In this document: positions 1 through 64,000 of the stretch, in pieces | Layout: the number at the start of each line of letters is the position of its first letter | Numbering within the stretch: position 1 is the first letter of the stretch | Assembly (NCBI GenBank): GCA_965219415.1 | Contig: CBDCNP010000002.1 | Location: forward strand, 4,736,001-4,800,000 | Origin: Candidatus Marinacidobacterales bacterium | GTDB lineage: Bacteria > Acidobacteriota > Vicinamibacteria > Marinacidobacterales > DATDRI01 | Reading direction: 5' to 3' | DNA: 64,000 bases | Notes under the pieces: model-generated | Told to the model about the DNA's origin: nothing | What the model saw: the letters and a program-made list of their open reading frames with translations, nothing else | Databases searched by the model: none | Program-made: the position numbers and the translations under genes

Positions 1-2
1 AT

Positions 3-788
3 CTCCTGGACCGACTCGAGAACTACGGCAGCCAGGAGCCCACCGACACCAGCAACTATTCGATAGAGCACATCATGCCGCAGAACGAGAAGCTGTCGTC
101 AGAGTGGCGACAGATGCTCGGCGCGGACTGGGCCGATATTCAGCAGCATTGGCTCCATCGCCTCGGCAACCTCACTCTGACTGGCTACAACAGCGAGTAC
201 TCGGACCGCCCGTTTGACGAAAAGAAGACCATCAGCGGGGGTTTCGAAGAAAGTTCGGTTCGACTCAACAAGTATGTCCGCGAGCAAACGCAGTGGACGG
301 CATCACAGATCGAAGCTCGCGGAGAGTTGCTGGCTCGGCGGGCGCTCTCGATCTGGCCGCGGCTTGAGGTTGATGCCGCTCTGGTCCAGGCGGCTGAACA
401 TGAGGACATACGGCAGCGTGCCAAGCGGAGAGATGTTGCCAAGGTCCAGATGACAGAGGTGGCCCGCGAACTCTTCGAACAGCTTCGAGCGATGGTCCAC
501 GAGATTGACAGCGACATCATCGAGCTTGCAGAGCCTCGCTCTGTTAGCTACCACGGGCCTGAGTTTTTCCTCGAGGTCTTGCCCCGAAAGAACCGTATCA
601 ACCTGCTCCTTGCGCTCGACTTCAACGAAGTCGAGGACCCGCACGGTATCGCCAAGGACACTTCGCAGAAGAAATTCTTTGTTCACGCGCAGTACGAGGG
701 GGGCGTATACATCCCTATCTGGAGTCCCGAGGACATCGAGAAGGCGTTACCAATCGTCCGGCAGGCACACGCTCTAATCTCTGCTTAA
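3..788 (+). CDS. 5'-partial GmrSD-type (DUF262/DUF1524) restriction endonuclease, C-terminal HNH-like domain plus DUF5655-like tail
   Basis: Frame open from the window edge; SIEHIMPQ...LHRLGNLTLTGYNSEYSDRPF is the DUF1524 signature. Confidence 0.75.
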   Translation, partial: LLDRLENYGSQEPTDTSNYSIEHIMPQNEKLSSEWRQMLGADWADIQQHWLHRLGNLTLTGYNSEYSDRPFDEKKTISGGFEESSVRLNKYVREQTQWTASQIEARGELLARRALSIWPRLEVDAALVQAAEHEDIRQRAKRRDVAKVQMTEVARELFEQLRAMVHEIDSDIIELAEPRSVSYHGPEFFLEVLPRKNRINLLLALDFNEVEDPHGIAKDTSQKKFFVHAQYEGGVYIPIWSPEDIEKALPIVRQAHALISA

Positions 789-802
789 TCGGTCGGTAGG
801 GT

Positions 803-968
803 GGTGCTTGCGCTGTTTACTGTTGGTGATGTGTACGCATCCCTTTGCAAAAAAGTCGCTTACGCTCCATTTAGCGCGCAGCGAAGGTCGTGAGCGCCAT
901 TTTGGCTGTAATTTAATGCACCGTAGAGTCTTAGTGTCATCTCAGCAACATTTGATGGCGGAAGCACC
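803..968. mobile_element. 166-bp MITE 'A' with IS1-family-type TIRs
   Basis: GGTGCTT...AAGCACC ends; near-identical copies at 1758, 21653, 48550 and 53193, partial at 31032. Confidence 0.8.
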
Positions 969-1046
969 GGCACGGCCGCAAATACAGACACTAAGCTACT
1001 GATTTATGATCTATTTCAAAAGGGCCGAGTTTTGGCACAGGACGGG
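969..1046 (-). repeat. Solo left end ('B') of the rve-integrase element seen complete at 43830-45252
   Basis: Reverse complement of CCCGTCCTGTGCCAAAACTCGGCCCTTTTGAAATAG. Confidence 0.8.
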
Positions 1047-1208
1047 GAACAACCGCAACAGGAGCAAGGAGAAGCTCACGATGGAGGACCCCGGGTCATA
1101 TACTACATACCGGATAATGGGCGTATGCGGAAAATGCCGGGGGACGAGATCGTGCAATTGCCAGAAGAAAAGCGAAATGGCTCAACGCGGTTCGAAGGAG
1201 ATGAATGA
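1047..1208 (+). pseudogene. Possible C-terminal remnant of a phage terminase small subunit
   Basis: Reads RVIYYIPDNGR, resembling the C-terminal IPDNGR motif of some small terminases; 5' part replaced by an IS end. Confidence 0.3.
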
Positions 1209-1361
1209 CGAATGAGCCAACGGGCAAAATCCCGCTTTGTGGCCAGAATCCCCGCCAATCCTCACTATTGTCCAAAAAGTAGCAAAATGCTGAAGGCACC
1301 CGATGTGCTGCGGAGTATTCAGAAGGCGCCATTCGCGGCGAGTCATCCAATAGGCGAGTTC

Positions 1362-1676
1362 GGGCATCCGCGTCCGACTGCATAGAGTCCGTGTCCACCC
1401 CGCCTATCGCGGAGCGGCCGTGGCCGAATCACGGCGGAGGACAACGATGGAGCCTGACCAGAAGCCCGCTGCGCCAGACGGTTCCCCCGCTGATGCTCAG
1501 GGTGCCGACTATAATAAATGATGAAGGACACGCAACCGATGCACCGATGGGTGCTTCCGCAGTCAAGTGTTGGCGGCCGCTGCGTAACCTGTTCGCGTGC
1601 TAGAGTTTTAGCTTGATTTCGATAGACGCAGTTCTTTCGTCGATGCCGGCTGGGCCGAGTTTTGGCACAGGACGGG
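1362..1676. repeat. Chimeric repeat 'C' (IS481-like right end + IS1-like left end + B end)
   Basis: Same three-part unit at 38109-38421 (inverted) and 45253-45482; partial at 42151-42276. Confidence 0.8.
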
Positions 1677-1757
1677 GACGGATCCCGTCCTGTGCCAAAA
1701 CTCGGCCCTTTTGAAATAGACCACAAATCAGCAGCTTAGACGCCCTTGGAATCCGCG

Positions 1758-1923
1758 GGTGCTTGCGTCGTTTACTGTTGGTGATGTGTACGCATCCCTT
1801 TGCAAAAAAGGCGCTTACGCTCCATTTAGCGCGCAGCGAAGGTCACGAACGCTAATTTGGCTGTAATTTAATGCACCGTAAAATCTTAGCGTCATCTCAC
1901 CAACACTTAATGGCGGAAGCACC
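1758..1923. mobile_element. MITE 'A', preceded by a B end (1684-1757)
   Basis: Near-identical to 803-968. Confidence 0.8.
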
Positions 1924-2080
1924 GTCCGGCAAGCCACGCCTGGCGCCGCAACAAGCCCGCCTCTATGGTCTTGCCGAGGCCAACCTCGTCGGCGATCAGA
2001 AGTCTGGGAAGGCCAATCGCGATAAAGCCGCTCAAAAGCCCTCACCTGATGCGGCCAGGGGGTGACCGCCGAGGTCACTT
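1924..2080 (-). pseudogene. SNF2-family helicase fragment (frameshifted, truncated)
   Basis: [15 protein letters not shown], then in another frame [17 protein letters not shown] (motif I). Confidence 0.7.
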
Positions 2081-2229
2081 CCCGGCGCCGCGCCAGCAGT
2101 ACTCGATTTTTGTCCAGTAAATAGCGTCCACCTCACTTGTTTGACGGGAGGAGTCCATATACGGGCTGTTACATCTTGACCACCTCCCCGATCAGTGAGA
2201 GGATCGCTGACCATATTTCCAAGGTGCTC

Positions 2230-4794
2230 GTGAGCGACAGCCCCCACTCTCCTCAAGTCGATGGACCGATCGCCCACTGGCGATCTTCGGATAAGCACCC
2301 CCACCATCTGCGTGACCACCTGAAGGACGTTGGGGCGCTGAGCGCGGCCTTCGCTTCCAAGCTTAAGCTTGACGAGGCTGGGGAACTCATCGGCCTCCTT
2401 CACGATCTGGGCAAGTACAGCAAGGAGTTCCAGGACTACATCCGCTCCGCGCTTGGACTCAAGAACCCGGACGAGGATGACTACGTCGATGTCGCGGCAA
2501 GGCGGGGTAAGGTCGATCACTCCAGTGCCGGCGCACAGTTCGTTTGGCGGGCGCTTTCAGCCAAGGGACCAACGGAGCGCGTGATTGGTCAATTTCTCGC
2601 GCTTTGCATTGCGTCGCATCATTCGGGCTTGATCGACTGCCTGGACCCGGATGGGGAAGACACCTTCGGAAGGCGAATGATGAAGGGGCAAGAGAAGACC
2701 CACCTGGACGAAGCGTCTGGTGCCGCAGACGCAGGGATCTTGGCGAGGTGTGATGAGATCCTCGAGAACCCAGGACTCATTCAGGGATTGAAAGTCCTTA
2801 TTGACCGAATAGTGAAAGCGAATCCCCCGATTACTGACCAAAGATCGGTTGGGCCCGTTCTGCAAATCGGCCTGGCTCTGCGCTTTTTATTCAGCTGTCT
2901 GATCGATGCAGATCGAATCGACACCGCCGACTTTGAGCGAAATCTCAAAAGCCAGGATCGTCCCAGCGGAGACTATGTTGAGTGGGCGGTGCTTATTGAC
3001 CGCCTAGAGCGACATTTATCCGACTGGCGGCCGAGTCGGCCGATCGACGCCATCCGCCGCAATATCTCGCAGCATTGCCTCAACGCTGCATCGCGGCCCG
3101 TCGGCGTCTACACCCTTACGGTACCGACAGGCGGAGGCAAGACCCTCGCGAGCCTCCGCTTCGCTCTGCATCACGCTCAGCAAAGGCAGATATCTCCTCA
3201 AGCTGCCCCCGTCTCCAAGAGGCAGGGGCTGGATCGGATTATCTACGTCGTTCCGTTCAATTCCATCATCGACCAGAACGCGCGCGAAGTTCGAGCGATC
3301 CTGGAGCCGGTCGACGCGCCCGCCGATCAGGGGCGTGTCGTCCTCGAACATCATTCTAGCTTGACACCGGAACAACAATCGTGGCGAGAGAAGATTCTTA
3401 GCGAGAACTGGGATGCTCCGGTCGTCTACACCACCATGGTGCAGCTTCTGGAGTCGCTCTTCGGCGCCGGGACACGCGGGGCGCGTCGGATGCACCAGCT
3501 TGCTAACGCCGTCGTGGTGTTCGACGAAGTGCAGGCCCTGCCGATCAAGTGTGTGCATCTGTTCAACAATGCGGTGAACTTTCTGGTCGAGCAGTGCAAC
3601 AGCACCGTTGTCCTATGTACGGCGACGCAACCGCTCTTGGATCGGGTGGCACCGGAGAAAGGCGCAATTCGCCTTGCTCCCGAGCATGAGCTGATGCCAG
3701 ACACGAAGGCGCTCTTCGAGACCCTGAAGCGTGTCGAAGTGCGTGATCGCAGGAAACCGAGAGGCTGGAGCGACGGCGAGGTGGCGGAATTGGCCCTCGA
3801 CGAGACGCGCCGGACGGGAAGCTGTCTCGTGATTGTGAACACGAAACGAGCAGCGAGAGCCGTCTATAAGATCTGTAGCCAGCGCCTCAAGAAGGAGGAA
3901 GTGTCTCACCTAAGCACCGATATGTGCCCAACCCACCGGAAGAACACGCTTGGGAGCAAGCGGGACCCCAGCGCCAACACCGTAATTGGGCGGCTGGAAC
4001 GGGGCGTCCCGATTCTCTGTGTCAGCACCCAGTTGATAGAGGCGGGAATCGATGTGGACTTCGGCGCCGTCGTCCGGTTTAGCGCCGGACTTGACTCGAT
4101 CGCCCAGGCCGCAGGCCGCTGCAACCGCAACGGAAATCCCGCGCCCGGCACCGTGCACGTGGTAAACCCAACCGATGAGAATCTCCGGCGCCTGCCGGAT
4201 ATCGCGGTCGGTCGTGACAAAGCCCAGCGCGTGATGGATGACTTTCGTGAAGACCCTGCTCGCTACGCCGACACTCTCTTTGGTCCAGAGGCGCTAGCCG
4301 AGTACTACAGGTACTACTTCTTTGATCAGCAGGGTGAGATGGAATACCCGGTCCCTGCTAGCGAGATCGGGCACGACGACACCCTTCTCAATCTGCTCTC
4401 TTACAACGATGCTGCAACCAGTGCCGCCCAACGCCAACATGATCAGGTGCCGCCCGGCCGTCTGCTGCATCAGGCCTTCATGGCAGCTGGTAGGGCATTC
4501 AAGGCGATTGACGCGCCGACTCGGGGCGTAATTGTTCCCTACGAGAGGGGTGGCGCGGAACTTATTGCTGATTTGGAGAGGTCGCCCGATGCCAAGGCAG
4601 AGTTCGGCCTGTTGCGCCGAGCTCAGCAATATACGGTGAACGTCTTCCCTCACATACTCCGACAGCTCGGTGCCGCAAAGGCTGTCCGCGAACTGCCGGA
4701 CACCCGGATTCTCTGCCTCGACAAGCGTTACTACAGTTCGATGTTCGGGCTTGCAACTGAGACTGTGTCGCCCATGGAGATGCTCTATGTCTAA
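2230..4794 (+). CDS. cas3: CRISPR-associated helicase/nuclease Cas3 (HD fused)
   Basis: LLHDLGK HD domain, VPTGGGKT, VFDEVQ, STQLIEAGIDVD, QAAGRCNR; GTG 2230 chosen after AAGGTG. Confidence 0.95.
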   Translation: MSDSPHSPQVDGPIAHWRSSDKHPHHLRDHLKDVGALSAAFASKLKLDEAGELIGLLHDLGKYSKEFQDYIRSALGLKNPDEDDYVDVAARRGKVDHSSAGAQFVWRALSAKGPTERVIGQFLALCIASHHSGLIDCLDPDGEDTFGRRMMKGQEKTHLDEASGAADAGILARCDEILENPGLIQGLKVLIDRIVKANPPITDQRSVGPVLQIGLALRFLFSCLIDADRIDTADFERNLKSQDRPSGDYVEWAVLIDRLERHLSDWRPSRPIDAIRRNISQHCLNAASRPVGVYTLTVPTGGGKTLASLRFALHHAQQRQISPQAAPVSKRQGLDRIIYVVPFNSIIDQNAREVRAILEPVDAPADQGRVVLEHHSSLTPEQQSWREKILSENWDAPVVYTTMVQLLESLFGAGTRGARRMHQLANAVVVFDEVQALPIKCVHLFNNAVNFLVEQCNSTVVLCTATQPLLDRVAPEKGAIRLAPEHELMPDTKALFETLKRVEVRDRRKPRGWSDGEVAELALDETRRTGSCLVIVNTKRAARAVYKICSQRLKKEEVSHLSTDMCPTHRKNTLGSKRDPSANTVIGRLERGVPILCVSTQLIEAGIDVDFGAVVRFSAGLDSIAQAAGRCNRNGNPAPGTVHVVNPTDENLRRLPDIAVGRDKAQRVMDDFREDPARYADTLFGPEALAEYYRYYFFDQQGEMEYPVPASEIGHDDTLLNLLSYNDAATSAAQRQHDQVPPGRLLHQAFMAAGRAFKAIDAPTRGVIVPYERGGAELIADLERSPDAKAEFGLLRRAQQYTVNVFPHILRQLGAAKAVRELPDTRILCLDKRYYSSMFGLATETVSPMEMLYV

Positions 4795-5515
4795 AGGACA
4801 CCGCAACGCCATCGAATTCAAGGTATGGGGGCGGTACGCACTATTTGCCGATCCGCTCACCAGGATTGGTGGTGAGAAGTGCTCTTACCACATGCCTACC
4901 TACGAAGCACTCAAGGGTATCGTGAAGTCGATCTACTGGAAGCCCACGCTCATCTGGGTGATCGACGACATGAGGGTCATGAAGCGCATTCGCACCCAGA
5001 CCAAGGGTACGAAGCCCCAGGAGTTCAGCGGCGGAAACACGCTGGCGATCTATACATTCCTGGCGGATGTCGAGTACCAGGTACGTGTGCACTTCGAGTG
5101 GAATACCGTGCGGCCAGAACTGGCTGGTGACCAGAACGAGAACAAACACCACAACATGGCGAAGCGTTTCCTGGAACGAGGCGGGCGGCAAGACATCTTC
5201 CTTGGCACACGGGATTGCCAAGGGTACGTTGAACCGTGTGAGTTTGGCTCAGGGCAAGGGGAGTTGGATGGGACTGGAGAACTGGCCTTCGGCCTGATGT
5301 TTCATGGCTTCGACTACCCGGACGAAACCGGCGGGCGGGAGATGCATGCACGCTTCTGGCAACCGAAGCTTGTTAATGGAGTCATCACCTTTGCGCGGCC
5401 AGACAAATGCCCTGTCAAACGGCTAGTTCGGGAAATGAGCGTGAAGCCCTTCGGAATTGGGAAGAGCCAGCGTTCCGTGGACCACGAGGCCGTTAAGTTG
5501 GAGGCCGAGAAATGA
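4787..5515 (+). CDS. cas5c: Type I-C Cas5c
   Basis: VWGRYALFADPLTRIGGEKCSYHMPTYEALKGI; overlaps the cas3 stop. Confidence 0.95.
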   Translation: MSKGHRNAIEFKVWGRYALFADPLTRIGGEKCSYHMPTYEALKGIVKSIYWKPTLIWVIDDMRVMKRIRTQTKGTKPQEFSGGNTLAIYTFLADVEYQVRVHFEWNTVRPELAGDQNENKHHNMAKRFLERGGRQDIFLGTRDCQGYVEPCEFGSGQGELDGTGELAFGLMFHGFDYPDETGGREMHARFWQPKLVNGVITFARPDKCPVKRLVREMSVKPFGIGKSQRSVDHEAVKLEAEK

Positions 5516-7425
5516 ACTGGCTTCTCAAGCTGTATGAGACTTATGAGAACTACGCGGAACATGAGCCCGAAGGTGCCGAACTGCTGATGCCTGTTGCCCA
5601 CACAACCCAACAGGCGCAGATTGAGATCGTGTTGGACGGCAAGGGCGCCTTCAGGCGGGCGTCAGTCATCGAGAAGGGCTCAGGAGTCACGATGATTCCT
5701 TGCACCGAGGAGTCAGGAGGCCGTGCTGGCAGCAAGCCCGTGAACCACCCCCTTTGCGACAAGCTCCAGTATGTTGCTGCGGATTTCGTCAAGTTCGGAG
5801 GCGACGTCACATCTGGCTTCGCGTCAAACCCGGCCGAGCCCCACGCTGCCTTTGTGAAGTCACTGACGGCGTGGGCGAAATCAGACCACGGCCATCCGAA
5901 GTTGGACGCCATCCGGAAATATGTGGTGGGCGGGCGGGTCATCGCAGATTTGGTGAAGGCAGGGGTCCTCCCAACGGACAAGAAGGGAAAACTGCTCAAG
6001 GCGTGGGACGGTGTTCGTGGCTCCACCCCGACCATCTTTCGAGTCATTCAGAAAAGCCAAGCGCCGGGGGATGCCTTTGTACGCTGGCAGGTGGAGAGCC
6101 AGGCCGGAGACGCCGTTTCCAAGACATGGAATGACCCCGCGTTGGCCTCCGCTTGGATTGACTACTATCACACCATCCAGACTAAGCGAGGGTACTGCAT
6201 GGTGACTGGCAAGGAGGCCCCCTTGGCCATCCAGCATCCGGCCAGGCTGAGGGGCGGTGGTGACAAGGCGAAGCTGATCTCTTCCAACGACACGAGCGGC
6301 TTCACGTTTCGAGGCAAGTTCATCAAAGCCGATGACGCCGCCGGCGTTAGCTTTGACGTCTCTCAGAAGGCCCACAACGCTCTCCGTTGGCTCATTGCTC
6401 GCCAAGGGTACGTGGACAGCAAGCGAAAGCAGGCTGTGGTCAGCTGGGTGGTTGCGGGAAAGCCGCACCCGGATTGGTTCTCGAGCACTCTTGAACTTTG
6501 CGGCCTTGACGGGGGAGCGTTGGAGGTAGCGCCCCACGGCGCAGATACGGATCAAGCATTCGCGATCAGGCTGAAGAAGGCGATTGCAGGCTACGGGGCG
6601 AGCCTTGACCCAACGGATGTCGTCGTCGTGATGGCGTTGGATTCCGCTACCCCAGGCCGCATGGCGATCACGTTCTACCGAGAACTCAAGGGATCCGAGT
6701 TTCTCGACCGGCTCCAGGCGTGGCACGCGAGATGCGCCTGGCCACAGAATATGGGCAAGGAGCGCAAGTTTGTTGGCGCTCCTTCACCCCGGGACATTGC
6801 TGAGGCCGCCTACCATCGTTTGGACGAAAAACTCGGTAAGGCGACCATCGAGCGACTCCTGCCATGCATCGTTGACGGCCTGCCGATTCCGCACGCGTTG
6901 GTCATGTCAACGACCCGCCGAGCGAGCAATCGAGTGGGCCTCGAAAACTGGGAGTGGGAGAAGTGTTTGGGCATCGCCTGCGCGCTCTTCAAAGGGTATT
7001 TCACCGAAAGGAATTATCAAATGACGCTGGAAACTAATCGAACAACTCGCGACTATTTGTATGGTCGGCTTCTGGCTATAGCGGAGCACATCGAATCACA
7101 CGCCCTTTATGTGGCCGGCGAAAACCGCGACACGACCGCTGCCCGTCTGATGCAGCGCTTTGCGGATCGGCCCTACTCCACCTGGAAAACGATAGAGCTT
7201 TCGCTCACTCCCTATAAGACTCGCCTGCGGAACATGCGTGCTGGCTTTCTCTATAAGATGGAGAAGGACCTTGACGGAGTGATGAATGCTTTCGCAGCCG
7301 AGGATTTCAGGCGGGATACCCAACTTTCGGGGGAGTTCCTGCTGGCCTACCACTGCCAACGGCAGGTGCTGCACCTGAGGACAACTGCTCCAACCGAGAA
7401 CGAGCCCACCGCGACCAAAGAATGA
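5512..7425 (+). CDS. cas8c: Type I-C Cas8c/Csd1
   Basis: HPLCDKLQYVA, KLISSND, SATPGRMAITFYREL, DYLYGRLLAIAE. Confidence 0.95.
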   Translation: MNWLLKLYETYENYAEHEPEGAELLMPVAHTTQQAQIEIVLDGKGAFRRASVIEKGSGVTMIPCTEESGGRAGSKPVNHPLCDKLQYVAADFVKFGGDVTSGFASNPAEPHAAFVKSLTAWAKSDHGHPKLDAIRKYVVGGRVIADLVKAGVLPTDKKGKLLKAWDGVRGSTPTIFRVIQKSQAPGDAFVRWQVESQAGDAVSKTWNDPALASAWIDYYHTIQTKRGYCMVTGKEAPLAIQHPARLRGGGDKAKLISSNDTSGFTFRGKFIKADDAAGVSFDVSQKAHNALRWLIARQGYVDSKRKQAVVSWVVAGKPHPDWFSSTLELCGLDGGALEVAPHGADTDQAFAIRLKKAIAGYGASLDPTDVVVVMALDSATPGRMAITFYRELKGSEFLDRLQAWHARCAWPQNMGKERKFVGAPSPRDIAEAAYHRLDEKLGKATIERLLPCIVDGLPIPHALVMSTTRRASNRVGLENWEWEKCLGIACALFKGYFTERNYQMTLETNRTTRDYLYGRLLAIAEHIESHALYVAGENRDTTAARLMQRFADRPYSTWKTIELSLTPYKTRLRNMRAGFLYKMEKDLDGVMNAFAAEDFRRDTQLSGEFLLAYHCQRQVLHLRTTAPTENEPTATKE

Positions 7426-7443
7426 GAACCCAGGAGAACCACT

Positions 7444-8316
7444 ATGACCATCTTGAGCCACAAGATCGACTTTGCCCTTGTCATTCGCGTCAACCGCGCC
7501 AACCCAAACGGTGACCCGCTCAACGGGAACCGGCCGCGAACCGACTACGCCGGTCTCGGTGAGATCACCGACGTTTGCCTCAAGCGCAAGCTGCGTGATC
7601 GCCTTGCGGAGCGCCACACGGCCCTACCCGAAAAAGAGAAGGCGGGGCAAGCGATCTTCGTTCAGTCGGACGATCGAAAAACGGACGGAGAGCCAAGTCT
7701 CCGCGCCCGTGCCGAATCTGAAACCAACGGGCTTGGGAAGAGGGTCTTTGGGAAAAGCGCAAAGAAGGATGAGACGGCGAAGCTTGCCGCCGCGAAGTGG
7801 TTCGACGTGCGCGCGTTTGGGCAGGTGTTCGCTTTTAGTAAGGGGGACGACGCGAGCGGTGTTTCCATTCCGATCCGAGGACCGGTCACCATTCAGTCCG
7901 CCTTTAGCAAGGAACCCGTGAGTATTACCAGTACTCAGATCACAAAGAGCGTTAGCGGAGAAGGCGATGGGACTAAGCGTGGGTCCGACACGATGGGAAT
8001 GAAACACCGTGTCGACAGCGGCATCTACGAATGCTACGGCAGCATCAATCCGCAACTCGCCGAGCGAACAGGCTTCACCGACGCCGACGCCGATGTCATC
8101 AAGGCAATCCTACCGAAACTGTTCGAAAACGATGCTTCCTCAGCACGCCCCGATGGAAGCATGCAGGTGCTGAAGGTGATTTGGTGGAAGCACAAAAGCA
8201 AGGCGGGTCAGTACTCGTCGGCGAAGGTGCACGGGTCCCTAACCGTCAATTCTGACGGGTCGATCAATCATTCAGACCTCTCTGGCTTGCTCCCGGAAGA
8301 GATCGAAGGGTTCTGA
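7444..8316 (+). CDS. cas7c: Type I-C Cas7c/Csd2
   Basis: ANPNGDPLNGNRPR, DVRAFGQVFAF, DTMGMKHRV. Confidence 0.95.
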   Translation: MTILSHKIDFALVIRVNRANPNGDPLNGNRPRTDYAGLGEITDVCLKRKLRDRLAERHTALPEKEKAGQAIFVQSDDRKTDGEPSLRARAESETNGLGKRVFGKSAKKDETAKLAAAKWFDVRAFGQVFAFSKGDDASGVSIPIRGPVTIQSAFSKEPVSITSTQITKSVSGEGDGTKRGSDTMGMKHRVDSGIYECYGSINPQLAERTGFTDADADVIKAILPKLFENDASSARPDGSMQVLKVIWWKHKSKAGQYSSAKVHGSLTVNSDGSINHSDLSGLLPEEIEGF

Positions 8317-8326
8317 AAACGTCGTC

Positions 8327-8962
8327 GTGCACGAAGACGATTTCCTACCGCTGTCAGGCATCCAGCATCTCGTTTTCTGTGAACGGCAGGCGGCCCTCAT
8401 CCATGTGGAGCGAGTCTTCGAAGAAAACGTGTTCACAAGCGAAGGGCGCCTCCTGCACCAATCCGTCGCGACACCCGGCGGTCGTGTGCGGGAGGGCGTT
8501 CGGGTTGAGACCGATGTTTGGTTGCGATCCGAGCGCCTCGGCCTTGTGGGCCGGGCGGATCGAGTCGAGACACGGAGGGTCGCAGGAGAGAAAAGGGTTC
8601 AGCCAGTCGAGTCGAAGCGAGCGCGCCGTAAGAGTCTCCGAGCCGATTGCATCCAGCTCTGCGCTCAAGCGATGGCGCTTGAGGAAATGCGCTCTGTCGT
8701 AGTTGAGTCAGGCGAGCTGTACTATATCAACTCGCGGCAACGGCTGACGATTCCGATCACGGGTGACCTCCGCGAGGCTACAGCGAAAGCTGCTCGCCGC
8801 TTCCACGAGATATGTCGGACGGGCCTCCTGCCGAAGCCGAAGTTCGATGCGCGCTGCAAGTCGTGCTCGCTGAATCAAATCTGTCTGCCCGCTGTTTTTG
8901 AGCGACCGACGAAGATTACGGACTACCTTGCCGTCGCATGGGATGACCATGATTCTCAGTGA
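8327..8962 (+). CDS. cas4: Cas4
   Basis: LSGIQHLVFCERQAALIH, QLCAQAMALEEM, C-terminal CKSCSLNQIC. Confidence 0.93.
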   Translation: MHEDDFLPLSGIQHLVFCERQAALIHVERVFEENVFTSEGRLLHQSVATPGGRVREGVRVETDVWLRSERLGLVGRADRVETRRVAGEKRVQPVESKRARRKSLRADCIQLCAQAMALEEMRSVVVESGELYYINSRQRLTIPITGDLREATAKAARRFHEICRTGLLPKPKFDARCKSCSLNQICLPAVFERPTKITDYLAVAWDDHDSQ

Positions 8963-9983
8963 GCCACTCAATACACTGTTCGTGACCCTCCCCGGCGCGT
9001 ATCTGGCAAAGGATCACGAGAATCTCGTCGTGAAGGTCGAGCAGAAGGAGCGTGTCCGCGTGCCTCTTCACCACGTGGGTAGCGTTGTTCTGTTCGGCGG
9101 GACGATTGCCAGTATCGGCGCGCTTGGAGCCCTTGCGGAGCGAGGCATCCAGGTGTCATTCCTGACAGCGGGCGGGAAGTTTCTCGGACGAGTGGAGGGG
9201 CGGTGGCAGGGCGGCTCGCTGCTTCGCAAGGCCCAGTACGCGGCCGCGAACTCTCCCAAGGAGTCACTCAAGGTAGCTCAGGGCGTCGTGCTCGGGAAGC
9301 TCGCCAACCAGCGCCAGATGGTGATGCGCTCGGCGCGAGACGCGCTGCCCGAGCCAGCCCGCGCTCTCCGGCGAGGAGCAGATGGGCTTTCGAAGGCGCT
9401 GTCGAGCGCACGGAAGGCGAGAGACATAGATGTTCTCCGAGGATTCGAAGGGTACGGAGCGAGTGTCTACTTCGAAACTTTCCCTTCGATGCTCCGCAAC
9501 CGAGCGAACGGTGTGAGCTTTGAGAAGCGGCAGCGGCGCCCGCCGATGGACCCCGTCAACGCTCTCCTGTCGTTCCTCTACGCCGTCCTGCTAAACGACG
9601 TCTGCTCGGCGTTACTGGCGACTGGACTAGATCCGGCGGTCGGCTTTCTCCACCAAGATCGCCCCGGACGGCCTTCGCTCGGTCTTGATCTCATGGAGGA
9701 GTTTCGCGCTCCTTTTACGGACCGCGCTGTCCTTGCACTGCTGAATCGCGAGCAGATCGGCGCGAAGGACTTCGAGAGGGATGGCTCGGGAGCGCTGAGG
9801 TTGAAGAGTGGGGCTCGCAGAACTGTTCTAGTCCACTGGCAAGAGCGACGCCAAGAAGTCGTCCGGCACCCTTTGACTGAAGAGAAGGTCGCGCTGGGCG
9901 TCCTGCCACATGTCCAGGCGCGGATCCTCGCGCGTGTGTTGCGGGGCGATGCGGCCGAGTATGCGCCGTACATCATGAGCTGA
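8949..9983 (+). CDS. cas1: Type I-C Cas1
   Basis: LNTLFVT, RRPPMDPVNALLSFLY, GLDLMEEFR; start could be 8943. Confidence 0.95.
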   Translation: MILSEPLNTLFVTLPGAYLAKDHENLVVKVEQKERVRVPLHHVGSVVLFGGTIASIGALGALAERGIQVSFLTAGGKFLGRVEGRWQGGSLLRKAQYAAANSPKESLKVAQGVVLGKLANQRQMVMRSARDALPEPARALRRGADGLSKALSSARKARDIDVLRGFEGYGASVYFETFPSMLRNRANGVSFEKRQRRPPMDPVNALLSFLYAVLLNDVCSALLATGLDPAVGFLHQDRPGRPSLGLDLMEEFRAPFTDRAVLALLNREQIGAKDFERDGSGALRLKSGARRTVLVHWQERRQEVVRHPLTEEKVALGVLPHVQARILARVLRGDAAEYAPYIMS

Positions 9984-9993
9984 CAGAACTGCG

Positions 9994-10290
9994 ATGGCAT
10001 TGGTTGTGGTAGTGAGCTACGACGTGGATACAACCACGAAGGAGGGCCGCAGGCGTCTGCGAAAAGTCGGCCGTGCTTGTCTAGACAGCGGCCAACGGGT
10101 CCAATTCTCGGTCTTTGAGTGCACCGTCAACGAGGAGCAGTGGGTGAGACTTCGGGGCCGGCTCTTGGGTCTCATTGACGAGAAGAAGGACAGTCTTCGC
10201 TTCTACAACCTTGGAGAAGAGTCGTCACGCCGGATCGAGCATCATGGAATAAAAGCGACGATGGACCCGCAAGGAATTCTCTTGGTATGA
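9994..10290 (+). CDS. cas2: Cas2
   Basis: VVSYDV...RRLRKV...QRVQFSVFEC...DSLRFY. Confidence 0.95.
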   Translation: MALVVVVSYDVDTTTKEGRRRLRKVGRACLDSGQRVQFSVFECTVNEEQWVRLRGRLLGLIDEKKDSLRFYNLGEESSRRIEHHGIKATMDPQGILLV

Positions 10291-10471
10291 GCCGCGAACC
10301 TGAGGTGGGACTGAAAGTCCGCGAGCTTCGCGATTCGTCTGAAAGTGTTGAAAGCGAGTCGGTTAGCAACATATTTTCGCTCTCCTTCGATCTATGGGAG
10401 CAAGTTGCCGAGCGGGTATCGCGAAAAGCGACCCATAAGCTACTGTTGAATCCGGCCTTCCGGGGTCGGCT
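10291..10471 (+). promoter_or_regulatory. CRISPR leader
   Basis: Between cas2 and the first repeat; GCGAACC...CTTCGC inverted motif typical of I-C leaders. Confidence 0.75.
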
Positions 10472-13400
10472 GTCTCCCCTCGCTTCGGCGGGGGGAGTGG
10501 ATTGAAACCCGCTTCGCTCAGTCGGTGAAGGAGCACGAGAACCGGGAGTCTCCCCTCGCTTCGGCGGGGGGAGTGGATTGAAACTGTACGGTCCGAAGGT
10601 ACTGCTCCAGAACATCAACGCGTCTCCCCTCGCTTCGGCGGGGGGAGTGGATTGAAACCATTCAACCCGCAGCCGCGACGACAGTGATAGTCAGGGTCTC
10701 CCCTCGCTTCGGCGGGGGGAGTGGATTGAAACACTTTAAAAACCGAGTGGAGCTCTAGTTCTTCCGGGACGTCTCCCCTCGCTTCGGCGGGGGGAGTGGA
10801 TTGAAACCTTTTTACCTGTTTGAGGTTTTACGAGTGGTCGCAAGTCTCCCCTCGCTTCGGCGGGGGGAGTGGATTGAAACCGACTTTTCACTACCGCGTC
10901 GCGGAGGACATCGAGTCTCCCCTCGCTTCGGCGGGGGGAGTGGATTGAAACTCGTAAATTCCCGCTTTGCGGAGGTGCACTCTCCAGGTCTCCCCTCGCT
11001 TCGGCGGGGGGAGTGGATTGAAACTACGAAAATCGCTTCGTATGGGTGGGCGGTTTCCAGTCTCCCCTCGCTTCGGCGGGGGGAGTGGATTGAAACTGCG
11101 AAGGCTACCGCAGCGCGCTGGTAAGGACGTAGGTCTCCCCTCGCTTCGGCGGGGGGAGTGGATTGAAACGCATCTTCGACAAGGAATCATTCCTTGCTCT
11201 CCAAATGTCTCCCCTCGCTTCGGCGGGGGGAGTGGATTGAAACCTACGATTTCGCGTGCGATGAATGCGGTACGGTCGGTAGTCTCCCCTCGCTTCGGCG
11301 GGGGGAGTGGATTGAAACAAGACGATGATGATTGCAGGCTCTTCCTCGGCTCGAGTCTCCCCTCGCTTCGGCGGGGGGAGTGGATTGAAACCAGTGAACG
11401 TATTTCACCGGAACCGGCTTCGAAAGGAGGTCTCCCCTCGCTTCGGCGGGGGGAGTGGATTGAAACAAAACGACAGATGCCGGCGATTACCTAGTGAGGG
11501 GTCTCCCCTCGCTTCGGCGGGGGGAGTGGATTGAAACGACACGAATTACCCGGCGATGCAGGGCTACTGGGAGTCTCCCCTCGCTTCGGCGGGGGGAGTG
11601 GATTGAAACAGGGTGGATCGAGGGGAAATCAGTTGATTACCTCAAGTCTCCCCTCGCTTCGGCGGGGGGAGTGGATTGAAACTCCCCCGCTACGATTGGC
11701 TTGGTCGGCCCGGAGACATAGTCTCCCCTCGCTTCGGCGGGGGGAGTGGATTGAAACTGTACTCGTCACCGATCAGGCCGAGGCCGATAAGGTCTCCCCT
11801 CGCTTCGGCGGGGGGAGTGGATTGAAACAGCGATCGTCGACGGCGAGCTGCGCGATACGTCCGACGTCTCCCCTCGCTTCGGCGGGGGGAGTGGATTGAA
11901 ACATGCCGGTCCGCATAGCGATGGCCCTACAGGAAGGTCTCCCCTCGCTTCGGCGGGGGGAGTGGATTGAAACCTTGATGAGAAATCAAGGCTAACTGGC
12001 GGTCCGTCGTCTCCCCTCGCTTCGGCGGGGGGAGTGGATTGAAACATTGTCAGCCGGTAGTTTGCGGGTACTTTCGAGAGGTCTCCCCTCGCTTCGGCGG
12101 GGGGAGTGGATTGAAACTCGAATGCGCGGTGGGACCCGCAGCACAGCAATAGTCTCCCCTCGCTTCGGCGGGGGGAGTGGATTGAAACCTGCCACTTGAT
12201 GAGCGGACGTGGATCGAAACGCGGTCTCCCCTCGCTTCGGCGGGGGGAGTGGATTGAAACCTTCATGCGTGCGTGTATACCAGGGTTGGCCACAGTCTCC
12301 CCTCGCTTCGGCGGGGGGAGTGGATTGAAACAGTCCTAGGGCCGCGGGGTCCATCGATCGGAATGTCTCCCCTCGCTTCGGCGGGGGGAGTGGATTGAAA
12401 CATCCTGTGAGCCGAGTGCTAGACAATGGGCCATGTCTCCCCTCGCTTCGGCGGGGGGAGTGGATTGAAACGTTGAGGGCAGGAGAGGCGCATGACTGAG
12501 TTCTGGTCTCCCCTCGCTTCGGCGGGGGGAGTGGATTGAAACTTGTCAGCTTTGCGACAAGTGCGCTTCGTTTTCGGTCTCCCCTCGCTTCGGCGGGGGG
12601 AGTGGATTGAAACGTCATGTACTCCACACTACACAAATGGAAGCGTTGTCTCCCCTCGCTTCGGCGGGGGGAGTGGATTGAAACACTGTGCCACGGTCTA
12701 TCCTTCCGTCAAGCAGCAGTCTCCCCTCGCTTCGGCGGGGGGAGTGGATTGAAACACTGTGCCACGGTCTATCCTTCCGTCAAGCAGCAGTCTCCCCTCG
12801 CTTCGGCGGGGGGAGTGGATTGAAACTCTTCCAAGTGTCCAGGGCGGATTCGGTCGAGGTGTCTCCCCTCGCTTCGGCGGGGGGAGTGGATTGAAACACG
12901 GAAGAGAAGCCGTACACGTGGTTTCAGCTCTGTCTCCCCTCGCTTCGGCGGGGGGAGTGGATTGAAACTTTCCGGTGGCGCCGAGCCTGTACTACTGTGC
13001 TGTCTCCCCTCGCTTCGGCGGGGGGAGTGGATTGAAACTTTCTCCCACTCAGCGCACCACCTCGGGACCGAGTCTCCCCTCGCTTCGGCGGGGGGAGTGG
13101 ATTGAAACGGGAGCTTCTTCCGGAGGCCCTCGAGGTCAACCAGTCTCCCCTCGCTTCGGCGGGGGGAGTGGATTGAAACACAAGAGCACCGCCAACTACG
13201 TCCCGTCGAGCAGCCGGTCTCCCCTCGCTTCGGCGGGGGGAGTGGATTGAAACATCGCGTGCTCCGAGCTACGCCAGATTGATCTCCTGTCTCCCCTCGC
13301 TTCGGCGGGGGGAGTGGATTGAAACAGCTAGAACCTGTTCGTCTATTCCGGTTTCGACCGTCTCCCCTCGCTTCGGCGGGGGGAGTGGATTGAAACGGTC

Positions 13401-16400
13401 TACGCGGGACCGAGCCCGCACGCCTATCCTCGTCTCCCCTCGCTTCGGCGGGGGGAGTGGATTGAAACGTGCTGGACCCGGCGGCGCCGTGGAATCCGGA
13501 CGGTCTCCCCTCGCTTCGGCGGGGGGAGTGGATTGAAACTGTTTTTTCCAGGTCGGAGACGTAGATCCATCCGCGGCGTCTCCCCTCGCTTCGGCGGGGG
13601 GAGTGGATTGAAACTGGTTTCCGGGCGAAGGGGCAGCGCGGCAAAAAGTCTCCCCTCGCTTCGGCGGGGGGAGTGGATTGAAACATCCTCTTGATGAGCT
13701 TGACGAAACCGATATCGCCGTCTCCCCTCGCTTCGGCGGGGGGAGTGGATTGAAACCAAGGTAGCGACCGCCGCGTCCGCAATGTGGAAAGCCGTCTCCC
13801 CTCGCTTCGGCGGGGGGAGTGGATTGAAACGATCTCCGTATCACTGAACGGAATCTCCGTCTCCGGGTCTCCCCTCGCTTCGGCGGGGGGAGTGGATTGA
13901 AACGTGGTTTAAAAAGTGTTTGTGGCTCGTCCAAGCGCGTCTCCCCTCGCTTCGGCGGGGGGAGTGGATTGAAACGCCGGCAAGGTCTATTTCGAAGGTG
14001 GAGAAAACGCGCTGTCTCCCCTCGCTTCGGCGGGGGGAGTGGATTGAAACAGGACACGGTTGTCCGCATCGAGCGCTTGTGCTCGTCTCCCCTCGCTTCG
14101 GCGGGGGGAGTGGATTGAAACCGCTTCCTCGAGCGCGTTCACAATCGGCCCGTAAAGTCTCCCCTCGCTTCGGCGGGGGGAGTGGATTGAAACAATGCGT
14201 ATTAGATCAATTAGATATATTAGATCCGTCTCCCCTCGCTTCGGCGGGGGGAGTGGATTGAAACTTTCGGTAAATCGCGCGCTGATGGGAAATCGTCCGG
14301 GTCTCCCCTCGCTTCGGCGGGGGGAGTGGATTGAAACGTCTCGGTGCACGGCCATAACATCCCGGCGGGCGGTCTCCCCTCGCTTCGGCGGGGGGAGTGG
14401 ATTGAAACCTGTTCGCCGCGCCGTTTCCAGTTGTAAAACGTCGTCGTCTCCCCTCGCTTCGGCGGGGGGAGTGGATTGAAACCCCCCGCGCTTGGTCGAG
14501 CCCTGCATCCTTGCTGGCACGTCTCCCCTCGCTTCGGCGGGGGGAGTGGATTGAAACATCGAGACCGGCCTCGTTGTGATCGCGGTCGTCTGGTCTCCCC
14601 TCGCTTCGGCGGGGGGAGTGGATTGAAACGTCGACCGGGCGATCGGGCAGTTGGATCGGATTCGTCTCCCCTCGCTTCGGCGGGGGGAGTGGATTGAAAC
14701 AAGCCGACCGCGGCGGACGCCATCACGATCCTCGACGTCTCCCCTCGCTTCGGCGGGGGGAGTGGATTGAAACCACTTTCCTTGACCTAGGAGAGCCTTC
14801 GACAGCACGTCTCCCCTCGCTTCGGCGGGGGGAGTGGATTGAAACTGTTTTTTCCAGGTCGGAGACGTAGATCCATCCGCGGCGTCTCCCCTCGCTTCGG
14901 CGGGGGGAGTGGATTGAAACTGGTTTCCGGGCGAAGGGGCAGCGCGGCAAAAAGTCTCCCCTCGCTTCGGCGGGGGGAGTGGATTGAAACTGTTTTTTCC
15001 AGGTCGGAGACGTAGATCCATCCGCGGCGTCTCCCCTCGCTTCGGCGGGGGGAGTGGATTGAAACTGTTTTTTCCAGGTCGGAGACGTAGATCCATCCGC
15101 GGCGTCTCCCCTCGCTTCGGCGGGGGGAGTGGATTGAAACTGGTTTCCGGGCGAAGGGGCAGCGCGGCAAAAAGTCTCCCCTCGCTTCGGCGGGGGGAGT
15201 GGATTGAAACATAATTAGCTCCGCTGGCCGCTTCTGGAGCGAAGCCGAGTCTCCCCTCGCTTCGGCGGGGGGAGTGGATTGAAACCGCTTGATAAAGTTC
15301 TCGTAGGCCGCTATCTCTGTTGTCTCCCCTCGCTTCGGCGGGGGGAGTGGATTGAAACTCAAGGCCATGCTCAAAGAAGGGCGGTTTTGGAAGTGTCTCC
15401 CCTCGCTTCGGCGGGGGGAGTGGATTGAAACTGGCGAATGTATCTTACCTCAAAGACCTGGTTCACGAGTCTCCCCTCGCTTCGGCGGGGGGAGTGGATT
15501 GAAACTGTTTTTTCCAGGTCGGAGACGTAGATCCATCCGCGGCGTCTCCCCTCGCTTCGGCGGGGGGAGTGGATTGAAACCGCTTGATAAAGTTCTCGTA
15601 GGCCGCTATCTCTGTTGTCTCCCCTCGCTTCGGCGGGGGGAGTGGATTGAAACTCAAGGCCATGCTCAAAGAAGGGCGGTTTTGGAAGTGTCTCCCCTCG
15701 CTTCGGCGGGGGGAGTGGATTGAAACTGGCGAATGTATCTTACCTCAAAGACCTGGTTCACGAGTCTCCCCTCGCTTCGGCGGGGGGAGTGGATTGAAAC
15801 GTGTTGGAGAAGTCGTCGCAGTATGAGAAGGTCCCGGTCGTCTCCCCTCGCTTCGGCGGGGGGAGTGGATTGAAACCTGACCGAGCATACAAAATATCGT
15901 CTAATCCTCCGGTCTCCCCTCGCTTCGGCGGGGGGAGTGGATTGAAACCTGTATCTGAGCGACCACCACAGCATTAACCAGGCGTCTCCCCTCGCTTCGG
16001 CGGGGGGAGTGGATTGAAACGTTGACTAGGTAGACTTGCCGCGCTTCCGCGGAGAGAGGATGTCTCCCCTCGCTTCGGCGGGGGGAGTGGATTGAAACCG
16101 GATCGGACTGTTAGGCCAGATGGCCGACGCAGGGTGTCTCCCCTCGCTTCGGCGGGGGGAGTGGATTGAAACCCGTAATTGAGGCGCCCCATCGGTCGTC
16201 CGGGTTGCTGTCTCCCCTCGCTTCGGCGGGGGGAGTGGATTGAAACCACCAACGAGGACGTAGAGGAGTGCCCTACTTTCAAGTCTCCCCTCGCTTCGGC
16301 GGGGGGAGTGGATTGAAACTAACAAGACAGCATCGCGTCCATGACGTTGCGCGAGTCTCCCCTCGCTTCGGCGGGGGTGACCCTGCCCGGGTTTTGTGGA

Positions 16401-16437
16401 CACCAATCGAGGCGCGACAATGCGCCTGGAGGCGTCC

Positions 16438-16734
16438 ATGGGAAAACGACGACGCAGGAAGTTCACGGGGGAGTTCAAGAAGGAAGCGGTCCGGTTGTTC
16501 AGGGAAGGCGAGCGCAGCATCGGCCAGGTCGCTAAGGAACTGGACCTGACGGAATCATCCCTTCGAAACTGGGTGAAACAATACAAAGTTGATCACGGTG
16601 AAGGTCCACGCGAGGCTCTGACGACGGCGGAACGTGATGAGCTGGGTTCGCTACGACGTCGAGTGCGCACGTTGGAGCAAGAGCGAGAAATATTAAAAAA
16701 GGCGGCGGCCTTCTTCGCGAAAGAAAGCGAATGA
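16438..16734 (+). CDS. IS3 transposase OrfA
   Basis: RRKFTGEFKKEAVRL...EREILKKAAAFF; A7G slippery site. Confidence 0.9.
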   Translation: MGKRRRRKFTGEFKKEAVRLFREGERSIGQVAKELDLTESSLRNWVKQYKVDHGEGPREALTTAERDELGSLRRRVRTLEQEREILKKAAAFFAKESE

Positions 16735-17609
16735 GATTCAATTTCATTCACGCGGAGCGGGCCAACTACCCGGTGCGGGTGATGTGCCGAGTCCTGAGGG
16801 TATCGACCAGCGGCTACTACGCTCAGATGAAGCGCGCGCCCAGCAAGCGACAGTGTGAGGATGGGAAGCTGAAGCTGCGCATCCAAGCGATCCACGCCCA
16901 TAGCCGTGGTACCTACGGCAGGGAGCGTGTACGTCGCCAGCTTGACGGAGAGAACGTCGAGGTGGGCAAGCAGCGAGTGGCACGGCTGATGCGTGAGATG
17001 GATCTGCAGGGCCTGCCCAGCAAGCGTTTTCGCCGCACGACTGACAGCAAGCACGATCGTCCTGTCGCACCCAACGTGCTCGGTCGGAACTTCGAAGCCG
17101 AACGACCGAACCAGTTCTGGGTGACGGACATAACCTTCATCCGGACTTGGGAAGGCTGGCTCTACTTGGCGGTCATCCTCGATCTGTTCTCGCGTCGTGT
17201 CGTCGGCTGGGCGATGCAGCCCCACCTGCGCGCGGAGCTTGCTCTCGAGGCGCTTCACATAGCCTTGGGGCGCCGCCTGCCGGAAAGTGGCTTGGTGCAT
17301 CATTCAGACCGTGGTACTCAATACACGGCTGCGACCTACCAGGCCGTGCTCGATGAGTACGGCATCGTGTGCTCGATGAGCCGCAAGGGTGATTGCTGGG
17401 ACAACGCCGTGACCGAGAGCTTCTTCGGCACACTCAAGACCGAACTCCTCCACCGACGTAGTTGGCCAACACGACGTATGGCCAAAGACGCGGTCGCGAG
17501 CTACATCGAGGGGTTCTACAATCCGTATCGACTCCACTCGTCACTCGATTACAACAGCCCAATGGTGTTCGAACGGATTCATGATCTCAAAACTGCTCAT
17601 GCGAGATAA
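16731..17609 (+). CDS. IS3 transposase OrfB (DDE)
   Basis: WVTDITFI, HHSDRGTQY, CWDNAVTESFFGTLKTE. Confidence 0.92.
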   Translation: MRFNFIHAERANYPVRVMCRVLRVSTSGYYAQMKRAPSKRQCEDGKLKLRIQAIHAHSRGTYGRERVRRQLDGENVEVGKQRVARLMREMDLQGLPSKRFRRTTDSKHDRPVAPNVLGRNFEAERPNQFWVTDITFIRTWEGWLYLAVILDLFSRRVVGWAMQPHLRAELALEALHIALGRRLPESGLVHHSDRGTQYTAATYQAVLDEYGIVCSMSRKGDCWDNAVTESFFGTLKTELLHRRSWPTRRMAKDAVASYIEGFYNPYRLHSSLDYNSPMVFERIHDLKTAHAR

Positions 17610-19328
17610 TCAACCTGTCCACTTTTCCTGGGCAAGGTCACGGGGAGTGGATTGAAACACCAATCGGACGCAGCATCTACCAAGTCCTTGTAGGGTCTCC
17701 CCTCGCTTCGGCGGGGGGAGTGGATTGAAACATATTACGTCGTTCCTGAAATGCTCCGTAGTGAAAGTCTCCCCTCGCTTCGGCGGGGGGAGTGGATTGA
17801 AACTGTACCCATACCTCGGTTTCGTGAAAATCATTTGTCGTCTCCCCTCGCTTCGGCGGGGGGAGTGGATTGAAACCTGGCACTTCGGGCTTCTGATGCC
17901 GCTCGCCTCGAGTCTCCCCTCGCTTCGGCGGGGGGAGTGGATTGAAACTTGAAGGCGTCGGCATTTTTGATCGCTTTCGTTTGGTCTCCCCTCGCTTCGG
18001 CGGGGGGAGTGGATTGAAACACGGATGCAGCACCGACGATGCCGATCCCTATTGTGGTCTCCCCTCGCTTCGGCGGGGGGAGTGGATTGAAACTCGTTCC
18101 CGATCCGTAGATCGCCGGCCTTGTTTCCGGTCTCCCTCGCTTCGGCGGGGGGAGTGGATTGAAACGTTTCGGTGGAACCGTTGATCGCCCCGGTCGATTT
18201 GTCTCCCCTCGCTTCGGCGGGGGGAGTGGATTGAAACATATTACGTCGTTCCTGAAATGCTCCGTAGTGAAAGTCTCCCCTCGCTTCGGCGGGGGGAGTG
18301 GATTGAAACATATTACGTCGTTCCTGAAATGCTCCGTAGTGAAAGTCTCCCCTCGCTTCGGCGGGGGGAGTGGATTGAAACTGTACCCATACCTCGGTTT
18401 CGTGAAAATCATTTGTCGTCTCCCCTCGCTTCGGCGGGGGGAGTGGATTGAAACTCAGCTCCGCCGAGTAGCCCATGAAATTGGCCGAGGTCTCCCCTCG
18501 CTTCGGCGGGGGGAGTGGATTGAAACTTCGAGGACCTGGCGGCGCCGGGTCTGGGGATGTCGTCTCCCCTCGCTTCGGCGGGGGGAGTGGATTGAAACGT
18601 TGCTCGTGGCGCTGGGCGATCCTCCGTGGACGTCTCCCCTCGCTTCGGCGGGGGGAGTGGATTGAAACTTTCCTGGCCCGTCGCCAATCCGACAGACACG
18701 AGTCTCCCCTCGCTTCGGCGGGGGGAGTGGATTGAAACGTTGCTCGTGGCGCTGGGCGATCCTCCGTGGACGTCTCCCCTCGCTTCGGCGGGGGGAGTGG
18801 ATTGAAACTTTCCTGGCCCGTCGCCAATCCGACAGACACGAGTCTCCCCTCGCTTCGGCGGGGGGAGTGGATTGAAACCTCGTGAACTTGTCGGAATCCT
18901 CCAGCAACTTGTTGTCTCCCCTCGCTTCGGCGGGGGGAGTGGATTGAAACCTAGACGTGCACGATGTCCGTGAGATTCCACGTTTGTCTCCCCTCGCTTC
19001 GGCGGGGGGAGTGGATTGAAACCCTTTTCGGTGGCGGCGGTGCAGCCGCTAGCGGTGGTCTCCCCTCGCTTCGGCGGGGGGAGTGGATTGAAACGTATAG
19101 CCCCACCTAATATGCAGAGCGCTTCATCGTCTCCCCTCGCTTCGGCGGGGGGAGTGGATTGAAACCATTCCGGCCAGATCGTCAGCACATTGGCGGGCAG
19201 TCTCCCCTCGCTTCGGCGGGGGGAGTGGATTGAAACAAGTACACCGAAAAGACGTAGCAACCCGGCTGCTCGTCTCCCCTCGCTTCGGCGGGGGGAGTGG
19301 ATTGAAACCGTCCAACGAATCGCCATCG

Positions 19329-19400
19329 CGTCCTGTGCCAAAACTCGGCCCTTTTGAAATAGACGATAAATCAGCAGCTTAGTGTCTGTGTTTTCGACCG
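19329..19400 (+). repeat. B end truncating the CRISPR array
   Basis: CGTCCTGTGCCAAAACTCGG begins about 20 nt into a spacer. Confidence 0.8.
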
Positions 19401-19413
19401 GACAGTGAGCGTG

Positions 19414-19935
19414 TTACTTCGGCCAGCAGCCGGATACGATCCGGCGCCGTTTGATGCGGGTCGCCTCGACCGTGTAGACCCAGGCGAGTTCCCGGACTCC
19501 GTGGACCGTGGCGGGCACCAGCACACGGCGGTACAAGCTGGAACCGCCTGGACGGAAGCCCTCCAGCCCGTCGATGGCAGGCAGGCGAGATTGTGGGTCG
19601 TCGAAGGTGAGCAGTTCCCCGTACACGGCGCCCCAGGCGCCCACTGTGGTGCTTTCGGAGACCGGTCGGGGACGCCACTGCCCGGACAGGCGCGCCTGTG
19701 TGCCCACGTCGGCTAGGGGGTCTCCAGTTCCGTGAGCGAGGATGTTCTCGTCGGGCACCTCAAGAACGGGGAAGCCGGGCCCTTCGAAGAGGCGGCCTCG
19801 AACTTGGGCCTCCTGGATCGCCAGCACGCCCCGGCAGAAGGGGTCGTGGTTCCAGTACCCGCGCTTGAGCGTCCCGTAGACGAAGAGTCTCAACACGCCG
19901 GAAGAGTTCTCTTTCGGAGATTCTCTGGGTTTCAC
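19414..19935 (-). CDS. Gamma-glutamylcyclotransferase (AIG2-like)
   Basis: LFVYGTLKRGYWNH, LEG...YRRV. Confidence 0.85.
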   Translation of the reverse strand: MKPRESPKENSSGVLRLFVYGTLKRGYWNHDPFCRGVLAIQEAQVRGRLFEGPGFPVLEVPDENILAHGTGDPLADVGTQARLSGQWRPRPVSESTTVGAWGAVYGELLTFDDPQSRLPAIDGLEGFRPGGSSLYRRVLVPATVHGVRELAWVYTVEATRIKRRRIVSGCWPK

Positions 19936-19964
19936 TCAGGAGTTGTCCTCCTGTCCGTGAAAGG

Positions 19965-20165
19965 TGACTTGACCCCACGGTTAGTACCACGTTGTATCTC
20001 AGTCATTCGGTGCTGACAATGGCTGGTTGAAGCAGGCGTAGCGGAGCCGGTTTCAACCAAATCGTTTCCGGCGCTGGCGGTCGGTAACCTAAAGAGCTGT
20101 GGGGTCTGAAGCGATTGAACTCTTGCCGCCACCTTTCGATCAATGCCTTGGCCTCCTTCAAGTGC
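19965..20165 (-). mobile_element. IS3-family right-end remnant
   Basis: EAKALIERWRQEFNRFRPHSSLGYRPP plus TGACTTGACCCC end; same end at about 27605-27713. Confidence 0.8.
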
Positions 20166-20340
20166 TCAGGGAAACAACGTCCAGAAACGGGATGCCAAAG
20201 GTGGTCATCTGCATGGTGACGACCCGCCCGCCCAAGACGATTGTAGAGCCCACGGCCCTTGACCCGGTCGCAAACACAGACACCAAGTTGCTGGATTTAT
20301 GGCCTATTTCAAAAGGGCCGAGTTTTGGCACAGGACGGGG

Positions 20341-20507
20341 TAAGGTCCCCTTCTACCAAGACAAGCAGAAGACGCCGTTGCACATCTTGATCGACAGCAG
20401 CGGTCTCGCTGTCCACGCCGGCCAGCTGCGCAGAGCACCAAAGAGCAGGGACTATCGCAAGCTCCATCTGTGTGTCGACGAGCAGACTGGCGAAGTCGTT
20501 GCCGGCG
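20341..20507 (+). pseudogene. IS5-family (IS903-like) transposase fragment, preceded by a B end (20200-20340)
   Basis: HILIDSSGL...YRKLHLCVDEQTGEVVA. Confidence 0.75.
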
Positions 20508-20518
20508 TGGTGGGGAAG

Positions 20519-21207
20519 GTTTCAATCCACTCCCCCCGCCGAAGCGAGGGGAGACTCGCAGAAGTCTTGCCTAGCGAAAACTCAACCGGAACGTTTCAAT
20601 CCACTCCCCCCGCCGAAGCGAGGGGAGACTAGACCTGAAGATTCGGGCTGAGGCGGCCCGGAAGGTTTCAATCCACTCCCCCCGCCGAAGCGAGGGGAGA
20701 CTAGACCTGAAGATTCGGGCTGAGGCGGCCCGGAAGGTTTCAATCCACTCCCCCCGCCGAAGCGAGGGGAGACCAGCGACGCCGCGGCCGCGGCCGTCCC
20801 CCCGACGAAAGTTTCAATCCACTCCCCCCGCCGAAGCGAGGGGAGACAGGCGATCACATCGCAGCAAGTGGGCCGAATGGAGTTTCAATCCACTCCCCCC
20901 GCCGAAGCGAGGGGAGACGGGTTATCTGCTAGCCAATTGCAAAAAGTTATGCAGGTTTCAATCCACTCCCCCCGCCGAAGCGAGGGGAGACCGCAATAAA
21001 ACTGACTATGTTGGCGCAATATCGTATGTTTCAATCCACTCCCCCCGCCGAAGCGAGGGGAGACTCGGCGCTGCGCACCAACGACAGGATATTGTTAACG
21101 TTTCAATCCACTCCCCCCGCCGAAGCGAGGGGAGACCGTGGGAATAGACACCTCGGAGCTGTCGCGGGACGTTTCAATCCACTCCCCCCGCCGAAGCGAG
21201 GGGAGAC
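20519..21207 (-). CRISPR. Inverted, apparently leaderless block of the I-C array: 10 repeats, 9 spacers
   Basis: Exact reverse complement of the 37-bp repeat; one tandem spacer duplication. Confidence 0.97.
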
Positions 21208-21384
21208 GGCGCTCGTCTCTCGTCATTGTCAAGGTGAACCGCGTCGTGTCCAAGAACACAAATGAACTCAAGACCCGCACGCCGCCGATATCATCGTTAG
21301 TAGGGGGCGATGCCGTTCGCCGACTGATGGAGACCAAGAGCGAGCGTGGCCGCGGCCGCGGGTTGGCTTACAGCGTGACCTGCC

Positions 21385-21600
21385 TCACAGCGTTGCGACG
21401 AGGGCACGCTGCTCCTCCCAATCGTCGGGAAGTGGATGATGGAGGAGGTAGCTCGATGTCAGCCCAACGGGCTGGCGACCGTCCACAATGGCGCGGACGA
21501 TGTCGGGGGCCATGAAGGCATAGCCGATGGCCTTGCGCACGCGGGCCTTTGGGATGGCGTCTTCGGTGGCAATCTCCTCATAGGTTTTGCCCGCAGAGGG
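21385..21600 (-). pseudogene. C-terminal fragment of a large serine recombinase-like protein
   Basis: AFMAPDIVRAIVDGRQP...LPDDWEEQR. Confidence 0.65.
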
Positions 21601-21652
21601 CGTTGGCGATATTGCGCAGGAGGGTGCGGTCAACCGATTTTAGGGAGTTGCC

Positions 21653-21818
21653 GGTGCTTGCGCTGTTTGCTGTTGGTGATGTGTACGTATCCCATTGCAA
21701 AAAAAGCGCTTACGCTCCATTTAGCGCGCGGCGAAGGTCGCGAGCGCTATTTTGGCTGTAATTTAATGCAGCGTAAAGTCTTAGCGTCATCTCACCAACA
21801 GCCAACAGCGCAAGCACC
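21653..21818. mobile_element. MITE 'A' (both ends of the GGTGCTTGCGCTG type)
   Basis: 27-bp near-perfect TIR. Confidence 0.8.
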
Positions 21819-21964
21819 CGGTGCCACCCACAGAGACTATCGTCGGCTGGTCTCCGTGAATTTCGAGAACGCCTCCAGGATTCGAGATTTCGGCTCCGTT
21901 CGCATTTTCGGACACGACGGGTCAGGTCAACTGGTCGGCCGTGCTTCGGCTACTCACCCAACTT

Positions 21965-23398
21965 CTACCGGTCGGTAAGGGATTCCGACAGCAACCGTCG
22001 CGCCGCTGCTAGGAGTCGATCCTTCCAGGCAACGCGTTCCCGCCAGTGGTTGGGGATGGCGTTCAGGCCGTAGAGGGCGCCGGCGAGCTGTCCCGTCACT
22101 GCTGCTACCGTATCGGCGTCGTCGGCCAGGTTGGCCGCGAGCAGCACCGCGCTGCGGAAGTCTCCGGTGCGGGCGACTGACCAGATGGCAGCTTCGAGCG
22201 TGTGAACGACGTACCCGCTGGAGCGGATCGTATCCCGTGTCCGTCCTCGCCAGCTGCCAGCTATGACCTGAGCGATTGCCGCCGCTCCCGTGAACCGTCT
22301 CGGAGCCAGAACGTCCGAGAACGGTGACCCGGCGATGGCGTCTGCCAGGAGTGCGCCGAACACCCGGCAGGCATCCACTGCCTCCTCGGCTCCGTGGGTC
22401 GTCCGGGACTGGTCGGCGGCGGCTCCGATCAGGCGCGGCCGGTCTAGTCTGAACCGGAGCGCGATGGGGGCGAGCCGCATCAGCGAGCCGTTGCCTGCGC
22501 TCCAGGGACCGGTCGAACCCGCGACCGGATCACACGTCTGCAGGTACCAGGCGAGTGCTTCTTGGGTCGTGTTTCCGATGTCGAAGCAGTGTCCGGTGCA
22601 CGAGTAGTCTCCATCTCGCCACCACTTCACGAAACGGTCCATAAGGTCCCGGCAGTCGAGCGTCTTGGATTCCGCCAGGCTGTCGGCAAGGGCCAGCGCC
22701 ATGGCCGTGTCGTCGGTCCAAGCGCCGGCCGGCAGATCGAACGGGCCGCCACCGACCATGTCTTCTAAACGCGGCTGCGTATCGCGAGAGCAGAATTCGA
22801 GCGTCGTGCCGACTGCGTCGCCCACCGCCAGACCGAGGAAAGCCCCGAGCGCCCGGTCGTGGATGTCGTCCGCGGTCCGGGATGGAACCGATGGTGCTCG
22901 TGCCGAACACTGCCTCACGTGGGCCAGCTGGGAGTCGTTCTCGATGGTCCCTTCGTGGGCGTCGCGCACGCGGCGGATCGCATCGTCCGGTTGTACGCCC
23001 AACTCCACCAGCAGGCGGGCTGTGATGGTCCCGGCACGTCCCAGACCACCCCGGCAGTGGAGCAGCACGTCAAAGCCGAGCCGCAGCCGGTTCCGGATGG
23101 ACTCGCCGGTGGCCTTCCAGGCGTGCTCGAAGTCCTGTTCCGGCGCCTCTCCGTCGGGAATCGGGGCATGCCACCACTCCATGTGCCGGTCTCGAACCGC
23201 CCTCGGGAGATCGTGCACCTTCAGATAAGCGAGCTCTTCGTGGGTGATCAGGCTGACCACCGCAGTCGCTCCCCAGTGCTGAATCGCGTCGAGGTCGGTG
23301 TCGAGATTTCGCTTCCAGGGCCCGGATATTGCGTAGCGATCGATCCTACCGGGGCACTGCGAGAAGCCGATCCGGCCCCGGCCGTCGCCCAGGGTCAT
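21965..23398 (-). CDS. CDKN3-like dual-specificity phosphatase fused to ADP-ribosylglycohydrolase
   Basis: HCRGGLGR (CX5R); GLAVGDAVG, WTDDTAMA, GNGSLMR, DDADTVAAVTG; true start uncertain. Confidence 0.85.
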   Translation of the reverse strand: MTLGDGRGRIGFSQCPGRIDRYAISGPWKRNLDTDLDAIQHWGATAVVSLITHEELAYLKVHDLPRAVRDRHMEWWHAPIPDGEAPEQDFEHAWKATGESIRNRLRLGFDVLLHCRGGLGRAGTITARLLVELGVQPDDAIRRVRDAHEGTIENDSQLAHVRQCSARAPSVPSRTADDIHDRALGAFLGLAVGDAVGTTLEFCSRDTQPRLEDMVGGGPFDLPAGAWTDDTAMALALADSLAESKTLDCRDLMDRFVKWWRDGDYSCTGHCFDIGNTTQEALAWYLQTCDPVAGSTGPWSAGNGSLMRLAPIALRFRLDRPRLIGAAADQSRTTHGAEEAVDACRVFGALLADAIAGSPFSDVLAPRRFTGAAAIAQVIAGSWRGRTRDTIRSSGYVVHTLEAAIWSVARTGDFRSAVLLAANLADDADTVAAVTGQLAGALYGLNAIPNHWRERVAWKDRLLAAARRLLSESLTDR

Positions 23399-23459
23399 CG
23401 CCGTGATGCGGAGTGATGAGCTGATAGTGATCCACGAAAGACCTTTGATTGCCTTTATC

Positions 23460-23640
23460 CGTTCCTGTGCCGAAAATTGATCCACTGGCAACGTTACAAG
23501 CGAGCAGTTGACGCGGCGTGGACGGTGGGGCCCGAGCCTGGCCGCCCGTTGGAACTCCAACACCTGTCCTGTGCCAAAACTCGGCCTTTGGTGGATAGAG
23601 TCTTGGAGGGATCTCGGTTGTGTTTTTGACACGACGGGGT
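23460..23640. repeat. Cluster of three rve-element ends
   Basis: 23460-23545 matches the right end at 45180-45252; B end at 23565; related TTTTGACACGACGGGG end near 23625. Confidence 0.7.
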
Positions 23641-23974
23641 GAAACGACGGAACGTTCCGCGCATCTCGAAGAACTCAAACAACTCTTCGAGGCGGCTCCG
23701 ATCAGCTGCCTTGGTGCACAACTCCGATAGAGGCCGAGAGCTCGCTTGGCCCCGACTCCCGTCATCTGATCATCTCGCTATCAGGCATCCCGAGCGCCCT
23801 CATGGTGTTGAGAAACTTGCACCCGATCCTTGCCTCACCTCTCTGTGCCGCCAACCCTCTCGCTCGCATCGCTGAGCCCACGATAGCCTTGTAGCGATGG
23901 AACGTTGTCTCGACTTTGCTCCGTTTGCTGTAGCCCGATTCTGTGTGCCACTTTCGTTTGCCGAGCCGAGCTTG

Positions 23975-24630
<656 letters not shown>

Positions 24631-24738
24631 GGTCGAATCGGCCACGGGACGAAAGTGTAGCCCTGGGGGCTGTTCTGGAGGGACTCCAAGCAGGCCGGTG
24701 TGCCGGTCTTGAGTGCGTTTGTGTTTTTGGACACTACG

Positions 24739-24900
24739 CGCACCATCAGCTCTTCGATGTCGGCGTCGACCTGCGGTCGCCCTGGATACTGACGGTTCTT
24801 GGAGCTATCGAACTTCTTCGCGACAAGCCTCCGGTGCCAACCTAGGATCGTGTCGGGGTTCACGATACTCGCGACCTCATCAAGGGCTTGCTTACCCAGC
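24739..24900 (-). pseudogene. rve-integrase fragment
   Basis: PDTILGWHRRLVAKKFDSSKNR, homologous to the 43958 ORF. Confidence 0.7.
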
Positions 24901-24913
24901 GATTACTTCAAGC

Positions 24914-25719
24914 GGTATTGTCAAATTGAGCTGGTGACTGACAGAATGGTCCAATGAAGACCGATGCGCCAAGCTACCACGGCTATCGATTTCCACCGGA
25001 AATCATCAGCCACGCCGTCTGGCTCTACCACCGATTCTGCGTGAGCTTTCGAAACGTCGAAGAGTTGCTCGCTCAGCGAGGCATCACGGTTTCTTACGAA
25101 GCGGTCCGACTGTGGTGCATTAAGTTCGGGCCGGAATACGCTCGGCGACTGAAGCGTCGGCAGGGTCGTCTCGGTGACACATGGCACCTGGACGAGGTCT
25201 TCATAAAGATACAAGGTGAACGCCAATACCTCTGGCGCGCGGTAGACCAAGATGGTGATGTAATCGATATCCTCGTCCAGCCTCGCCGTGATCAGAAAGC
25301 CGCCAAACGATTCTTCCGCAAGCTGTTGAAGGGGCAAGGCCGTCCGCCCTGGCAGCTGGTCACCGACAAACTGAGAAGCTACAGCGCCGCTCACCGCGAG
25401 GTCATGCCGTCCGTCGTCCACGACACTGACCAGTACAGAAACAACCTAGCCGAAGTCTCGCACGAACCGACGCGACAACGGGAACGACAGATGCGGAAGT
25501 TTAAAGCTCCTGGGCAGGCGCAACGATTCTTGACCGTGCATGGACTCGTGCAAAATCTCTTTCGCGTCGGACGGCATTTGTTGCAAGCGCATCATCATCG
25601 GGAGCTACGAGACCGCGCTTTCATCGTCTGGCAGGAGGTAACCTGTGCCGTCCGATGAGAGCAAAGGAAGTCAGCTCGACGCGATAGGTTCGCTCGCTCA
25701 ACGTCAACTTGACAATACC
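24914..25719 (+). mobile_element. IS6-family element, 806 bp
   Basis: GGTATTGTCAA TIRs; apparently identical inverted copy at 55871-56676. Confidence 0.95.
24954..25658 (+). CDS. IS6 transposase
   Basis: YRFPPEIISHAVWLY, WHLDEVF, YLWRAVDQDG. Confidence 0.95.
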   Translation: MKTDAPSYHGYRFPPEIISHAVWLYHRFCVSFRNVEELLAQRGITVSYEAVRLWCIKFGPEYARRLKRRQGRLGDTWHLDEVFIKIQGERQYLWRAVDQDGDVIDILVQPRRDQKAAKRFFRKLLKGQGRPPWQLVTDKLRSYSAAHREVMPSVVHDTDQYRNNLAEVSHEPTRQRERQMRKFKAPGQAQRFLTVHGLVQNLFRVGRHLLQAHHHRELRDRAFIVWQEVTCAVR

Positions 25720-26125
25720 GCGATGAGCGCTGTGATTCTCGATTGCCTCATAGACGCCGCCGGCGGGAACCGACGTCGAAGTGTTCACGGCGATTGCTTG
25801 CGGGTCACGCGCCTGTACGAACTGCCGGAGATCCGTGCTTGCACCGAAGAAATCATAGATTTCGCCGTCACCCTCGCGAATCCCTTCGTTGCGTCCTCCG
25901 AGAACCGCCCGCTCGATCCTCTCGCTCCCGCGATCGGTAAAGATGAAATAGGAGGTAGTACCGCGCAAGTCCAACGGCGTCCCCAAATCGAGCGCTAGAG
26001 GATCTGGGTTGCCGTCGCGGATGACGTGCATCCACATATCGACGCCGTTGTCACGCATTGCGCCGGGCAAGACGAGATCGAATTTCTCTCGTTGAATCAG
26101 TGTAAGTAGATCAGCCCGACTGCGA
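25720..26125 (-). pseudogene. M24/Xaa-Pro peptidase-like N-terminal fragment
   Basis: KFDLVLPGAMRDNGVDMWMHVIRDGNPDP...ARDPQAIAVN; cut on both sides. Confidence 0.55.
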
Positions 26126-26126
26126 G

Positions 26127-26306
26127 CCCGTCCTGTGCCAAAACTCAGCCCTTTTGAAATAGCCCATAAATCAGCAACTTAGAGTCTGTGTTTGCGGCCG
26201 TGCCCAGGGCCGAGCGCGAACAGACGACGAAATCATGCAGGCATAGTCCCGGCAGATCGGAGACCGATCAGGTTCGGGGCGCGCGGATGAATAAATAGAA
26301 GGCACA
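26127..26306 (+). repeat. Chimeric mini-element (B left end + H right end GGATGAATAAATAGAAGGCACA)
   Basis: Both ends recur elsewhere in the window. Confidence 0.75.
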
Positions 26307-26873
26307 GGCGATTTGCTGGAATCCCTCCTTGGCCTTGCGACGTAGATCCCTTACCAATTTCCCCGCCGTTGCCTGAGCGATTGTCCAGCCAGTGCGACGT
26401 TGTTCTATGGTACCCAGCGTCTGTATCGTCTTGACCTCAAACTCCCTATCGCGTACCAAGAAGTCCCCAACGCGTTCATCTTTCGCGTGCTTCTGGCACA
26501 GTGCGACCGCGCCCGGATGGTGTCCCACCGCCTCGGCCATAAGTTCCGCTTGATAGCGGCTGTGCATCAGCTCGAACGCACTCGACGTGCGTCCCAATAC
26601 ATTAATGTTGAGCTGCAGTCGGCATCTCCTTATCGCGGATGCCAGTCTCCATAGATCCACCAGAGCATACGCGCCACCACGTTGGTTCGCGTACGTCGCC
26701 CAAGTCGACATCAACCTCTTCTTGTTTACCTTGAGTAGCCGCCGAGTCTCGTCCGTATCCACGGAGTCAATTACAACCCCAGAGTAACCCCGCCCACCGT
26801 AGTCTTCAGCCAGCACCACTTGGTCGCCTTGCTTAAAGATACCGATCCCCTCCGGTGTGTCACGGTTGCTCAT
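26307..26873 (-). pseudogene. Hypothetical protein, 3'-truncated by an IS end
   Basis: ORF with GGAAGG RBS runs into the H end. Confidence 0.55.
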
Positions 26874-26907
26874 CGTCGGATCCTTCCTTCCCGTGCACCT
26901 ACCGGCT

Positions 26908-26960
26908 TGTTAGCGGCGGACGTAAATTGAACATTTATGGCGGACGAAAATGGCACACTC
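26908..26960. repeat. IS21-like terminal remnant
   Basis: TGT start with tandem GGCGGACG(T/A)AAA repeats. Confidence 0.5.
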
Positions 26961-27006
26961 GGCGCTGTGCCTTCTATTTATTCATCCGCGCGCACCGAAC
27001 TTGAGT

Positions 27007-27401
27007 TGTGTGCAGCAGGGCCCCTTTGCTCCACGGGCGTTGCCCCGTTTCAACGCTACTACGGACCCAGCCGCCACCGTCTCGTCTTCGACCGTTTTCC
27101 CGGGGCCTCCGGTTATGCGGTCTACCTTGCTCCGTCGATTTCTCGACGGGACGAGGACGGCTTCTCCAGTGGCTTGGCATGTCCTTGTCACCGTGCTGTC
27201 CCTACCACCCCGCCAGAGGGATGTGCCTCATCAGATAGTCTGGCGACACATCCTGTTGCCTTCGTCCGACACGAGAAAACTCGGCCTCTGGGGTCTATTT
27301 TTTTGTCGGGGCCACCTATGGGTTCACTTGTGTTACGGCCCGGTGACTCGCTCACCATCCTCAAGATGGCTTTGTCAGTCAGCTTCATCCGTCTCGTTTC
27401 C
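27007..27401 (-). mobile_element. Group II intron 5' RNA-domain fragment (no RT ORF, no domain V/VI)
   Basis: GGCTGGGTCCGTAGTAGCGTTGAAACGGGGCAACGCCCGTGGAGCAAAGGGGCCCTG resembles domain II/III. Confidence 0.75.
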
Positions 27402-27761
27402 ACCCGAGCGAGACGACGGCTTCAGGCGCGCATTCTCACGCTCGAGTTCCTTGAGCTTCGGGTCCTCTGCCTTTGCCTTCCGCCCCCGTCCTGTGCCAAA
27501 ACTCGGCTGTCCCTTCCATAAACTAAGAAGCGCCCCACGGCGCCATAGGCAAGGGTGGCGACCAGACCTAACAACATCCCATTTCAGGGGAAAGACAGAC
27601 ACAAAACTTGAAACGATTTGGTTGAAACCGGCTTTGCCACGCCGGCTTCAACCAGCCCTTGTCAGCACCGAATGACTGAGATACAACGTGGTACTAACCG
27701 TGGGGTCAGGTCATCCTGCCATGATAAGTCCCGCCCCAAGGGTAAGGACTTCAAAAAAACG

Positions 27762-27950
27762 ATGAATCTCGAGGTCCTCGAAGCTGACTTGAACAACTTC
27801 AAGCATGCCGAGGCGGTTCGGCAGTTGGTGGACGAGTATGCGCGGCTACCGATCGGCCAGGGAACTCCGCTGGCGGCCAGGGTGTTGGAGCAACTCGTAC
27901 CCGGACTAAAGAGACACCCGGGGACGCTGGTTTTTCTCGCTTGGCTGGAC
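27762..27950 (+). pseudogene. GNAT acetyltransferase N-terminal fragment
   Basis: EADLNNFKHAEAVRQLVDEYA...LVPGLKRHPGTLVFLA. Confidence 0.65.
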
Positions 27951-28372
27951 CCGTCTGGTCAAAATACTCGAACGCCCAGCGGGTCAGCAGTTTGCACCTT
28001 TCCGAGGGCTGCTTGAATCTGGCATCGCGGTCGGATACGTATTTCTTCCGGGTGCGCAGTTCGTTGCCTGCAGCTCGCCCCGCAGCCGATTTGAGCCAGC
28101 CGTGCGCACCCCCGGTGGGCCTGTCGCCTGCCACCCGCAGCCCAGGGGTCCTCCTCGCCTTTACAGGCGTGGTTTGGTTTTGCTTAACCGGAGGTTACGG
28201 CATTCTTATTTCCACGGGAATCGGGACGGATCCCGCACATGGCTGAGCGCACCGGAAAACGAGTATTGAGATGCCTAGGGGTTGATTCACATTGAACCAA
28301 CTACGTTTCCGCGAATAGGGATGCGAGGCACATCGGGAATCCTCTGCGCTTCCGCAATATGATGAGTGTCGA

Positions 28373-29353
28373 ATGCACCATTCCCACAACGCCATAATCC
28401 TTTTCGTGGGCACGGCATTGCTTCTCGCATGCGCGTCCCGTCCGACTGACCGAGACGAAGCCCGCGAAGAGCTCCGCAAGCGGGGCATCGAGTCGACCCA
28501 TGGTTCTTTCAAGAACGCCATTCTTGCGGGCAACACCGAGGTCGTGAGCCTACTCCTGAAGTCCCGCGTGAAACCGCGTCGGAGTCTCCGGCTCGCGGCC
28601 AAAGAGGGACGTTGCAGTGTTCTTGCCCAGTTGCTCGACGTCGGCTACCGCGTCGACGGAATCCTCGCCGCCGAGGGTTTGGCGTGGGCCCTGTTCAGTG
28701 GACATGATGGGTGCGTCAAGCTCCTCGAGAACGCGGGAACTGACCTGAACGCGCCGAGTCGTGCGGGCGAAAACTCACTAACCAAAGCAGCCCAGCAAGG
28801 AAATATCCGGTTTCTCAAAGTCCTCCTCGCAGTCGGTGTGGATCCCAACGAGCCCAACCGTAACGGGCAGACCGCTTTGATCCGAGCGGTCGAGGGAGAA
28901 CAGCAAACGTCGATTCGCGAGCTCGTCAGGCTTGGGGCAGACGTGAACGTGGCCGATCTCGACGGCTGGACACCGTTGGCCTACGCTGCCCGAAATGGCA
29001 CCGACCGCATCGTTCGCATGCTCATTGACTTAGGTGCAAACGTCAATCTGCCGACAAAAACCGGGTGGACGGCCGCCGCATTTGCTGCCATGGAAGGGCA
29101 CCGAGTCGTTCTACAAATGCTGCTGGAGGCAGGCGCCGACCCGAACGCCGCGAGCAAGGCAGGGCTCACCCCGCTCATGCGAGCCGCGCAGAGAGGCGAT
29201 GCACGGATGGTGCGCTTCTTGTTGCGGATGGGAGCCGACCGTGACCTGAGCATCGACGGCGTGGACGCGGCCTGGTGGGCCCAAGTCACCGGGCACGAAA
29301 CGGTGGCGCAACTCTTATCCGACGGCACTTCCGCAGGCCCAAACGGATCGTGA
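28373..29353 (+). CDS. Ankyrin-repeat putative lipoprotein
   Basis: LLAC lipobox; repeated GxTALxxA...LLxxGADxN units. Confidence 0.88.
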   Translation: MHHSHNAIILFVGTALLLACASRPTDRDEAREELRKRGIESTHGSFKNAILAGNTEVVSLLLKSRVKPRRSLRLAAKEGRCSVLAQLLDVGYRVDGILAAEGLAWALFSGHDGCVKLLENAGTDLNAPSRAGENSLTKAAQQGNIRFLKVLLAVGVDPNEPNRNGQTALIRAVEGEQQTSIRELVRLGADVNVADLDGWTPLAYAARNGTDRIVRMLIDLGANVNLPTKTGWTAAAFAAMEGHRVVLQMLLEAGADPNAASKAGLTPLMRAAQRGDARMVRFLLRMGADRDLSIDGVDAAWWAQVTGHETVAQLLSDGTSAGPNGS

Positions 29354-30381
29354 AGACTCCTCCTCGCTGGGGCTCGAAAGTTTGTCTCCTCATCGGGAGC
29401 GTCTTCGCCAGCCTGCTCGTGGCTGAGATCCTGTTACGCTGGACGGGCTACGAGTATCGTCCCCTCAAGATCGAATTCGGCGCTATCGATGACCGCTACT
29501 TCCACATCTTCGAGAATAGGCACTTCGTCTACGATCCCGAACTTCTTTGGCGTCCGAGGCCGAGTTTCGAGTTCTTCAACGCGCAGGGTTTTAGCGGACC
29601 CGAGCTAGATCTGGCAAAGCCTGGTGGAGAATTTCGGATCTTTGCTCTCGGGGACTCCAACACGTTGGGATTCCCAGAAACGAACTGGCCGGAAGATTTG
29701 CAAGAAATTCTTAGCCAGTCATGTGATGGTTTCCAGGTCGTCAATGCAGGTGTGTGGGGCTACACTTCGGACCAGGGTCTGCGACGTCTCGAGGAAGTAC
29801 GAAAGTTTCAACCGGATATGGTGCTCATCAGCTTCGGAGCGAACGATGCCCATCCAACGACAGTGCCGGACAAACAATACACGGCCCGCTCCATGTGGTC
29901 CCGAAGGTTGGAGGGGCTCATCCATTCTTCTCGTGTGGCGAGGCTGGCCACGGGAGTGCTGACCCATCTCACCGTCTTGCGCACGGGCGAGATGATCCAC
30001 CGCGTGAGCCTAGAGGACTACAGCAGCAACTTGGAAGAGATGGCGAAGCGTGTTCTCTCGGACGGTGCAGTGCCGGTCCTTCTTACCCGGCCCTACCACG
30101 GCAAAATGCCTCGGGTGACCAAATGGAAGTCCTTCGGCCACGCATACAACGCAATGACTGCAGAGGTGGCCGAGCGCCTCGATCTGCCGCTGGTCGATCT
30201 GTATACGCACTTCAGGGAGCGCGACGAGCTGTTCGTGGACGACTCTCACTTCAATCCGGAAGGCCATCGTTTGGCGGCGCAAATCGTTTACGAAAGGATA
30301 CAGCCATTCCTTCGGGGTGACGGCTTCGATCCATGCCCCCACACTTCCGAGAGAAGGATGCGGCCTGACGATTCCAACTAA
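29350..30381 (+). CDS. Membrane-anchored SGNH/GDSL hydrolase
   Basis: ALGDSNTLG, NAGVWGYTS, FGAND, DDSH; GTGA overlap with the ankyrin gene. Confidence 0.88.
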   Translation: MKTPPRWGSKVCLLIGSVFASLLVAEILLRWTGYEYRPLKIEFGAIDDRYFHIFENRHFVYDPELLWRPRPSFEFFNAQGFSGPELDLAKPGGEFRIFALGDSNTLGFPETNWPEDLQEILSQSCDGFQVVNAGVWGYTSDQGLRRLEEVRKFQPDMVLISFGANDAHPTTVPDKQYTARSMWSRRLEGLIHSSRVARLATGVLTHLTVLRTGEMIHRVSLEDYSSNLEEMAKRVLSDGAVPVLLTRPYHGKMPRVTKWKSFGHAYNAMTAEVAERLDLPLVDLYTHFRERDELFVDDSHFNPEGHRLAAQIVYERIQPFLRGDGFDPCPHTSERRMRPDDSN

Positions 30382-30800
30382 ATCCTCTGCGCTTACTAGC
30401 TCCCGAGTTCCCGCTGGGATCGCGGCCCTCGCACTGGTTGTTCTGGGCTTGGTGTATGGCGGTTTGGCGATCGACGCTGAGGACGCGACAGCCTACTTGG
30501 TATTGACTCTTGCAGTCGGCGCTACTGCAGGTGCGGACGTACTGAGTCACATCCAAGTGATTGGCGGTTCCCTGGACGCCATCGTCGATCAGGTCAGTAC
30601 CTCTCTTTATGCCGGGGTCGTGACCGTGCTTGCCAAGAGGGCGCTCAAGCTCGTCAAGGGTTGAAATCTTGTTTCCAGGAGCTAAGGGCCCGGTCGCAAA
30701 CACAGACACCAAGCTGCTGATTTATAGGCTATTTCAAAAAGCCCGAGTTTTGGCACAGGACGGGGTCCAAGAACGCGGCAACCAGCTTGCGATGCTCGAT

Positions 30801-32345
30801 TGTGCCTCCTATTTATTCATCCGCGCGCACCGAACTTGATTAGTCTCCGGTCTGCCGGCACCATGCCGGCATGATTTCGTCGTTTGTTCGCGCTCTCGTC
30901 TCTGCCTTCAAGGCTCGTCGCGAGCTGGCTCTCGAGAATGTCGCTCTTCGGTAGCAACTCGCCGTACTCCGCCGTTCGGTGAAACAGCCGCGGCTCTCGA
31001 AGGTCGACCGCGAGTTTTGGGTGCTGTTGCGGGTGCCTCCGCCATTGAAGTGTTGGTGAGATGACGCTAAGACTTTACGCTGCATTAAATTACAGCCAAA
31101 ATAGCGCTCGTGACCTTCGCTGCGCGCTAAGTGGTCAGCGCGCGAGGGAAAGTGCTGAGGACGAACTTCTCGGCGACCAGCCGAGTAACGCGAGCGACCA
31201 AGCTGACTCAGGCTGCCTCTCGCCACTCGTATCGATGGTGCAATCCACCGACTCGCGGCAGTGCGACTACTTTCGCCGTAGGAGACGGTCGGTGCGTGAC
31301 CGCTCTCAAGCTCGGTGTGTCCTTGTTCAGCCCCAAGTGGCAACGGTCCTCGTGATAGTAGCTGATGTAAGCTCGCACGAGCCGGATGAGATGACATGCG
31401 CCGAGAACCACGACGTGCTCAAGGAGCTCGCGACGGCAGCTGCCGACCCACCGCTCCGCAGTTCCGTTTTGCCATGGGCTGCGAAACGAAGTGCGAACGG
31501 GTTTTGTGCCCGTTGCTTTGATGAACTCGATGACCGCAGCGCTAAAGATGAAGTCGCGATCGAAGATGAGATATTTCGGAGCGGTGTCGTAGGGAAACGC
31601 CTCACGCAGTTGCTGAATAACCCAAGCAGACGTCGGTTGGAACGTGGCGTTGAAGTGAACGATGTGCCGACGGCCGTGCTCGATGACGAAGAAGCCGTAC
31701 AGCAGCCGGAGCGACGCGGTGGGCACGGTGAACAGATCCATGGCGGCGATATCGTCTTTATGGTTGCGCAGGAAAGCCATCCATCGCTTCAGCTGGTCGG
31801 GCTCCGCGGGACGCCGCGGTAGGTATCGCGACACCGTGATCTCGGAGATGATGAAACCGAGCTTGGTGAGCTCAGCATGGATGCGTGGCGCCCCCCAGCC
31901 GTCTTGCGCCATCGTGCGGACGAGGCGACGAATCTCGGCATCAATCCGAGGTCGACCGGGATGGCGGCGCTGCGAGATCTTTGCCCAGTACCGTCGGAAT
32001 CGGTCGCGATGCCAACGGGCCACGGTGTCCGCGTGGACGATGAGCAGGCGGCTCGCCCACACGGGCCACGAACCTCGAAGGGCAACCCAGAAAGCCCGTT
32101 CCGTGTCGTCGAGCGGTGGGCGTGGGCGCTCTTTCTTCAGCGCCGTCACTTGCTGCCGCAAAGCGACGTTCTCCAACACCAGGTCGGCGCGGCGCCGACA
32201 CATCGCCCGAATGACACGGACGCCAAGTGAGACGAAGAAGACAACAACGTTGAGCATAGCGGCGGAGTTTCGCCGTCTTCGGCCCGGAATTCAAGCGGAG
32301 CGTAAGTCCTTGATTTCGTGGGCGGAGCAGTATTGACGATGCACA
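30801..32345 (-). mobile_element. IS481-like rve element (TGT...ACA) with H-type right end and an internal MITE piece
   Basis: Left end TGTGCATCGTCAA; right end TGTGCCTCCTATTTATTCATCCG. Confidence 0.8.
31208..32257 (-). CDS. rve/integrase-core transposase
   Basis: AMDLFTV, LIFDRD, SPWQNGTAER; three full and two partial copies in the window. Confidence 0.9.
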   Translation of the reverse strand: MLNVVVFFVSLGVRVIRAMCRRRADLVLENVALRQQVTALKKERPRPPLDDTERAFWVALRGSWPVWASRLLIVHADTVARWHRDRFRRYWAKISQRRHPGRPRIDAEIRRLVRTMAQDGWGAPRIHAELTKLGFIISEITVSRYLPRRPAEPDQLKRWMAFLRNHKDDIAAMDLFTVPTASLRLLYGFFVIEHGRRHIVHFNATFQPTSAWVIQQLREAFPYDTAPKYLIFDRDFIFSAAVIEFIKATGTKPVRTSFRSPWQNGTAERWVGSCRRELLEHVVVLGACHLIRLVRAYISYYHEDRCHLGLNKDTPSLRAVTHRPSPTAKVVALPRVGGLHHRYEWREAA

Positions 32346-32830
32346 ATTTCACTTGGACTCCCCGTGGCGTAAATGTCGATCCGAGTGACCCGAGCAAACC
32401 AACCCTTCTCGAAGTGTTGTTGCGGTCGCCCTCGCCCACTCACTGTGCGACCAACATAAATGCACCGTTGGTCGGCCCAGAATATGTATATGCAGCTGTT
32501 ATAGCGAATGTTGTTACCGTACCAAATCTTGAAGTTCCTCTTTCGGGCGTCTATCCCCCATCCTTTGCCCCGTTTGGGGTGCCACTGCTTCTTTTGAACA
32601 TCGCTAGATCGGAAGTGCTGCTTAAAGGCAGCCGGACTTTTTGCCCGTGAATATATTTCTTTGAGTAGCTCTCCGGCTTTGCGGCGTCTAGCCTGTGAAA
32701 ACGAGAGCGAACGTCCCCGCGGTTTGCGAACGAGATGTCGCAGAACCGCCGTGCGAGACTTGTACAGTTGATCCAATTCCAGCTCGAACTGTTTCGCTGT
32801 CCTTTCAATCATCTTGGAACAACCCTCCAT
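32346..32830 (-). pseudogene. GIY-YIG-like nuclease, 3'-truncated
   Basis: CIYIFW...CIYVGRT...R.QQH; cut by the IS481-like end. Confidence 0.6.
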
Positions 32831-32971
32831 ACAGCCGCGTGCGTAGCCGCCGCCGAAAGGTTAACTTTCAGGTGCTTCTGCCATCAAGTGATGGAATGGA
32901 CTCCTCCACTGACATAGACGGCATCGATGTGCCAAAGTCAGTCGAATACGCATCGAAAAGGAGGAGTCCGA

Positions 32972-34003
32972 ATGAAAGATACGACAATCGCTGTGGATCT
33001 TGCAAAGAACGTCTTCGAGATTGCCATCTCGGGAGAAGCGGGGAAGGTGTCCAAGCAACTCCGTGTGAGTCGACCCAAATTGGTGTCGTTCTTTGCCAAA
33101 CAGAGCGCTGCCACCGTGCTTCTCGAAGCCTGCGGCTCGGCTCACTTCTGGGCAAGGACGTTCCGAAGGTTGGGACACGACGTCGTCCTGCTCCCACCTC
33201 ACCTCGTGAGGCCGTATCGACGCGGGAGCAAGAACGACCGCGCCGACACGAAGGCGTTGCTCGAGGCCTACAGGAACGAGGAGCTTCTTCCCGTACCCAT
33301 CAAGTCCGTGCACCAGCACACCCTCGCTGCGCTCCATCGCCTGCGCTCAGGATGGCTCTCCACACGGACCGCACGCATCAATGCCGTACGCGGGCTCCTG
33401 CGCGAACTCGGATTCATCATCCCAAAGGGCGCTCACTTCGTCGTGCCCGCCCTCTTCGAACTCGTCGAAGACGCTGATTCTGATTTGCCCGACGTGCTCC
33501 GTTCGCATCTCCGTGATGCCTGCTCCGAGATTCGAGAACTCAAGGACAAGTGCGCTAGCATCGAGCACGAGCTCAAGGCGCTCACCAAGCAGCTTCCTGA
33601 AGTCCAACGACTTCTCGCCATTCCCGGCATCGGACTTCTGGCCGCGACCGCCATCGTGGGCTTCGTCGGCGATCTTCGCCGCTTCCCATCGGGGCGCCGC
33701 TTCTCGAGCTACCTCGGCCTAGTTCCCAAGGAAAACTCCAGTGGCGACATTCGCCGCCTCGGACGCATCACCAAGCGTGGCGACTCCTACCTCCGTATGC
33801 TCCTCACCCAGGGCGGGCGCGCCGTGCTCCGCGCGGCGAACGTCAGCAAGAGCCCGCCCGACAAGCTCCGCGCCTGGGCTCGGAAGGTCCACCGCTCGCG
33901 GGGACACAACAAGGCCGTGATTGCTGTCGCCAACAAACTCGCCCGGATCGTCTGGGCCGTCTCCACCCGCGAGAGTGAATTCCAGTCGCCGGTGGCCGCT
34001 TAG
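32972..34003 (+). CDS. IS110 DEDD recombinase
   Basis: AVDLAKNVF, LEACG, KNDRADT, LGLVP..SSG, AVANKLARIVWA; AGGAGG RBS. Confidence 0.95.
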   Translation: MKDTTIAVDLAKNVFEIAISGEAGKVSKQLRVSRPKLVSFFAKQSAATVLLEACGSAHFWARTFRRLGHDVVLLPPHLVRPYRRGSKNDRADTKALLEAYRNEELLPVPIKSVHQHTLAALHRLRSGWLSTRTARINAVRGLLRELGFIIPKGAHFVVPALFELVEDADSDLPDVLRSHLRDACSEIRELKDKCASIEHELKALTKQLPEVQRLLAIPGIGLLAATAIVGFVGDLRRFPSGRRFSSYLGLVPKENSSGDIRRLGRITKRGDSYLRMLLTQGGRAVLRAANVSKSPPDKLRAWARKVHRSRGHNKAVIAVANKLARIVWAVSTRESEFQSPVAA

Positions 34004-34049
34004 ATTTAGAGGCTCCACTTTCGTGTTTTCCTTTTTCCCTTCCAAAAGA

Positions 34050-34235
34050 GGCTGCGACGATACCCATCCAACTGATGGCGTACCGGTCGGACCGGCGCGG
34101 GGTCAAGCCAATAGCAACACTGGCCCTAAGAGGTCGTTCAAAGTGATTGGCTCCTCGCGCGCGGATTTTCCATCATGGCCCGGAGCACCCAAGACGCTCC
34201 TCACTGAGGCCGAAGATACGTTTGCAGTCTGACCC
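34050..34235 (+). ncRNA. Putative bridge/seekRNA
   Basis: Two stem-internal-loop units; loops contain TAGCAACACT (target match) and TTCCATCAT (donor match); boundaries approximate. Confidence 0.75.
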
Positions 34236-34501
34236 ACTCGTCACGACGCGATGGATGCGCAGCTTCGATGGAAGATTTATTAAGAAAGGGGCGTGACTAG
34301 AAAGAAAGGGGCTTGACTAGAGGAGTCCAGATATGTTGCTAGGCCGCTAGAAGCATTTGAATGCGACCGCGTCCAATAAGAACATCGGCGCGCCTACAAA
34401 GCGTGATCTCTTCGGGCGTCTCGGTCTTATGAGCCGTGAGGTCAAGCACTTGCTCGCGCTCGGCCGGCGGATCCGAGAAGTCGGACGCTTCGCTCAGTGT
34501 T

Positions 34502-35182
34502 TCAAGAGCCCTTGAGATGTTTGCCGAAGAAAACCTGCACTCGGTTCCAGGCGTCACCTGCCGCGCTCGCGTCGTAGACGTCACGCTCGTCGTTGAAGAA
34601 CGCGTGGTCGACACCAGGGTAAATGTGAAAGTCGAGCGTGACCCCAGCGGTCTTCAGATTTCTCTCAAGCTCTCGCACCACGTCGGGGTTCACGAAGCTG
34701 TCGTTCTCGGCGAAAAGGCCGAGAACCGGAGCCTTTATAGCTTCTAGAACAGGCTTTACATTAGGATGAATGCCGTAGAAGTCAACGCAAGCCCCAACGT
34801 TCTCGTTCTTGCTCGCCGCGTACAATGCCAGCTGACCACCCATACAAAAGCCGATAATGCCGAGCCGACCTCCCGAAGAACGGCTCCCAAGATAGTCACA
34901 CGCACCGCGGAGATCCTTCTCCGCCCGATCGATGTTCAACGCCATCATGAGCTTCCCCGCGTCGTCGGGCGACGTAGTCTCTTTTCCGTGGTACAGGTCC
35001 GGTGCGAGCGCCACATAGCCGGCTGCGGCGAAACGGTCGGCCACGTTCTTGATGTGACCGACGAGACCCCACCATTCCTGGATGACGATCACCCCTGGAC
35101 CACCGCCTTCGGGCTCGCTCAGATAACCTTGAGACGAACTGCCGTTGGCCACAAACTCGACGATGGTGCCTTTCTCGGACAT
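34502..35182 (-). CDS. Dienelactone hydrolase family
   Basis: VIQEWWGL, GFCMGG, HAFFND. Confidence 0.92.
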   Translation of the reverse strand: MSEKGTIVEFVANGSSSQGYLSEPEGGGPGVIVIQEWWGLVGHIKNVADRFAAAGYVALAPDLYHGKETTSPDDAGKLMMALNIDRAEKDLRGACDYLGSRSSGGRLGIIGFCMGGQLALYAASKNENVGACVDFYGIHPNVKPVLEAIKAPVLGLFAENDSFVNPDVVRELERNLKTAGVTLDFHIYPGVDHAFFNDERDVYDASAAGDAWNRVQVFFGKHLKGS

Positions 35183-35644
35183 GGATGCCCTTTCTCTGGA
35201 TGCCAGCGTGCGAGCTGCGATCCTACCGCCAACGGAGGATATTGCAAGCCGAATGAAGATCGTGTATTGGCGGGCGGACAACCATGAGAGCGAAGTCCCG
35301 CGAACTCGTCTTCGACGCGGTGGAAATGTCGCCGCCGGGCCCACGTTCATAAGACGCCGGTGGTGTCGTCGGGTCGACCTGCACGAGGCAGCCGATCATG
35401 GAAGGTTTAAACGGCGCGAGTAACGCCGGACCGATCTTTTGCGGAGCACAGGCATCCCTTCGTTCAATAACCGGTGCTTCCGCAATTAAGTGTTGGCGGC
35501 CAGCCCCTAACCGGTCTGCGCGCTAGAGTTTGAACCAGAATTCCGAAGACACAGTTCTCTCATCGTCAGGGCCGAGCCAAAGTGAAGAATCGCAGATGTC
35601 TCAATCCCGTCCTGTGCCAAAACTCGACCCTTTTGAAATAGACC

Positions 35645-35863
35645 GGTGCTCCCGCCATCAAGTGTTGCTACGCCGTGTTTGAATGCTAATGTCAGCTGGC
35701 CTGCCTGTGTCGGCGTGCACACGAAGGTGCCCCTGAACGTCAGGCACCGTGTGGTCAGCCCAGCCCGCATCGCCGAAAGAACTGCGTCTCTCGAAATCAG
35801 GCTCGAACTCTAGCACACGAGCGGGTTACGCGGCAGCCACCAACACTTGATTGCGGAAGCACC
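35645..35863. mobile_element. MITE 'E', deletion derivative of an IS1-family element; empty IS1111 target
   Basis: Both TIRs present; interior encodes AGLTTRCLTFR, like the C-terminus of the 38475-39542 transposase. Confidence 0.82.
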
Positions 35864-35912
35864 AGAAGGTCTTGCACAGTACGAGGACGGATCCGGCTGT
35901 GAAGCTGAGGAA

Positions 35913-38078
35913 CTAGCCAGGAGCCGGCTTGTCCCGCTTCTTCGTGGGCTCGAACCTTAAAGGGACGCGGCCAGTCCGAGCAGTGGTTTTCGGTTTTGTG
36001 GGTTGCCTGTTCTGGGGTCTTGCTCGTCGTTCGTGTAGCCGTCGGAGCACCGAGTAGAAGTCTTCCTGCATCCGGACCGACTTGTTGCCGGGGGTGCGTT
36101 GGTAGCGATTGTCAAGCGTCTGATCGAGGATGCGGACCTTGGTATTGTCCTCCCACTGAAGGTCTAGAAACGACTGCAGCTCGTTCTGAAGTGAGGTGTC
36201 GTAGATGGGGACACCCACCTCAACTCGCCCGTCCAAGTTTCGTGGCATCCAGTCCGCCGATGAAATGAAATACTTGGGTGCTCCGCCGTTACAGAAAACC
36301 ATGATACGGGAGTGCTCGAGGTATTTGTCTACGATACCCATTGCCTTGATCCCATCGGCTCGTTCCACCTCATCGGGTAGCATCGAGAACATTCCTCTTA
36401 CGTTCAGTCTCAGTTTCACCCCCGCATCGCACGCGTCGTAAAGAAGGCCGATGAGCTCGGGATCGGTAAGATTGTTGAGCTTCAAATCGATGAACGCTTG
36501 GCGACCTCGGCTGGCATTCTTGGCCTCATTTCGAATCAGCTTCGCCAACCGCGGGCGCACGTTGAAAGGAGAGACGATCAAATGCTTATAGGCATCAACC
36601 GGGTACTTGCTTTCGAAGAAATCGAAAATCGTACGAACCTCCCGCGTCAACCGGCTGTCAGCAGTCAGTAAGGCATGGTCGCTGTAGATCTTCGTCGTGT
36701 CCTCGTTGAAGTTTCCCGTTCCGACAACCGCACAGTAGAGCGTTTGGCGCTTCACTCTGCGCTCAATCAAGCATAGTTTCGAGTGGACCTTGAGCTCAGG
36801 GACGCCATGGATGACGCGAACGCCCTCGTCTTCGAGCCGGTTTGCTAGCTCGATGTTGGTCATTTCGTCGAAACGGGCCCTCAGCTCGATGACCGCCGTG
36901 ACATCCTTGCGGTTTTGCACCGCGTTGATGAGGGCGTTAACCACCGCAGAGTCTCTCGCGATCCGATAGAGGGTCGTCTTTATCGAGGTCACATACGGGT
37001 CGATGGCAGCTTCTCTGAGAAGCGCGACCACAGACTCGAAAGACTGATAGGGAAAGTGGAGAAGCACGTCTCGTTTGGCTACCGTAGTAAGGAAACTCCC
37101 CTGCGAACTCAAATGTCGGTTCGCGAGTGCAGAGCGAGGTTCGTCCCGTAACGAGCTCGACCCAACACGTGGGAACTTCATAAAGTCTTTGAAGTTGTGA
37201 TACTTCGCGCCCGGAATCAAAGTATCCTGCCTCGTCAAGCGGAGCTTGCTGGTCAGAAATTTCAGCAGCGGTGGCGATATGTCAGCATCATAGACGAAAC
37301 GGACCGGAGCGCCCTGCGTTCTTTGTTTCAAGCTCTTGGTGACTTTGCGGATGTAGCTCTCCGAGAGATCGCTTTCGATGTCAAGCTCCGCGTCTCGAGA
37401 GACTTTGATTGTGAATGCCTCCAACCGGTCGACGTTCAGGAGAGAAAAGATGTCGCCCAAACAGAATCGGATGACATCATCGACCAAAATGATGAAGTAA
37501 TCGCCGTTCGGAGACGGCAACTGCAAAAACCTTTCTGAACCGCTCTGGGGCACTTCGATGAGCGCATATTTGGCCTTGACCACGCGAGCTCTCTCGGGAA
37601 ACAAGATCGCCAAATAGATCGATTCGTCACGAAGCGTCGGGAACTTGTCCCGAGGGTGGAGCATAATGGGCATCAATTTGGAGCGTAGGTGGGTCTGGAA
37701 GTAGTCTCTGACGAACTCCCCTTGTTCGCTAGTCAATTGCTCGTTGTTGACAATAAAGATCCTCTCTTTGGCCAACTCCTTCAGAACCTGGTTATACGTC
37801 GCGTCGAAATCTCGATGCAGGGCCAGCGACGTCTCTTGGATCTCCTTCAGTACCTTCTTTGGGTCGTATCCCAAGATCCGTCTGGCTTTCTTCCTTAGCT
37901 GCGCGATACGTCTCAGAGTGGCCACCCGGACACGGAAGAACTCGTCAAGATTGGAGGAATAAATTCCCAAGAACTTGATGCGCTCCAGTACGGGAACGTT
38001 AGGGTCGGCGGCTTCTTGGAGGACCCGGGCATTGAAAGAGAGCCAACTCAGCTCCTTGGCCCGAAGATTCGTCTTCAT
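35913..38078 (-). CDS. ppk1: Polyphosphate kinase 1
   Basis: ELSWLSFNARVLQEA, LLHFPYQSF, KVHSKL, GTGNFNE, SSADWMPRNL. Confidence 0.96.
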   Translation of the reverse strand: MKTNLRAKELSWLSFNARVLQEAADPNVPVLERIKFLGIYSSNLDEFFRVRVATLRRIAQLRKKARRILGYDPKKVLKEIQETSLALHRDFDATYNQVLKELAKERIFIVNNEQLTSEQGEFVRDYFQTHLRSKLMPIMLHPRDKFPTLRDESIYLAILFPERARVVKAKYALIEVPQSGSERFLQLPSPNGDYFIILVDDVIRFCLGDIFSLLNVDRLEAFTIKVSRDAELDIESDLSESYIRKVTKSLKQRTQGAPVRFVYDADISPPLLKFLTSKLRLTRQDTLIPGAKYHNFKDFMKFPRVGSSSLRDEPRSALANRHLSSQGSFLTTVAKRDVLLHFPYQSFESVVALLREAAIDPYVTSIKTTLYRIARDSAVVNALINAVQNRKDVTAVIELRARFDEMTNIELANRLEDEGVRVIHGVPELKVHSKLCLIERRVKRQTLYCAVVGTGNFNEDTTKIYSDHALLTADSRLTREVRTIFDFFESKYPVDAYKHLIVSPFNVRPRLAKLIRNEAKNASRGRQAFIDLKLNNLTDPELIGLLYDACDAGVKLRLNVRGMFSMLPDEVERADGIKAMGIVDKYLEHSRIMVFCNGGAPKYFISSADWMPRNLDGRVEVGVPIYDTSLQNELQSFLDLQWEDNTKVRILDQTLDNRYQRTPGNKSVRMQEDFYSVLRRLHERRARPQNRQPTKPKTTARTGRVPLRFEPTKKRDKPAPG

Positions 38079-38108
38079 AAGAGAAAAGATCCTTTCAATG
38101 GCGAAAAG

Positions 38109-38421
38109 CCCGTCCTGTGCCAAAACTCGGCCCAGCCGGCATTGACGAAAGAACTGCGCCTCTCGAAATCAGGCAAAACTCTAGCACGCGAACAGGTTAC
38201 GCGGCGACCGCCAACACTTGACTGCGGAAGCACCCATCGGTGCATCGGTTGCGTGTCCTTCATCATCATTATTATCGGCACCCTGAGCATCAGCGGGGGA
38301 ACCGTCCGGCGCAGCGGGCTTCTGGTCAGGCTCCATCGTTGTCCTCCGCCGTGATTCGGCCACGGGTGCTCCGCGATAGGCGGGGCGGACACGAACTCTA
38401 TGCAGTCGGACGCGGATGCCC
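38109..38421. repeat. Chimeric repeat 'C'
   Basis: Reverse complement of 1362-1676. Confidence 0.8.
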
Positions 38422-38451
38422 CGCCGCCGATAGCGCCTTCTGAACTCTTCG

Positions 38452-39651
38452 GGCGCTTCCGCCATCAAGTGTTGCTACGCGGCTGCGGGCAGTGGTACAG
38501 GTGCGGAAGAGACCGAGTTGCGCGCCCCAGTGAGCAGGAAAACCTCGCTCCGCGACCACAAAGGAATCGTCGTCGCCAAGAAGATGTCTCGAAAGGTGAG
38601 CCGTCGCGTCGTCAGACCGGCCTGCATAGCCGGAGTTCGGATCTCACGTCCGAACTTCAGAGCTCCGTGCGGTCGGACGAAGTTGTAATAGCAACGGAAC
38701 AACTCCAGGTGCTCATCGAGCCTCTCCGTCGAGCGAGCGTGGGAAAGTGTTCGTCTCGAAAGGTATGCCGAGCTTTGCCGGATGGTCAGATTCAACCGCT
38801 CGATGAACGACGTGTTCAATGTCGAAGAGTCCTCGGAGTTATTGAGCGCGTCTTCGAATCGCCACGCGGCTCCGTGCAGCGCTCTGCGTTCGACCTTGAT
38901 GATACGATCGTTCCTGCGCGTCTTGAGGACCTGGCCGTAAAGACACGCTGGCTCGAAGAAGCGACGGATGATCTTCTGGTAGAATTCGAATCCATCCGTG
39001 ACGATCAAGGGAAGACGCTCGAAATTCATCCGCCTCGAAAGGTCGCGAAACAGAGCGTGAGTGTTCCGGTAGCTTCGCCTTCCCGTCACCGTCGATGGCC
39101 AGAGCCGAGACCAGACCTCGATCGTAACGAAGACCCAACTCGGTGTCTTCTTGTTGCCCGCGAACGTGCGAATCTCGTCGGCTTGAAGCTCTTCGGCAGC
39201 GAAGCCAGCGATCCTTCTGTGATTGAATCGACGACACACTTGGGCTGCCTTCTCGAGCCAGCGGGCGACGGTGTTCCAGGCAATCCCTTTGATCCGGGAA
39301 ATCGAGGAAATGCTGACACCCTCGACTCTGAGAGCGATGACCACATCGAAAGTAGCTCTTCGATGTTGGAGACGGTAGTAGGGCGTGCCTTTCGTCGAGG
39401 AGAACGTCTTTCCGCACTCGCCGCACCGGTATCGACGGCGTTTCCCGGACCTGGTTCGATAGAATCCGTGGCGAACGATGTTTCCGGAACTGACTTTGCC
39501 CCGCAACGGACATGCGAGATTGAGACATCTGCGATTCTTCACTTTGGCTCGGCTCTGACGATGAGAGAACTGTGTCTTCGGAATTCTGGTTCAAACTCTA
39601 GCACGCAGACCGGTTAGGGGCTGGCCGCCAACACTTAATTGCGGAAGCACC
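38452..39651 (-). mobile_element. IS1-family element, about 1.2 kb
   Basis: TIRs GG(T/C)GCTTCCGC(A/C)AT(T/C)AAGTGTTG. Confidence 0.85.
38475..39542 (-). CDS. IS1-family transposase (Zn ribbon, HTH, DDE)
   Basis: RYRCGECGKTF, LQADE, IVTDG, TSFIERLNLTIR, YNFVRPH. Confidence 0.88.
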   Translation of the reverse strand: MKNRRCLNLACPLRGKVSSGNIVRHGFYRTRSGKRRRYRCGECGKTFSSTKGTPYYRLQHRRATFDVVIALRVEGVSISSISRIKGIAWNTVARWLEKAAQVCRRFNHRRIAGFAAEELQADEIRTFAGNKKTPSWVFVTIEVWSRLWPSTVTGRRSYRNTHALFRDLSRRMNFERLPLIVTDGFEFYQKIIRRFFEPACLYGQVLKTRRNDRIIKVERRALHGAAWRFEDALNNSEDSSTLNTSFIERLNLTIRQSSAYLSRRTLSHARSTERLDEHLELFRCYYNFVRPHGALKFGREIRTPAMQAGLTTRRLTFRDIFLATTIPLWSRSEVFLLTGARNSVSSAPVPLPAAA

Positions 39652-40207
39652 CAGCAACTGCGTGAGGCGTTTCCCTACGACACCGCTCCGAAATATCTCA
39701 TCTTCGATCGCGACTTCATCTTTAGCGCTGCGGTCATCGAGTTCATCAAAGCAACGGGCACAAAACCCGTTCGCACTTCGTTTCGCAGCCCATGGCAAAA
39801 CGGAACTGCGGAGCGGTGGGTCGGCAGCTGCCGTCGCGAGCTCCTTGAGCACGTCGTGGTTCTCGGCGCATGTCATCTCATCCGGCTCGTGCGAGCTTAC
39901 ATCAGCTACTATCACGAGGACCGTTGCCACTTGGGGCTGAACAAGGACACACCGAGCTTGAGAGCAGTCACGCACCGACCGTCTCCTACGGCGAAAGTCG
40001 TCGCACTGCCGCGAGTCGGTGGATTGCACCATCGTATACGAGTGGCGAGAGGCAGCCTGAGTCAGCTTGGTCGCTCGCGTTACTCGGCTGGTCGCCGAGA
40101 AGTTCGTCCTCAGCACCTTTCCTCGCGCGCTGACCACGCTCTCCAGCATGTGCTCGAGGGCAGTCCGGGCCTAGAGTCCAGTCCCGGACAAATAATGATG
40201 ATGGACA
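39652..40207 (+). mobile_element. 3' half of the IS481-like element with D-type right end
   Basis: Matches about 59382-59929. Confidence 0.85.
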
Positions 40208-40481
40208 AGGAATTGCACATGGTACGTCATGATGGATCCGAAGATAACACCCTCGGGCCAGACGATTGTAAAGCCCACAGCCCTTGGCACCATCGCAAAA
40301 CACAGACGCTAAGCTGCTGATTTATCGGCTATTTCAAGAGGGCCGAGTTTTGGCACAGGACGGGGTGCCGAGTGTGCAATTGTCGTCCGCCACAAATGTG
40401 CAATTTACAGCCGCCGCTAACAGCTCATTGCGAAGCTCGTCGATGCCTGGTCGTGAAGACATCCATCCTCCTGCGAACCTC

Positions 40482-41072
40482 TCACTGGGAACAATGGTCG
40501 AGAATCTGCTTCTTGAGCCCCGAACAGCAAGTTTCGGAACTGAAATAGGAAGCCCACAGGATGTCGGCAAACCCCTTGCCCGGCATCGTGGCTCCCTGCT
40601 GCTCTCGGTTCTGCATTAGCGCCGTACCCACGCCGGGAACGTAGGTCAACTCCATGCTGTTCCCCTTCTCCAGGTCCTTTTCAAAATAGCCTAGGAAGGT
40701 ATCGATCTGAGATCGGATACCGGGGGAGCCGCCGGGCGGCAAGTTCTTATCGAGAGCATCTTCGAGCGCGTCGGCCATATTCTTCGCGTCGACGTCGCGG
40801 AGCAGATCGATACGGAGGGATTTTGCCCCATCCATCGAGATCAGCATCTGCGGATCGCAGGTGCGGTTCTCGGCATACGCGCCCATCGTGTAGACGTCAA
40901 GCCACCACCGCTCACGAAGTCCGGCACCGATCAACATGAGAGTCCGGACACCTACCTCTGCCGTGTCCGCGTATGTGTTTCCCTTTACCGTCTGGGTTTT
41001 CGCCGATAGGGGCACTATCGACGACGCCATCAGCACGATGGCGCCCAGCTGCGTCACGGTTCGATTGCTCAT
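40482..41072 (-). CDS. Chalcone-isomerase-like secreted protein
   Basis: Signal peptide; LIGAGLRERWWLDVYTMGAY; YVPGVGT. Confidence 0.8.
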   Translation of the reverse strand: MSNRTVTQLGAIVLMASSIVPLSAKTQTVKGNTYADTAEVGVRTLMLIGAGLRERWWLDVYTMGAYAENRTCDPQMLISMDGAKSLRIDLLRDVDAKNMADALEDALDKNLPPGGSPGIRSQIDTFLGYFEKDLEKGNSMELTYVPGVGTALMQNREQQGATMPGKGFADILWASYFSSETCCSGLKKQILDHCSQ

Positions 41073-41149
41073 GGTCTTTTCCTCCGAGGCTTAGTCAACC
41101 TGTCACACCTCGCTCAAAACCACCAGTCGTCGTTGTCGGCGACTCCCCT

Positions 41150-42139
41150 CTAGGGTTCGTCGGTCGGCGCCGACGTGTTGATGTCTGGGTAGAGCCACGA
41201 GTGTTCGAGTCCGGCGTGTCGCTTCCCGTATCGTTCCGGTATGTTCTGTGTCCAGTTGCTGGGCAACGTCAGACAGCACACCAGTAAAACAACGAGTACG
41301 ATTCTCTGTAACACGAATGGCGCTTTTTCAGGCGGGGCTTCCACCTCCAGTGCCTCTCTGACACCACTTCGCAGCCGACCCAGACGCCGAATGCGCGATC
41401 GGATCAAAAAAACGACACCGATCGACACCATGATGAGGTTCAGGGTCTGCCCGGTCCCGAGAGCCAGACGGTGAGTCGGATAGTCGCGAAACAGATCAAT
41501 GAATACACGCAAGAACGCATACCAGAAGACGAAACGAGCTGCGGTTGCCCCCGGCGTTGGGTTCATCTTTCGAACACGGAGGAGGAAAGGCACCAGCAGA
41601 AGATTCTTGATGCCGTCATAGAGAACCACCGGATGCCGGATTCCAACTGCGTCGGGAAACCGCACGCCCCACGGCACATCGGTGAGAGCACCCACGATCT
41701 GGCCGTCGATGAAGTTCCCGATCCTTCCCATTCCCATCAGAAACGAACCGGGGATCACGACTGCATCGAACAGCGCGAGCAGGTCCTTTCGATAGAGCAA
41801 GGCGAAGGAGGTGACAGCTACAGTCGCTCCGAGAAGGACCCCGTGAGACGCCAGGCCCCCAAGCCAGTATGCCGGAATGAGGGTAGGGTGCGCGCTGTAG
41901 AAGGGCCACTCGTCGAATGCGACTTCGATGAGACGCGCCCCGACCAAAACGCCCACCACGATGAAAAGGGTGAGGGTGTATACGTCTCTGGAAGTGAGTC
42001 CGAGCCGAAGCCTGTGGCGGCGCAGAAACAGATGCAAATGCAGGAATCCCAGCGAATAGCTAAGCCCATACCACCAGAGATAGACGCCGCCCACTTCGGC
42101 AATGATCGGATCGACATTATGGACATACGGTCCGAACAT
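41150..42139 (-). CDS. lgt: Prolipoprotein diacylglyceryl transferase
   Basis: WYGL, GGLASHG, GRIGNFIDG, RHPVVLYD. Confidence 0.9.
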   Translation of the reverse strand: MFGPYVHNVDPIIAEVGGVYLWWYGLSYSLGFLHLHLFLRRHRLRLGLTSRDVYTLTLFIVVGVLVGARLIEVAFDEWPFYSAHPTLIPAYWLGGLASHGVLLGATVAVTSFALLYRKDLLALFDAVVIPGSFLMGMGRIGNFIDGQIVGALTDVPWGVRFPDAVGIRHPVVLYDGIKNLLLVPFLLRVRKMNPTPGATAARFVFWYAFLRVFIDLFRDYPTHRLALGTGQTLNLIMVSIGVVFLIRSRIRRLGRLRSGVREALEVEAPPEKAPFVLQRIVLVVLLVCCLTLPSNWTQNIPERYGKRHAGLEHSWLYPDINTSAPTDEP

Positions 42140-42150
42140 CTCTTAAGCTC

Positions 42151-42276
42151 CCCGTCCTGTGCCAAAACTCGGCCCAGCCGGCATCGACGAAAGAACTGCG
42201 CCTCTCGAAATCAGGCGAAACTCTAGCACACGAACAGGTTACGCGGCGGCCACCAACACGTGACTGCGGAAGCACC
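42151..42276. repeat. Partial chimeric repeat 'C' (IS1 end + B end)
   Basis: Matches 38109-38234. Confidence 0.8.
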
Positions 42277-42853
42277 TCTTGTGGCTGGTGCCGGCTTCGG
42301 TCCTCGATCATGCGCTGTTGCAACGCGTCTCAGCGACACGGCCACGAGCGTGCGCGCCCTGCTTATTAGGGAAAATCGACCCAACCCCGTCCTGTCCAAA
42401 AACACAAACGAGCTCAATACCGGCGCGCCTAGCCGTTTCGAATGAGAGGTGTCAGTTCGAGGTTTGGCCAATTCGAATTCCCGCTTTTGGCCTTCTCCCC
42501 AGGCGCGGTCTAGGCGTAGGGCGTCCTTCTCATTGGCTGGGCGATTGGGTGGAAAAACGGCCCGATCAGCCCAGAAATGGCTGTCCCTTCCATAACCTCG
42601 AGCTGCATGAGATTGGCGAACTGCTCGCAACCAGGATGCTTTGGCCGTCTTCATGTAGGACGTTTTGAGGGCTGGCATCGGCTCTACTCAGGGCTAGAGG
42701 TGGAACCTGGTGCGAAGTCCCGCGGCCGTTCCGAGTGAATCGCACTCAAGCCACGCGTCGAGCGTAATTAATGATAGAGACCTGTGATCCGCAAAAAAGA
42801 AGATCGGCCAGAAGCAGCAGACCCTACGCCGTGGGTCCATCCCCGAAACCCGA

Positions 42854-43771
42854 TCAACTTACCTCGAACTTAAATTGAACTCGATAGATGCCTACGCCCT
42901 GTGGTATGCCTCCACCAATCCACACCTCATAGCGCCCGGATCGGTTGAGTTTCTTCTTCGTGCGCACGGTCCCTCTGCCCATGTCGCCTTCTATTTTTTT
43001 CCCGTCGGGAGCCACGACCGTTGTGTGGAGCAACGCGAGTCCGAGCTGTTTCTCGACGTTAATGGTTAATTCACCTGACTGCTCGATCTCAAGTAGATAG
43101 ACATCGTTGAAGGCACCGGCTGTGCTCTTGTCAAGCGTAGCGGGCATGAGCACATCACCTGCGCCCAAGCGCCCCGTCGTCGAGAAGCCGTGGCTTTCGA
43201 TCATCTGGTGTTCGTCACTCTCACGATGGTTCGCGGAACTTTCCCTTCGGAGAAACTGCGCATATTCCGTCCACTCACGGGCGCTCTCGATGTATTGGTT
43301 CCTGTCTCTCCACTGTTTTATCGTCGCTTGGTAGTCCTGGATCGCAAGAGCGAACGCCAGCTTCACATCTACCCATTCGTCGCCGGTCGATTTGATGTAG
43401 CTCCTTACTGTAGGCATCGTTTCGACGAGCTTCTCGTTAAACTGCTCCCGTAAGAGACCGATCTCAAGTGAAGCTTGAAACTCCTCGATTGCGGCGAAGG
43501 CGGATTCGAATTCTGTTGCCCCACTGTCAACATCGTCACTGCCTTCTAGTTTGCCCGCGAAAGAAATGTACTTGACGTTGTCAGTGGGAATGCTGATTTT
43601 CTGCCCCGCGATCACAACGGAAACAGAGGCGTTGGTCGCCCCGCGGAACGTACCCTCGACCAGGTCTCCATCTTTCGTTGCGACAGAAACTCTTCGTTCT
43701 TGTGCTATGGCAATCCCTACCGTTGCGCCTAGGACGGCGACGAAACACATAAGTGTTTGACTACAGTGCAT
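42854..43771 (-). CDS. Hypothetical secreted protein
   Basis: N-terminal signal peptide; about 305 aa. Confidence 0.7.
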   Translation of the reverse strand: MHCSQTLMCFVAVLGATVGIAIAQERRVSVATKDGDLVEGTFRGATNASVSVVIAGQKISIPTDNVKYISFAGKLEGSDDVDSGATEFESAFAAIEEFQASLEIGLLREQFNEKLVETMPTVRSYIKSTGDEWVDVKLAFALAIQDYQATIKQWRDRNQYIESAREWTEYAQFLRRESSANHRESDEHQMIESHGFSTTGRLGAGDVLMPATLDKSTAGAFNDVYLLEIEQSGELTINVEKQLGLALLHTTVVAPDGKKIEGDMGRGTVRTKKKLNRSGRYEVWIGGGIPQGVGIYRVQFKFEVS

Positions 43772-43829
43772 TGTACTTTCCTCTCTCAGTGAGAGTGACA
43801 CAGGCCTAGTTGAGCTTCCAATGCTACCT

Positions 43830-45252
43830 CGTCCTGTGCCAAAACTCAGCCCTTTTGAAATAGGCCATAAATCAGCAGCTTAGTGTCTGTGTTTGCGACC
43901 GGGCCAAGGGCCGTGGGCTTTACAATCGTCTGTCCCGAGGGTGTTATCTTCAGCTCCATGATGACCTACCACGTGCAATTCCTACTGCTCGTTCTGGCTG
44001 GCTGGGTCAACCGCCAGCAGCAGGATGTGATCGACTACCTGCAAGAGGAGAACCGTGTGCTCCGAGCCGGGCTTCGGGGCAAGCGTCTCAGGCTCTCGGA
44101 CGACGACCGGCGCAGGCTCGCCGTCAAGGCCCAAGCTTTAGGCCGCGAGGCGCTGGCCCAGATTGCGTCGGTTGCCACACCCGCTACGCTCCTGCGCTGG
44201 TACCGCTGCCTCATCGCAGCCAAGTACGATGGCAGCAAGAACCGGAGCCCAGGCCGATCTCCGACGGCGAAGGACATCCGTGAGCTCATTGTGCGCGTGG
44301 CGCGGGAGAACCCGACGTGGGGATATACGTGCCTGCGGGGTGCACTCAAGAACCTCGGACATGAACTCGGACGCAACACCATCAAGAGGATCCTCGCCGA
44401 GCACGGTATCGCGCCGGCTCCGGAGCGGGGCAAGAGCATGTCGTGGAGCACTTTCCTCAAGGCTCATTGGGGCGCTATCGCTGCGACAGACCTGTTCACC
44501 GTCGAGGTGGTGAACCCGTTCGGGCTCGTCCGCTACCATCTCCTGTTTGTCATCGATATCGCCACTCGCTGCGTGTGCATCGGTGGGATGACCTCGGACC
44601 CAAACGGGGAGTGGATGAAGCAGGCGGCAAGAAACCTCACGGACATGTGGGATGGTTTCCTCCTTGGCAAGCGGTACCTTATCCACGACCGGGACCCGCT
44701 ATTCACCGAGGCGGTACGTGGGCTCTTGAGAGATTCAGGTGTGAAGCCCCTCCGCCTTCCAGCGAACAGTCCGAATCTGAACGCATACGCGGAAAGATTC
44801 GTTCTCTCCATACGTCGAGAGTGTCTCGACCGCTTCGTACCTCTCAGTGAGCGACACCTGCGCACAGCGGTAACCGAATACGTAGTGCACTATCACACAG
44901 AACGGAACCACCAAGGTCTCGGCAACGAGTTCCTCACACCTCTGCCGGCAAGCGTGAATAGCGCTGGCCCCATCGTGTCGCGAGAGCGACTTGGGGGCAT
45001 TCTCAACTACTACTGCCGTGCCGCGTAGATGGTCGCTGGCGACGGTAGCCCCTCGGTGGGCCCGCTCGGCGTAGCGTGAAAACAGCTTCAGGAACACGCT
45101 TGGATATTCGCTCTCGACTAGGTGGTCATCTGCATGGTGACGACCCGTCCAAAGGGTAGCTCTGCTCAATGGTTGTCGCGGGCCTCACCGCCCACGCCGC
45201 GTCAACTGTTCGTTTGTAACGTTGCAAGTGGATCAAATTTTGGCACAGGACG
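43830..45252 (+). mobile_element. Complete rve-integrase element, parent of the B ends
   Basis: 15-bp perfect TIR CGTCCTGTGCCAAAA. Confidence 0.8.
43958..45028 (+). CDS. rve/integrase-core transposase
   Basis: [27 protein letters not shown]. Confidence 0.9.
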
Positions 45253-45482
45253 ACGATGGAGCCTGACCAGAAGCCCGCTGCGCTGGACGGTTCCCCCGCT
45301 GATGCTCAGGGTGCCGACCATAATAATGATGAAGGTCACGCAACCGATGCACCGATGGGTGCTTCCGCAGTCAAGTGTTGGCGGCCGCCGCGTAACCTGT
45401 TCGCGTGCTAGAGTTTTAGCCTGATTTCGAGAGGCGCAGTTCTTTCGTCGATGCCGGCTGGGCCGAGTTTTGGCACAGGACG
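45253..45482. repeat. Chimeric repeat 'C' (5'-shortened)
   Basis: Matches 1444-1674. Confidence 0.8.
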
Positions 45483-46611
45483 CGGAACGGGCTTTCTGGG
45501 TTGCCCTTCGAGGTTCGTGGCCCGTGTGGGCGAGCCGCCTGCTCATCGTCCACGCGGACACCGTAGCCCGTTGGCATCGCGACCGATTCCGACGGTACTG
45601 GGCAAATATCTCGCAGCGCCGCCATCCCGGTCGGCCTCGGATTGATGCCGAGATTCGTCGCCTCGTCCGCACGATGGCGCAAGACGGCTGGGGGGCGCCA
45701 CGCATCCATGCTGAGCTCACCAAGCTCGGTTTCATCATCTCCGAGAGCACGGTGTCGCGATACCTGCCGCGGCGTCCCGCGGAGCCCGACCAGCTGAAAC
45801 GATGGATGGCTTTCTTGCGCAACCATAAAGACGATATCGCCGCCATGGATCTGTTCACCGTGCCCACCGCGTCGCTCCGGCTGCTGTACGGCTTCTTCGT
45901 CATCGAGCACGGTCGCCGGCACATCGTTCACTTCAACGCCACGTTCCACCCGACGTCTGCTTGGGTTATTCAGCAACTCCGCGAGGCGTTTCCCTACGAC
46001 ACCGCTCCGAGATATCTCATCTTCGATCGCGACTTCATCTTTAACGCTGCGGTCATCGAGTTCATCAAGGCAACGGGCACAAAACCCGTTCGCACTTCGT
46101 TTCGCAGCCCATGGCAAAACGGAACCGCGGAGCGGTGGGTCGGCAGCTGCCGTCGCGAGCTCCTTGAGCACGTCGTGGTTCTCGGTGCATGTCATCTCAT
46201 CCGGCTCGTGCGAGCTTACATCAGCTACTATCATGAGGACCGTTGCCACTTGGGGCTGAACAAGGACACACCGAGCTTGAGAACGGTCACGCACCGACCG
46301 TCTCCTACGGCGAAAGTCGTCGCACTGCCGCGAGTCGGTGGACTGCACCATCGATGCGAGTGGCGAGAGCCAGCCTGAGTCAGCTTGGTCGCTCGCGTTA
46401 CTCGGCTGGTCGCCGAGAAGTTCGTCCTCAGCACCTTCCCTCGCGCACGGCGAGCTGTTGCCGAAGAGCGACATTCTCGAGAGCCAGCTCGCGACGAGCC
46501 TTGAAGACGGAGATGAGAGCGGGAACCAACGACGAACTCATGCCGGCATGGTGCTGGCAGACAGGAGATTATTCAAGTTTGGTGCGCGCGGATAAATAAA
46601 TAGAAGGCACA
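45483..46611 (+). mobile_element. 5'-truncated IS481-like element with H right end
   Basis: Transposase lacks about 50 N-terminal residues. Confidence 0.85.
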
Positions 46612-46837
46612 CCATAAATCAGCAGCTTAGTGTCTGTGTTTCCGACTGGGCAGCGAGTTGCGATCTTCTTTATTGCGGACGACAGCCGGTCTGATCTCCA
46701 CCTTCGGCCAGCCCAGCGCGGATCGCCTATAATCCGGCCATGCGCTCGTTGCTGAAGATTGCCCTTGGCATTGCCGCACTAGTCGTGGCGTTCGGGGCCG
46801 GGTGGCTCGTCACGATCACCGGCACCGGTCAAGCCAT

Positions 46838-46986
46838 CCCGTCCTGTGCCAAAACTCGGCCCTTTAGAAATAGACCACAAATCAGCAGCTTAGGCGCCCT
46901 TGGAATCCGCGCAGAATCCAGGGTATTTCGCGCCGCAGGGCTGACTTCCGACCCATGGGCTGGCGGATGAATAAATAGAAGGCACA
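46838..46986 (+). repeat. 149-bp B+H mini-element, copy 1
   Basis: Direct repeat of 47984-48132. Confidence 0.85.
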
Positions 46987-47035
46987 GGGCAGGTCACCTG
47001 AGCAACGAGACGCTTTGTGCAGGAGGATAATCGCC

Positions 47036-47875
47036 ATGCAGTTCCCCGATTTTGGTTTCCGTAGTACGTCCCACGCTCGACTCACGCCAGATGATCGGCG
47101 TCACGTAGATGATGGACTCATCTCGACAGCTTGGAATGCCGGGACGCTACATGTCCAATATGTTGGACTTCAAGAGGTTTCTGAATCCGTAATCGAAACC
47201 ATTAGTAAGACGATGTGGCAGTTCGCCACTGAATGTCAACTCATGGTTGTCTTGTACGCTGGCGTGCTATTTAGTCGGGAGACAATACAATCGCAGCTTG
47301 GTGGGAACATCAACCGGGATACCCCTTTCGCTGTTTCCGATAAGGACAAAGATGGCAACATGCGGGCTGTCTGGGCATGGCTCCCACGGGGCAAAGTTTT
47401 TGATGCGTTCTCAGCAGGTGGAGAGTTTGAGAAAACATATGCTAAGGCATTTGTAGTCTTTACCTATCAACTGTGGGAAGAGTTTGCTAGGCCAAAGATC
47501 GCACAGGCATTGGGTACTACACATGACGATGTTCAATCCGATCTGATGGGTGAGTGGCGTCATCTGCGAAACTGGCTCGTACATCCAGATGAAAAGACCG
47601 AGAAAGCCTATTTCAAGAACGCCAAATTACTGGCGAAGATTCCAGGGAGCCTTCGGCCCGGAAAACATGAAGTCAAATCTGATATGGTGTTCCCTATGAT
47701 GGGCTGTCTGAATTCATTGCATGTAATTGTGAATCCAGACGGTCTGTCGCCCGCCTTCGAGATAACTGCGCTTGATCCAAAGCTGGAGGAACAGGCATCA
47801 GAACTATTGGAACCTGGTATGTCCCTACTACCCATCTGGCGAGGATTCAACCCGCCTGCCGATCAGCAGTCCTAA
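47036..47875 (+). CDS. Hypothetical protein (lower GC)
   Basis: AGGAGG RBS; 279-aa ORF. Confidence 0.75.
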   Translation: MQFPDFGFRSTSHARLTPDDRRHVDDGLISTAWNAGTLHVQYVGLQEVSESVIETISKTMWQFATECQLMVVLYAGVLFSRETIQSQLGGNINRDTPFAVSDKDKDGNMRAVWAWLPRGKVFDAFSAGGEFEKTYAKAFVVFTYQLWEEFARPKIAQALGTTHDDVQSDLMGEWRHLRNWLVHPDEKTEKAYFKNAKLLAKIPGSLRPGKHEVKSDMVFPMMGCLNSLHVIVNPDGLSPAFEITALDPKLEEQASELLEPGMSLLPIWRGFNPPADQQS

Positions 47876-47983
47876 CGAGGCTTCGCCTCAGACCGACGAG
47901 ACATGTAAGACTCTCCACTTTTTTGCGAGCGGCATTTTGGAGTTCGACCGAGGGCCCTCGTTTCGTTCGGAGCGCGTCGTGTC

Positions 47984-48132
47984 CCCGTCCTGTGCCAAAA
48001 CTCGGCCCTTTAGAAATAGACCACAAATCATCAGCATAGGCGCCCTTGGAATCCGCGCAGAATCCAGGGTATTTCGCGCCGCAGGGCTGATTTCCGACCC
48101 ATGGGCTAGCGGATGAATAAATAGAAGGCACA
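47984..48132 (+). repeat. 149-bp B+H mini-element, copy 2
   Basis: Direct repeat of 46838-46986. Confidence 0.85.
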
Positions 48133-48410
48133 GGGTGGGCCCATCGTCAAGATCTGGGGCTTTGCGCCGAGCCGAGCGATGACGCCGGCGGTTCCGAAGA
48201 AGGAATAGGTGGTGGTGACGACTTCGTCGCCCGGGCCGATGCCGAGAGCCATGAGACTCATGAGAAGCGCGTCGGTCCCGGACGAGGCACCCACGCCAGC
48301 CCTCACGCCGCAAAGGCCCGCGCCGCTTCGTTCGATCCGCTCGACCTCCTCACCCAGGATATAGCTTCCGGTATCGAAGCACCGCGCCAGGACTTCGTCC
48401 CGGATCGCCC
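48133..48410 (-). pseudogene. DegT/DnrJ/EryC1/StrS aminotransferase fragment
   Basis: YILGEEV...[25 protein letters not shown]. Confidence 0.8.
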
Positions 48411-48549
48411 GTGCCGGGCTCCGAGATCGACGAGAGGGTTCTTCGACGTCATGGGTTCGTTTCCGGCACCATGATATCCGTTTGAAAGACGCCGGGGCCT
48501 GGAATAACATACGCGCCAGCAACGCTAACCTGAGGACCCCGTCGTGTGC

Positions 48550-48715
48550 GGTGCTTGCGCTGTTTGCTGTTGGTGATGTGTACGTATCCCATTTCAAAAG
48601 AAGCGCTTACGCTCCATTTAGCGCGCAGCGAAGGCCGCAGGCGCTATTTGCGACGTAATTTAATGCACTGTAAAGTTTTAGCGTCATCTCACCAACACTT
48701 AATGGCGGAAGCACC
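48550..48715. mobile_element. MITE 'A'
   Basis: Near-identical to 803-968. Confidence 0.8.
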
Positions 48716-48892
48716 ACGCACGGATTTCCTCCGTTTTGCTGGATCCTTGTAAGGGCGCAATAATCTGTGATGCCGAGAGGCGTTAAGCAGATGACGTTCG
48801 TCGGCACACGCAATCCAACTGAAACCAGCATCAAACACCTCTAGCGGCGACCAACACTTAATGGCAGAAGCATCCGTTCCGACCATGGTCCT

Positions 48893-51412
48893 ATGAGGAG
48901 CAAGCTACCAAAGCTCGCGGCCCTCGTGGTGCTGGGCTTGCTTCCCTTCGTTTTCCACTGGAGGCTGTTCACGTTCGACGCCGACGAACGAAAGATTTTC
49001 CGCGGCGATTTTCTGAATCAGCACTATGTCTGGAAGAGTTATGCGCTCACCCGAGTGGCGAGCGGCGAGCTTCCACTCTGGAACCCGCATGTTCTAGGGG
49101 GCGTCGCGATTCACGCCAATCCTCAGGTCGGGATTTTTTACCCTCCTACTTATTTGCTTCTGCCGTTTCAAGTCGACGCTCAGGTGAACTACATCGCCCT
49201 GGAGGCTTACCAGCTTCTCCACCAGGTCTTCGCCGGTCTTGGGATGTGGCTTCTCATGCGCTCGTTCGGTGCTTCGAATCTCGGAGCGCTTTTTGCCGCG
49301 CTCGTTTTTATGTTCACGGGATTTTTCACCACGCCCGGACACCACGCGATCGTGCTCACGGCAAGCTGGATTCCGTGGACGCTGTACGCGGTAAAACGCG
49401 CGATGCTGGGTAAGGGGGCGGCACACCTCGGCGTTGTCACGCTCGGCCTCGCCGCTATGATCTTGGCTGGACACCCGCAAGTGGCGTACTATGGGATATT
49501 GCTGGCGCTGGCGTTCGCGGTGGCGATGGGAGGATTCAAGAGGACTTGCACACGCGTCGTACCCTCCGTGCTGTTGGCTCTTGGCTTGAGTGCCGTACAG
49601 CTTCTCCCGACGTACCAACTCGCCGAGGACTCCTCGCGTTCCAAACTCGGCTACGAGTACTCGACATCGTTCGCGTTCTCACCCTACTTGCTCTCATCAG
49701 CGTTTGTCCCCCGGGCACAAATCCGGCTACCGGGTCAAAACAGCGCCGCTCCTCTTCATCTATACGCCGGTATCGGTACGTTGCTACTCGCCGCTGTTGG
49801 TCTCATGCTCGCACCGGAGCGGTGGCGTTTGTTTTTTGCGGCGTCCGCTCTCGTGGCACTTCTGCTTTCGTTCGGTCGTGACTCGCCGCTATTCGATTTG
49901 TTTTACGCCGCAGTGCCTGGTTTCGAAAAGTTCCGCGTTCCCTATCGTCTTCTTGGCATCTACACGATGGGTGTGGCCGTGCTTGCCGGGCTTGGAGTGA
50001 ACGTGCTCGAAGATGCTGGTCGCAGGATCCGAACTCGCTTGCGAGGAATCGTCAAGGCGGCCTTCGTCGTATTGGCCCTGCTCGCCGCTTGGACTGCATA
50101 TCTTCACTCCAACGTCGTTCGTAACGGCATGCTCGAGCCAGAGCAAATGGAGCGACTGGTTGGTGGGGGCTACTGGGCAGTGCTTCTGGGCATGCTGAAC
50201 GTCATTCTGGTGGCTTACGTGGTTTGGCGACCGAAGGAGCGGTGGGTTGCTCCCGTTGTGCTCGCTATTGCTGTCATCGACTTGGGTGCCTTCGTCAAGG
50301 ATCGCGGCGAGCGGCCGTTTCAGACCCTGGCGCGCGCGAACGTGCGACCGGTTCAACTCATAACGCGCGCGCAAGGCTACCGCAGCCGCTACGTTTCTGA
50401 ATCGAACCTCGAGAACTACGCGACTCTTCACGGTGTCGACTTCGCCGGCGGCCACGAAGCACTCGTGGACGCCCGCTACTCCGAGCTCCTCGACCTGAGC
50501 GATTCGAGCGCGAACGCGTTAGCGCTTCTAAACGCCAAGTTCATCGCTCGCCGTGGGCCCACCACGAACTACCCTTGGTGCGGATCGCGCTTTGCTTCAC
50601 CACTTCCGCTGCTCGATATCCCTCCCCAAATCGCGCCAGTCTCGATTCGGCTGTTACCTCCGGTCACGGCGTCGAGCTTTCGCCTCGATTGGCAGGCGCT
50701 CGGCGACCCGACAAGTATCGTGATCGAACTGGGCGGAACCACCTACCGTCTCGGACCGGGAACTCCGCTCGACGTCCATTTCGAGAAGCCCGAGCTCATC
50801 GAAGAACTCACGGTCCGACTCGTTCGACCAAGCCACGGCGTCCGCATCGAATCCATCGAAATCGATCTTAATTCCATAGGGCTTAAAGCTGATTTTCTCG
50901 TTCTTGAGAAAATAAAAATCAACTTGCATACGTTGCCGCGTGCCTATTTCATGGTGCGGTCACCGGTGCCGAGTGAGCTTCAAACCCTCGAAAATTTGAA
51001 GTGTTGGAGCGTACATCAGGGAGTTCAAATTCAAGATCCAGAGACGGGCGAAGGGGTATCCGGTTTTTTTCGCAAAAATGCGGTACGGATCAACCGCTAT
51101 CAGCCGGAATGGATCGAACTCGAGACGAGCTCACCGCGCGATGGCTTCGTCGTGCTCGCGGACACGTTTCGCCCCGGTTGGATGGCCGAGGTAGACGGAG
51201 TGGAAACTCCAATTCTGAGAGCACAGTGGACGATGCGCGCGGTTTCGGTACCCGCGGGGGAGCACCGCGTGACATTTCGGTACCGACCAAGGTCTTTGCG
51301 CACAGGTGCCATCGCGAGTGCGGCCTCCTCGTTGATGGTGATCGGGTTGCTGGCCGCGGCGTGGCTCCCTGGCCGAAAGGCTAAGCTCGACGCTGTCCAT
51401 CATCATTATTAA
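48893..51412 (+). CDS. YfhO-family (GT-C-like) membrane protein
   Basis: PLWNPH..GG, LAGHPQ, VLADTFRPGW.AEVDG, GEHRVTFRYRP; last codons supplied by the adjacent IS end. Confidence 0.85.
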   Translation: MRSKLPKLAALVVLGLLPFVFHWRLFTFDADERKIFRGDFLNQHYVWKSYALTRVASGELPLWNPHVLGGVAIHANPQVGIFYPPTYLLLPFQVDAQVNYIALEAYQLLHQVFAGLGMWLLMRSFGASNLGALFAALVFMFTGFFTTPGHHAIVLTASWIPWTLYAVKRAMLGKGAAHLGVVTLGLAAMILAGHPQVAYYGILLALAFAVAMGGFKRTCTRVVPSVLLALGLSAVQLLPTYQLAEDSSRSKLGYEYSTSFAFSPYLLSSAFVPRAQIRLPGQNSAAPLHLYAGIGTLLLAAVGLMLAPERWRLFFAASALVALLLSFGRDSPLFDLFYAAVPGFEKFRVPYRLLGIYTMGVAVLAGLGVNVLEDAGRRIRTRLRGIVKAAFVVLALLAAWTAYLHSNVVRNGMLEPEQMERLVGGGYWAVLLGMLNVILVAYVVWRPKERWVAPVVLAIAVIDLGAFVKDRGERPFQTLARANVRPVQLITRAQGYRSRYVSESNLENYATLHGVDFAGGHEALVDARYSELLDLSDSSANALALLNAKFIARRGPTTNYPWCGSRFASPLPLLDIPPQIAPVSIRLLPPVTASSFRLDWQALGDPTSIVIELGGTTYRLGPGTPLDVHFEKPELIEELTVRLVRPSHGVRIESIEIDLNSIGLKADFLVLEKIKINLHTLPRAYFMVRSPVPSELQTLENLKCWSVHQGVQIQDPETGEGVSGFFRKNAVRINRYQPEWIELETSSPRDGFVVLADTFRPGWMAEVDGVETPILRAQWTMRAVSVPAGEHRVTFRYRPRSLRTGAIASAASSLMVIGLLAAAWLPGRKAKLDAVHHHY

Positions 51413-52679
51413 TCTGGGACTGGACTCTAGGGCCCGGACCGCCCTCGAGCACATGCTGGAGAGCGTGGTCAGCGCGCGAGGGAAGGTGCTGAGGACGAAC
51501 TTCTCGGCGACCAGCCGAGTAACGCGAGCGACCAAGCTGACTCAGGCTGCCTCTCGCCACTCGTATCGATGGTGCAGTCCATCGACTCGCGGCAGTGCGA
51601 CTACTTTCGCCGTAGGAGACGGTCGGTGCGTGACCGTTCTCAAGCTCGGTGTGTCCTTGTTCAGCCCCAAGTGGCAACGGTCCTCATGATAGTAGCTGAT
51701 GTAAGTTCGCACGAGCCGGATGAGATGACATGCACCGAGAACCACGACGTGCTCAAGGAGCTCGCGACGGCAGCTGCCGACCCACCGCTCCGCGGTTCCG
51801 TTTTGCCATGGGCTGCGAAACGAAGTGCGAACGGGTTTTGTGCCCGTTGCCTTGATGAACTCGATGACCGCAGCGTTAAAGATGAAGTCGCGATCGAAGA
51901 TGAGATATCTCGGAGCGGTGTCGTAGGGAAACGCCTCGCGTAGTTGCTGAATAACCCAAGCAGACGTCGGGTGGAACGTGGCGTTGAAGTGAACGATGTG
52001 CCGGCGACCGTGCTCGATGACGAAGAAGCCGTACAGCAGCCGGAGCGACGCGGTGGGCACGGTGAACAGATCCATGGCGGCGATATCGTCTTTATGGTTG
52101 CGCAAGAAAGCCATCCATCGTTTCAGCTGGTCGGGCTCCGCGGGACGCCGTGGCAGGTATCGCGACACCGTGATCTCGGAGATGATGAAACCGAGCTTGG
52201 TGAGCTCAGCATGGATGCGTGGCGCCCCCCAGCCGTCTTGCGCCATCGTGCGGACGAGGCGACGAATCTCGGCATCAATCCGAGGCCGACCGGGATGGCG
52301 GCGCTGCGAGATCTTTGCCCAGTACCGTCGGAATCGGTCGCGATGCCAACGGGCTACGGTGTCCGCGTGGACGATGAGCAGGCGGCTCGCCCACACGGGC
52401 CACGAACCTCGAAGGGCAACCCAGAAAACCCGTTCCGTGTCGTCGAGCGGTGGGCGTGGGCGCTCTTTCTTCAGCGCCGTCACTTGCTGCCGCAAAGTGA
52501 CGTTCTCCAACACCAGGTCGGCGCGGCGCCGACACATCGCCCGAATGGCACGGACGCCAAGTGAGACGAAGAAGACAACAACGTTGAGCATAGCGGCGGA
52601 GTTTCGCCGTCTTCGGCCCGGAATTCAAGCGGAGCGTAAGTCCTTGATTTCGTGGGCGGAGCAGTTTTGACGATGCACA
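51394..52679 (-). mobile_element. Complete IS481-like element
   Basis: Imperfect IR TGTGCATCGTCA / TGTCCATCATCA. Confidence 0.85.
51542..52591 (-). CDS. rve/integrase-core transposase
   Basis: Near-identical to 31208-32257. Confidence 0.9.
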   Translation of the reverse strand: MLNVVVFFVSLGVRAIRAMCRRRADLVLENVTLRQQVTALKKERPRPPLDDTERVFWVALRGSWPVWASRLLIVHADTVARWHRDRFRRYWAKISQRRHPGRPRIDAEIRRLVRTMAQDGWGAPRIHAELTKLGFIISEITVSRYLPRRPAEPDQLKRWMAFLRNHKDDIAAMDLFTVPTASLRLLYGFFVIEHGRRHIVHFNATFHPTSAWVIQQLREAFPYDTAPRYLIFDRDFIFNAAVIEFIKATGTKPVRTSFRSPWQNGTAERWVGSCRRELLEHVVVLGACHLIRLVRTYISYYHEDRCHLGLNKDTPSLRTVTHRPSPTAKVVALPRVDGLHHRYEWREAA

Positions 52680-52819
52680 AGCCGACCATGGCGAGTCTAA
52701 AACGCGCAATCAACGCTGGATCGACTTTTTGCGGAGCACACCACTGACATTAGCATTCAAATGCCTCTAGCGGCGTAGCAGCCTTTGATGGCAGAAGCAC
52801 CACCTGCTAGCATCCGCCC

Positions 52820-53192
52820 ATGATCGCAAACCATATCAAGGCGCTCTTGTTTGTCACGATTTTGGTGGCCGCGTTTTGGGAGTTCTTGGCACTAAGCTCC
52901 CAAACGCCTCCGTCGTTCGATGTTGTCATCGCAGGAGGACGCATCGTTGACGGTACCGGTGCTCCCTGGTTCCTCGGAGACGTTGGGATTACCGATGGTC
53001 GTATCGTCGCTATGGGACGCCTTGATGAAGCAAACGCTGCCGAGCGCATCAACGCGCGGGGACTCGTCGTGGCGCCCGGCTTCATTGACATGTTGGGTCA
53101 GTCGGAATTCAACATTCTCGTGGATGGTCGGGCCGCGAGCAAGATTATGCAGGGCATCACAACCGAAATTACGGGAGAGGGGGCTTCCATCG
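52820..53192 (+). pseudogene. N-acyl-D-amino-acid deacylase N-terminal fragment
   Basis: GGRIVDGTG...VVAPGFIDM...QGITTEITGEG; cut by MITE A. Confidence 0.85.
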
Positions 53193-53488
53193 CAAGTGTT
53201 GGTGAGATGGCGCTAAGACTTTACGCTGCATTAAATTACAGCCCAAATAGCGCTCACGACCTTCGCCGCGCGCTAAATGGAGCGTAAGCGCTTTTTTTGC
53301 AAAGGGATACATACACATCACCAACAGCAAACAGCGCAAGCACCGTTTGAGCCTGATTTCCGGAGACGCAGCTCTTTCGGCGATGCGGGCTGGGCTGACC
53401 ACACGGTGCCTGACGTTCAGGGGCACCTTCGTGTGCACGCCGACACAGGCAGGCCAGCTGACATTAGCATTCAAACACGGCGTAGCAA
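53193..53488. repeat. MITE 'A' (53193-53344) fused to partial MITE 'E'
   Basis: Reverse complements of 21653-21800 and 35665-35805. Confidence 0.8.
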
Positions 53489-54953
53489 CATATCTGGACT
53501 CCTCTAGTCACGCCCCTTTCTTTCTAGTCACGCCCCTTTCTTTCTAGTCACGCCCCTTTCTTAATAAATCTTCCATCGAAGCTGCGCATCCATCGCGTCG
53601 TGACGAGTGGGTCAGACTGCAAACGTATCTTCGGCCTCAGTGAGGAGCGTCTTGGGTGCTCCGGGCCATGATGGAAAATCCGCGCGCGAGGAGCCAATCA
53701 CTTTGAACGACCTCTTAGGGCCAGTGTTGCTATTGGCTTGACCCCGCGCCGGTCCGACCGGTACGCCATCAGTTGGATGGGTATCGTCGCAGCCTCTTTT
53801 GGAAGGGAAAAAGGAAAACACGAAAGTGGAGCCTCTAAATCTAAGCGGCCACCGGCGACTGGAATTCACTCTCGCGGGTGGAGACGGCCCAGACGATCCG
53901 GGCGAGTTTGTTGGCGACAGCAATCACGGCCTTGTTGTGTCCCCGCGAGCGGTGGACCTTCCGAGCCCAGGCGCGGAGCTTGTCGGGTGGGCTCTTGCTG
54001 ACGTTCGCCGCGCGGAGCACGGCGCGCCCGCCCTGGGTGAGGAGCATACGGAGGTAGGAGTCGCCACGCTTGGTGATGCGTCCGAGGCGGCGAATGTCGC
54101 CACTGGAGTTTTCCTTGGGAACTAGGCCGAGGTAGCTCGAGAAGCGGCGCCCCGATGGGAAGCGGCGAAGATCGCCGACGAAGCCCACGATGGCGGTCGC
54201 GGCCAGAAGTCCGATGCCGGGAATGGCGAGAAGTCGTTGGACTTCAGGAAGCTGCTTGGTGAGCGCCTTGAGCTCGTGCTCGATGCTAGCGCACTTGTCC
54301 TTGAGTTCTCGAATCTCGGAGCAGGCATCACGGAGATGCGAACGGAGCACGTCGGGCAAATCAGAATCAGCGTCTTCGACGAGTTCGAAGAGGGCGGGCA
54401 CGACGAAGTGAGCGCCCTTTGGGATGATGAATCCGAGTTCGCGCAGGAGCCCGCGTACGGCATTGATGCGTGCGGTCCGTGTGGAGAGCCATCCTGAGCG
54501 CAGGCGATGGAGCGCGGCGAGGGTGTGCTGGTGCACGGACTTGATGGGTACGGGAAGAAGCTCCTCGTTCCTGTAGGCCTCGAGCAACGCCTTCGTGTCG
54601 GCGCGGTCGTTCTTGCTCCCGCGTCGATACGGCCTCACGAGGTGAGGTGGGAGCAGGACGACGTCGTGTCCCAATCTTCGGAACGTCCTTGCCCAGAAGT
54701 GAGCCGAGCCGCAGGCTTCGAGAAGCACGGTGGCAGCGCTCTGTTTGGCAAAGAACGACACCAATTTGGGTCGACTCACACGGAGTTGCTTGGACACCTT
54801 CCCCGCTTCTCCCGAGATGGCAATCTCGAAGACGTTCTTTGCAAGATCCACAGCGATTGTCGTATCTTTCATTCGGACTCCTCCTTTTCGATGCGTATTC
54901 GACTGACTTTGGCACATCGATGCCGTCTATGTCAGTGGAGGAGTCCATTCCAT
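53489..54953 (-). mobile_element. IS1111-group element, copy 2
   Basis: Near-identical to copy 1; same target position. Confidence 0.93.
53841..54872 (-). CDS. IS110 DEDD recombinase
   Basis: Same protein sequence as 32972-34003. Confidence 0.95.
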   Translation of the reverse strand: MKDTTIAVDLAKNVFEIAISGEAGKVSKQLRVSRPKLVSFFAKQSAATVLLEACGSAHFWARTFRRLGHDVVLLPPHLVRPYRRGSKNDRADTKALLEAYRNEELLPVPIKSVHQHTLAALHRLRSGWLSTRTARINAVRGLLRELGFIIPKGAHFVVPALFELVEDADSDLPDVLRSHLRDACSEIRELKDKCASIEHELKALTKQLPEVQRLLAIPGIGLLAATAIVGFVGDLRRFPSGRRFSSYLGLVPKENSSGDIRRLGRITKRGDSYLRMLLTQGGRAVLRAANVSKSPPDKLRAWARKVHRSRGHNKAVIAVANKLARIVWAVSTRESEFQSPVAA

Positions 54954-54973
54954 CACTTGATGGCGGAAGCACC

Positions 54974-55553
54974 GCTTCGCCTTCCCGTCACCGTCGATGG
55001 CCAGAGCCGAGACCAGACTTCGATTGTAACGAAGACCCAACTCGGTGTCTTCTTGTTGCTCGCGAACGTGCGAATCTCGTCGGCTTGAAGCTCTTCGGCA
55101 GCGAAGCCAGCGATCCTTCTGTGATTGAATCGACGACACACTTGGGCTGCCTTCTCGAGCCAGCGGGCGACGGTGTTCCAGGCAATCCCTTTGATCCGGG
55201 AAATCGCGGAAATGCTGACACCCTCGACTCTGAGAGCGATGACCCCATCGAAAGTAGCTCTTCGATGTTGGAGACGGTAGTAGGGCGTGCCTTTCGTCGA
55301 AGAGAACGTCTTTCCGCACTCGCCGCACCGGTATCGACGGCGTTTCCCGGACCTGGTTCGGTAGAATCCGTGGCGAACGATGTTTCCGGAACTGACTTTG
55401 CCCCGCAACGGACATGCGAGATTGAGACATCTGCGATTCTTCACTTTGGCTCGGCCCTGACGATGAGAGAACTGTGTCTTCGGAATTCTGGTTCAAACTC
55501 TAGCACGCAGACCGGTTAGGGGCTGGCCGCCAACACTTAATTGCGGAAGCACC
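54974..55553 (-). mobile_element. 5' half of the IS1-family element
   Basis: Matches 39072-39651. Confidence 0.85.
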
Positions 55554-55870
55554 GTCCGGGCCCTAGAGTCCAGTCCCGGACCAATAATGATGATGGACAG
55601 GACGTCGGACCGCGCTGGACGGCAGTCGGACTCACGTGGGACGGTGCCGCCGTGATACGGTTGATCACCGTGCCGAGTTCATGCAGGCGGGGAGCGGGAC
55701 GCAAGCGCCGTGACGCGCGACGGCGCGGCTGAAGCAGTTCCGCCTGAACCCCGACGACTGGAAATAGCCCCATGACCATTCCGGACCCCTTGCCCTCGGA
55801 TCTGCTGCTTGACAACGCTCTGGAGCGAGCGCAGAAGGAGAAGCGGACGGTGTCGGAGTTGCTGTTCGAG

Positions 55871-56676
55871 GGTATTGTCAAGTTGACGTTGAGCGAGCGA
55901 ACCTATCGCGTCGAGCTGACTTCCTTTGCTCTCATCGGACGGCACAGGTTACCTCCTGCCAGACGATGAAAGCGCGGTCTCGTAGCTCCCGATGATGATG
56001 CGCTTGCAACAAATGCCGTCCGACGCGAAAGAGATTTTGCACGAGTCCATGCACGGTCAAGAATCGTTGCGCCTGCCCAGGAGCTTTAAACTTCCGCATC
56101 TGTCGTTCCCGTTGTCGCGTCGGTTCGTGCGAGACTTCGGCTAGGTTGTTTCTGTACTGGTCAGTGTCGTGGACGACGGACGGCATGACCTCGCGGTGAG
56201 CGGCGCTGTAGCTTCTCAGTTTGTCGGTGACCAGCTGCCAGGGCGGACGGCCTTGCCCCTTCAACAGCTTGCGGAAGAATCGTTTGGCGGCTTTCTGATC
56301 ACGGCGAGGCTGGACGAGGATATCGATTACATCACCATCTTGGTCTACCGCGCGCCAGAGGTATTGGCGTTCACCTTGTATCTTTATGAAGACCTCGTCC
56401 AGGTGCCATGTGTCACCGAGACGACCCTGCCGACGCTTCAGTCGCCGAGCGTATTCCGGCCCGAACTTAATGCACCACAGTCGGACCGCTTCGTAAGAAA
56501 CCGTGATGCCTCGCTGAGCGAGCAACTCTTCGACGTTTCGAAAGCTCACGCAGAATCGGTGGTAGAGCCAGACGGCGTGGCTGATGATTTCCGGTGGAAA
56601 TCGATAGCCGTGGTAGCTTGGCGCATCGGTCTTCATTGGACCATTCTGTCAGTCACCAGCTCAATTTGACAATACC
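55871..56676 (-). mobile_element. IS6-family element, copy 2
   Basis: GGTATTGTCAA TIRs. Confidence 0.95.
55932..56636 (-). CDS. IS6 transposase
   Basis: Same protein sequence as 24954-25658. Confidence 0.95.
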   Translation of the reverse strand: MKTDAPSYHGYRFPPEIISHAVWLYHRFCVSFRNVEELLAQRGITVSYEAVRLWCIKFGPEYARRLKRRQGRLGDTWHLDEVFIKIQGERQYLWRAVDQDGDVIDILVQPRRDQKAAKRFFRKLLKGQGRPPWQLVTDKLRSYSAAHREVMPSVVHDTDQYRNNLAEVSHEPTRQRERQMRKFKAPGQAQRFLTVHGLVQNLFRVGRHLLQAHHHRELRDRAFIVWQEVTCAVR

Positions 56677-56909
56677 CTCAAGTCCCTGAGCAAGCTCACG
56701 ATCCCAGGGAAGGCCACCCCCTGCTGTCCCATCTGGCCAAGCAAGCCGTCGACAGCTTTCGCAGTTTCGAAGAGGCACTCGTCACCGAAGACCAGGAGTA
56801 CGACGTCATCGCGCTCCCCGAGCAGCGTCGTTGGCAACCGGTACCGCGAGACTAGCGAGTTCCAAGGACTCGCGCAGTCAGACTTGTCTCATCTCATCGC
56901 CGCCGCGTC

Positions 56910-57161
56910 TTATTGCTTCGCTGTCTTCTTCGCCTTCTCTGCCGCTTTGGCTTCCCGCACCTTTGCCTTCTCCGCCGCTTTGGCCTTGGCTTCCCGCACC
57001 TTTAGCCACGCCCGGACCTCCCGCAGACGGAATTGAGACGCCACGCCGCGCCCTCTAGTGTGGACCGGCATCCCAGACCGCTCCCATTTTGTTACCATCT
57101 GTTTATCGACGCCCAAATGCTCGGCTAGTTCCGACCTCGTCAACACTCGCGCTTTGGCCAT
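56910..57161 (-). CDS. Small wHTH protein resembling the phage Nu1/terminase small subunit N-terminus
   Basis: TRSELAEHLGVDKQMVTKWERSGMP...FRLREVRAW; GGAGGAGG RBS. Confidence 0.6.
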   Translation of the reverse strand: MAKARVLTRSELAEHLGVDKQMVTKWERSGMPVHTRGRGVASQFRLREVRAWLKVREAKAKAAEKAKVREAKAAEKAKKTAKQ

Positions 57162-57356
57162 AGTCCTCCTCCAAATGGCACTGTCCCCTTCTGCATTGAA
57201 AGACGCTCCTAGGGTACTACGGTTTCCCCTTGAACGAAGGATTCCAATTCCTTTACTTCATTTCCACTCCTTTTGAAGGTAGCTCGTGTCCCGTCAATTC
57301 ATGACACTGATGGTCTATTTCAAAAGGGCCGAGTTTTGGCACAGGACGGGGAACAC

Positions 57357-58652
57357 TTAGATCGCGATGCCTTTCAATTTACGATAGAGATCGAGTGCAA
57401 ATCGGTCTGTCATTCCCGAAATGAAGTCGGTTACTCGCAACCAAGATTCGTACCGGCTAGTTACGCCTAAGAACTGATTGGGGATAAGACGGGCCAGCAT
57501 TTGGTGCCGATCTGATAATTTCGAAAGGTTCCATCCCACATGTTCTATTTCGACGACAACGGGAAGGAATAAATCCAACAGGCCGCAAATTATTTTCGAG
57601 CCCGCTATCTCGATCGTTGCATTTCGTTCTGACCAATAAATTTGTTTTCTCGCAATTGATTTCGCCTCGTCGATATTCTCCTTGTACGGAGTATCGGCAA
57701 TTAGCTCCTTTGTGTATTGCCCTCTTAATAATGCCTCTTCATTTTCTAAAAATGCTACAGATGCTGAGTTGACGAGTTCGCCAATTGCGACAGCACGTAG
57801 CTTACCTATAATTTCCGAGTTAGCCATATCCGACGAAAAGCTTGCCACTTTCGCAATAGGACTCAACAAATCTCTTGCTTCATCAAAAGTGAGATACCCA
57901 AGCGCAAAACCATCTTCTATGTCGACAATCGCGTAGCAAATGTCGTCCGCCGCCTCCACGAGAAACGCGAGCGGATGACGGCACCAGTAGTGCAGTTGCA
58001 TGCTACGCTCTATTAGACCCACCCCGGAAGCAATTTGTTCGAAATAGCTTCGTTCGGATTCAAAGAAACCAAACTTCTTCCCGCCGATATATGAATCATT
58101 GGAGATCGGATGGGTCACAGACGAGCGAGGGTATTTCGCAAATGTGCCAAGTACGGCGTAGGTCAACTGCAGCCCACCAGACCAACGGTGATTTTCGAGC
58201 TGCGTCAGAATACGAAAGCCTTGAGCATTGCCTTCAAAATATTTTAAGTCATTCTTTTCACGTCTTTCATATCCCGCCCAAATATCGTCGACGATTGTCC
58301 TGAAGAATTAAACCATTCGCCTACTGTATCTTCCCCACTATGGCCGAATGGAGGGTTGCCGATGTCGTGGGCGAGACAGGCTGCTTGCACGATGTCCCCG
58401 AACGTATCGGGGGTTATCTGAGGATTGCCCAGTTTGACCGCGATCTTCGTTCCAATGATCGTACCCATAGACCTGCCAACCGATGCAACCTCGATACTAT
58501 GGGTCAGCCTCGTACGAACGTGATCGTTGTCGGATAGAGAGTGTACCTGTGTCTTGTGAGCAAGCCGTCTAAACGCAGCGGAGAAGACTACGCGGTCGAG
58601 ATCCTGTTGGAACGGGCTGCGCCCCGGTTGTGATTCGGCAGCTGGACGGCGT
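57357..58652 (-). pseudogene. dgt: dGTP triphosphohydrolase, frameshifted near 58255 and 5'-cut by IS
   Basis: FRRLAHKTQV, RTRLTHSIEV, AHDIGNPPFGH, FEGNAQGFR, EAADDICY, DFISGMTDRFA. Confidence 0.9.
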
Positions 58653-59929
58653 TGTGCATCGTCAAAACTGCTCCGCCCACGAAATCAAGGACTTACGCTC
58701 CGCTTGAATTCCGGGCCGAAGACGGCGAAACTCCGCCGCTATGCTCGACGTTGTTGTCTTCCTCGTCTCACTTGGCGTCCGTGTCATTCGGGCGATGTGT
58801 CGGCGCCGCGCCGACCTGGTGTTGGAGAACGTCGCTTTGCGGCAGCAAGTGACGGCGCTGAAGAAAGAGCGCCCACGCCCACCGCTCGAAGACACGGAAC
58901 GGGCTTTCTGGGTTGCTCTTCGAGGTTCGTGGCCCGTGTGGGCGAGCCGCCTGCTCATCGTCCACGCGGACACCGTGGCCCGTTGGCATCGCGACCGATT
59001 CCGACGGTACTGGGCAAAGATCTCGCAGCGCCGCCATCCCGGTCGGCCTCGGATTGATGCCGAGATTCGCCGCCTCGTCCGCACGATGGCGCAAGACGGC
59101 TGGGGGGCGCCACGCATCCATGCTGAGCTCACCAAACTCGGTTTCATCATCTCCGAGATTACGGTGTCGCGATACCTGCCGCGGCGTCCCGCGGAGCCCG
59201 ACCAGCTGAAGCGATGGATGGCTTTCTTGCGCAACCATAAAGACGATATCGCCGCCATGGATCTGTTCACCGTGCCCACCGCGTCGCTCCGGCTGCTGTA
59301 CGGCTTCTTCGTCATCGAGCACGGCCGTCGGCACATCGTTCACTTCAACGCCACCTTCCACCCGACGTCTGCTTGGGTTATTCAGCAACTGCGTGAGGCG
59401 TTTCCCTACGACACTGCTCCGAGATATCTCATCTTCGATCGCGACTTCATCTTTAACGCTGCGGTCATCGAGTTCATCAAGGCAACGGGCACAAAACCCG
59501 TTCGCACTTCGTTTCGCAGCCCATGGCAAAACGGAACCGCGGAGCGGTGGGTCGGCAGCTGCCGTCGCGAGCTCCTTGAGCACGTCGCGGTTCTCGGTGC
59601 ATGTCATCTCATCCGGCTCGTGCGAGCTTACATCAGCTACTATCATGAGGACCGTTGCCACTTGGGGCTGAACAAGGACACACCGAGCTTGAGAACGGTC
59701 ACGCACCGACCGTCTCCTACGGCGAAAGTAGTCGCACTGCCGCGAGTCGGTGGACTGCACCATCGATACGAATGGCGAGAGGCAGCCTGAGTCAGCTTGG
59801 TCGCTCGCGTTACTCGGCTGGTCGCCGAGAAGTTCGTCCTCAGCACCTTCCCTCGCGCGCTGACCAGCATGTGCTCGAGGGCGGTCTGGGCCCTAGAGTC
59901 CAGTCCCGGATTAATAATGATGATGGACA
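58653..59929 (+). mobile_element. Complete IS481-like element
   Basis: TGTGCATCGTCA...TGATGATGGACA. Confidence 0.87.
58741..59790 (+). CDS. rve/integrase-core transposase
   Basis: Near-identical to the other copies. Confidence 0.9.
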   Translation: MLDVVVFLVSLGVRVIRAMCRRRADLVLENVALRQQVTALKKERPRPPLEDTERAFWVALRGSWPVWASRLLIVHADTVARWHRDRFRRYWAKISQRRHPGRPRIDAEIRRLVRTMAQDGWGAPRIHAELTKLGFIISEITVSRYLPRRPAEPDQLKRWMAFLRNHKDDIAAMDLFTVPTASLRLLYGFFVIEHGRRHIVHFNATFHPTSAWVIQQLREAFPYDTAPRYLIFDRDFIFNAAVIEFIKATGTKPVRTSFRSPWQNGTAERWVGSCRRELLEHVAVLGACHLIRLVRAYISYYHEDRCHLGLNKDTPSLRTVTHRPSPTAKVVALPRVGGLHHRYEWREAA

Positions 59930-62900
59930 GGCCGCGTTCTCATGAACGCGGAAACGGTTCGTGAGCTCGCAATCGCTCGCGATCGGTACAGCTTCAATGG
60001 GGCCGCGTTCTCATGAACGCGGAAACCGCCGGGAAAACGGAAAGTTTTCGGTATTCAGTTTTTGTACGCTTCAATGGGGCCGCGTTCTCATGAACGCGGA
60101 AACACGTAGCCGACACTTGAAACGCATCCCCACACCGTCTGCGCTTCAATGGGGCCGCGTTCTCATGAACGCGGAAACAACGCGGGGCGTTCGACAACGC
60201 CGTTGCCTATAGTACGGGGCTTCAATGGGGCCGCGTTCTCATGAACGCGGAAACGGGGCCTTCTGGCTGCCGTACACAACGGCCTCGGGTGGCTTCAATG
60301 GGGCCGCGTTCTCATGAACGCGGAAACCCGACGCAGACGGTGCAGGACGAGACCCTGCAAGCCGGCTTCAATGGGGCCGCGTTCTCATGAACGCGGAAAC
60401 CCGGGTCCGTGCTCCTCGCAGTGCAATCCAGCACTAAAGGGCTTCAATGGGGCCGCGTTCTCATGAACGCGGAAACCTGATCAGAACGCCGAGGACAAGG
60501 AAAGTGTGGTGCGCTTCAATGGGGCCGCGTTCTCATGAACGCGGAAACAGCGTGACACCCTTCGTCACCGAGGCCGAGAAGCTGTTGGGCTTCAATGGGG
60601 CCGCGTTCTCATGAACGCGGAAACGCGAGGCCGCGACCTCGCCGGAAAGCCCAGCGCGGGTTCGCTTCAATGGGGCCGCGTTCTCATGAACGCGGAAACA
60701 AGTCTGCGCCCGTGCAGTGGCGCGAGGTCGATTTCCTCGCTTCAATGGGGCCGCGTTCTCATGAACGCGGAAACCGTTGAGGCCGAACCCACCGCCGAAG
60801 AGCAGGAAATGATGCTTCAATGGGGCCGCGTTCTCATGAACGCGGAAACTCAAACATTCAGCCGGGAGTTACTCCCATAGAGGTAGGCTTCAATGGGGCC
60901 GCGTTCTCATGAACGCGGAAACCCGTCCGAGTCTTCGACCGAACACACACTCTGGACCACGCGCTTCAATGGGGCCGCGTTCTCATGAACGCGGAAACGA
61001 GAGGTAGTCAAGCGTCATCCAGTGCTCGATCTTTTGCTTCAATGGGGCCGCGTTCTCATGAACGCGGAAACGCACTGGACAAAGACCTTCCGCGACATGG
61101 AGGAGATGACGCTTCAATGGGGCCGCGTTCTCATGAACGCGGAAACCAGACCGGCCAGACCCTGATCGATTCCCATTCCGAAGCTTCAATGGGGCCGCGT
61201 TCTCATGAACGCGGAAACAAGTCGGTGGCAGCGATGTTGTAGTCAGCGCGGATGTTGCTTCAATGGGGCCGCGTTCTCATGAACGCGGAAACCGGTCGCG
61301 GCCGTGGTCTCCGTGACGTTGGCATCGTGCGCGCTTCAATGGGGCCGCGTTCTCATGAACGCGGAAACAGAACGTCCAGGTATACACGACGGACTTTCCC
61401 GTGGTCGCTTCAATGGGGCCGCGTTCTCATGAACGCGGAAACATGGCTCCTTAACCGTGATGGCGAGTTCGTCGCCAACGCTTCAATGGGGCCGCGTTCT
61501 CATGAACGCGGAAACAAGCTCTTCAAGTCGCGCAACCCTCTGGAGTGGGAGATGGTGCTTCAATGGGGCCGCGTTCTCATGAACGCGGAAACAGGTCAAC
61601 AACGCTTATCGTACGGAGCGCGGGGCGTTCGAGCTTCAATGGGGCCGCGTTCTCATGAACGCGGAAACGAGATAGCGGGGCGCGAAGCTGCGGAAGAAAC
61701 CCGGCTTCAATGGGGCCGCGTTCTCATGAACGCGGAAACGGGAACATCATCGCCATAGGCGACCTACCTGCAAGTAAGTTGCTTCAATGGGGCCGCGTTC
61801 TCATGAACGCGGAAACGTAATGAAACCAATGTGGGCGTGGGCCATGCAAGCGTGCTTCAATGGGGCCGCGTTCTCATGAACGCGGAAACGCGCTCGTAAT
61901 CAACCTGAGCCTCAATCTGGCCGCGTGGCTTCAATGGGGCCGCGTTCTCATGAACGCGGAAACGTACATGCACGCTCTGATGGGCTTCTAGATGGGCGAC
62001 GAAGCTTCAATGGGGCCGCGTTCTCATGAACGCGGAAACTTGTCATGATGAGAGCATAATACAGCATAATTTCTATGCTGTGCTTCAATGGGGCCGCGTT
62101 CTCATGAACGCGGAAACTAGGACCGGTGCAGCGAGCGTATGAACCTGGGGCCATGATGCTTCAATGGGGCCGCGTTCTCATGAACGCGGAAACGCCGGAA
62201 GTGGTGAACGATGGCCCGGATAAGGAGCGAGCTTCAATGGGGCCGCGTTCTCATGAACGCGGAAACGTCTAATCTTCATGCTTCACCATGTCAGATTCAC
62301 GCGCTTCAATGGGGCCGCGTTCTCATGAACGCGGAAACAGGCGAGACGCCTTGCAACCGGCCCCCCGACCCCGAATCGCTTCAATGGGGCCGCGTTCTCA
62401 TGAACGCGGAAACAGGACTTCGAAAGCTCGTTACGGGTCGGTAAGGAAAGGCTTCAATGGGGCCGCGTTCTCATGAACGCGGAAACAGGAAGGGCGTTGC
62501 CTCCGGAGCCGTAGACTTGCACCACGCTTCAATGGGGCCGCGTTCTCATGAACGCGGAAACTACTCAAGAATTGTCACCGCCGAATTGTGGCTGCCTGGC
62601 TAGCTTCAATGGGGCCGCGTTCTCATGAACGCGGAAACCGAACTGAACATCTGGTGCGGCGGGACGCTGCACACCTAGCTTCAATGGGGCCGCGTTCTCA
62701 TGAACGCGGAAACCTCACGCCGCCCGGTTCCCGACGCGCTCTGATTGAACAGCTTCAATGGGGCCGCGTTCTCATGAACGCGGAAACCCGATTGAGCGCT
62801 CCGAGCCCGCCGTTGTAGGAGCTGAGCATGCTTCAATGGGGCCGCGTTCTCATGAACGCGGAAACCCTCAAAAGCAAGTGTGTGCTGTAGCCGGTTCGGG

Positions 62901-64000
62901 TCGCTTCAATGGGGCCGCGTTCTCATGAACGCGGAAACGTCAGTTTCCTTCGACATATTGCGGCGAATGCTCCGCTTCAATGGGGCCGCGTTCTCATGAA
63001 CGCGGAAACAAATTTAACTTTCTCCCCTTGAGTGGGTGGAGGGCTCGCTTCAATGGGGCCGCGTTCTCATGAACGCGGAAACGCTCACCCAGCTTGTCGA
63101 CGTCTCCGCCGGCTAGCTCGCTTCAATGGGGCCGCGTTCTCATGAACGCGGAAACCGGCACGGGAAGCACGACGGCGATTCGCGGAAGCTTTGCTTCAAT
63201 GGGGCCGCGTTCTCATGAACGCGGAAACCGGAAAAAAGAGTAGGTCTCATCATCCTCGCTATTCGGCTTTCGCTTCAATGGGGCCGCGTTCTCATGAACG
63301 CGGAAACAACTCGTGACCGTCATCTCCGGGTGGACGGATGCCACGCTTCAATGGGGCCGCGTTCTCATGAACGCGGAAACGCTTCGCGGGGCTTCGCTCG
63401 AGTTCATCCCTAAAAATGCTTCAATGGGGCCGCGTTCTCATGAACGCGGAAACGCTCGACCGCGTCCGCGTCCTGGGCCTGGAGGCCTCGGCTTCAATGG
63501 GGCCGCGTTCTCATGAACGCGGAAACACCGTCGGGCTGGTCGCTCAAAGGCTAGGTCGGAACGGCTTCAATGGGGCCGCGTTCTCATGAACGCGGAAACG
63601 CTGTCGCTGGGTTCTTCGGCATAAAGGCCATACTCAAGCTTCAATGGGGCCGCGTTCTCATGAACGCGGAAACACGCGGATCTTGGTGGTCTGCCCCGCG
63701 TCACTGACCAAACTTCAATGGGGCCGCGTTCTCATGAACGCGGAAACGCTTCTGCCGGTACGTTGTCAGCGGACATCGCGTCGCTTCAATGGGGCCGCGT
63801 TCTCATGAACGCGGAAACTTGAGGGACCATCCCTCAAACCTCTCTAAAGTGTTGAGCTTCAATGGGGCCGCGTTCTCATGAACGCGGAAACCCGGCGCTG
63901 AAGCTGCTTGATCCGTTCCTCGGCCGCCTCGCTTCAATGGGGCCGCGTTCTCATGAACGCGGAAACCCGATTACGAAGCCGAAGAACGAAGGCAAAGGGA
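59930..64000 (-). CRISPR. Second array, 36-bp repeat GTTTCCGCGTTCATGAGAACGCGGCCCCATTGAAGC (type I-G/I-U-like); 54 full repeats plus one truncated; continues off the window
   Basis: GCTTCAATGGGGCCGCGTTCTCATGAACGCGGAAAC on +; subtype and strand inferred from repeat style. Confidence 0.97.

Follow-up and report, generated by a model that had tools for sequence, protein, structure and literature searches.

An IS1111-type insertion sequence that carries probable RNA guides for one position in the end-repeat of an IS1-like element and its MITEs

In the genome of an uncultured marine acidobacterium, an insertion sequence (IS) of the IS1111 type, which is a member of the IS110 family, shows strict specificity of site and orientation for one position in the end-repeat of another IS and of its MITE derivatives. 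Two copies lie in the 64,000-nucleotide stretch of DNA analysed here (G000:C3:4736001-4800000, hereafter the window), and their flanking sequences are matched by the two strands of an RNA loop predicted downstream of the transposase gene. Taken as a whole, our reading is that of an active RNA-guided element whose target is read by this loop, which would move through a circular intermediate and would descend, with changed guides, from the group of IS1111 elements that insert into integron attC sites; we give it a probability of about 0.88.

The Element and Its Boundaries

Copy 1 spans 1445 bp on the forward strand (32891-34335, the alternative 32889-34333 being equally valid owing to a 2-nt TG ambiguity), and copy 2 spans 1465 bp on the reverse strand (53489-54953), in a MITE that is nested inside another IS1-like copy. 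The additional length of copy 2 corresponds to one more 20-bp tandem unit, i.e., three units instead of two. The left flank of both copies reads GGTGCTTC(T/C)GCCATCAAGTG and the right flank TTGCTA(G/C)G, and TG is present at each junction. For copy 1, the left target half is the outer 20 bp of an IS1-like terminal inverted repeat (GGTGCTTCTGCCATCAAGTG, 32871-32890, forward strand), of which the final two bases are the shared TG core, and the right target half is the inner part of the interrupted end-repeat (TTGCTAGGCCGC..., 34336-34350, forward strand). The window sequence bears out what a preliminary sequence-only reading had claimed about the positions of the two copies, their common insertion point and the TG at both junctions. 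The uninterrupted sites that it had reported are likewise present as described, one at the end of a MITE (GGTGCTCCCGCCATCAAGTGTTGCTACG, 35645-35672, forward strand) and the other in the intact host IS, at the end adjoining the C-terminus of its transposase (38452-38480).

The gene of copy 1 encodes a DEDD transposase of 343 aa (32972-34003, forward strand), with a ribosome-binding site (GGAGGAG) upstream of its ATG. The mechanically called open reading frame starts at 32927 (358 aa); the ATG at 32972 is the likely start, which is supported by relatives that begin at an equivalent MKDTT. The protein matches the Pfam profiles PF01548 (DEDD_Tnp_IS110, E = 7.8e-12) and PF02371 (Transposase_20, E = 3.4e-24), as well as the NCBIfam profile NF033542, named “IS110 family RNA-guided transposase” (302.6 bits for a cut-off of 140, E = 3.4e-90). 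Its length and the sequence LGLVPKENSSG (about 33713-33745) agree with the traits of IS1111 transposases (330–350 aa, motif GL-P----S(t)G). Non-coding DNA amounts to 332 bp downstream of the gene (34004-34335) versus 81 bp upstream.

At the left end, an extension, (TG)ATGGAA, precedes the subterminal inverted repeat TGGACTCCTCC (32897-32907, forward strand) and contains a candidate extended -10 element (TGnTGGAAT). At the right end, two 20-bp tandem units (34282-34321, forward strand), the second with an outward -35 hexamer TTGACT (34313-34318), lead to the other subterminal repeat (GAGGAGTCCA, 34320-34329, forward strand) and then to the right extension GATA plus TG (34330-34335). The repeat TGGACTCCTC(C) at 32897-32907 pairs with 34320-34329 over 10 perfect positions (11 in most copies); for IS1111 elements, the description in PMC11187229 gives a usual length of 11–13 bp. 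In the deduced circle, the two repeats are separated by 12 bp (GATA-TG-ATGGAA). The terminal extensions typical of IS1111 elements, 7 bp at the left end and 3 bp at the right, are obtained here (TGATGGA and ATA) only under two assignments, namely that TG goes to the left end and that the repeat comprises 12 positions with one mismatch. Together with the profile matches and with ISPa25 as the closest named relative (45.9% amino acid identity), the subterminal repeat upholds the assignment to the IS1111 group that had been made from the sequence.

Distribution of Insertions across the Genome

A BLAST search of the element against the whole 8.05-Mb genome returned 36 HSPs, which represent 30 complete and 4 partial (fragment) copies. 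Among the 26 full-length copies recovered as single HSPs, 16 are 100% identical and the remainder at least 99.4%; 4 further complete copies vary in the number of 20-bp units or by 2 nt, and copy lengths are 1425, 1445 and 1465 bp. All 33 left junctions correspond to one 20-mer with at most one substitution, GGTGCTTC(C/T)GC(C/T)ATCAAGTG^ (the caret marking the junction), and beyond this 20-mer the sequence varies at nearly every insertion site. The right flank starts with TTGCTA in 28 of 30 cases, and every copy has the same orientation relative to the end-repeat. Such uniformity lies well outside what chance would produce. Unrelated flanks, for which the sequence-only reading had advised looking among all copies, were thus not found at these junctions.

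Occupied and empty sites were compared over 511 sites lying within 4 substitutions of the left 20-mer, which make up a large family of related end-repeats; three further occupied sites, devoid of a right end within 1.7 kb, were excluded from the occupancy table. Of the 102 cognate sites, CATCAAGTG^TTGCTA, 27 are occupied, versus 3 of 406 for all non-cognate classes pooled, these counts being phylogenetically non-independent. Sites combining the cognate left half with a different right half are occupied in 2 of 56 cases (Fisher p = 2e-4 against TTGCTA, with the left half held constant), while CATTAAGTG^TTGGTGAGA ends are never occupied (0/92). The three occupied non-cognate sites are a copy adjoining a fragment of another copy, a site with TTGGCGGCC as its right half and a site with a single substitution in its left half. 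The host IS has two ends and the element uses one of them, the other (AATTAAGTG^TTGGCGGCC) being empty in all 45 instances. The idea that IS1 ends serve as landing pads holds for only one of the two ends.

The inserts were found in at least four host classes, i.e., the full IS, two MITE types and one TTGGCGGCC end. Host sequences have diverged, the 33 intact copies differing on average at 36.9 positions per 1200 bp (about 3%). For the three intact hosts that are occupied, the nearest empty copy lies at 15–17 differences and the nearest occupied copy at 23–25. Similarly, the nearest sequence is an empty copy for 11 of the 15 occupied hosts of the full-IS class (first 400 bp, all 72 sites), with one tie and three hosts nearer to an occupied copy, and for 9 of the 11 occupied hosts of the MITE class, the other two being nearest to another occupied copy. 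Some host comparisons yield very high distances because the hosts are truncated or nested. As the hosts have diverged while their inserts remain 99.4–100% identical, the insertions are independent and recent.

Public sequencing runs, all examined as contigs, include an empty allele of the window's own site. In run X1, position 32888 is followed directly by 34334 in a contig of 811 nt, which skips exactly 1445 bp, with a 2-nt ambiguity (TG) and 0 mismatches in its 486 + 325 flanking bases, so that the boundaries of the element are exact. Run X2 has the same empty-site joint, with a short side of 28 nt. The existence of this empty allele in both runs means that the insertion is polymorphic. Host divergence, empty neighbours and the empty allele all show the copies to be independent, and the segmental duplication that the sequence-only reading had named as an objection did not materialize. 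In the contig sets, the depth of the element is 40- to 100-fold above that of its flanks, which fits many copies and should not be read as a copy number. No circle-junction contig was listed among the contigs of the public runs. Run X18, an RNA library, covers only parts of the gene, at 95–99% likeness and low depth, and is not counted here as a sign that the gene is expressed.

The Host Element

The intact host IS of the window (38452-39652, reverse strand) encodes a transposase of 355 aa (38475-39542, reverse strand). IS1 is the best family for this protein in NCBIfam, with 85.2 bits for a cut-off of 100 (NF033558); the Pfam profile DDE_Tnp_IS1 (PF03400) yields 22.2 for a cut-off of 24.1, and the IS1/IS1595 zinc domain 20.1 for a cut-off of 28. 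When compared by eye, the host tip GGTGCTTCCGCCATC and the end of IS1A from E. coli (GGTGATGCTGCCAAC) are alike at 11 of 15 ungapped positions. Scripted 30-nt global alignments between the IS1A ends and the host ends, in which the host copy had a variant tip, were not significant. Judging from profile scores that all fall below the curated cut-offs, the host would be a distant relative of the IS1 family and not a proven member. The IS1-family host of the sequence-only reading is thus right as regards the best family but too firm as regards membership.

Each insertion splits the end-repeat of its host, and transcripts of the element would be antisense to the gene of the host transposase. The insertion may plausibly impair the function of the host IS.

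Probable Target Guides in the 3′ Non-Coding Region

IS1111-type elements are described as encoding, downstream of their gene, a seekRNA (or bridge RNA), short segments of which can pair with one or the other strand of the target (PMC11187229, PMC11208160). An alignment of 15 relatives reveals a conserved scaffold of this kind at 34048-34235 (forward strand), within the 3′ non-coding region, for which RNAalifold gives 24 consensus pairs, 11 of them with compensatory changes. In the predicted fold, UAGCAACACU (34112-34121, forward strand) and UUCAAAGUG (34137-34145, forward strand) form the opposite strands of an internal loop closed by GCCAAU/AUUGGC. The 5′ strand, UAGCAACACU, is complementary to AGTGTTGCTA, i.e., it is a perfect complement of the target top strand AG-TG-TTGCTA, and it is the sole 10-mer match to the target in the 332-nt region. 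The 3′ strand, UUCAAAGUG, matches the left flank, its AAGUG being the same as AAGTG in the target top strand; against the actual target, it has 5 contiguous matches, or 7 with one bulged A. The order of these segments is that of IS1111 seekRNAs, the complement of the top strand standing 5′ of the complement of the bottom strand, and both include TG. An Rfam scan of 32700-34500, with E-values up to 10, returned chance-level matches and no bridge RNA or seekRNA family. Another match to the target, the 8-mer TGATGGCG at 34073, was dropped as a target guide because the alignment places it in a conserved RNA-RNA helix (GAUGG/CCAUC) that has a covariation of its own.

The non-coding regions of the relatives share a single scaffold when aligned, and its variable parts are exactly the two strands of the loop. 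Across these relatives, the 5′ loop strand is the reverse complement of the element's own right flank (e.g., GAUAACAAUCG vs. TGATTGTTATC in L044 and GCAACUGCG vs. CGCAGTTGC in L006), and the 3′ loop strand is the element's own left flank followed by YG (e.g., GCUGCAUCG vs. CAGCTGCAT in L077 and CGUCCGGACG vs. CGTCCAGA in L006). For 12 lineages with different flanks, the summed pairing between cognate guides and sites is 168, a value reached by 0 of 20000 permutations, and when the strands are considered singly, the observed value is reached by 1 of 20000 permutations for the 5′ strand and by 8 of 20000 for the 3′ strand. The loop sequences thus covary with the flanks across 12 related lineages. 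L044 is a case in point: its transposase is 93% identical to that of the window, and it has different loop sequences and a different site that matches them. When this site was rebuilt as empty, a search of genome G034 allowing up to 3 mismatches gave 0 further matches.

What is recognised is a motif of about 11–15 bp specified by the element's own RNA, and not the repeat as such. Because the left guide pairs with just 5 bases (7 with the bulge), part of the conservation of the left half may reflect the conserved end-repeat instead of recognition. The claim that the element targets terminal inverted repeats is correct in that its sites are end-repeats throughout the genome, but it has to be restated in terms of this motif, since 6 of 9 distinct left junctions lie outside such end-repeats in one related genome. 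Those six junctions keep AGTG in all cases and CAAGTG in three, and the right flank starts with TTGCT in two.

Element Ends and Proposed Cycle

The guides for the element's own ends are uncertain, and the donor side is less certain than the target side. A first candidate, UUCCAUCAU (34168-34176, forward strand), is complementary to the left end of the IS, A-TG-ATGGAA. Its assignment is tentative because it overlaps the conserved helix mentioned above (CCAUC with GAUGG at 34074-34078), whose covariation (GC 9, CG 4, AU 1) is independent of the left-end sequence. A second candidate, AGAUACG (34214-34220, forward strand), is the same as the right end AGATA plus YG and, in relatives, changes in step with the right end (variants GATA, TATA, TACA and GACA), but it has CG where the right junction of the element has TG.

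We propose the following cycle, in which the circle, the promoter and the ends of the RNA are modelled on the family members that have been studied. The DEDD recombinase and a seekRNA (bridge RNA) encoded by the 3′ non-coding region would together make an active RNA-guided IS. One internal loop would read both strands of a target of about 15 bp, ..(T)CAAG-TG-TTGCTA, placed 20 bp inside one terminal inverted repeat of the distant IS1-family element and its MITEs, and a second RNA region would match the element's own joined ends. The element would excise as a circle, in which the abutted ends (deduced junction ..GGAGTCCAGATA-TG-ATGGAATGGACTCC..) may form a promoter, with the -35 hexamer TTGACT contributed by the right end and TGnTGGAAT by the left end; read directly across the deduced junction, the two hexamers are 18 bp apart. 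The shared TG would then be the point at which the recombinase-RNA complex recombines circle and target, always in one orientation and with no duplication. The lineage itself would stem from the IS1111 group that targets integron attC sites and would have been retargeted through changes in its guides.

Relatives and Probable Origin of the Target

Copies of the element with 90–98% amino acid identity occur in five related genomes, and relatives at 38–62% are spread over many phyla. Most of the relatives checked, down to about 45% identity, share an identical subterminal repeat, which is also found in ISPa25. In four other genomes (copies at 92–98%), 24 of 31 distinct left junctions fall at the same site of the same end-repeat. 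As for the host transposase, it is present in 15 of the 41 relatives searched, including all six genomes in which the element occurs at 90% identity or above (these tallies include the unpublished genome G007, on which no conclusion depends). G022 has 24 host matches and no element copy of at least 90% identity, and in two genomes of the same genus the host is present and the element absent.

In its record, ISPa25 is located in a class 1 integron, with a beta-lactamase cassette on one side and qacEdelta1 on the other. Uncultured relatives with 44–62% amino acid identity have a right flank of the form ..TTGTTAG... For L084/L088 (44–45%), about 31 kb of DNA contain 40 copies of the target, all on one strand, with a single further copy lying outside; the array starts about 800 bp from a gene for an integron integrase (TIGR02249, 438.7 bits for a cut-off of 265). 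Given these 40 same-strand sites beside an integron integrase, the sites are attC, which explains the ..TTGTTAG.. shared by the distant relatives; GTTAGGC is presumably the attC R′ core. In the genome of the window, insertion into attC, a trait of the IS1111-attC group, is absent, all 33 junctions lying in IS1-like end-repeats. We also looked for distant relatives in IS1-like ends: tblastn searches with the host transposase matched only loci from closely related genomes, and NCBIfam profiles run on 16 flanking open reading frames returned no IS1, one IS1182 fragment and one IS3.

From the location of ISPa25 in an integron and that of a distant relative on attC, we infer that the element was retargeted from integron attC to the end-repeat of its host, the distant relative of IS1, a shift that we regard as probable. 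A bolder scenario, in which the attC lineage switched by a few guide substitutions (UAACAA to UAGCAA; CG to UG) and is now a true hyperparasite that limits the IS1-like family, seems rather unlikely to us. If true, the element would split one end-repeat in about a quarter of the cognate copies and send transcription antisense into the host transposase gene, and its spread across genera would track the host IS and depend on it.

Alternative Explanations

Two alternatives do without RNA-guided insertion at each site. Under the first, a single ancient insertion created a composite of host IS and passenger, which was then multiplied by host transposition or by segmental duplication, without any targeting. 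Two occupied sites (C3:3049816 and C3:4171993) do share their outside flank, and the outer 20 bp of the end-repeat remain at the tip of the composite. Yet, inserts that are 99.4–100% identical sit in hosts that differ by 1–15% and are mostly nearest to empty copies; they are found in at least four host classes, an empty allele exists at the same locus, and the six non-repeat junctions of the related genome keep AGTG on the left and, in two cases, TTGCT on the right. We consider this explanation next to negligible. Alternatively, homologous recombination or gene conversion could have carried the insertion allele from one host copy to another. The genome indeed contains hundreds of homologous host ends, and the nearest neighbour is itself occupied for 3 of 15 full-IS hosts and 2 of 11 MITE hosts. 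Conversion tracts would nevertheless homogenize the surroundings, whereas hosts vary within 10–25 bp of the junction (ACGCGG, ACACGG, ACGTGG, ACGCCG, AGGCCG); moreover, conversion does not account for insertions at non-homologous sites that have just the motif in common, and it leaves the covariation of guides and flanks in distant relatives unexplained. Its probability is very small.

A last alternative accepts targeting but ascribes it to a protein, either the recombinase itself or the host transposase, which would recruit the element while bound at its own end, the RNA matches being incidental. It would account for the near invariance of the 20-bp outer half at occupied sites, of which the RNA pairs only 5–7 bases. 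It fits poorly with a 10-nt perfect complement located in a loop that covaries with the flanks across 12 lineages, with the different loop and matching site of L044 despite its 93%-identical transposase and with the use of sites outside end-repeats in a related genome; furthermore, RNA dependence is reported as experimentally shown for members of the family (PMC11187229). Recognition by a protein therefore appears highly improbable, and we retain insertion guided by the element's own RNA.

Comparison with Known Systems

In the full-text literature that we searched, there was no description of IS1-family ends as the target of an IS1111 element, in line with the sequence-only reading, which knew of none. 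The closest precedents in behaviour are IS4321 and IS5075, IS1111-type elements described as landing in the terminal inverted repeat of Tn21-type transposons (PMC11187229, PMC11208160). As far as these descriptions go, they have in common with the window element a fixed position and a single orientation inside the terminal inverted repeat of another element. They differ from it in their host, a Tn3-family transposon of Proteobacteria in their case and an IS1-like IS with its MITEs in Acidobacteriota here, in their target, which is unrelated, and in their copies per genome, which are low compared with the 30 found here.

In terms of sequence, the window element is nearer to the IS1111-attC group, which, according to PMC11187229, includes ISPa25, ISPst6 and ISKpn4. 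ISPa25 shares with it the subterminal repeat ATGGACTCCTCC and the RNA scaffold GCCGAUAACAA..CGAU(U/A)GGC..UUCCAUGAUGGCCC..GGCCGAAUAUACG, as well as, under the two assignments given above, the left extension TGATGGA and the right extension ATA, a geometry that ISPa25 fits perfectly. Unlike in this group, the target in the window is not attC, the 5′ guide has UAGCAACACU in place of (A)UAACAA.., and UG replaces CG at the end of the 3′ guide. A natural reprogramming of seekRNAs is described for ISEc11 and ISXne4, which have related transposases, conserved stems and differing target segments (PMC11187229). L044 and the window element form a comparable pair at the sequence level, 93% identical in amino acids and each matching its own flanks, although their targets are not those described for ISEc11 and ISXne4.

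The bridge RNA of IS621, as described in PMC11208160, offers a further parallel, with an internal loop of which one strand pairs with the top strand of the core and right flank and the other is the same as the left flank and core, and with a second module for the element's own ends. Unlike in IS621, the window element has its RNA 3′ of the gene and a long subterminal repeat; its putative donor-binding part is at a multiloop, and the order of the strands is reversed, as described for IS1111 types.

RNA-guided IS110/IS1111 recombinases are under development as programmable genome-editing tools, and the present genome amounts to a natural specificity experiment, in which 511 sites differing by a few bases provide a clean occupied/empty read-out. 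According to these data, the positions that count in vivo are the right half TTGCTA and the TG core, and a left guide of merely 5–7 paired bases is tolerated; close relatives with altered guides and targets are also at hand for comparing specificity. The habit of inserting a mobile element into the end of another one, known with Tn21-type transposons as hosts, is thereby extended, in uncultured marine Acidobacteriota, to an IS together with its MITEs. Altogether, the window element represents a new target for a known and programmable kind of element, namely the habit of IS4321 and IS5075 applied to a new class of hosts by a member of an attC-related clade.

Mobile elements around the two copies

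In the window, mobile elements are densely nested at 35463–35866, where a MITE (35645–35866) adjoins a partial IS end (35463–35644), and at 54954–55100. The host MITE of copy 2 of the IS1111-type element sits within another IS1-like copy, because the sequence from 54974 onward matches 39070–39200. Elsewhere, at 34502–35350 and 35913–38123, mobile elements are separated by ordinary genes, which encode a dienelactone hydrolase family protein and a polyphosphate kinase. At the scale of the source genome (assembly contamination rating: 8.45%), only 8 of 511 end-repeat-like sites lie on contig C1, even though this contig, at 2.07 Mb, represents about 26% of the genome, and no copy of the element was found on it. 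C1 could be a replicon of its own, or it could be a contig that does not belong in this bin.

Organization of the element ends

The right end of the element is adjoined by a variable number of 20-bp tandem units, AAGAAAGGGGC[G/T]TGACTAGA, both in the window (34282–34321 and 53503–53562) and in the other genome copies. At occupied sites in the genome, element length is 1445 bp in 25 cases, 1425 bp in two, and 1465 bp, 1446 bp and 1439 bp in one case each. Each unit contains an outward -35 hexamer, which reads GTGACT, not TTGACT, in all three units of copy 2 (53503–53562). At the left end (32897–32969), the subterminal repeat pairs with GGAGGAGUCC, which includes the ribosome-binding site of the transposase, in a 10-bp stem; the computed fold energy is -32 kcal/mol for 32891–32990 and -16.3 kcal/mol for an RNA starting at 32906. 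Under this folding model, the stem could block the translation of read-through transcripts, while sparing those initiated at a junction promoter.

Relatives with other guides or insertion sites

A variant with 93% amino-acid identity, found as one copy (locus L044) in genome G034, differs in the loop sequences of its predicted seekRNA (GAUAACAAUCG / UUUGCAGCG), and its insertion site, gccgtctgctccag^tgattgttatccc, agrees with these loops; a search of G034 for an empty version of the site returned none. In another related-element genome, G016 (L045–L062), which also carries a 93% variant, six of the nine distinct left junctions of that variant lie outside end-repeats. All six keep AGTG at the junction (CAAGTG in three of them), and the right flank starts with TTGCT in two, making these junctions candidate off-target or minimal sites. 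A more distant relative (61% amino-acid identity), at loci L006 and L023 of genome G008, occupies a palindromic site, CGCAACTGCGTCCAGA^CGCAGTTGCG, with unequal junction dinucleotides (TG on the left, CG on the right). Finally, a low-depth contig from the public RNA-library run X18 matches the window at 34082–34102 and 34206–34232, and carries 99 different letters between these two matches (34102–34206); it looks like a relative in which the guide module has been replaced.

Follow-up and report, generated by a model that had tools for sequence, protein, structure and literature searches.

An IS1111-group insertion sequence with a predicted bispecific guide RNA in a Candidatus Marinacidobacterales genome

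For the IS1111 members ISEc11, ISPa11, ISKpn4, and ISPst6, Siddiquee et al. (2024; PMC11187229) reported a seekRNA that derives from the noncoding region downstream of the transposase gene, copurifies with the transposase, is essential for transposition, and can be reprogrammed. As described there, the 5' side of the seekRNA complements the top strand and its 3' side the bottom strand, with the two overlapping at the central dinucleotide; an 82-nt seekRNA was sufficient, and the role of the 145- to 170-nt form was left open. The same report ascribes the motif GL-P----S(t)G to IS1111 transposases. In IS621, a target loop and a donor loop have been defined, with a strand order opposite to that of the IS1111 seekRNAs (Durrant et al. 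2024; PMC11208160), and that publication also describes the subterminal inverted repeats of IS1111 elements as being 7 to 17 bp long with short terminal extensions and predicts, for 93% of these elements, a bridge RNA located in the right end. As reflected in these publications (PMC11208160; Hiraizumi et al. 2024, PMC11208158), structural and mechanistic work has mostly dealt with IS621, an IS110-group element.

Here, we describe an element in a 64,000-nt stretch of Candidatus Marinacidobacterales DNA (referred to as the window, whose coordinates are used throughout) that is very probably an active-looking IS1111 insertion sequence (IS) with a recombinase guided by an RNA of approximately 150 nt from its own 3' noncoding region (34081 to 34234). 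The locus is a clean new example of the system described in 2024, the principle of which is already known. Like ISEc11, ISPa11, ISKpn4, and ISPst6, it combines a DEDD recombinase of approximately 340 amino acids, containing the GL-P----S(t)G motif, with subterminal inverted repeats and a long downstream noncoding region; as in the IS1111 seekRNAs described in PMC11187229, the match to the top strand lies 5' of the match to the bottom strand, the two overlapping at the insertion point, and as in the case of ISPa11, the target is a repeat. It differs from those elements in its host phylum (Acidobacteriota, with relatives in Candidatus Marinacidobacterales MAGs) and in its target, in that its RNA is predicted from sequence whereas theirs was purified, and in having a second module that matches both IS ends, with covariation. 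The features discussed below are collected in the table.

Table. Features of the IS, its predicted RNA, and its surroundings in the window
Feature	Position	Strand	Evidence or remark
Left half of target repeat (GGTGCTTCTGCCATCAAGTG), central TG at its end	32871-32890	+	32 listed left junctions
Whole IS1111-group insertion sequence, 1445 bp	32891-34335	+	BLAST copies and empty-site comparison
Left end: 6-nt extension ATGGAA, then left subterminal inverted repeat TGGACTCCTC (32897-32906)	32891-32906	+	10-bp inverted-repeat pair
Candidate junction-promoter -10, TGGAAT	32892-32897	+	Sequence reading, putative
Recombinase gene, 343 aa, preceded by AAAGGAGGAG	32972-34003	+	Pfam, NCBIfam, motif reading
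Predicted structured RNA (bridge RNA/long seekRNA)	34081-34234	+	Covariance-model match, 149.7 bits
Closing helix, 5' strand CGGAC (partner GTCTG, 34227-34231)	34088-34092	+	Helix 1; 5/5 pairs changed on both sides
Target-module outer stem GCGCGGGG (partner 34153-34160)	34095-34102	+	Helix 2
Target-module inner stem AGCCAAT (partner ATTGGCT, 34146-34152)	34106-34112	+	Helix 3
Target guide, loop 1, 5' side, TAGCAACACT; complements top strand AG-TG-TTGCTA	34112-34121	+	
Loop-1 hairpin GGCC-CTAAGA-GGTC	34122-34135	+	Helix 4; 97.3% of cells paired
Target guide, loop 1, 3' side, GTTCAAAGTG; AAGTG in left-target sense, pairs with bottom strand (predicted)	34136-34145	+	
Donor guide, loop 2, 5' side; TTCCATCAT (34168-34176) complements joined ends A-TG-ATGGAA	34164-34176	+	
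Donor-module stem GGCC/GGCC and inner hairpin GGAGC...GCTCC	34177-34212	+	Helices 6 and 7
Donor guide, loop 2, 3' side; AGATACG (34214-34220) in right-end AGATATG sense	34213-34222	+	
Tandem repeat of approximately 20 bp, two units	34285-34319	+	Sequence reading
Candidate junction-promoter -35, TTGACT, in last tandem unit	34313-34318	+	Sequence reading, putative function
Right subterminal inverted repeat GAGGAGTCCA, then terminal GATA+TG	34320-34335	+	Inverted-repeat pair
Right half of target (TTGCTAGGCC)	34336-34345	+	Junction comparison
Unoccupied target copy CCATCAAGTGTTGCTA, 1.3 kb from the IS	35655-35670	+	Sequence reading
Second copy of the IS within the window, 1465 bp; RNA at 53610-53763	53489-54953	-	Covariance-model match

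The recombinase is of the DEDD/S(T)G type and matches Pfam PF01548 (E 7.8e-12) and PF02371 (E 3.4e-24) as well as the NCBIfam equivalog NF033542, "IS110 family RNA-guided transposase" (302.9 bits, with a cutoff of 140). In a 20-homologue alignment, E52, D89, D92, S256, and G258 were invariant, position 9 (D9) was an aspartate in 18 of 20, and residue 257 was a serine in 16 and a threonine in 4 of the 20; residues 249 to 258, GLVPKENSSG, correspond to the GL-P----S(t)G motif. A sequence search of the PDB returned ISCro4 9t56 and IS621 8wt6 (E 9e-8), both of which align to the C-terminal domain only. Noncoding DNA extends over 332 nt downstream of the gene (34004 to 34335), compared to 81 nt upstream (32891 to 32971). 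On the basis of both Pfam domains, the NF033542 match, the subterminal inverted repeats, and this long downstream noncoding region, the element at 32891 to 34335 is assigned to the IS1111 group of the IS110 family, and every sequence-level hallmark of the seekRNA/bridge-RNA kind of IS1111 element was found in it.

Because an uninterrupted target copy is available at 35655 to 35670, the boundaries of the element could be fixed; since TG is present at both junctions, its extent might equally be written as 32889 to 34333. The IS starts with ATGGAATGGACTCCTC (from 32891) and finishes with GAGGAGTCCAGATATG (to 34335), so that its ends, when joined, read AGATATGATGGAA, and its 10-bp subterminal inverted repeat consists of TGGACTCCTC and GAGGAGTCCA, inset by 6 nt from either end. 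The left flank finishes with CCATCAAGTG at 32890, and the right flank begins with TTGCTA at 34336. Throughout the 8.05-Mb, three-contig genome, we found 25 full-length copies (query 1 to 1445, 99.4 to 100% identity) in addition to truncated ones; near-identical copies number approximately 31, and 31 copies of the RNA are present. All 32 listed left junctions share GGTGCTTC(C/T)GC(C/T)ATCAAGTG, and the listed right flanks carry TTGCTA in 28 of 29 cases and TTGGCG in the remaining one; as strings, occupied junctions occur 32 (left) and 30 (right) times in the genome, and the empty 16-mer CCATCAAGTGTTGCTA occurs in 75 exact copies. Given the uniformity of the junction flanks and these 75 empty 16-mers, the dispersed repeat was identified as the site of the element, with insertion, at all listed junctions, into one sequence (CAAG-TG-TTGCTA) and in a single orientation. 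One IS copy elsewhere (C3:5105456) is inserted in a TTGGCGG variant. Downstream of the IS in the window, three target-type repeats lie within 400 bp (35470 to 35870), namely, a variant (AATTAAGTGTTGGCGG) near 35490, the exact empty copy at 35655 to 35670, and an inverted one near 35840; an open reading frame on the minus strand (34502 to 35350, 282 amino acids; likely start, read from the sequence, near 35183) is found just downstream of the IS.

Within this element, the initial annotation had read the strings of a bispecific guide RNA, and all the strings that it named are present at the positions given for them (e.g., TAGCAACACT at 34112 to 34121, TCAAAGTG at 34138 to 34145, and TTCCATCAT at 34168 to 34176), as are the stem GCCAAT (34107 to 34112)/ATTGGC (34146 to 34151) and the inner hairpin GGCC (34122 to 34125), CTAAGA, GGTC (34132 to 34135). 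As claimed, TAGCAACACT is exactly complementary (10/10) to the target junction AGTGTTGCTA, which spans the insertion point, and TTCCATCAT is exactly complementary (9/9) to ATGATGGAA, a string formed only where the right and left IS ends join. The proposed resemblance of TCAAAGTG to the left-target sequence TCAAGTG stood in part: it requires a one-base bulge, and the ungapped match is AAGTG, i.e., 5 nt. The two target guides, at 34112 to 34121 (against AGTGTTGCTA) and 34141 to 34145 (against AAGTG), overlap on AGTG. On the donor side, AGATACG (34214 to 34220) agrees with the right end, AGATATG, at 6 of 7 positions, with one base different, just as had been noted. The 3' loop strand of module 1 has the sense of the left target half plus TG, so that the bottom strand would be its pairing partner; for module 2, complementarity to TG plus the left IS end is found in the 5' loop strand, and the 3' strand has the sense of the right end. 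Chance was gauged with 5,000 first-order Markov shuffles of the noncoding region, 21 of which matched the complement of the 25-nt target over at least 10 nt and 80 of which matched the complement of the 26-nt end junction over at least 9 nt; none had both matches.

The predicted RNA (34081 to 34234) consists of two stem/internal-loop modules enclosed by a long-range closing helix. RNA folding and covariation across homologues were among the checks named in the initial annotation. In the minimum-free-energy fold of 34060 to 34240, the target strings face each other across one internal loop and the donor strings face each other across a second; the z-score of -2.3, with 4 of 200 shuffles equally stable, represents a modest advantage by fold alone. 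A search of Rfam with 32000 to 36500 (E up to 1) returned no family, the sole match being a chance hit to mir-1910 inside the gene.

A homologue search with one genome per species gave 70 loci, including many partial matches; most are from Candidatus Marinacidobacterales MAGs, with 89 to 100% identity over the best aligned segment. Among 401 Acidobacteriota genomes searched, 36 contained homologues (E up to 1e-30), from which 40 stretches were taken. The homologous noncoding regions could be aligned across the whole RNA, the stems being conserved or showing compensation and all four loop strands varying. Using 17 sequences and a structure set by hand, we built a covariance model, which located 45 RNA places, each downstream of a recombinase gene and on the same strand. 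Matches outside the training set (L100, L102, and L107 to L122; E 1e-5 to 1e-24, these E-values being rough) include elements with recombinases only 33 to 38% identical, and overall, the RNA scaffold is kept downstream of homologous recombinases of 33 to 98% amino acid identity. Across 29 distinct rows, 89.8% of the cells were paired, versus 76.6% after shuffling and 32 to 41% with slid partners, and two-sided (compensatory) changes were seen in 24 of 37 base pairs, with 0 of 500 shuffles reaching any of the five measures; the alignment behind these counts was fitted to the structure of the model and, as such, favors that structure. Helix 2 has two-sided changes in all eight of its pairs (93.2% of cells paired), and helix 7 has them in four of five. 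RNAalifold, run on a plain MAFFT alignment, independently recovered the same helices, except for the inner hairpin of the donor module; of the 30 pairs, 12 were compensated.

This architecture resembles that of the IS621 bridge RNA, as described in PMC11208160 and PMC11208158, in being bispecific, with target- and donor-binding internal loops, in that each loop reads both strands with guides overlapping on the central dinucleotide, and in the presence of a promoter at the joined ends (here a candidate read from the sequence). It differs in its reversed strand order, in its core (CT in IS621, TG here), in the long-range helix enclosing both modules, and in the protein, for which the alignment covers the C-terminal domain only. 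According to PMC11208160, the donor nucleotides of many IS1111 members lie in a multiloop, whereas those of the present RNA lie in a simple internal loop.

If the loop strands are guides, they should change with the flanks of the element that carries them, and on this point, the failure of which the initial annotation had named as a refutation, the 5' target guide follows its own right flank. Permutation tests were based on 17 sequences, with 11 elements with different targets used per test: the 5' guide test left out L031, L086, L098, and L096 (target class already represented) as well as L104 and L106 (right flank unusable), and the 3' guide test left out L031, L086, L098, L096, and L104 (class already represented) as well as L084 (no left flank). 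For the 5' guide against the core plus right flank (Watson-Crick pairs only), the mean run was 7.2 nt for cognate and 3.4 nt for noncognate combinations, a difference reached in 0 of 100,000 permutations; for the 3' guide against the noncore left flank, the corresponding values were 4.2 and 3.1 nt (73 of 100,000 permutations), these permutation figures overstating significance somewhat because kin are not independent. When wobble pairs were allowed for the 3' guide, 4,249 of 100,000 permutations reached the observed sum, an unconvincing signal. Weak fits of the 5' guide were found in L101 and L084, with runs of 4 nt each (9 nt in L084 if wobble is allowed), and in L103, with a run of 5 nt, and weak fits of the 3' guide (runs of 2 to 3 nt) were found in L083, L101, L029, and L106.

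The clearest case of natural retargeting is L029, with a recombinase 94% identical and a noncoding region 83% identical to those of the window IS, guides ATAACAATCG and CAGCG, and flanks CTCCAGTG/ATTGTTAT; a comparable pair of close relatives, ISEc11 and ISXne4, is reported in PMC11187229. Similarly, L099 has guides CTAGGAGCG and CTCGGACG and flanks CTCGGATG/..CGCTCCTAG, and L088 has guides ATAGCAGCC and TCACCACG and an empty site TTCACCACGGGCTGCTA; for the L088 type, the guides predict TTCACCA-CG-GGCTGCTA as the empty site, and this sequence is present in the host genomes. In a remote clade, G186 combines the guide TCGGCGCAG with the right flank CGCCGA, and G349 and G381 combine the guide CCCGCGCAG with the right flank CGCGGG. 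The predicted empty site CTGGG-TG-CGCCGR was counted 536 times in G186, versus 54 times for the reversed control; the empty-site pattern searches in G313 and G356 found none. In G325, the siblings L117/L118 and L119 (97% identical DNA) differ at both target-guide strands (TGCGGGCGG and GCTCAAGCG in L117/L118, CGTGGAGGG and GCACAAGCG in L119) and also in their right flanks. The guide of L119 does not fit its own right flank; L117 to L119, whose left ends lie beyond the part of G325 that was taken, were excluded from the counts.

The donor guides also vary along with the IS ends. Among the homologues, the 3' donor guide matches the right end in at least seven variant classes: AGATACG in most elements, AGATATG in L031, ATATAGG in L103, TATACG in L107, ATACACG in L051, ATACATGC in G186, G349, and G381, and ACACACGAC in G325. 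The 5' donor guide follows changes of the left end in L088 (ATGAGA with TTCATCAT) and L101 (GG-ATGAAG with TTTTCATCC) and fits over just 4 to 5 nt in L103, L104, and L106, with the 5-nt TGACA/TGTCA as its sole fit in L103 and L105. We also considered, and rejected, a "handshake"-like continuation of the 3' donor guide into the right flank: matches occur in the window element, L031, L101, and L119, but most relatives have AC at this place regardless of the flank.

The TG core proposed in the initial annotation applies to the window element, in which empty sites and both junctions have TG, but it is not a rule for the family, because the IS-borne and target dinucleotides differ in relatives. There, the left junction always has the dinucleotide of the element itself, which is TG or, in the G186 clade, TA, and the right junction has that of the target (CG in G309, G294, and G348; CA in G164; TG in G186); the empty targets of relatives (G309, G385, G393, G294, G348, G164, and G186; L083 to L116) have CG, CA, or TG at their center. 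This also accounts for the 6/7 donor match, since the conserved guide AGATA-CG equals the right junction for CG targets, and the target here has TG. Moreover, the two donor guides differ at the first position of the dinucleotide, where T on the top strand is read by the 5' guide and C, corresponding to G on the bottom strand, by the 3' guide. We consider it conceivable, if on balance doubtful, that donor and target can differ in their central dinucleotides in this Acidobacteriota IS1111 clade. If this is true, it would be compatible with strands crossing over directly 5' of the dinucleotide or with a heteroduplex circle junction, both of which would deviate from IS621, where the CT core is strictly shared.

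How far the second module acts as a guide deserves separate consideration, since the case for a donor-guide function is less firm here than that for module 1 as a target guide: in ISEc11, a short seekRNA lacking the second module sufficed for transposition, and what the long form does is left unsettled in PMC11187229. It might be, then, that only module 1 (34095 to 34160) is a guide, with module 2 serving as a scaffold for protein binding or processing and the ends being recognized by protein via the inverted repeats. The 82-nt seekRNA of ISEc11 alone was reported to support transposition better than the 154-nt form (PMC11187229), which would suit this explanation, as would the one mismatch of the 3' donor guide with the window IS's own end (6/7), the poor fit of the 5' donor guide in L103, L104, and L106, and the donor-loop sequence itself, which is mostly near-invariant in the main clade and therefore offers few independent changes. 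We nevertheless regard it as unlikely, given that the 3' donor guide changes along with the right end in at least seven variant classes across clades and the 5' donor guide follows the left-end changes in L088 and L101; furthermore, the 9/9 match spans a junction of the ends that exists only in the circle, and donor-binding nucleotides are predicted for IS1111 members in PMC11208160.

Far more improbable, in our estimation, is that the noncoding region acts as DNA, providing recombinase binding sites or a terminator, and that the matches are due to chance or to a captured fragment of the target repeat. The target is indeed a repeat, fragments of which could be captured, and no Rfam family matches the region (32000 to 36500, E up to 1). 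However, pairs of the RNA type, G-U included, are kept by compensatory changes (24/37), the guides follow the flanks (0/100,000 permutations), and no terminator-like site was found on the plus strand. Elements whose targets are unrelated share a conserved scaffold on either side of the 10-nt guide, so that similarity to the repeat does not extend beyond the guide itself. The proposal of an IS110/IS1111 recombinase with a bispecific guide RNA is supported by family membership, structure, and the covariation of guides and DNA.

A promoter scan of the integrated copy found no sigma-70-like sites, and the circle-junction string CAGATATGATGGAA does not occur in the assembly; TTGAC/TTGCG is kept directly before the right inverted repeat in homologues. 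By analogy with published IS1111/IS110 systems, the bispecific RNA reading would entail excision of the IS as a circle, in which the joined ends would form a promoter (TTGACT, 18 nt, TGGAAT), the central TG serving as its extended -10 element, from which the recombinase gene and the RNA would be cotranscribed. In the recombinase-RNA complex, base pairing would then connect module 1 to the repeat (CAAG-TG-TTGCTA) and module 2 to the joined ends (AGATA-TG-ATGGAA), and strand exchange at TG would result in insertion in a single orientation.

A search of sequencing runs yielded 20 with matches, three of which are recorded as RNA; four runs, one of them RNA by guess, were compared. Since they are mostly 90 to 99% alike, the contigs from RNA runs were assigned to relatives. 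In X19, a 152-nt assembled contig, which carries no strand or end information, is identical over 33907 to 34058. A contig in X18 (likewise without strand information) matches 34082 to 34102 and 34206 to 34232, with 99 other letters in between, a pattern that would be expected of a related RNA with different loops.

The right end of the element also varies in the number of its modules. The unit of approximately 20 bp (GAAAGGGGC(G/T)TGACTAGA...) directly before the right inverted repeat differs in copy number, with two units in the copy at 32891 to 34335, three in the copy at 53489 to 54953 (53500 to 53560, minus strand), and, as suggested by overlapping BLAST pieces, one in close relatives; the -35-like hexamer of the last unit reads TTGACT in the first copy and GTGACT in the second. 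Tandem extra modules comprising the RNA gene and the right end were found in the genome of the window IS itself (G000:C3:3315125-3316853), where two RNA copies are present at this place, and in relatives L013, L021, L022, L026, L027, and L038. L013 has up to four RNA copies, and one of its junctions consists of the right end, CG, and an internal site of the noncoding region. These tandem modules are reminiscent of Ssr9, a module of ISPpu9 that is separately mobile (Pares-Guillen et al. 2025; PMC12288879). Compared by description only, ISPpu9 shares with the present element its membership in the IS110 family, repeat targets, an RNA gene downstream, and extra copies of the RNA module (here in one genomic IS and several relatives). 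It differs in that Ssr9 is reported there to be dispensable for transposition and a selfish module and in that, according to the same publication, no hybrid promoter arises in ISPpu9 circles.

The IS110/IS1111 family supplies RNA-guided recombinases that are under development for the break-free insertion of large DNA. The element described here provides a natural set of the IS1111 type, with one recombinase, one predicted RNA, and all four guide strings readable, and a single genome offers approximately 31 occupied and 75 empty target sites. Comparative leverage comes from the sibling L029, with its 94% identical recombinase and other guides and flanks, and from a scaffold kept down to 33% identity. 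Finally, the variation of donor guides with IS ends lends comparative support to a reading of the IS ends by the second module of the long IS1111 RNA, a role left open for ISEc11 in PMC11187229.
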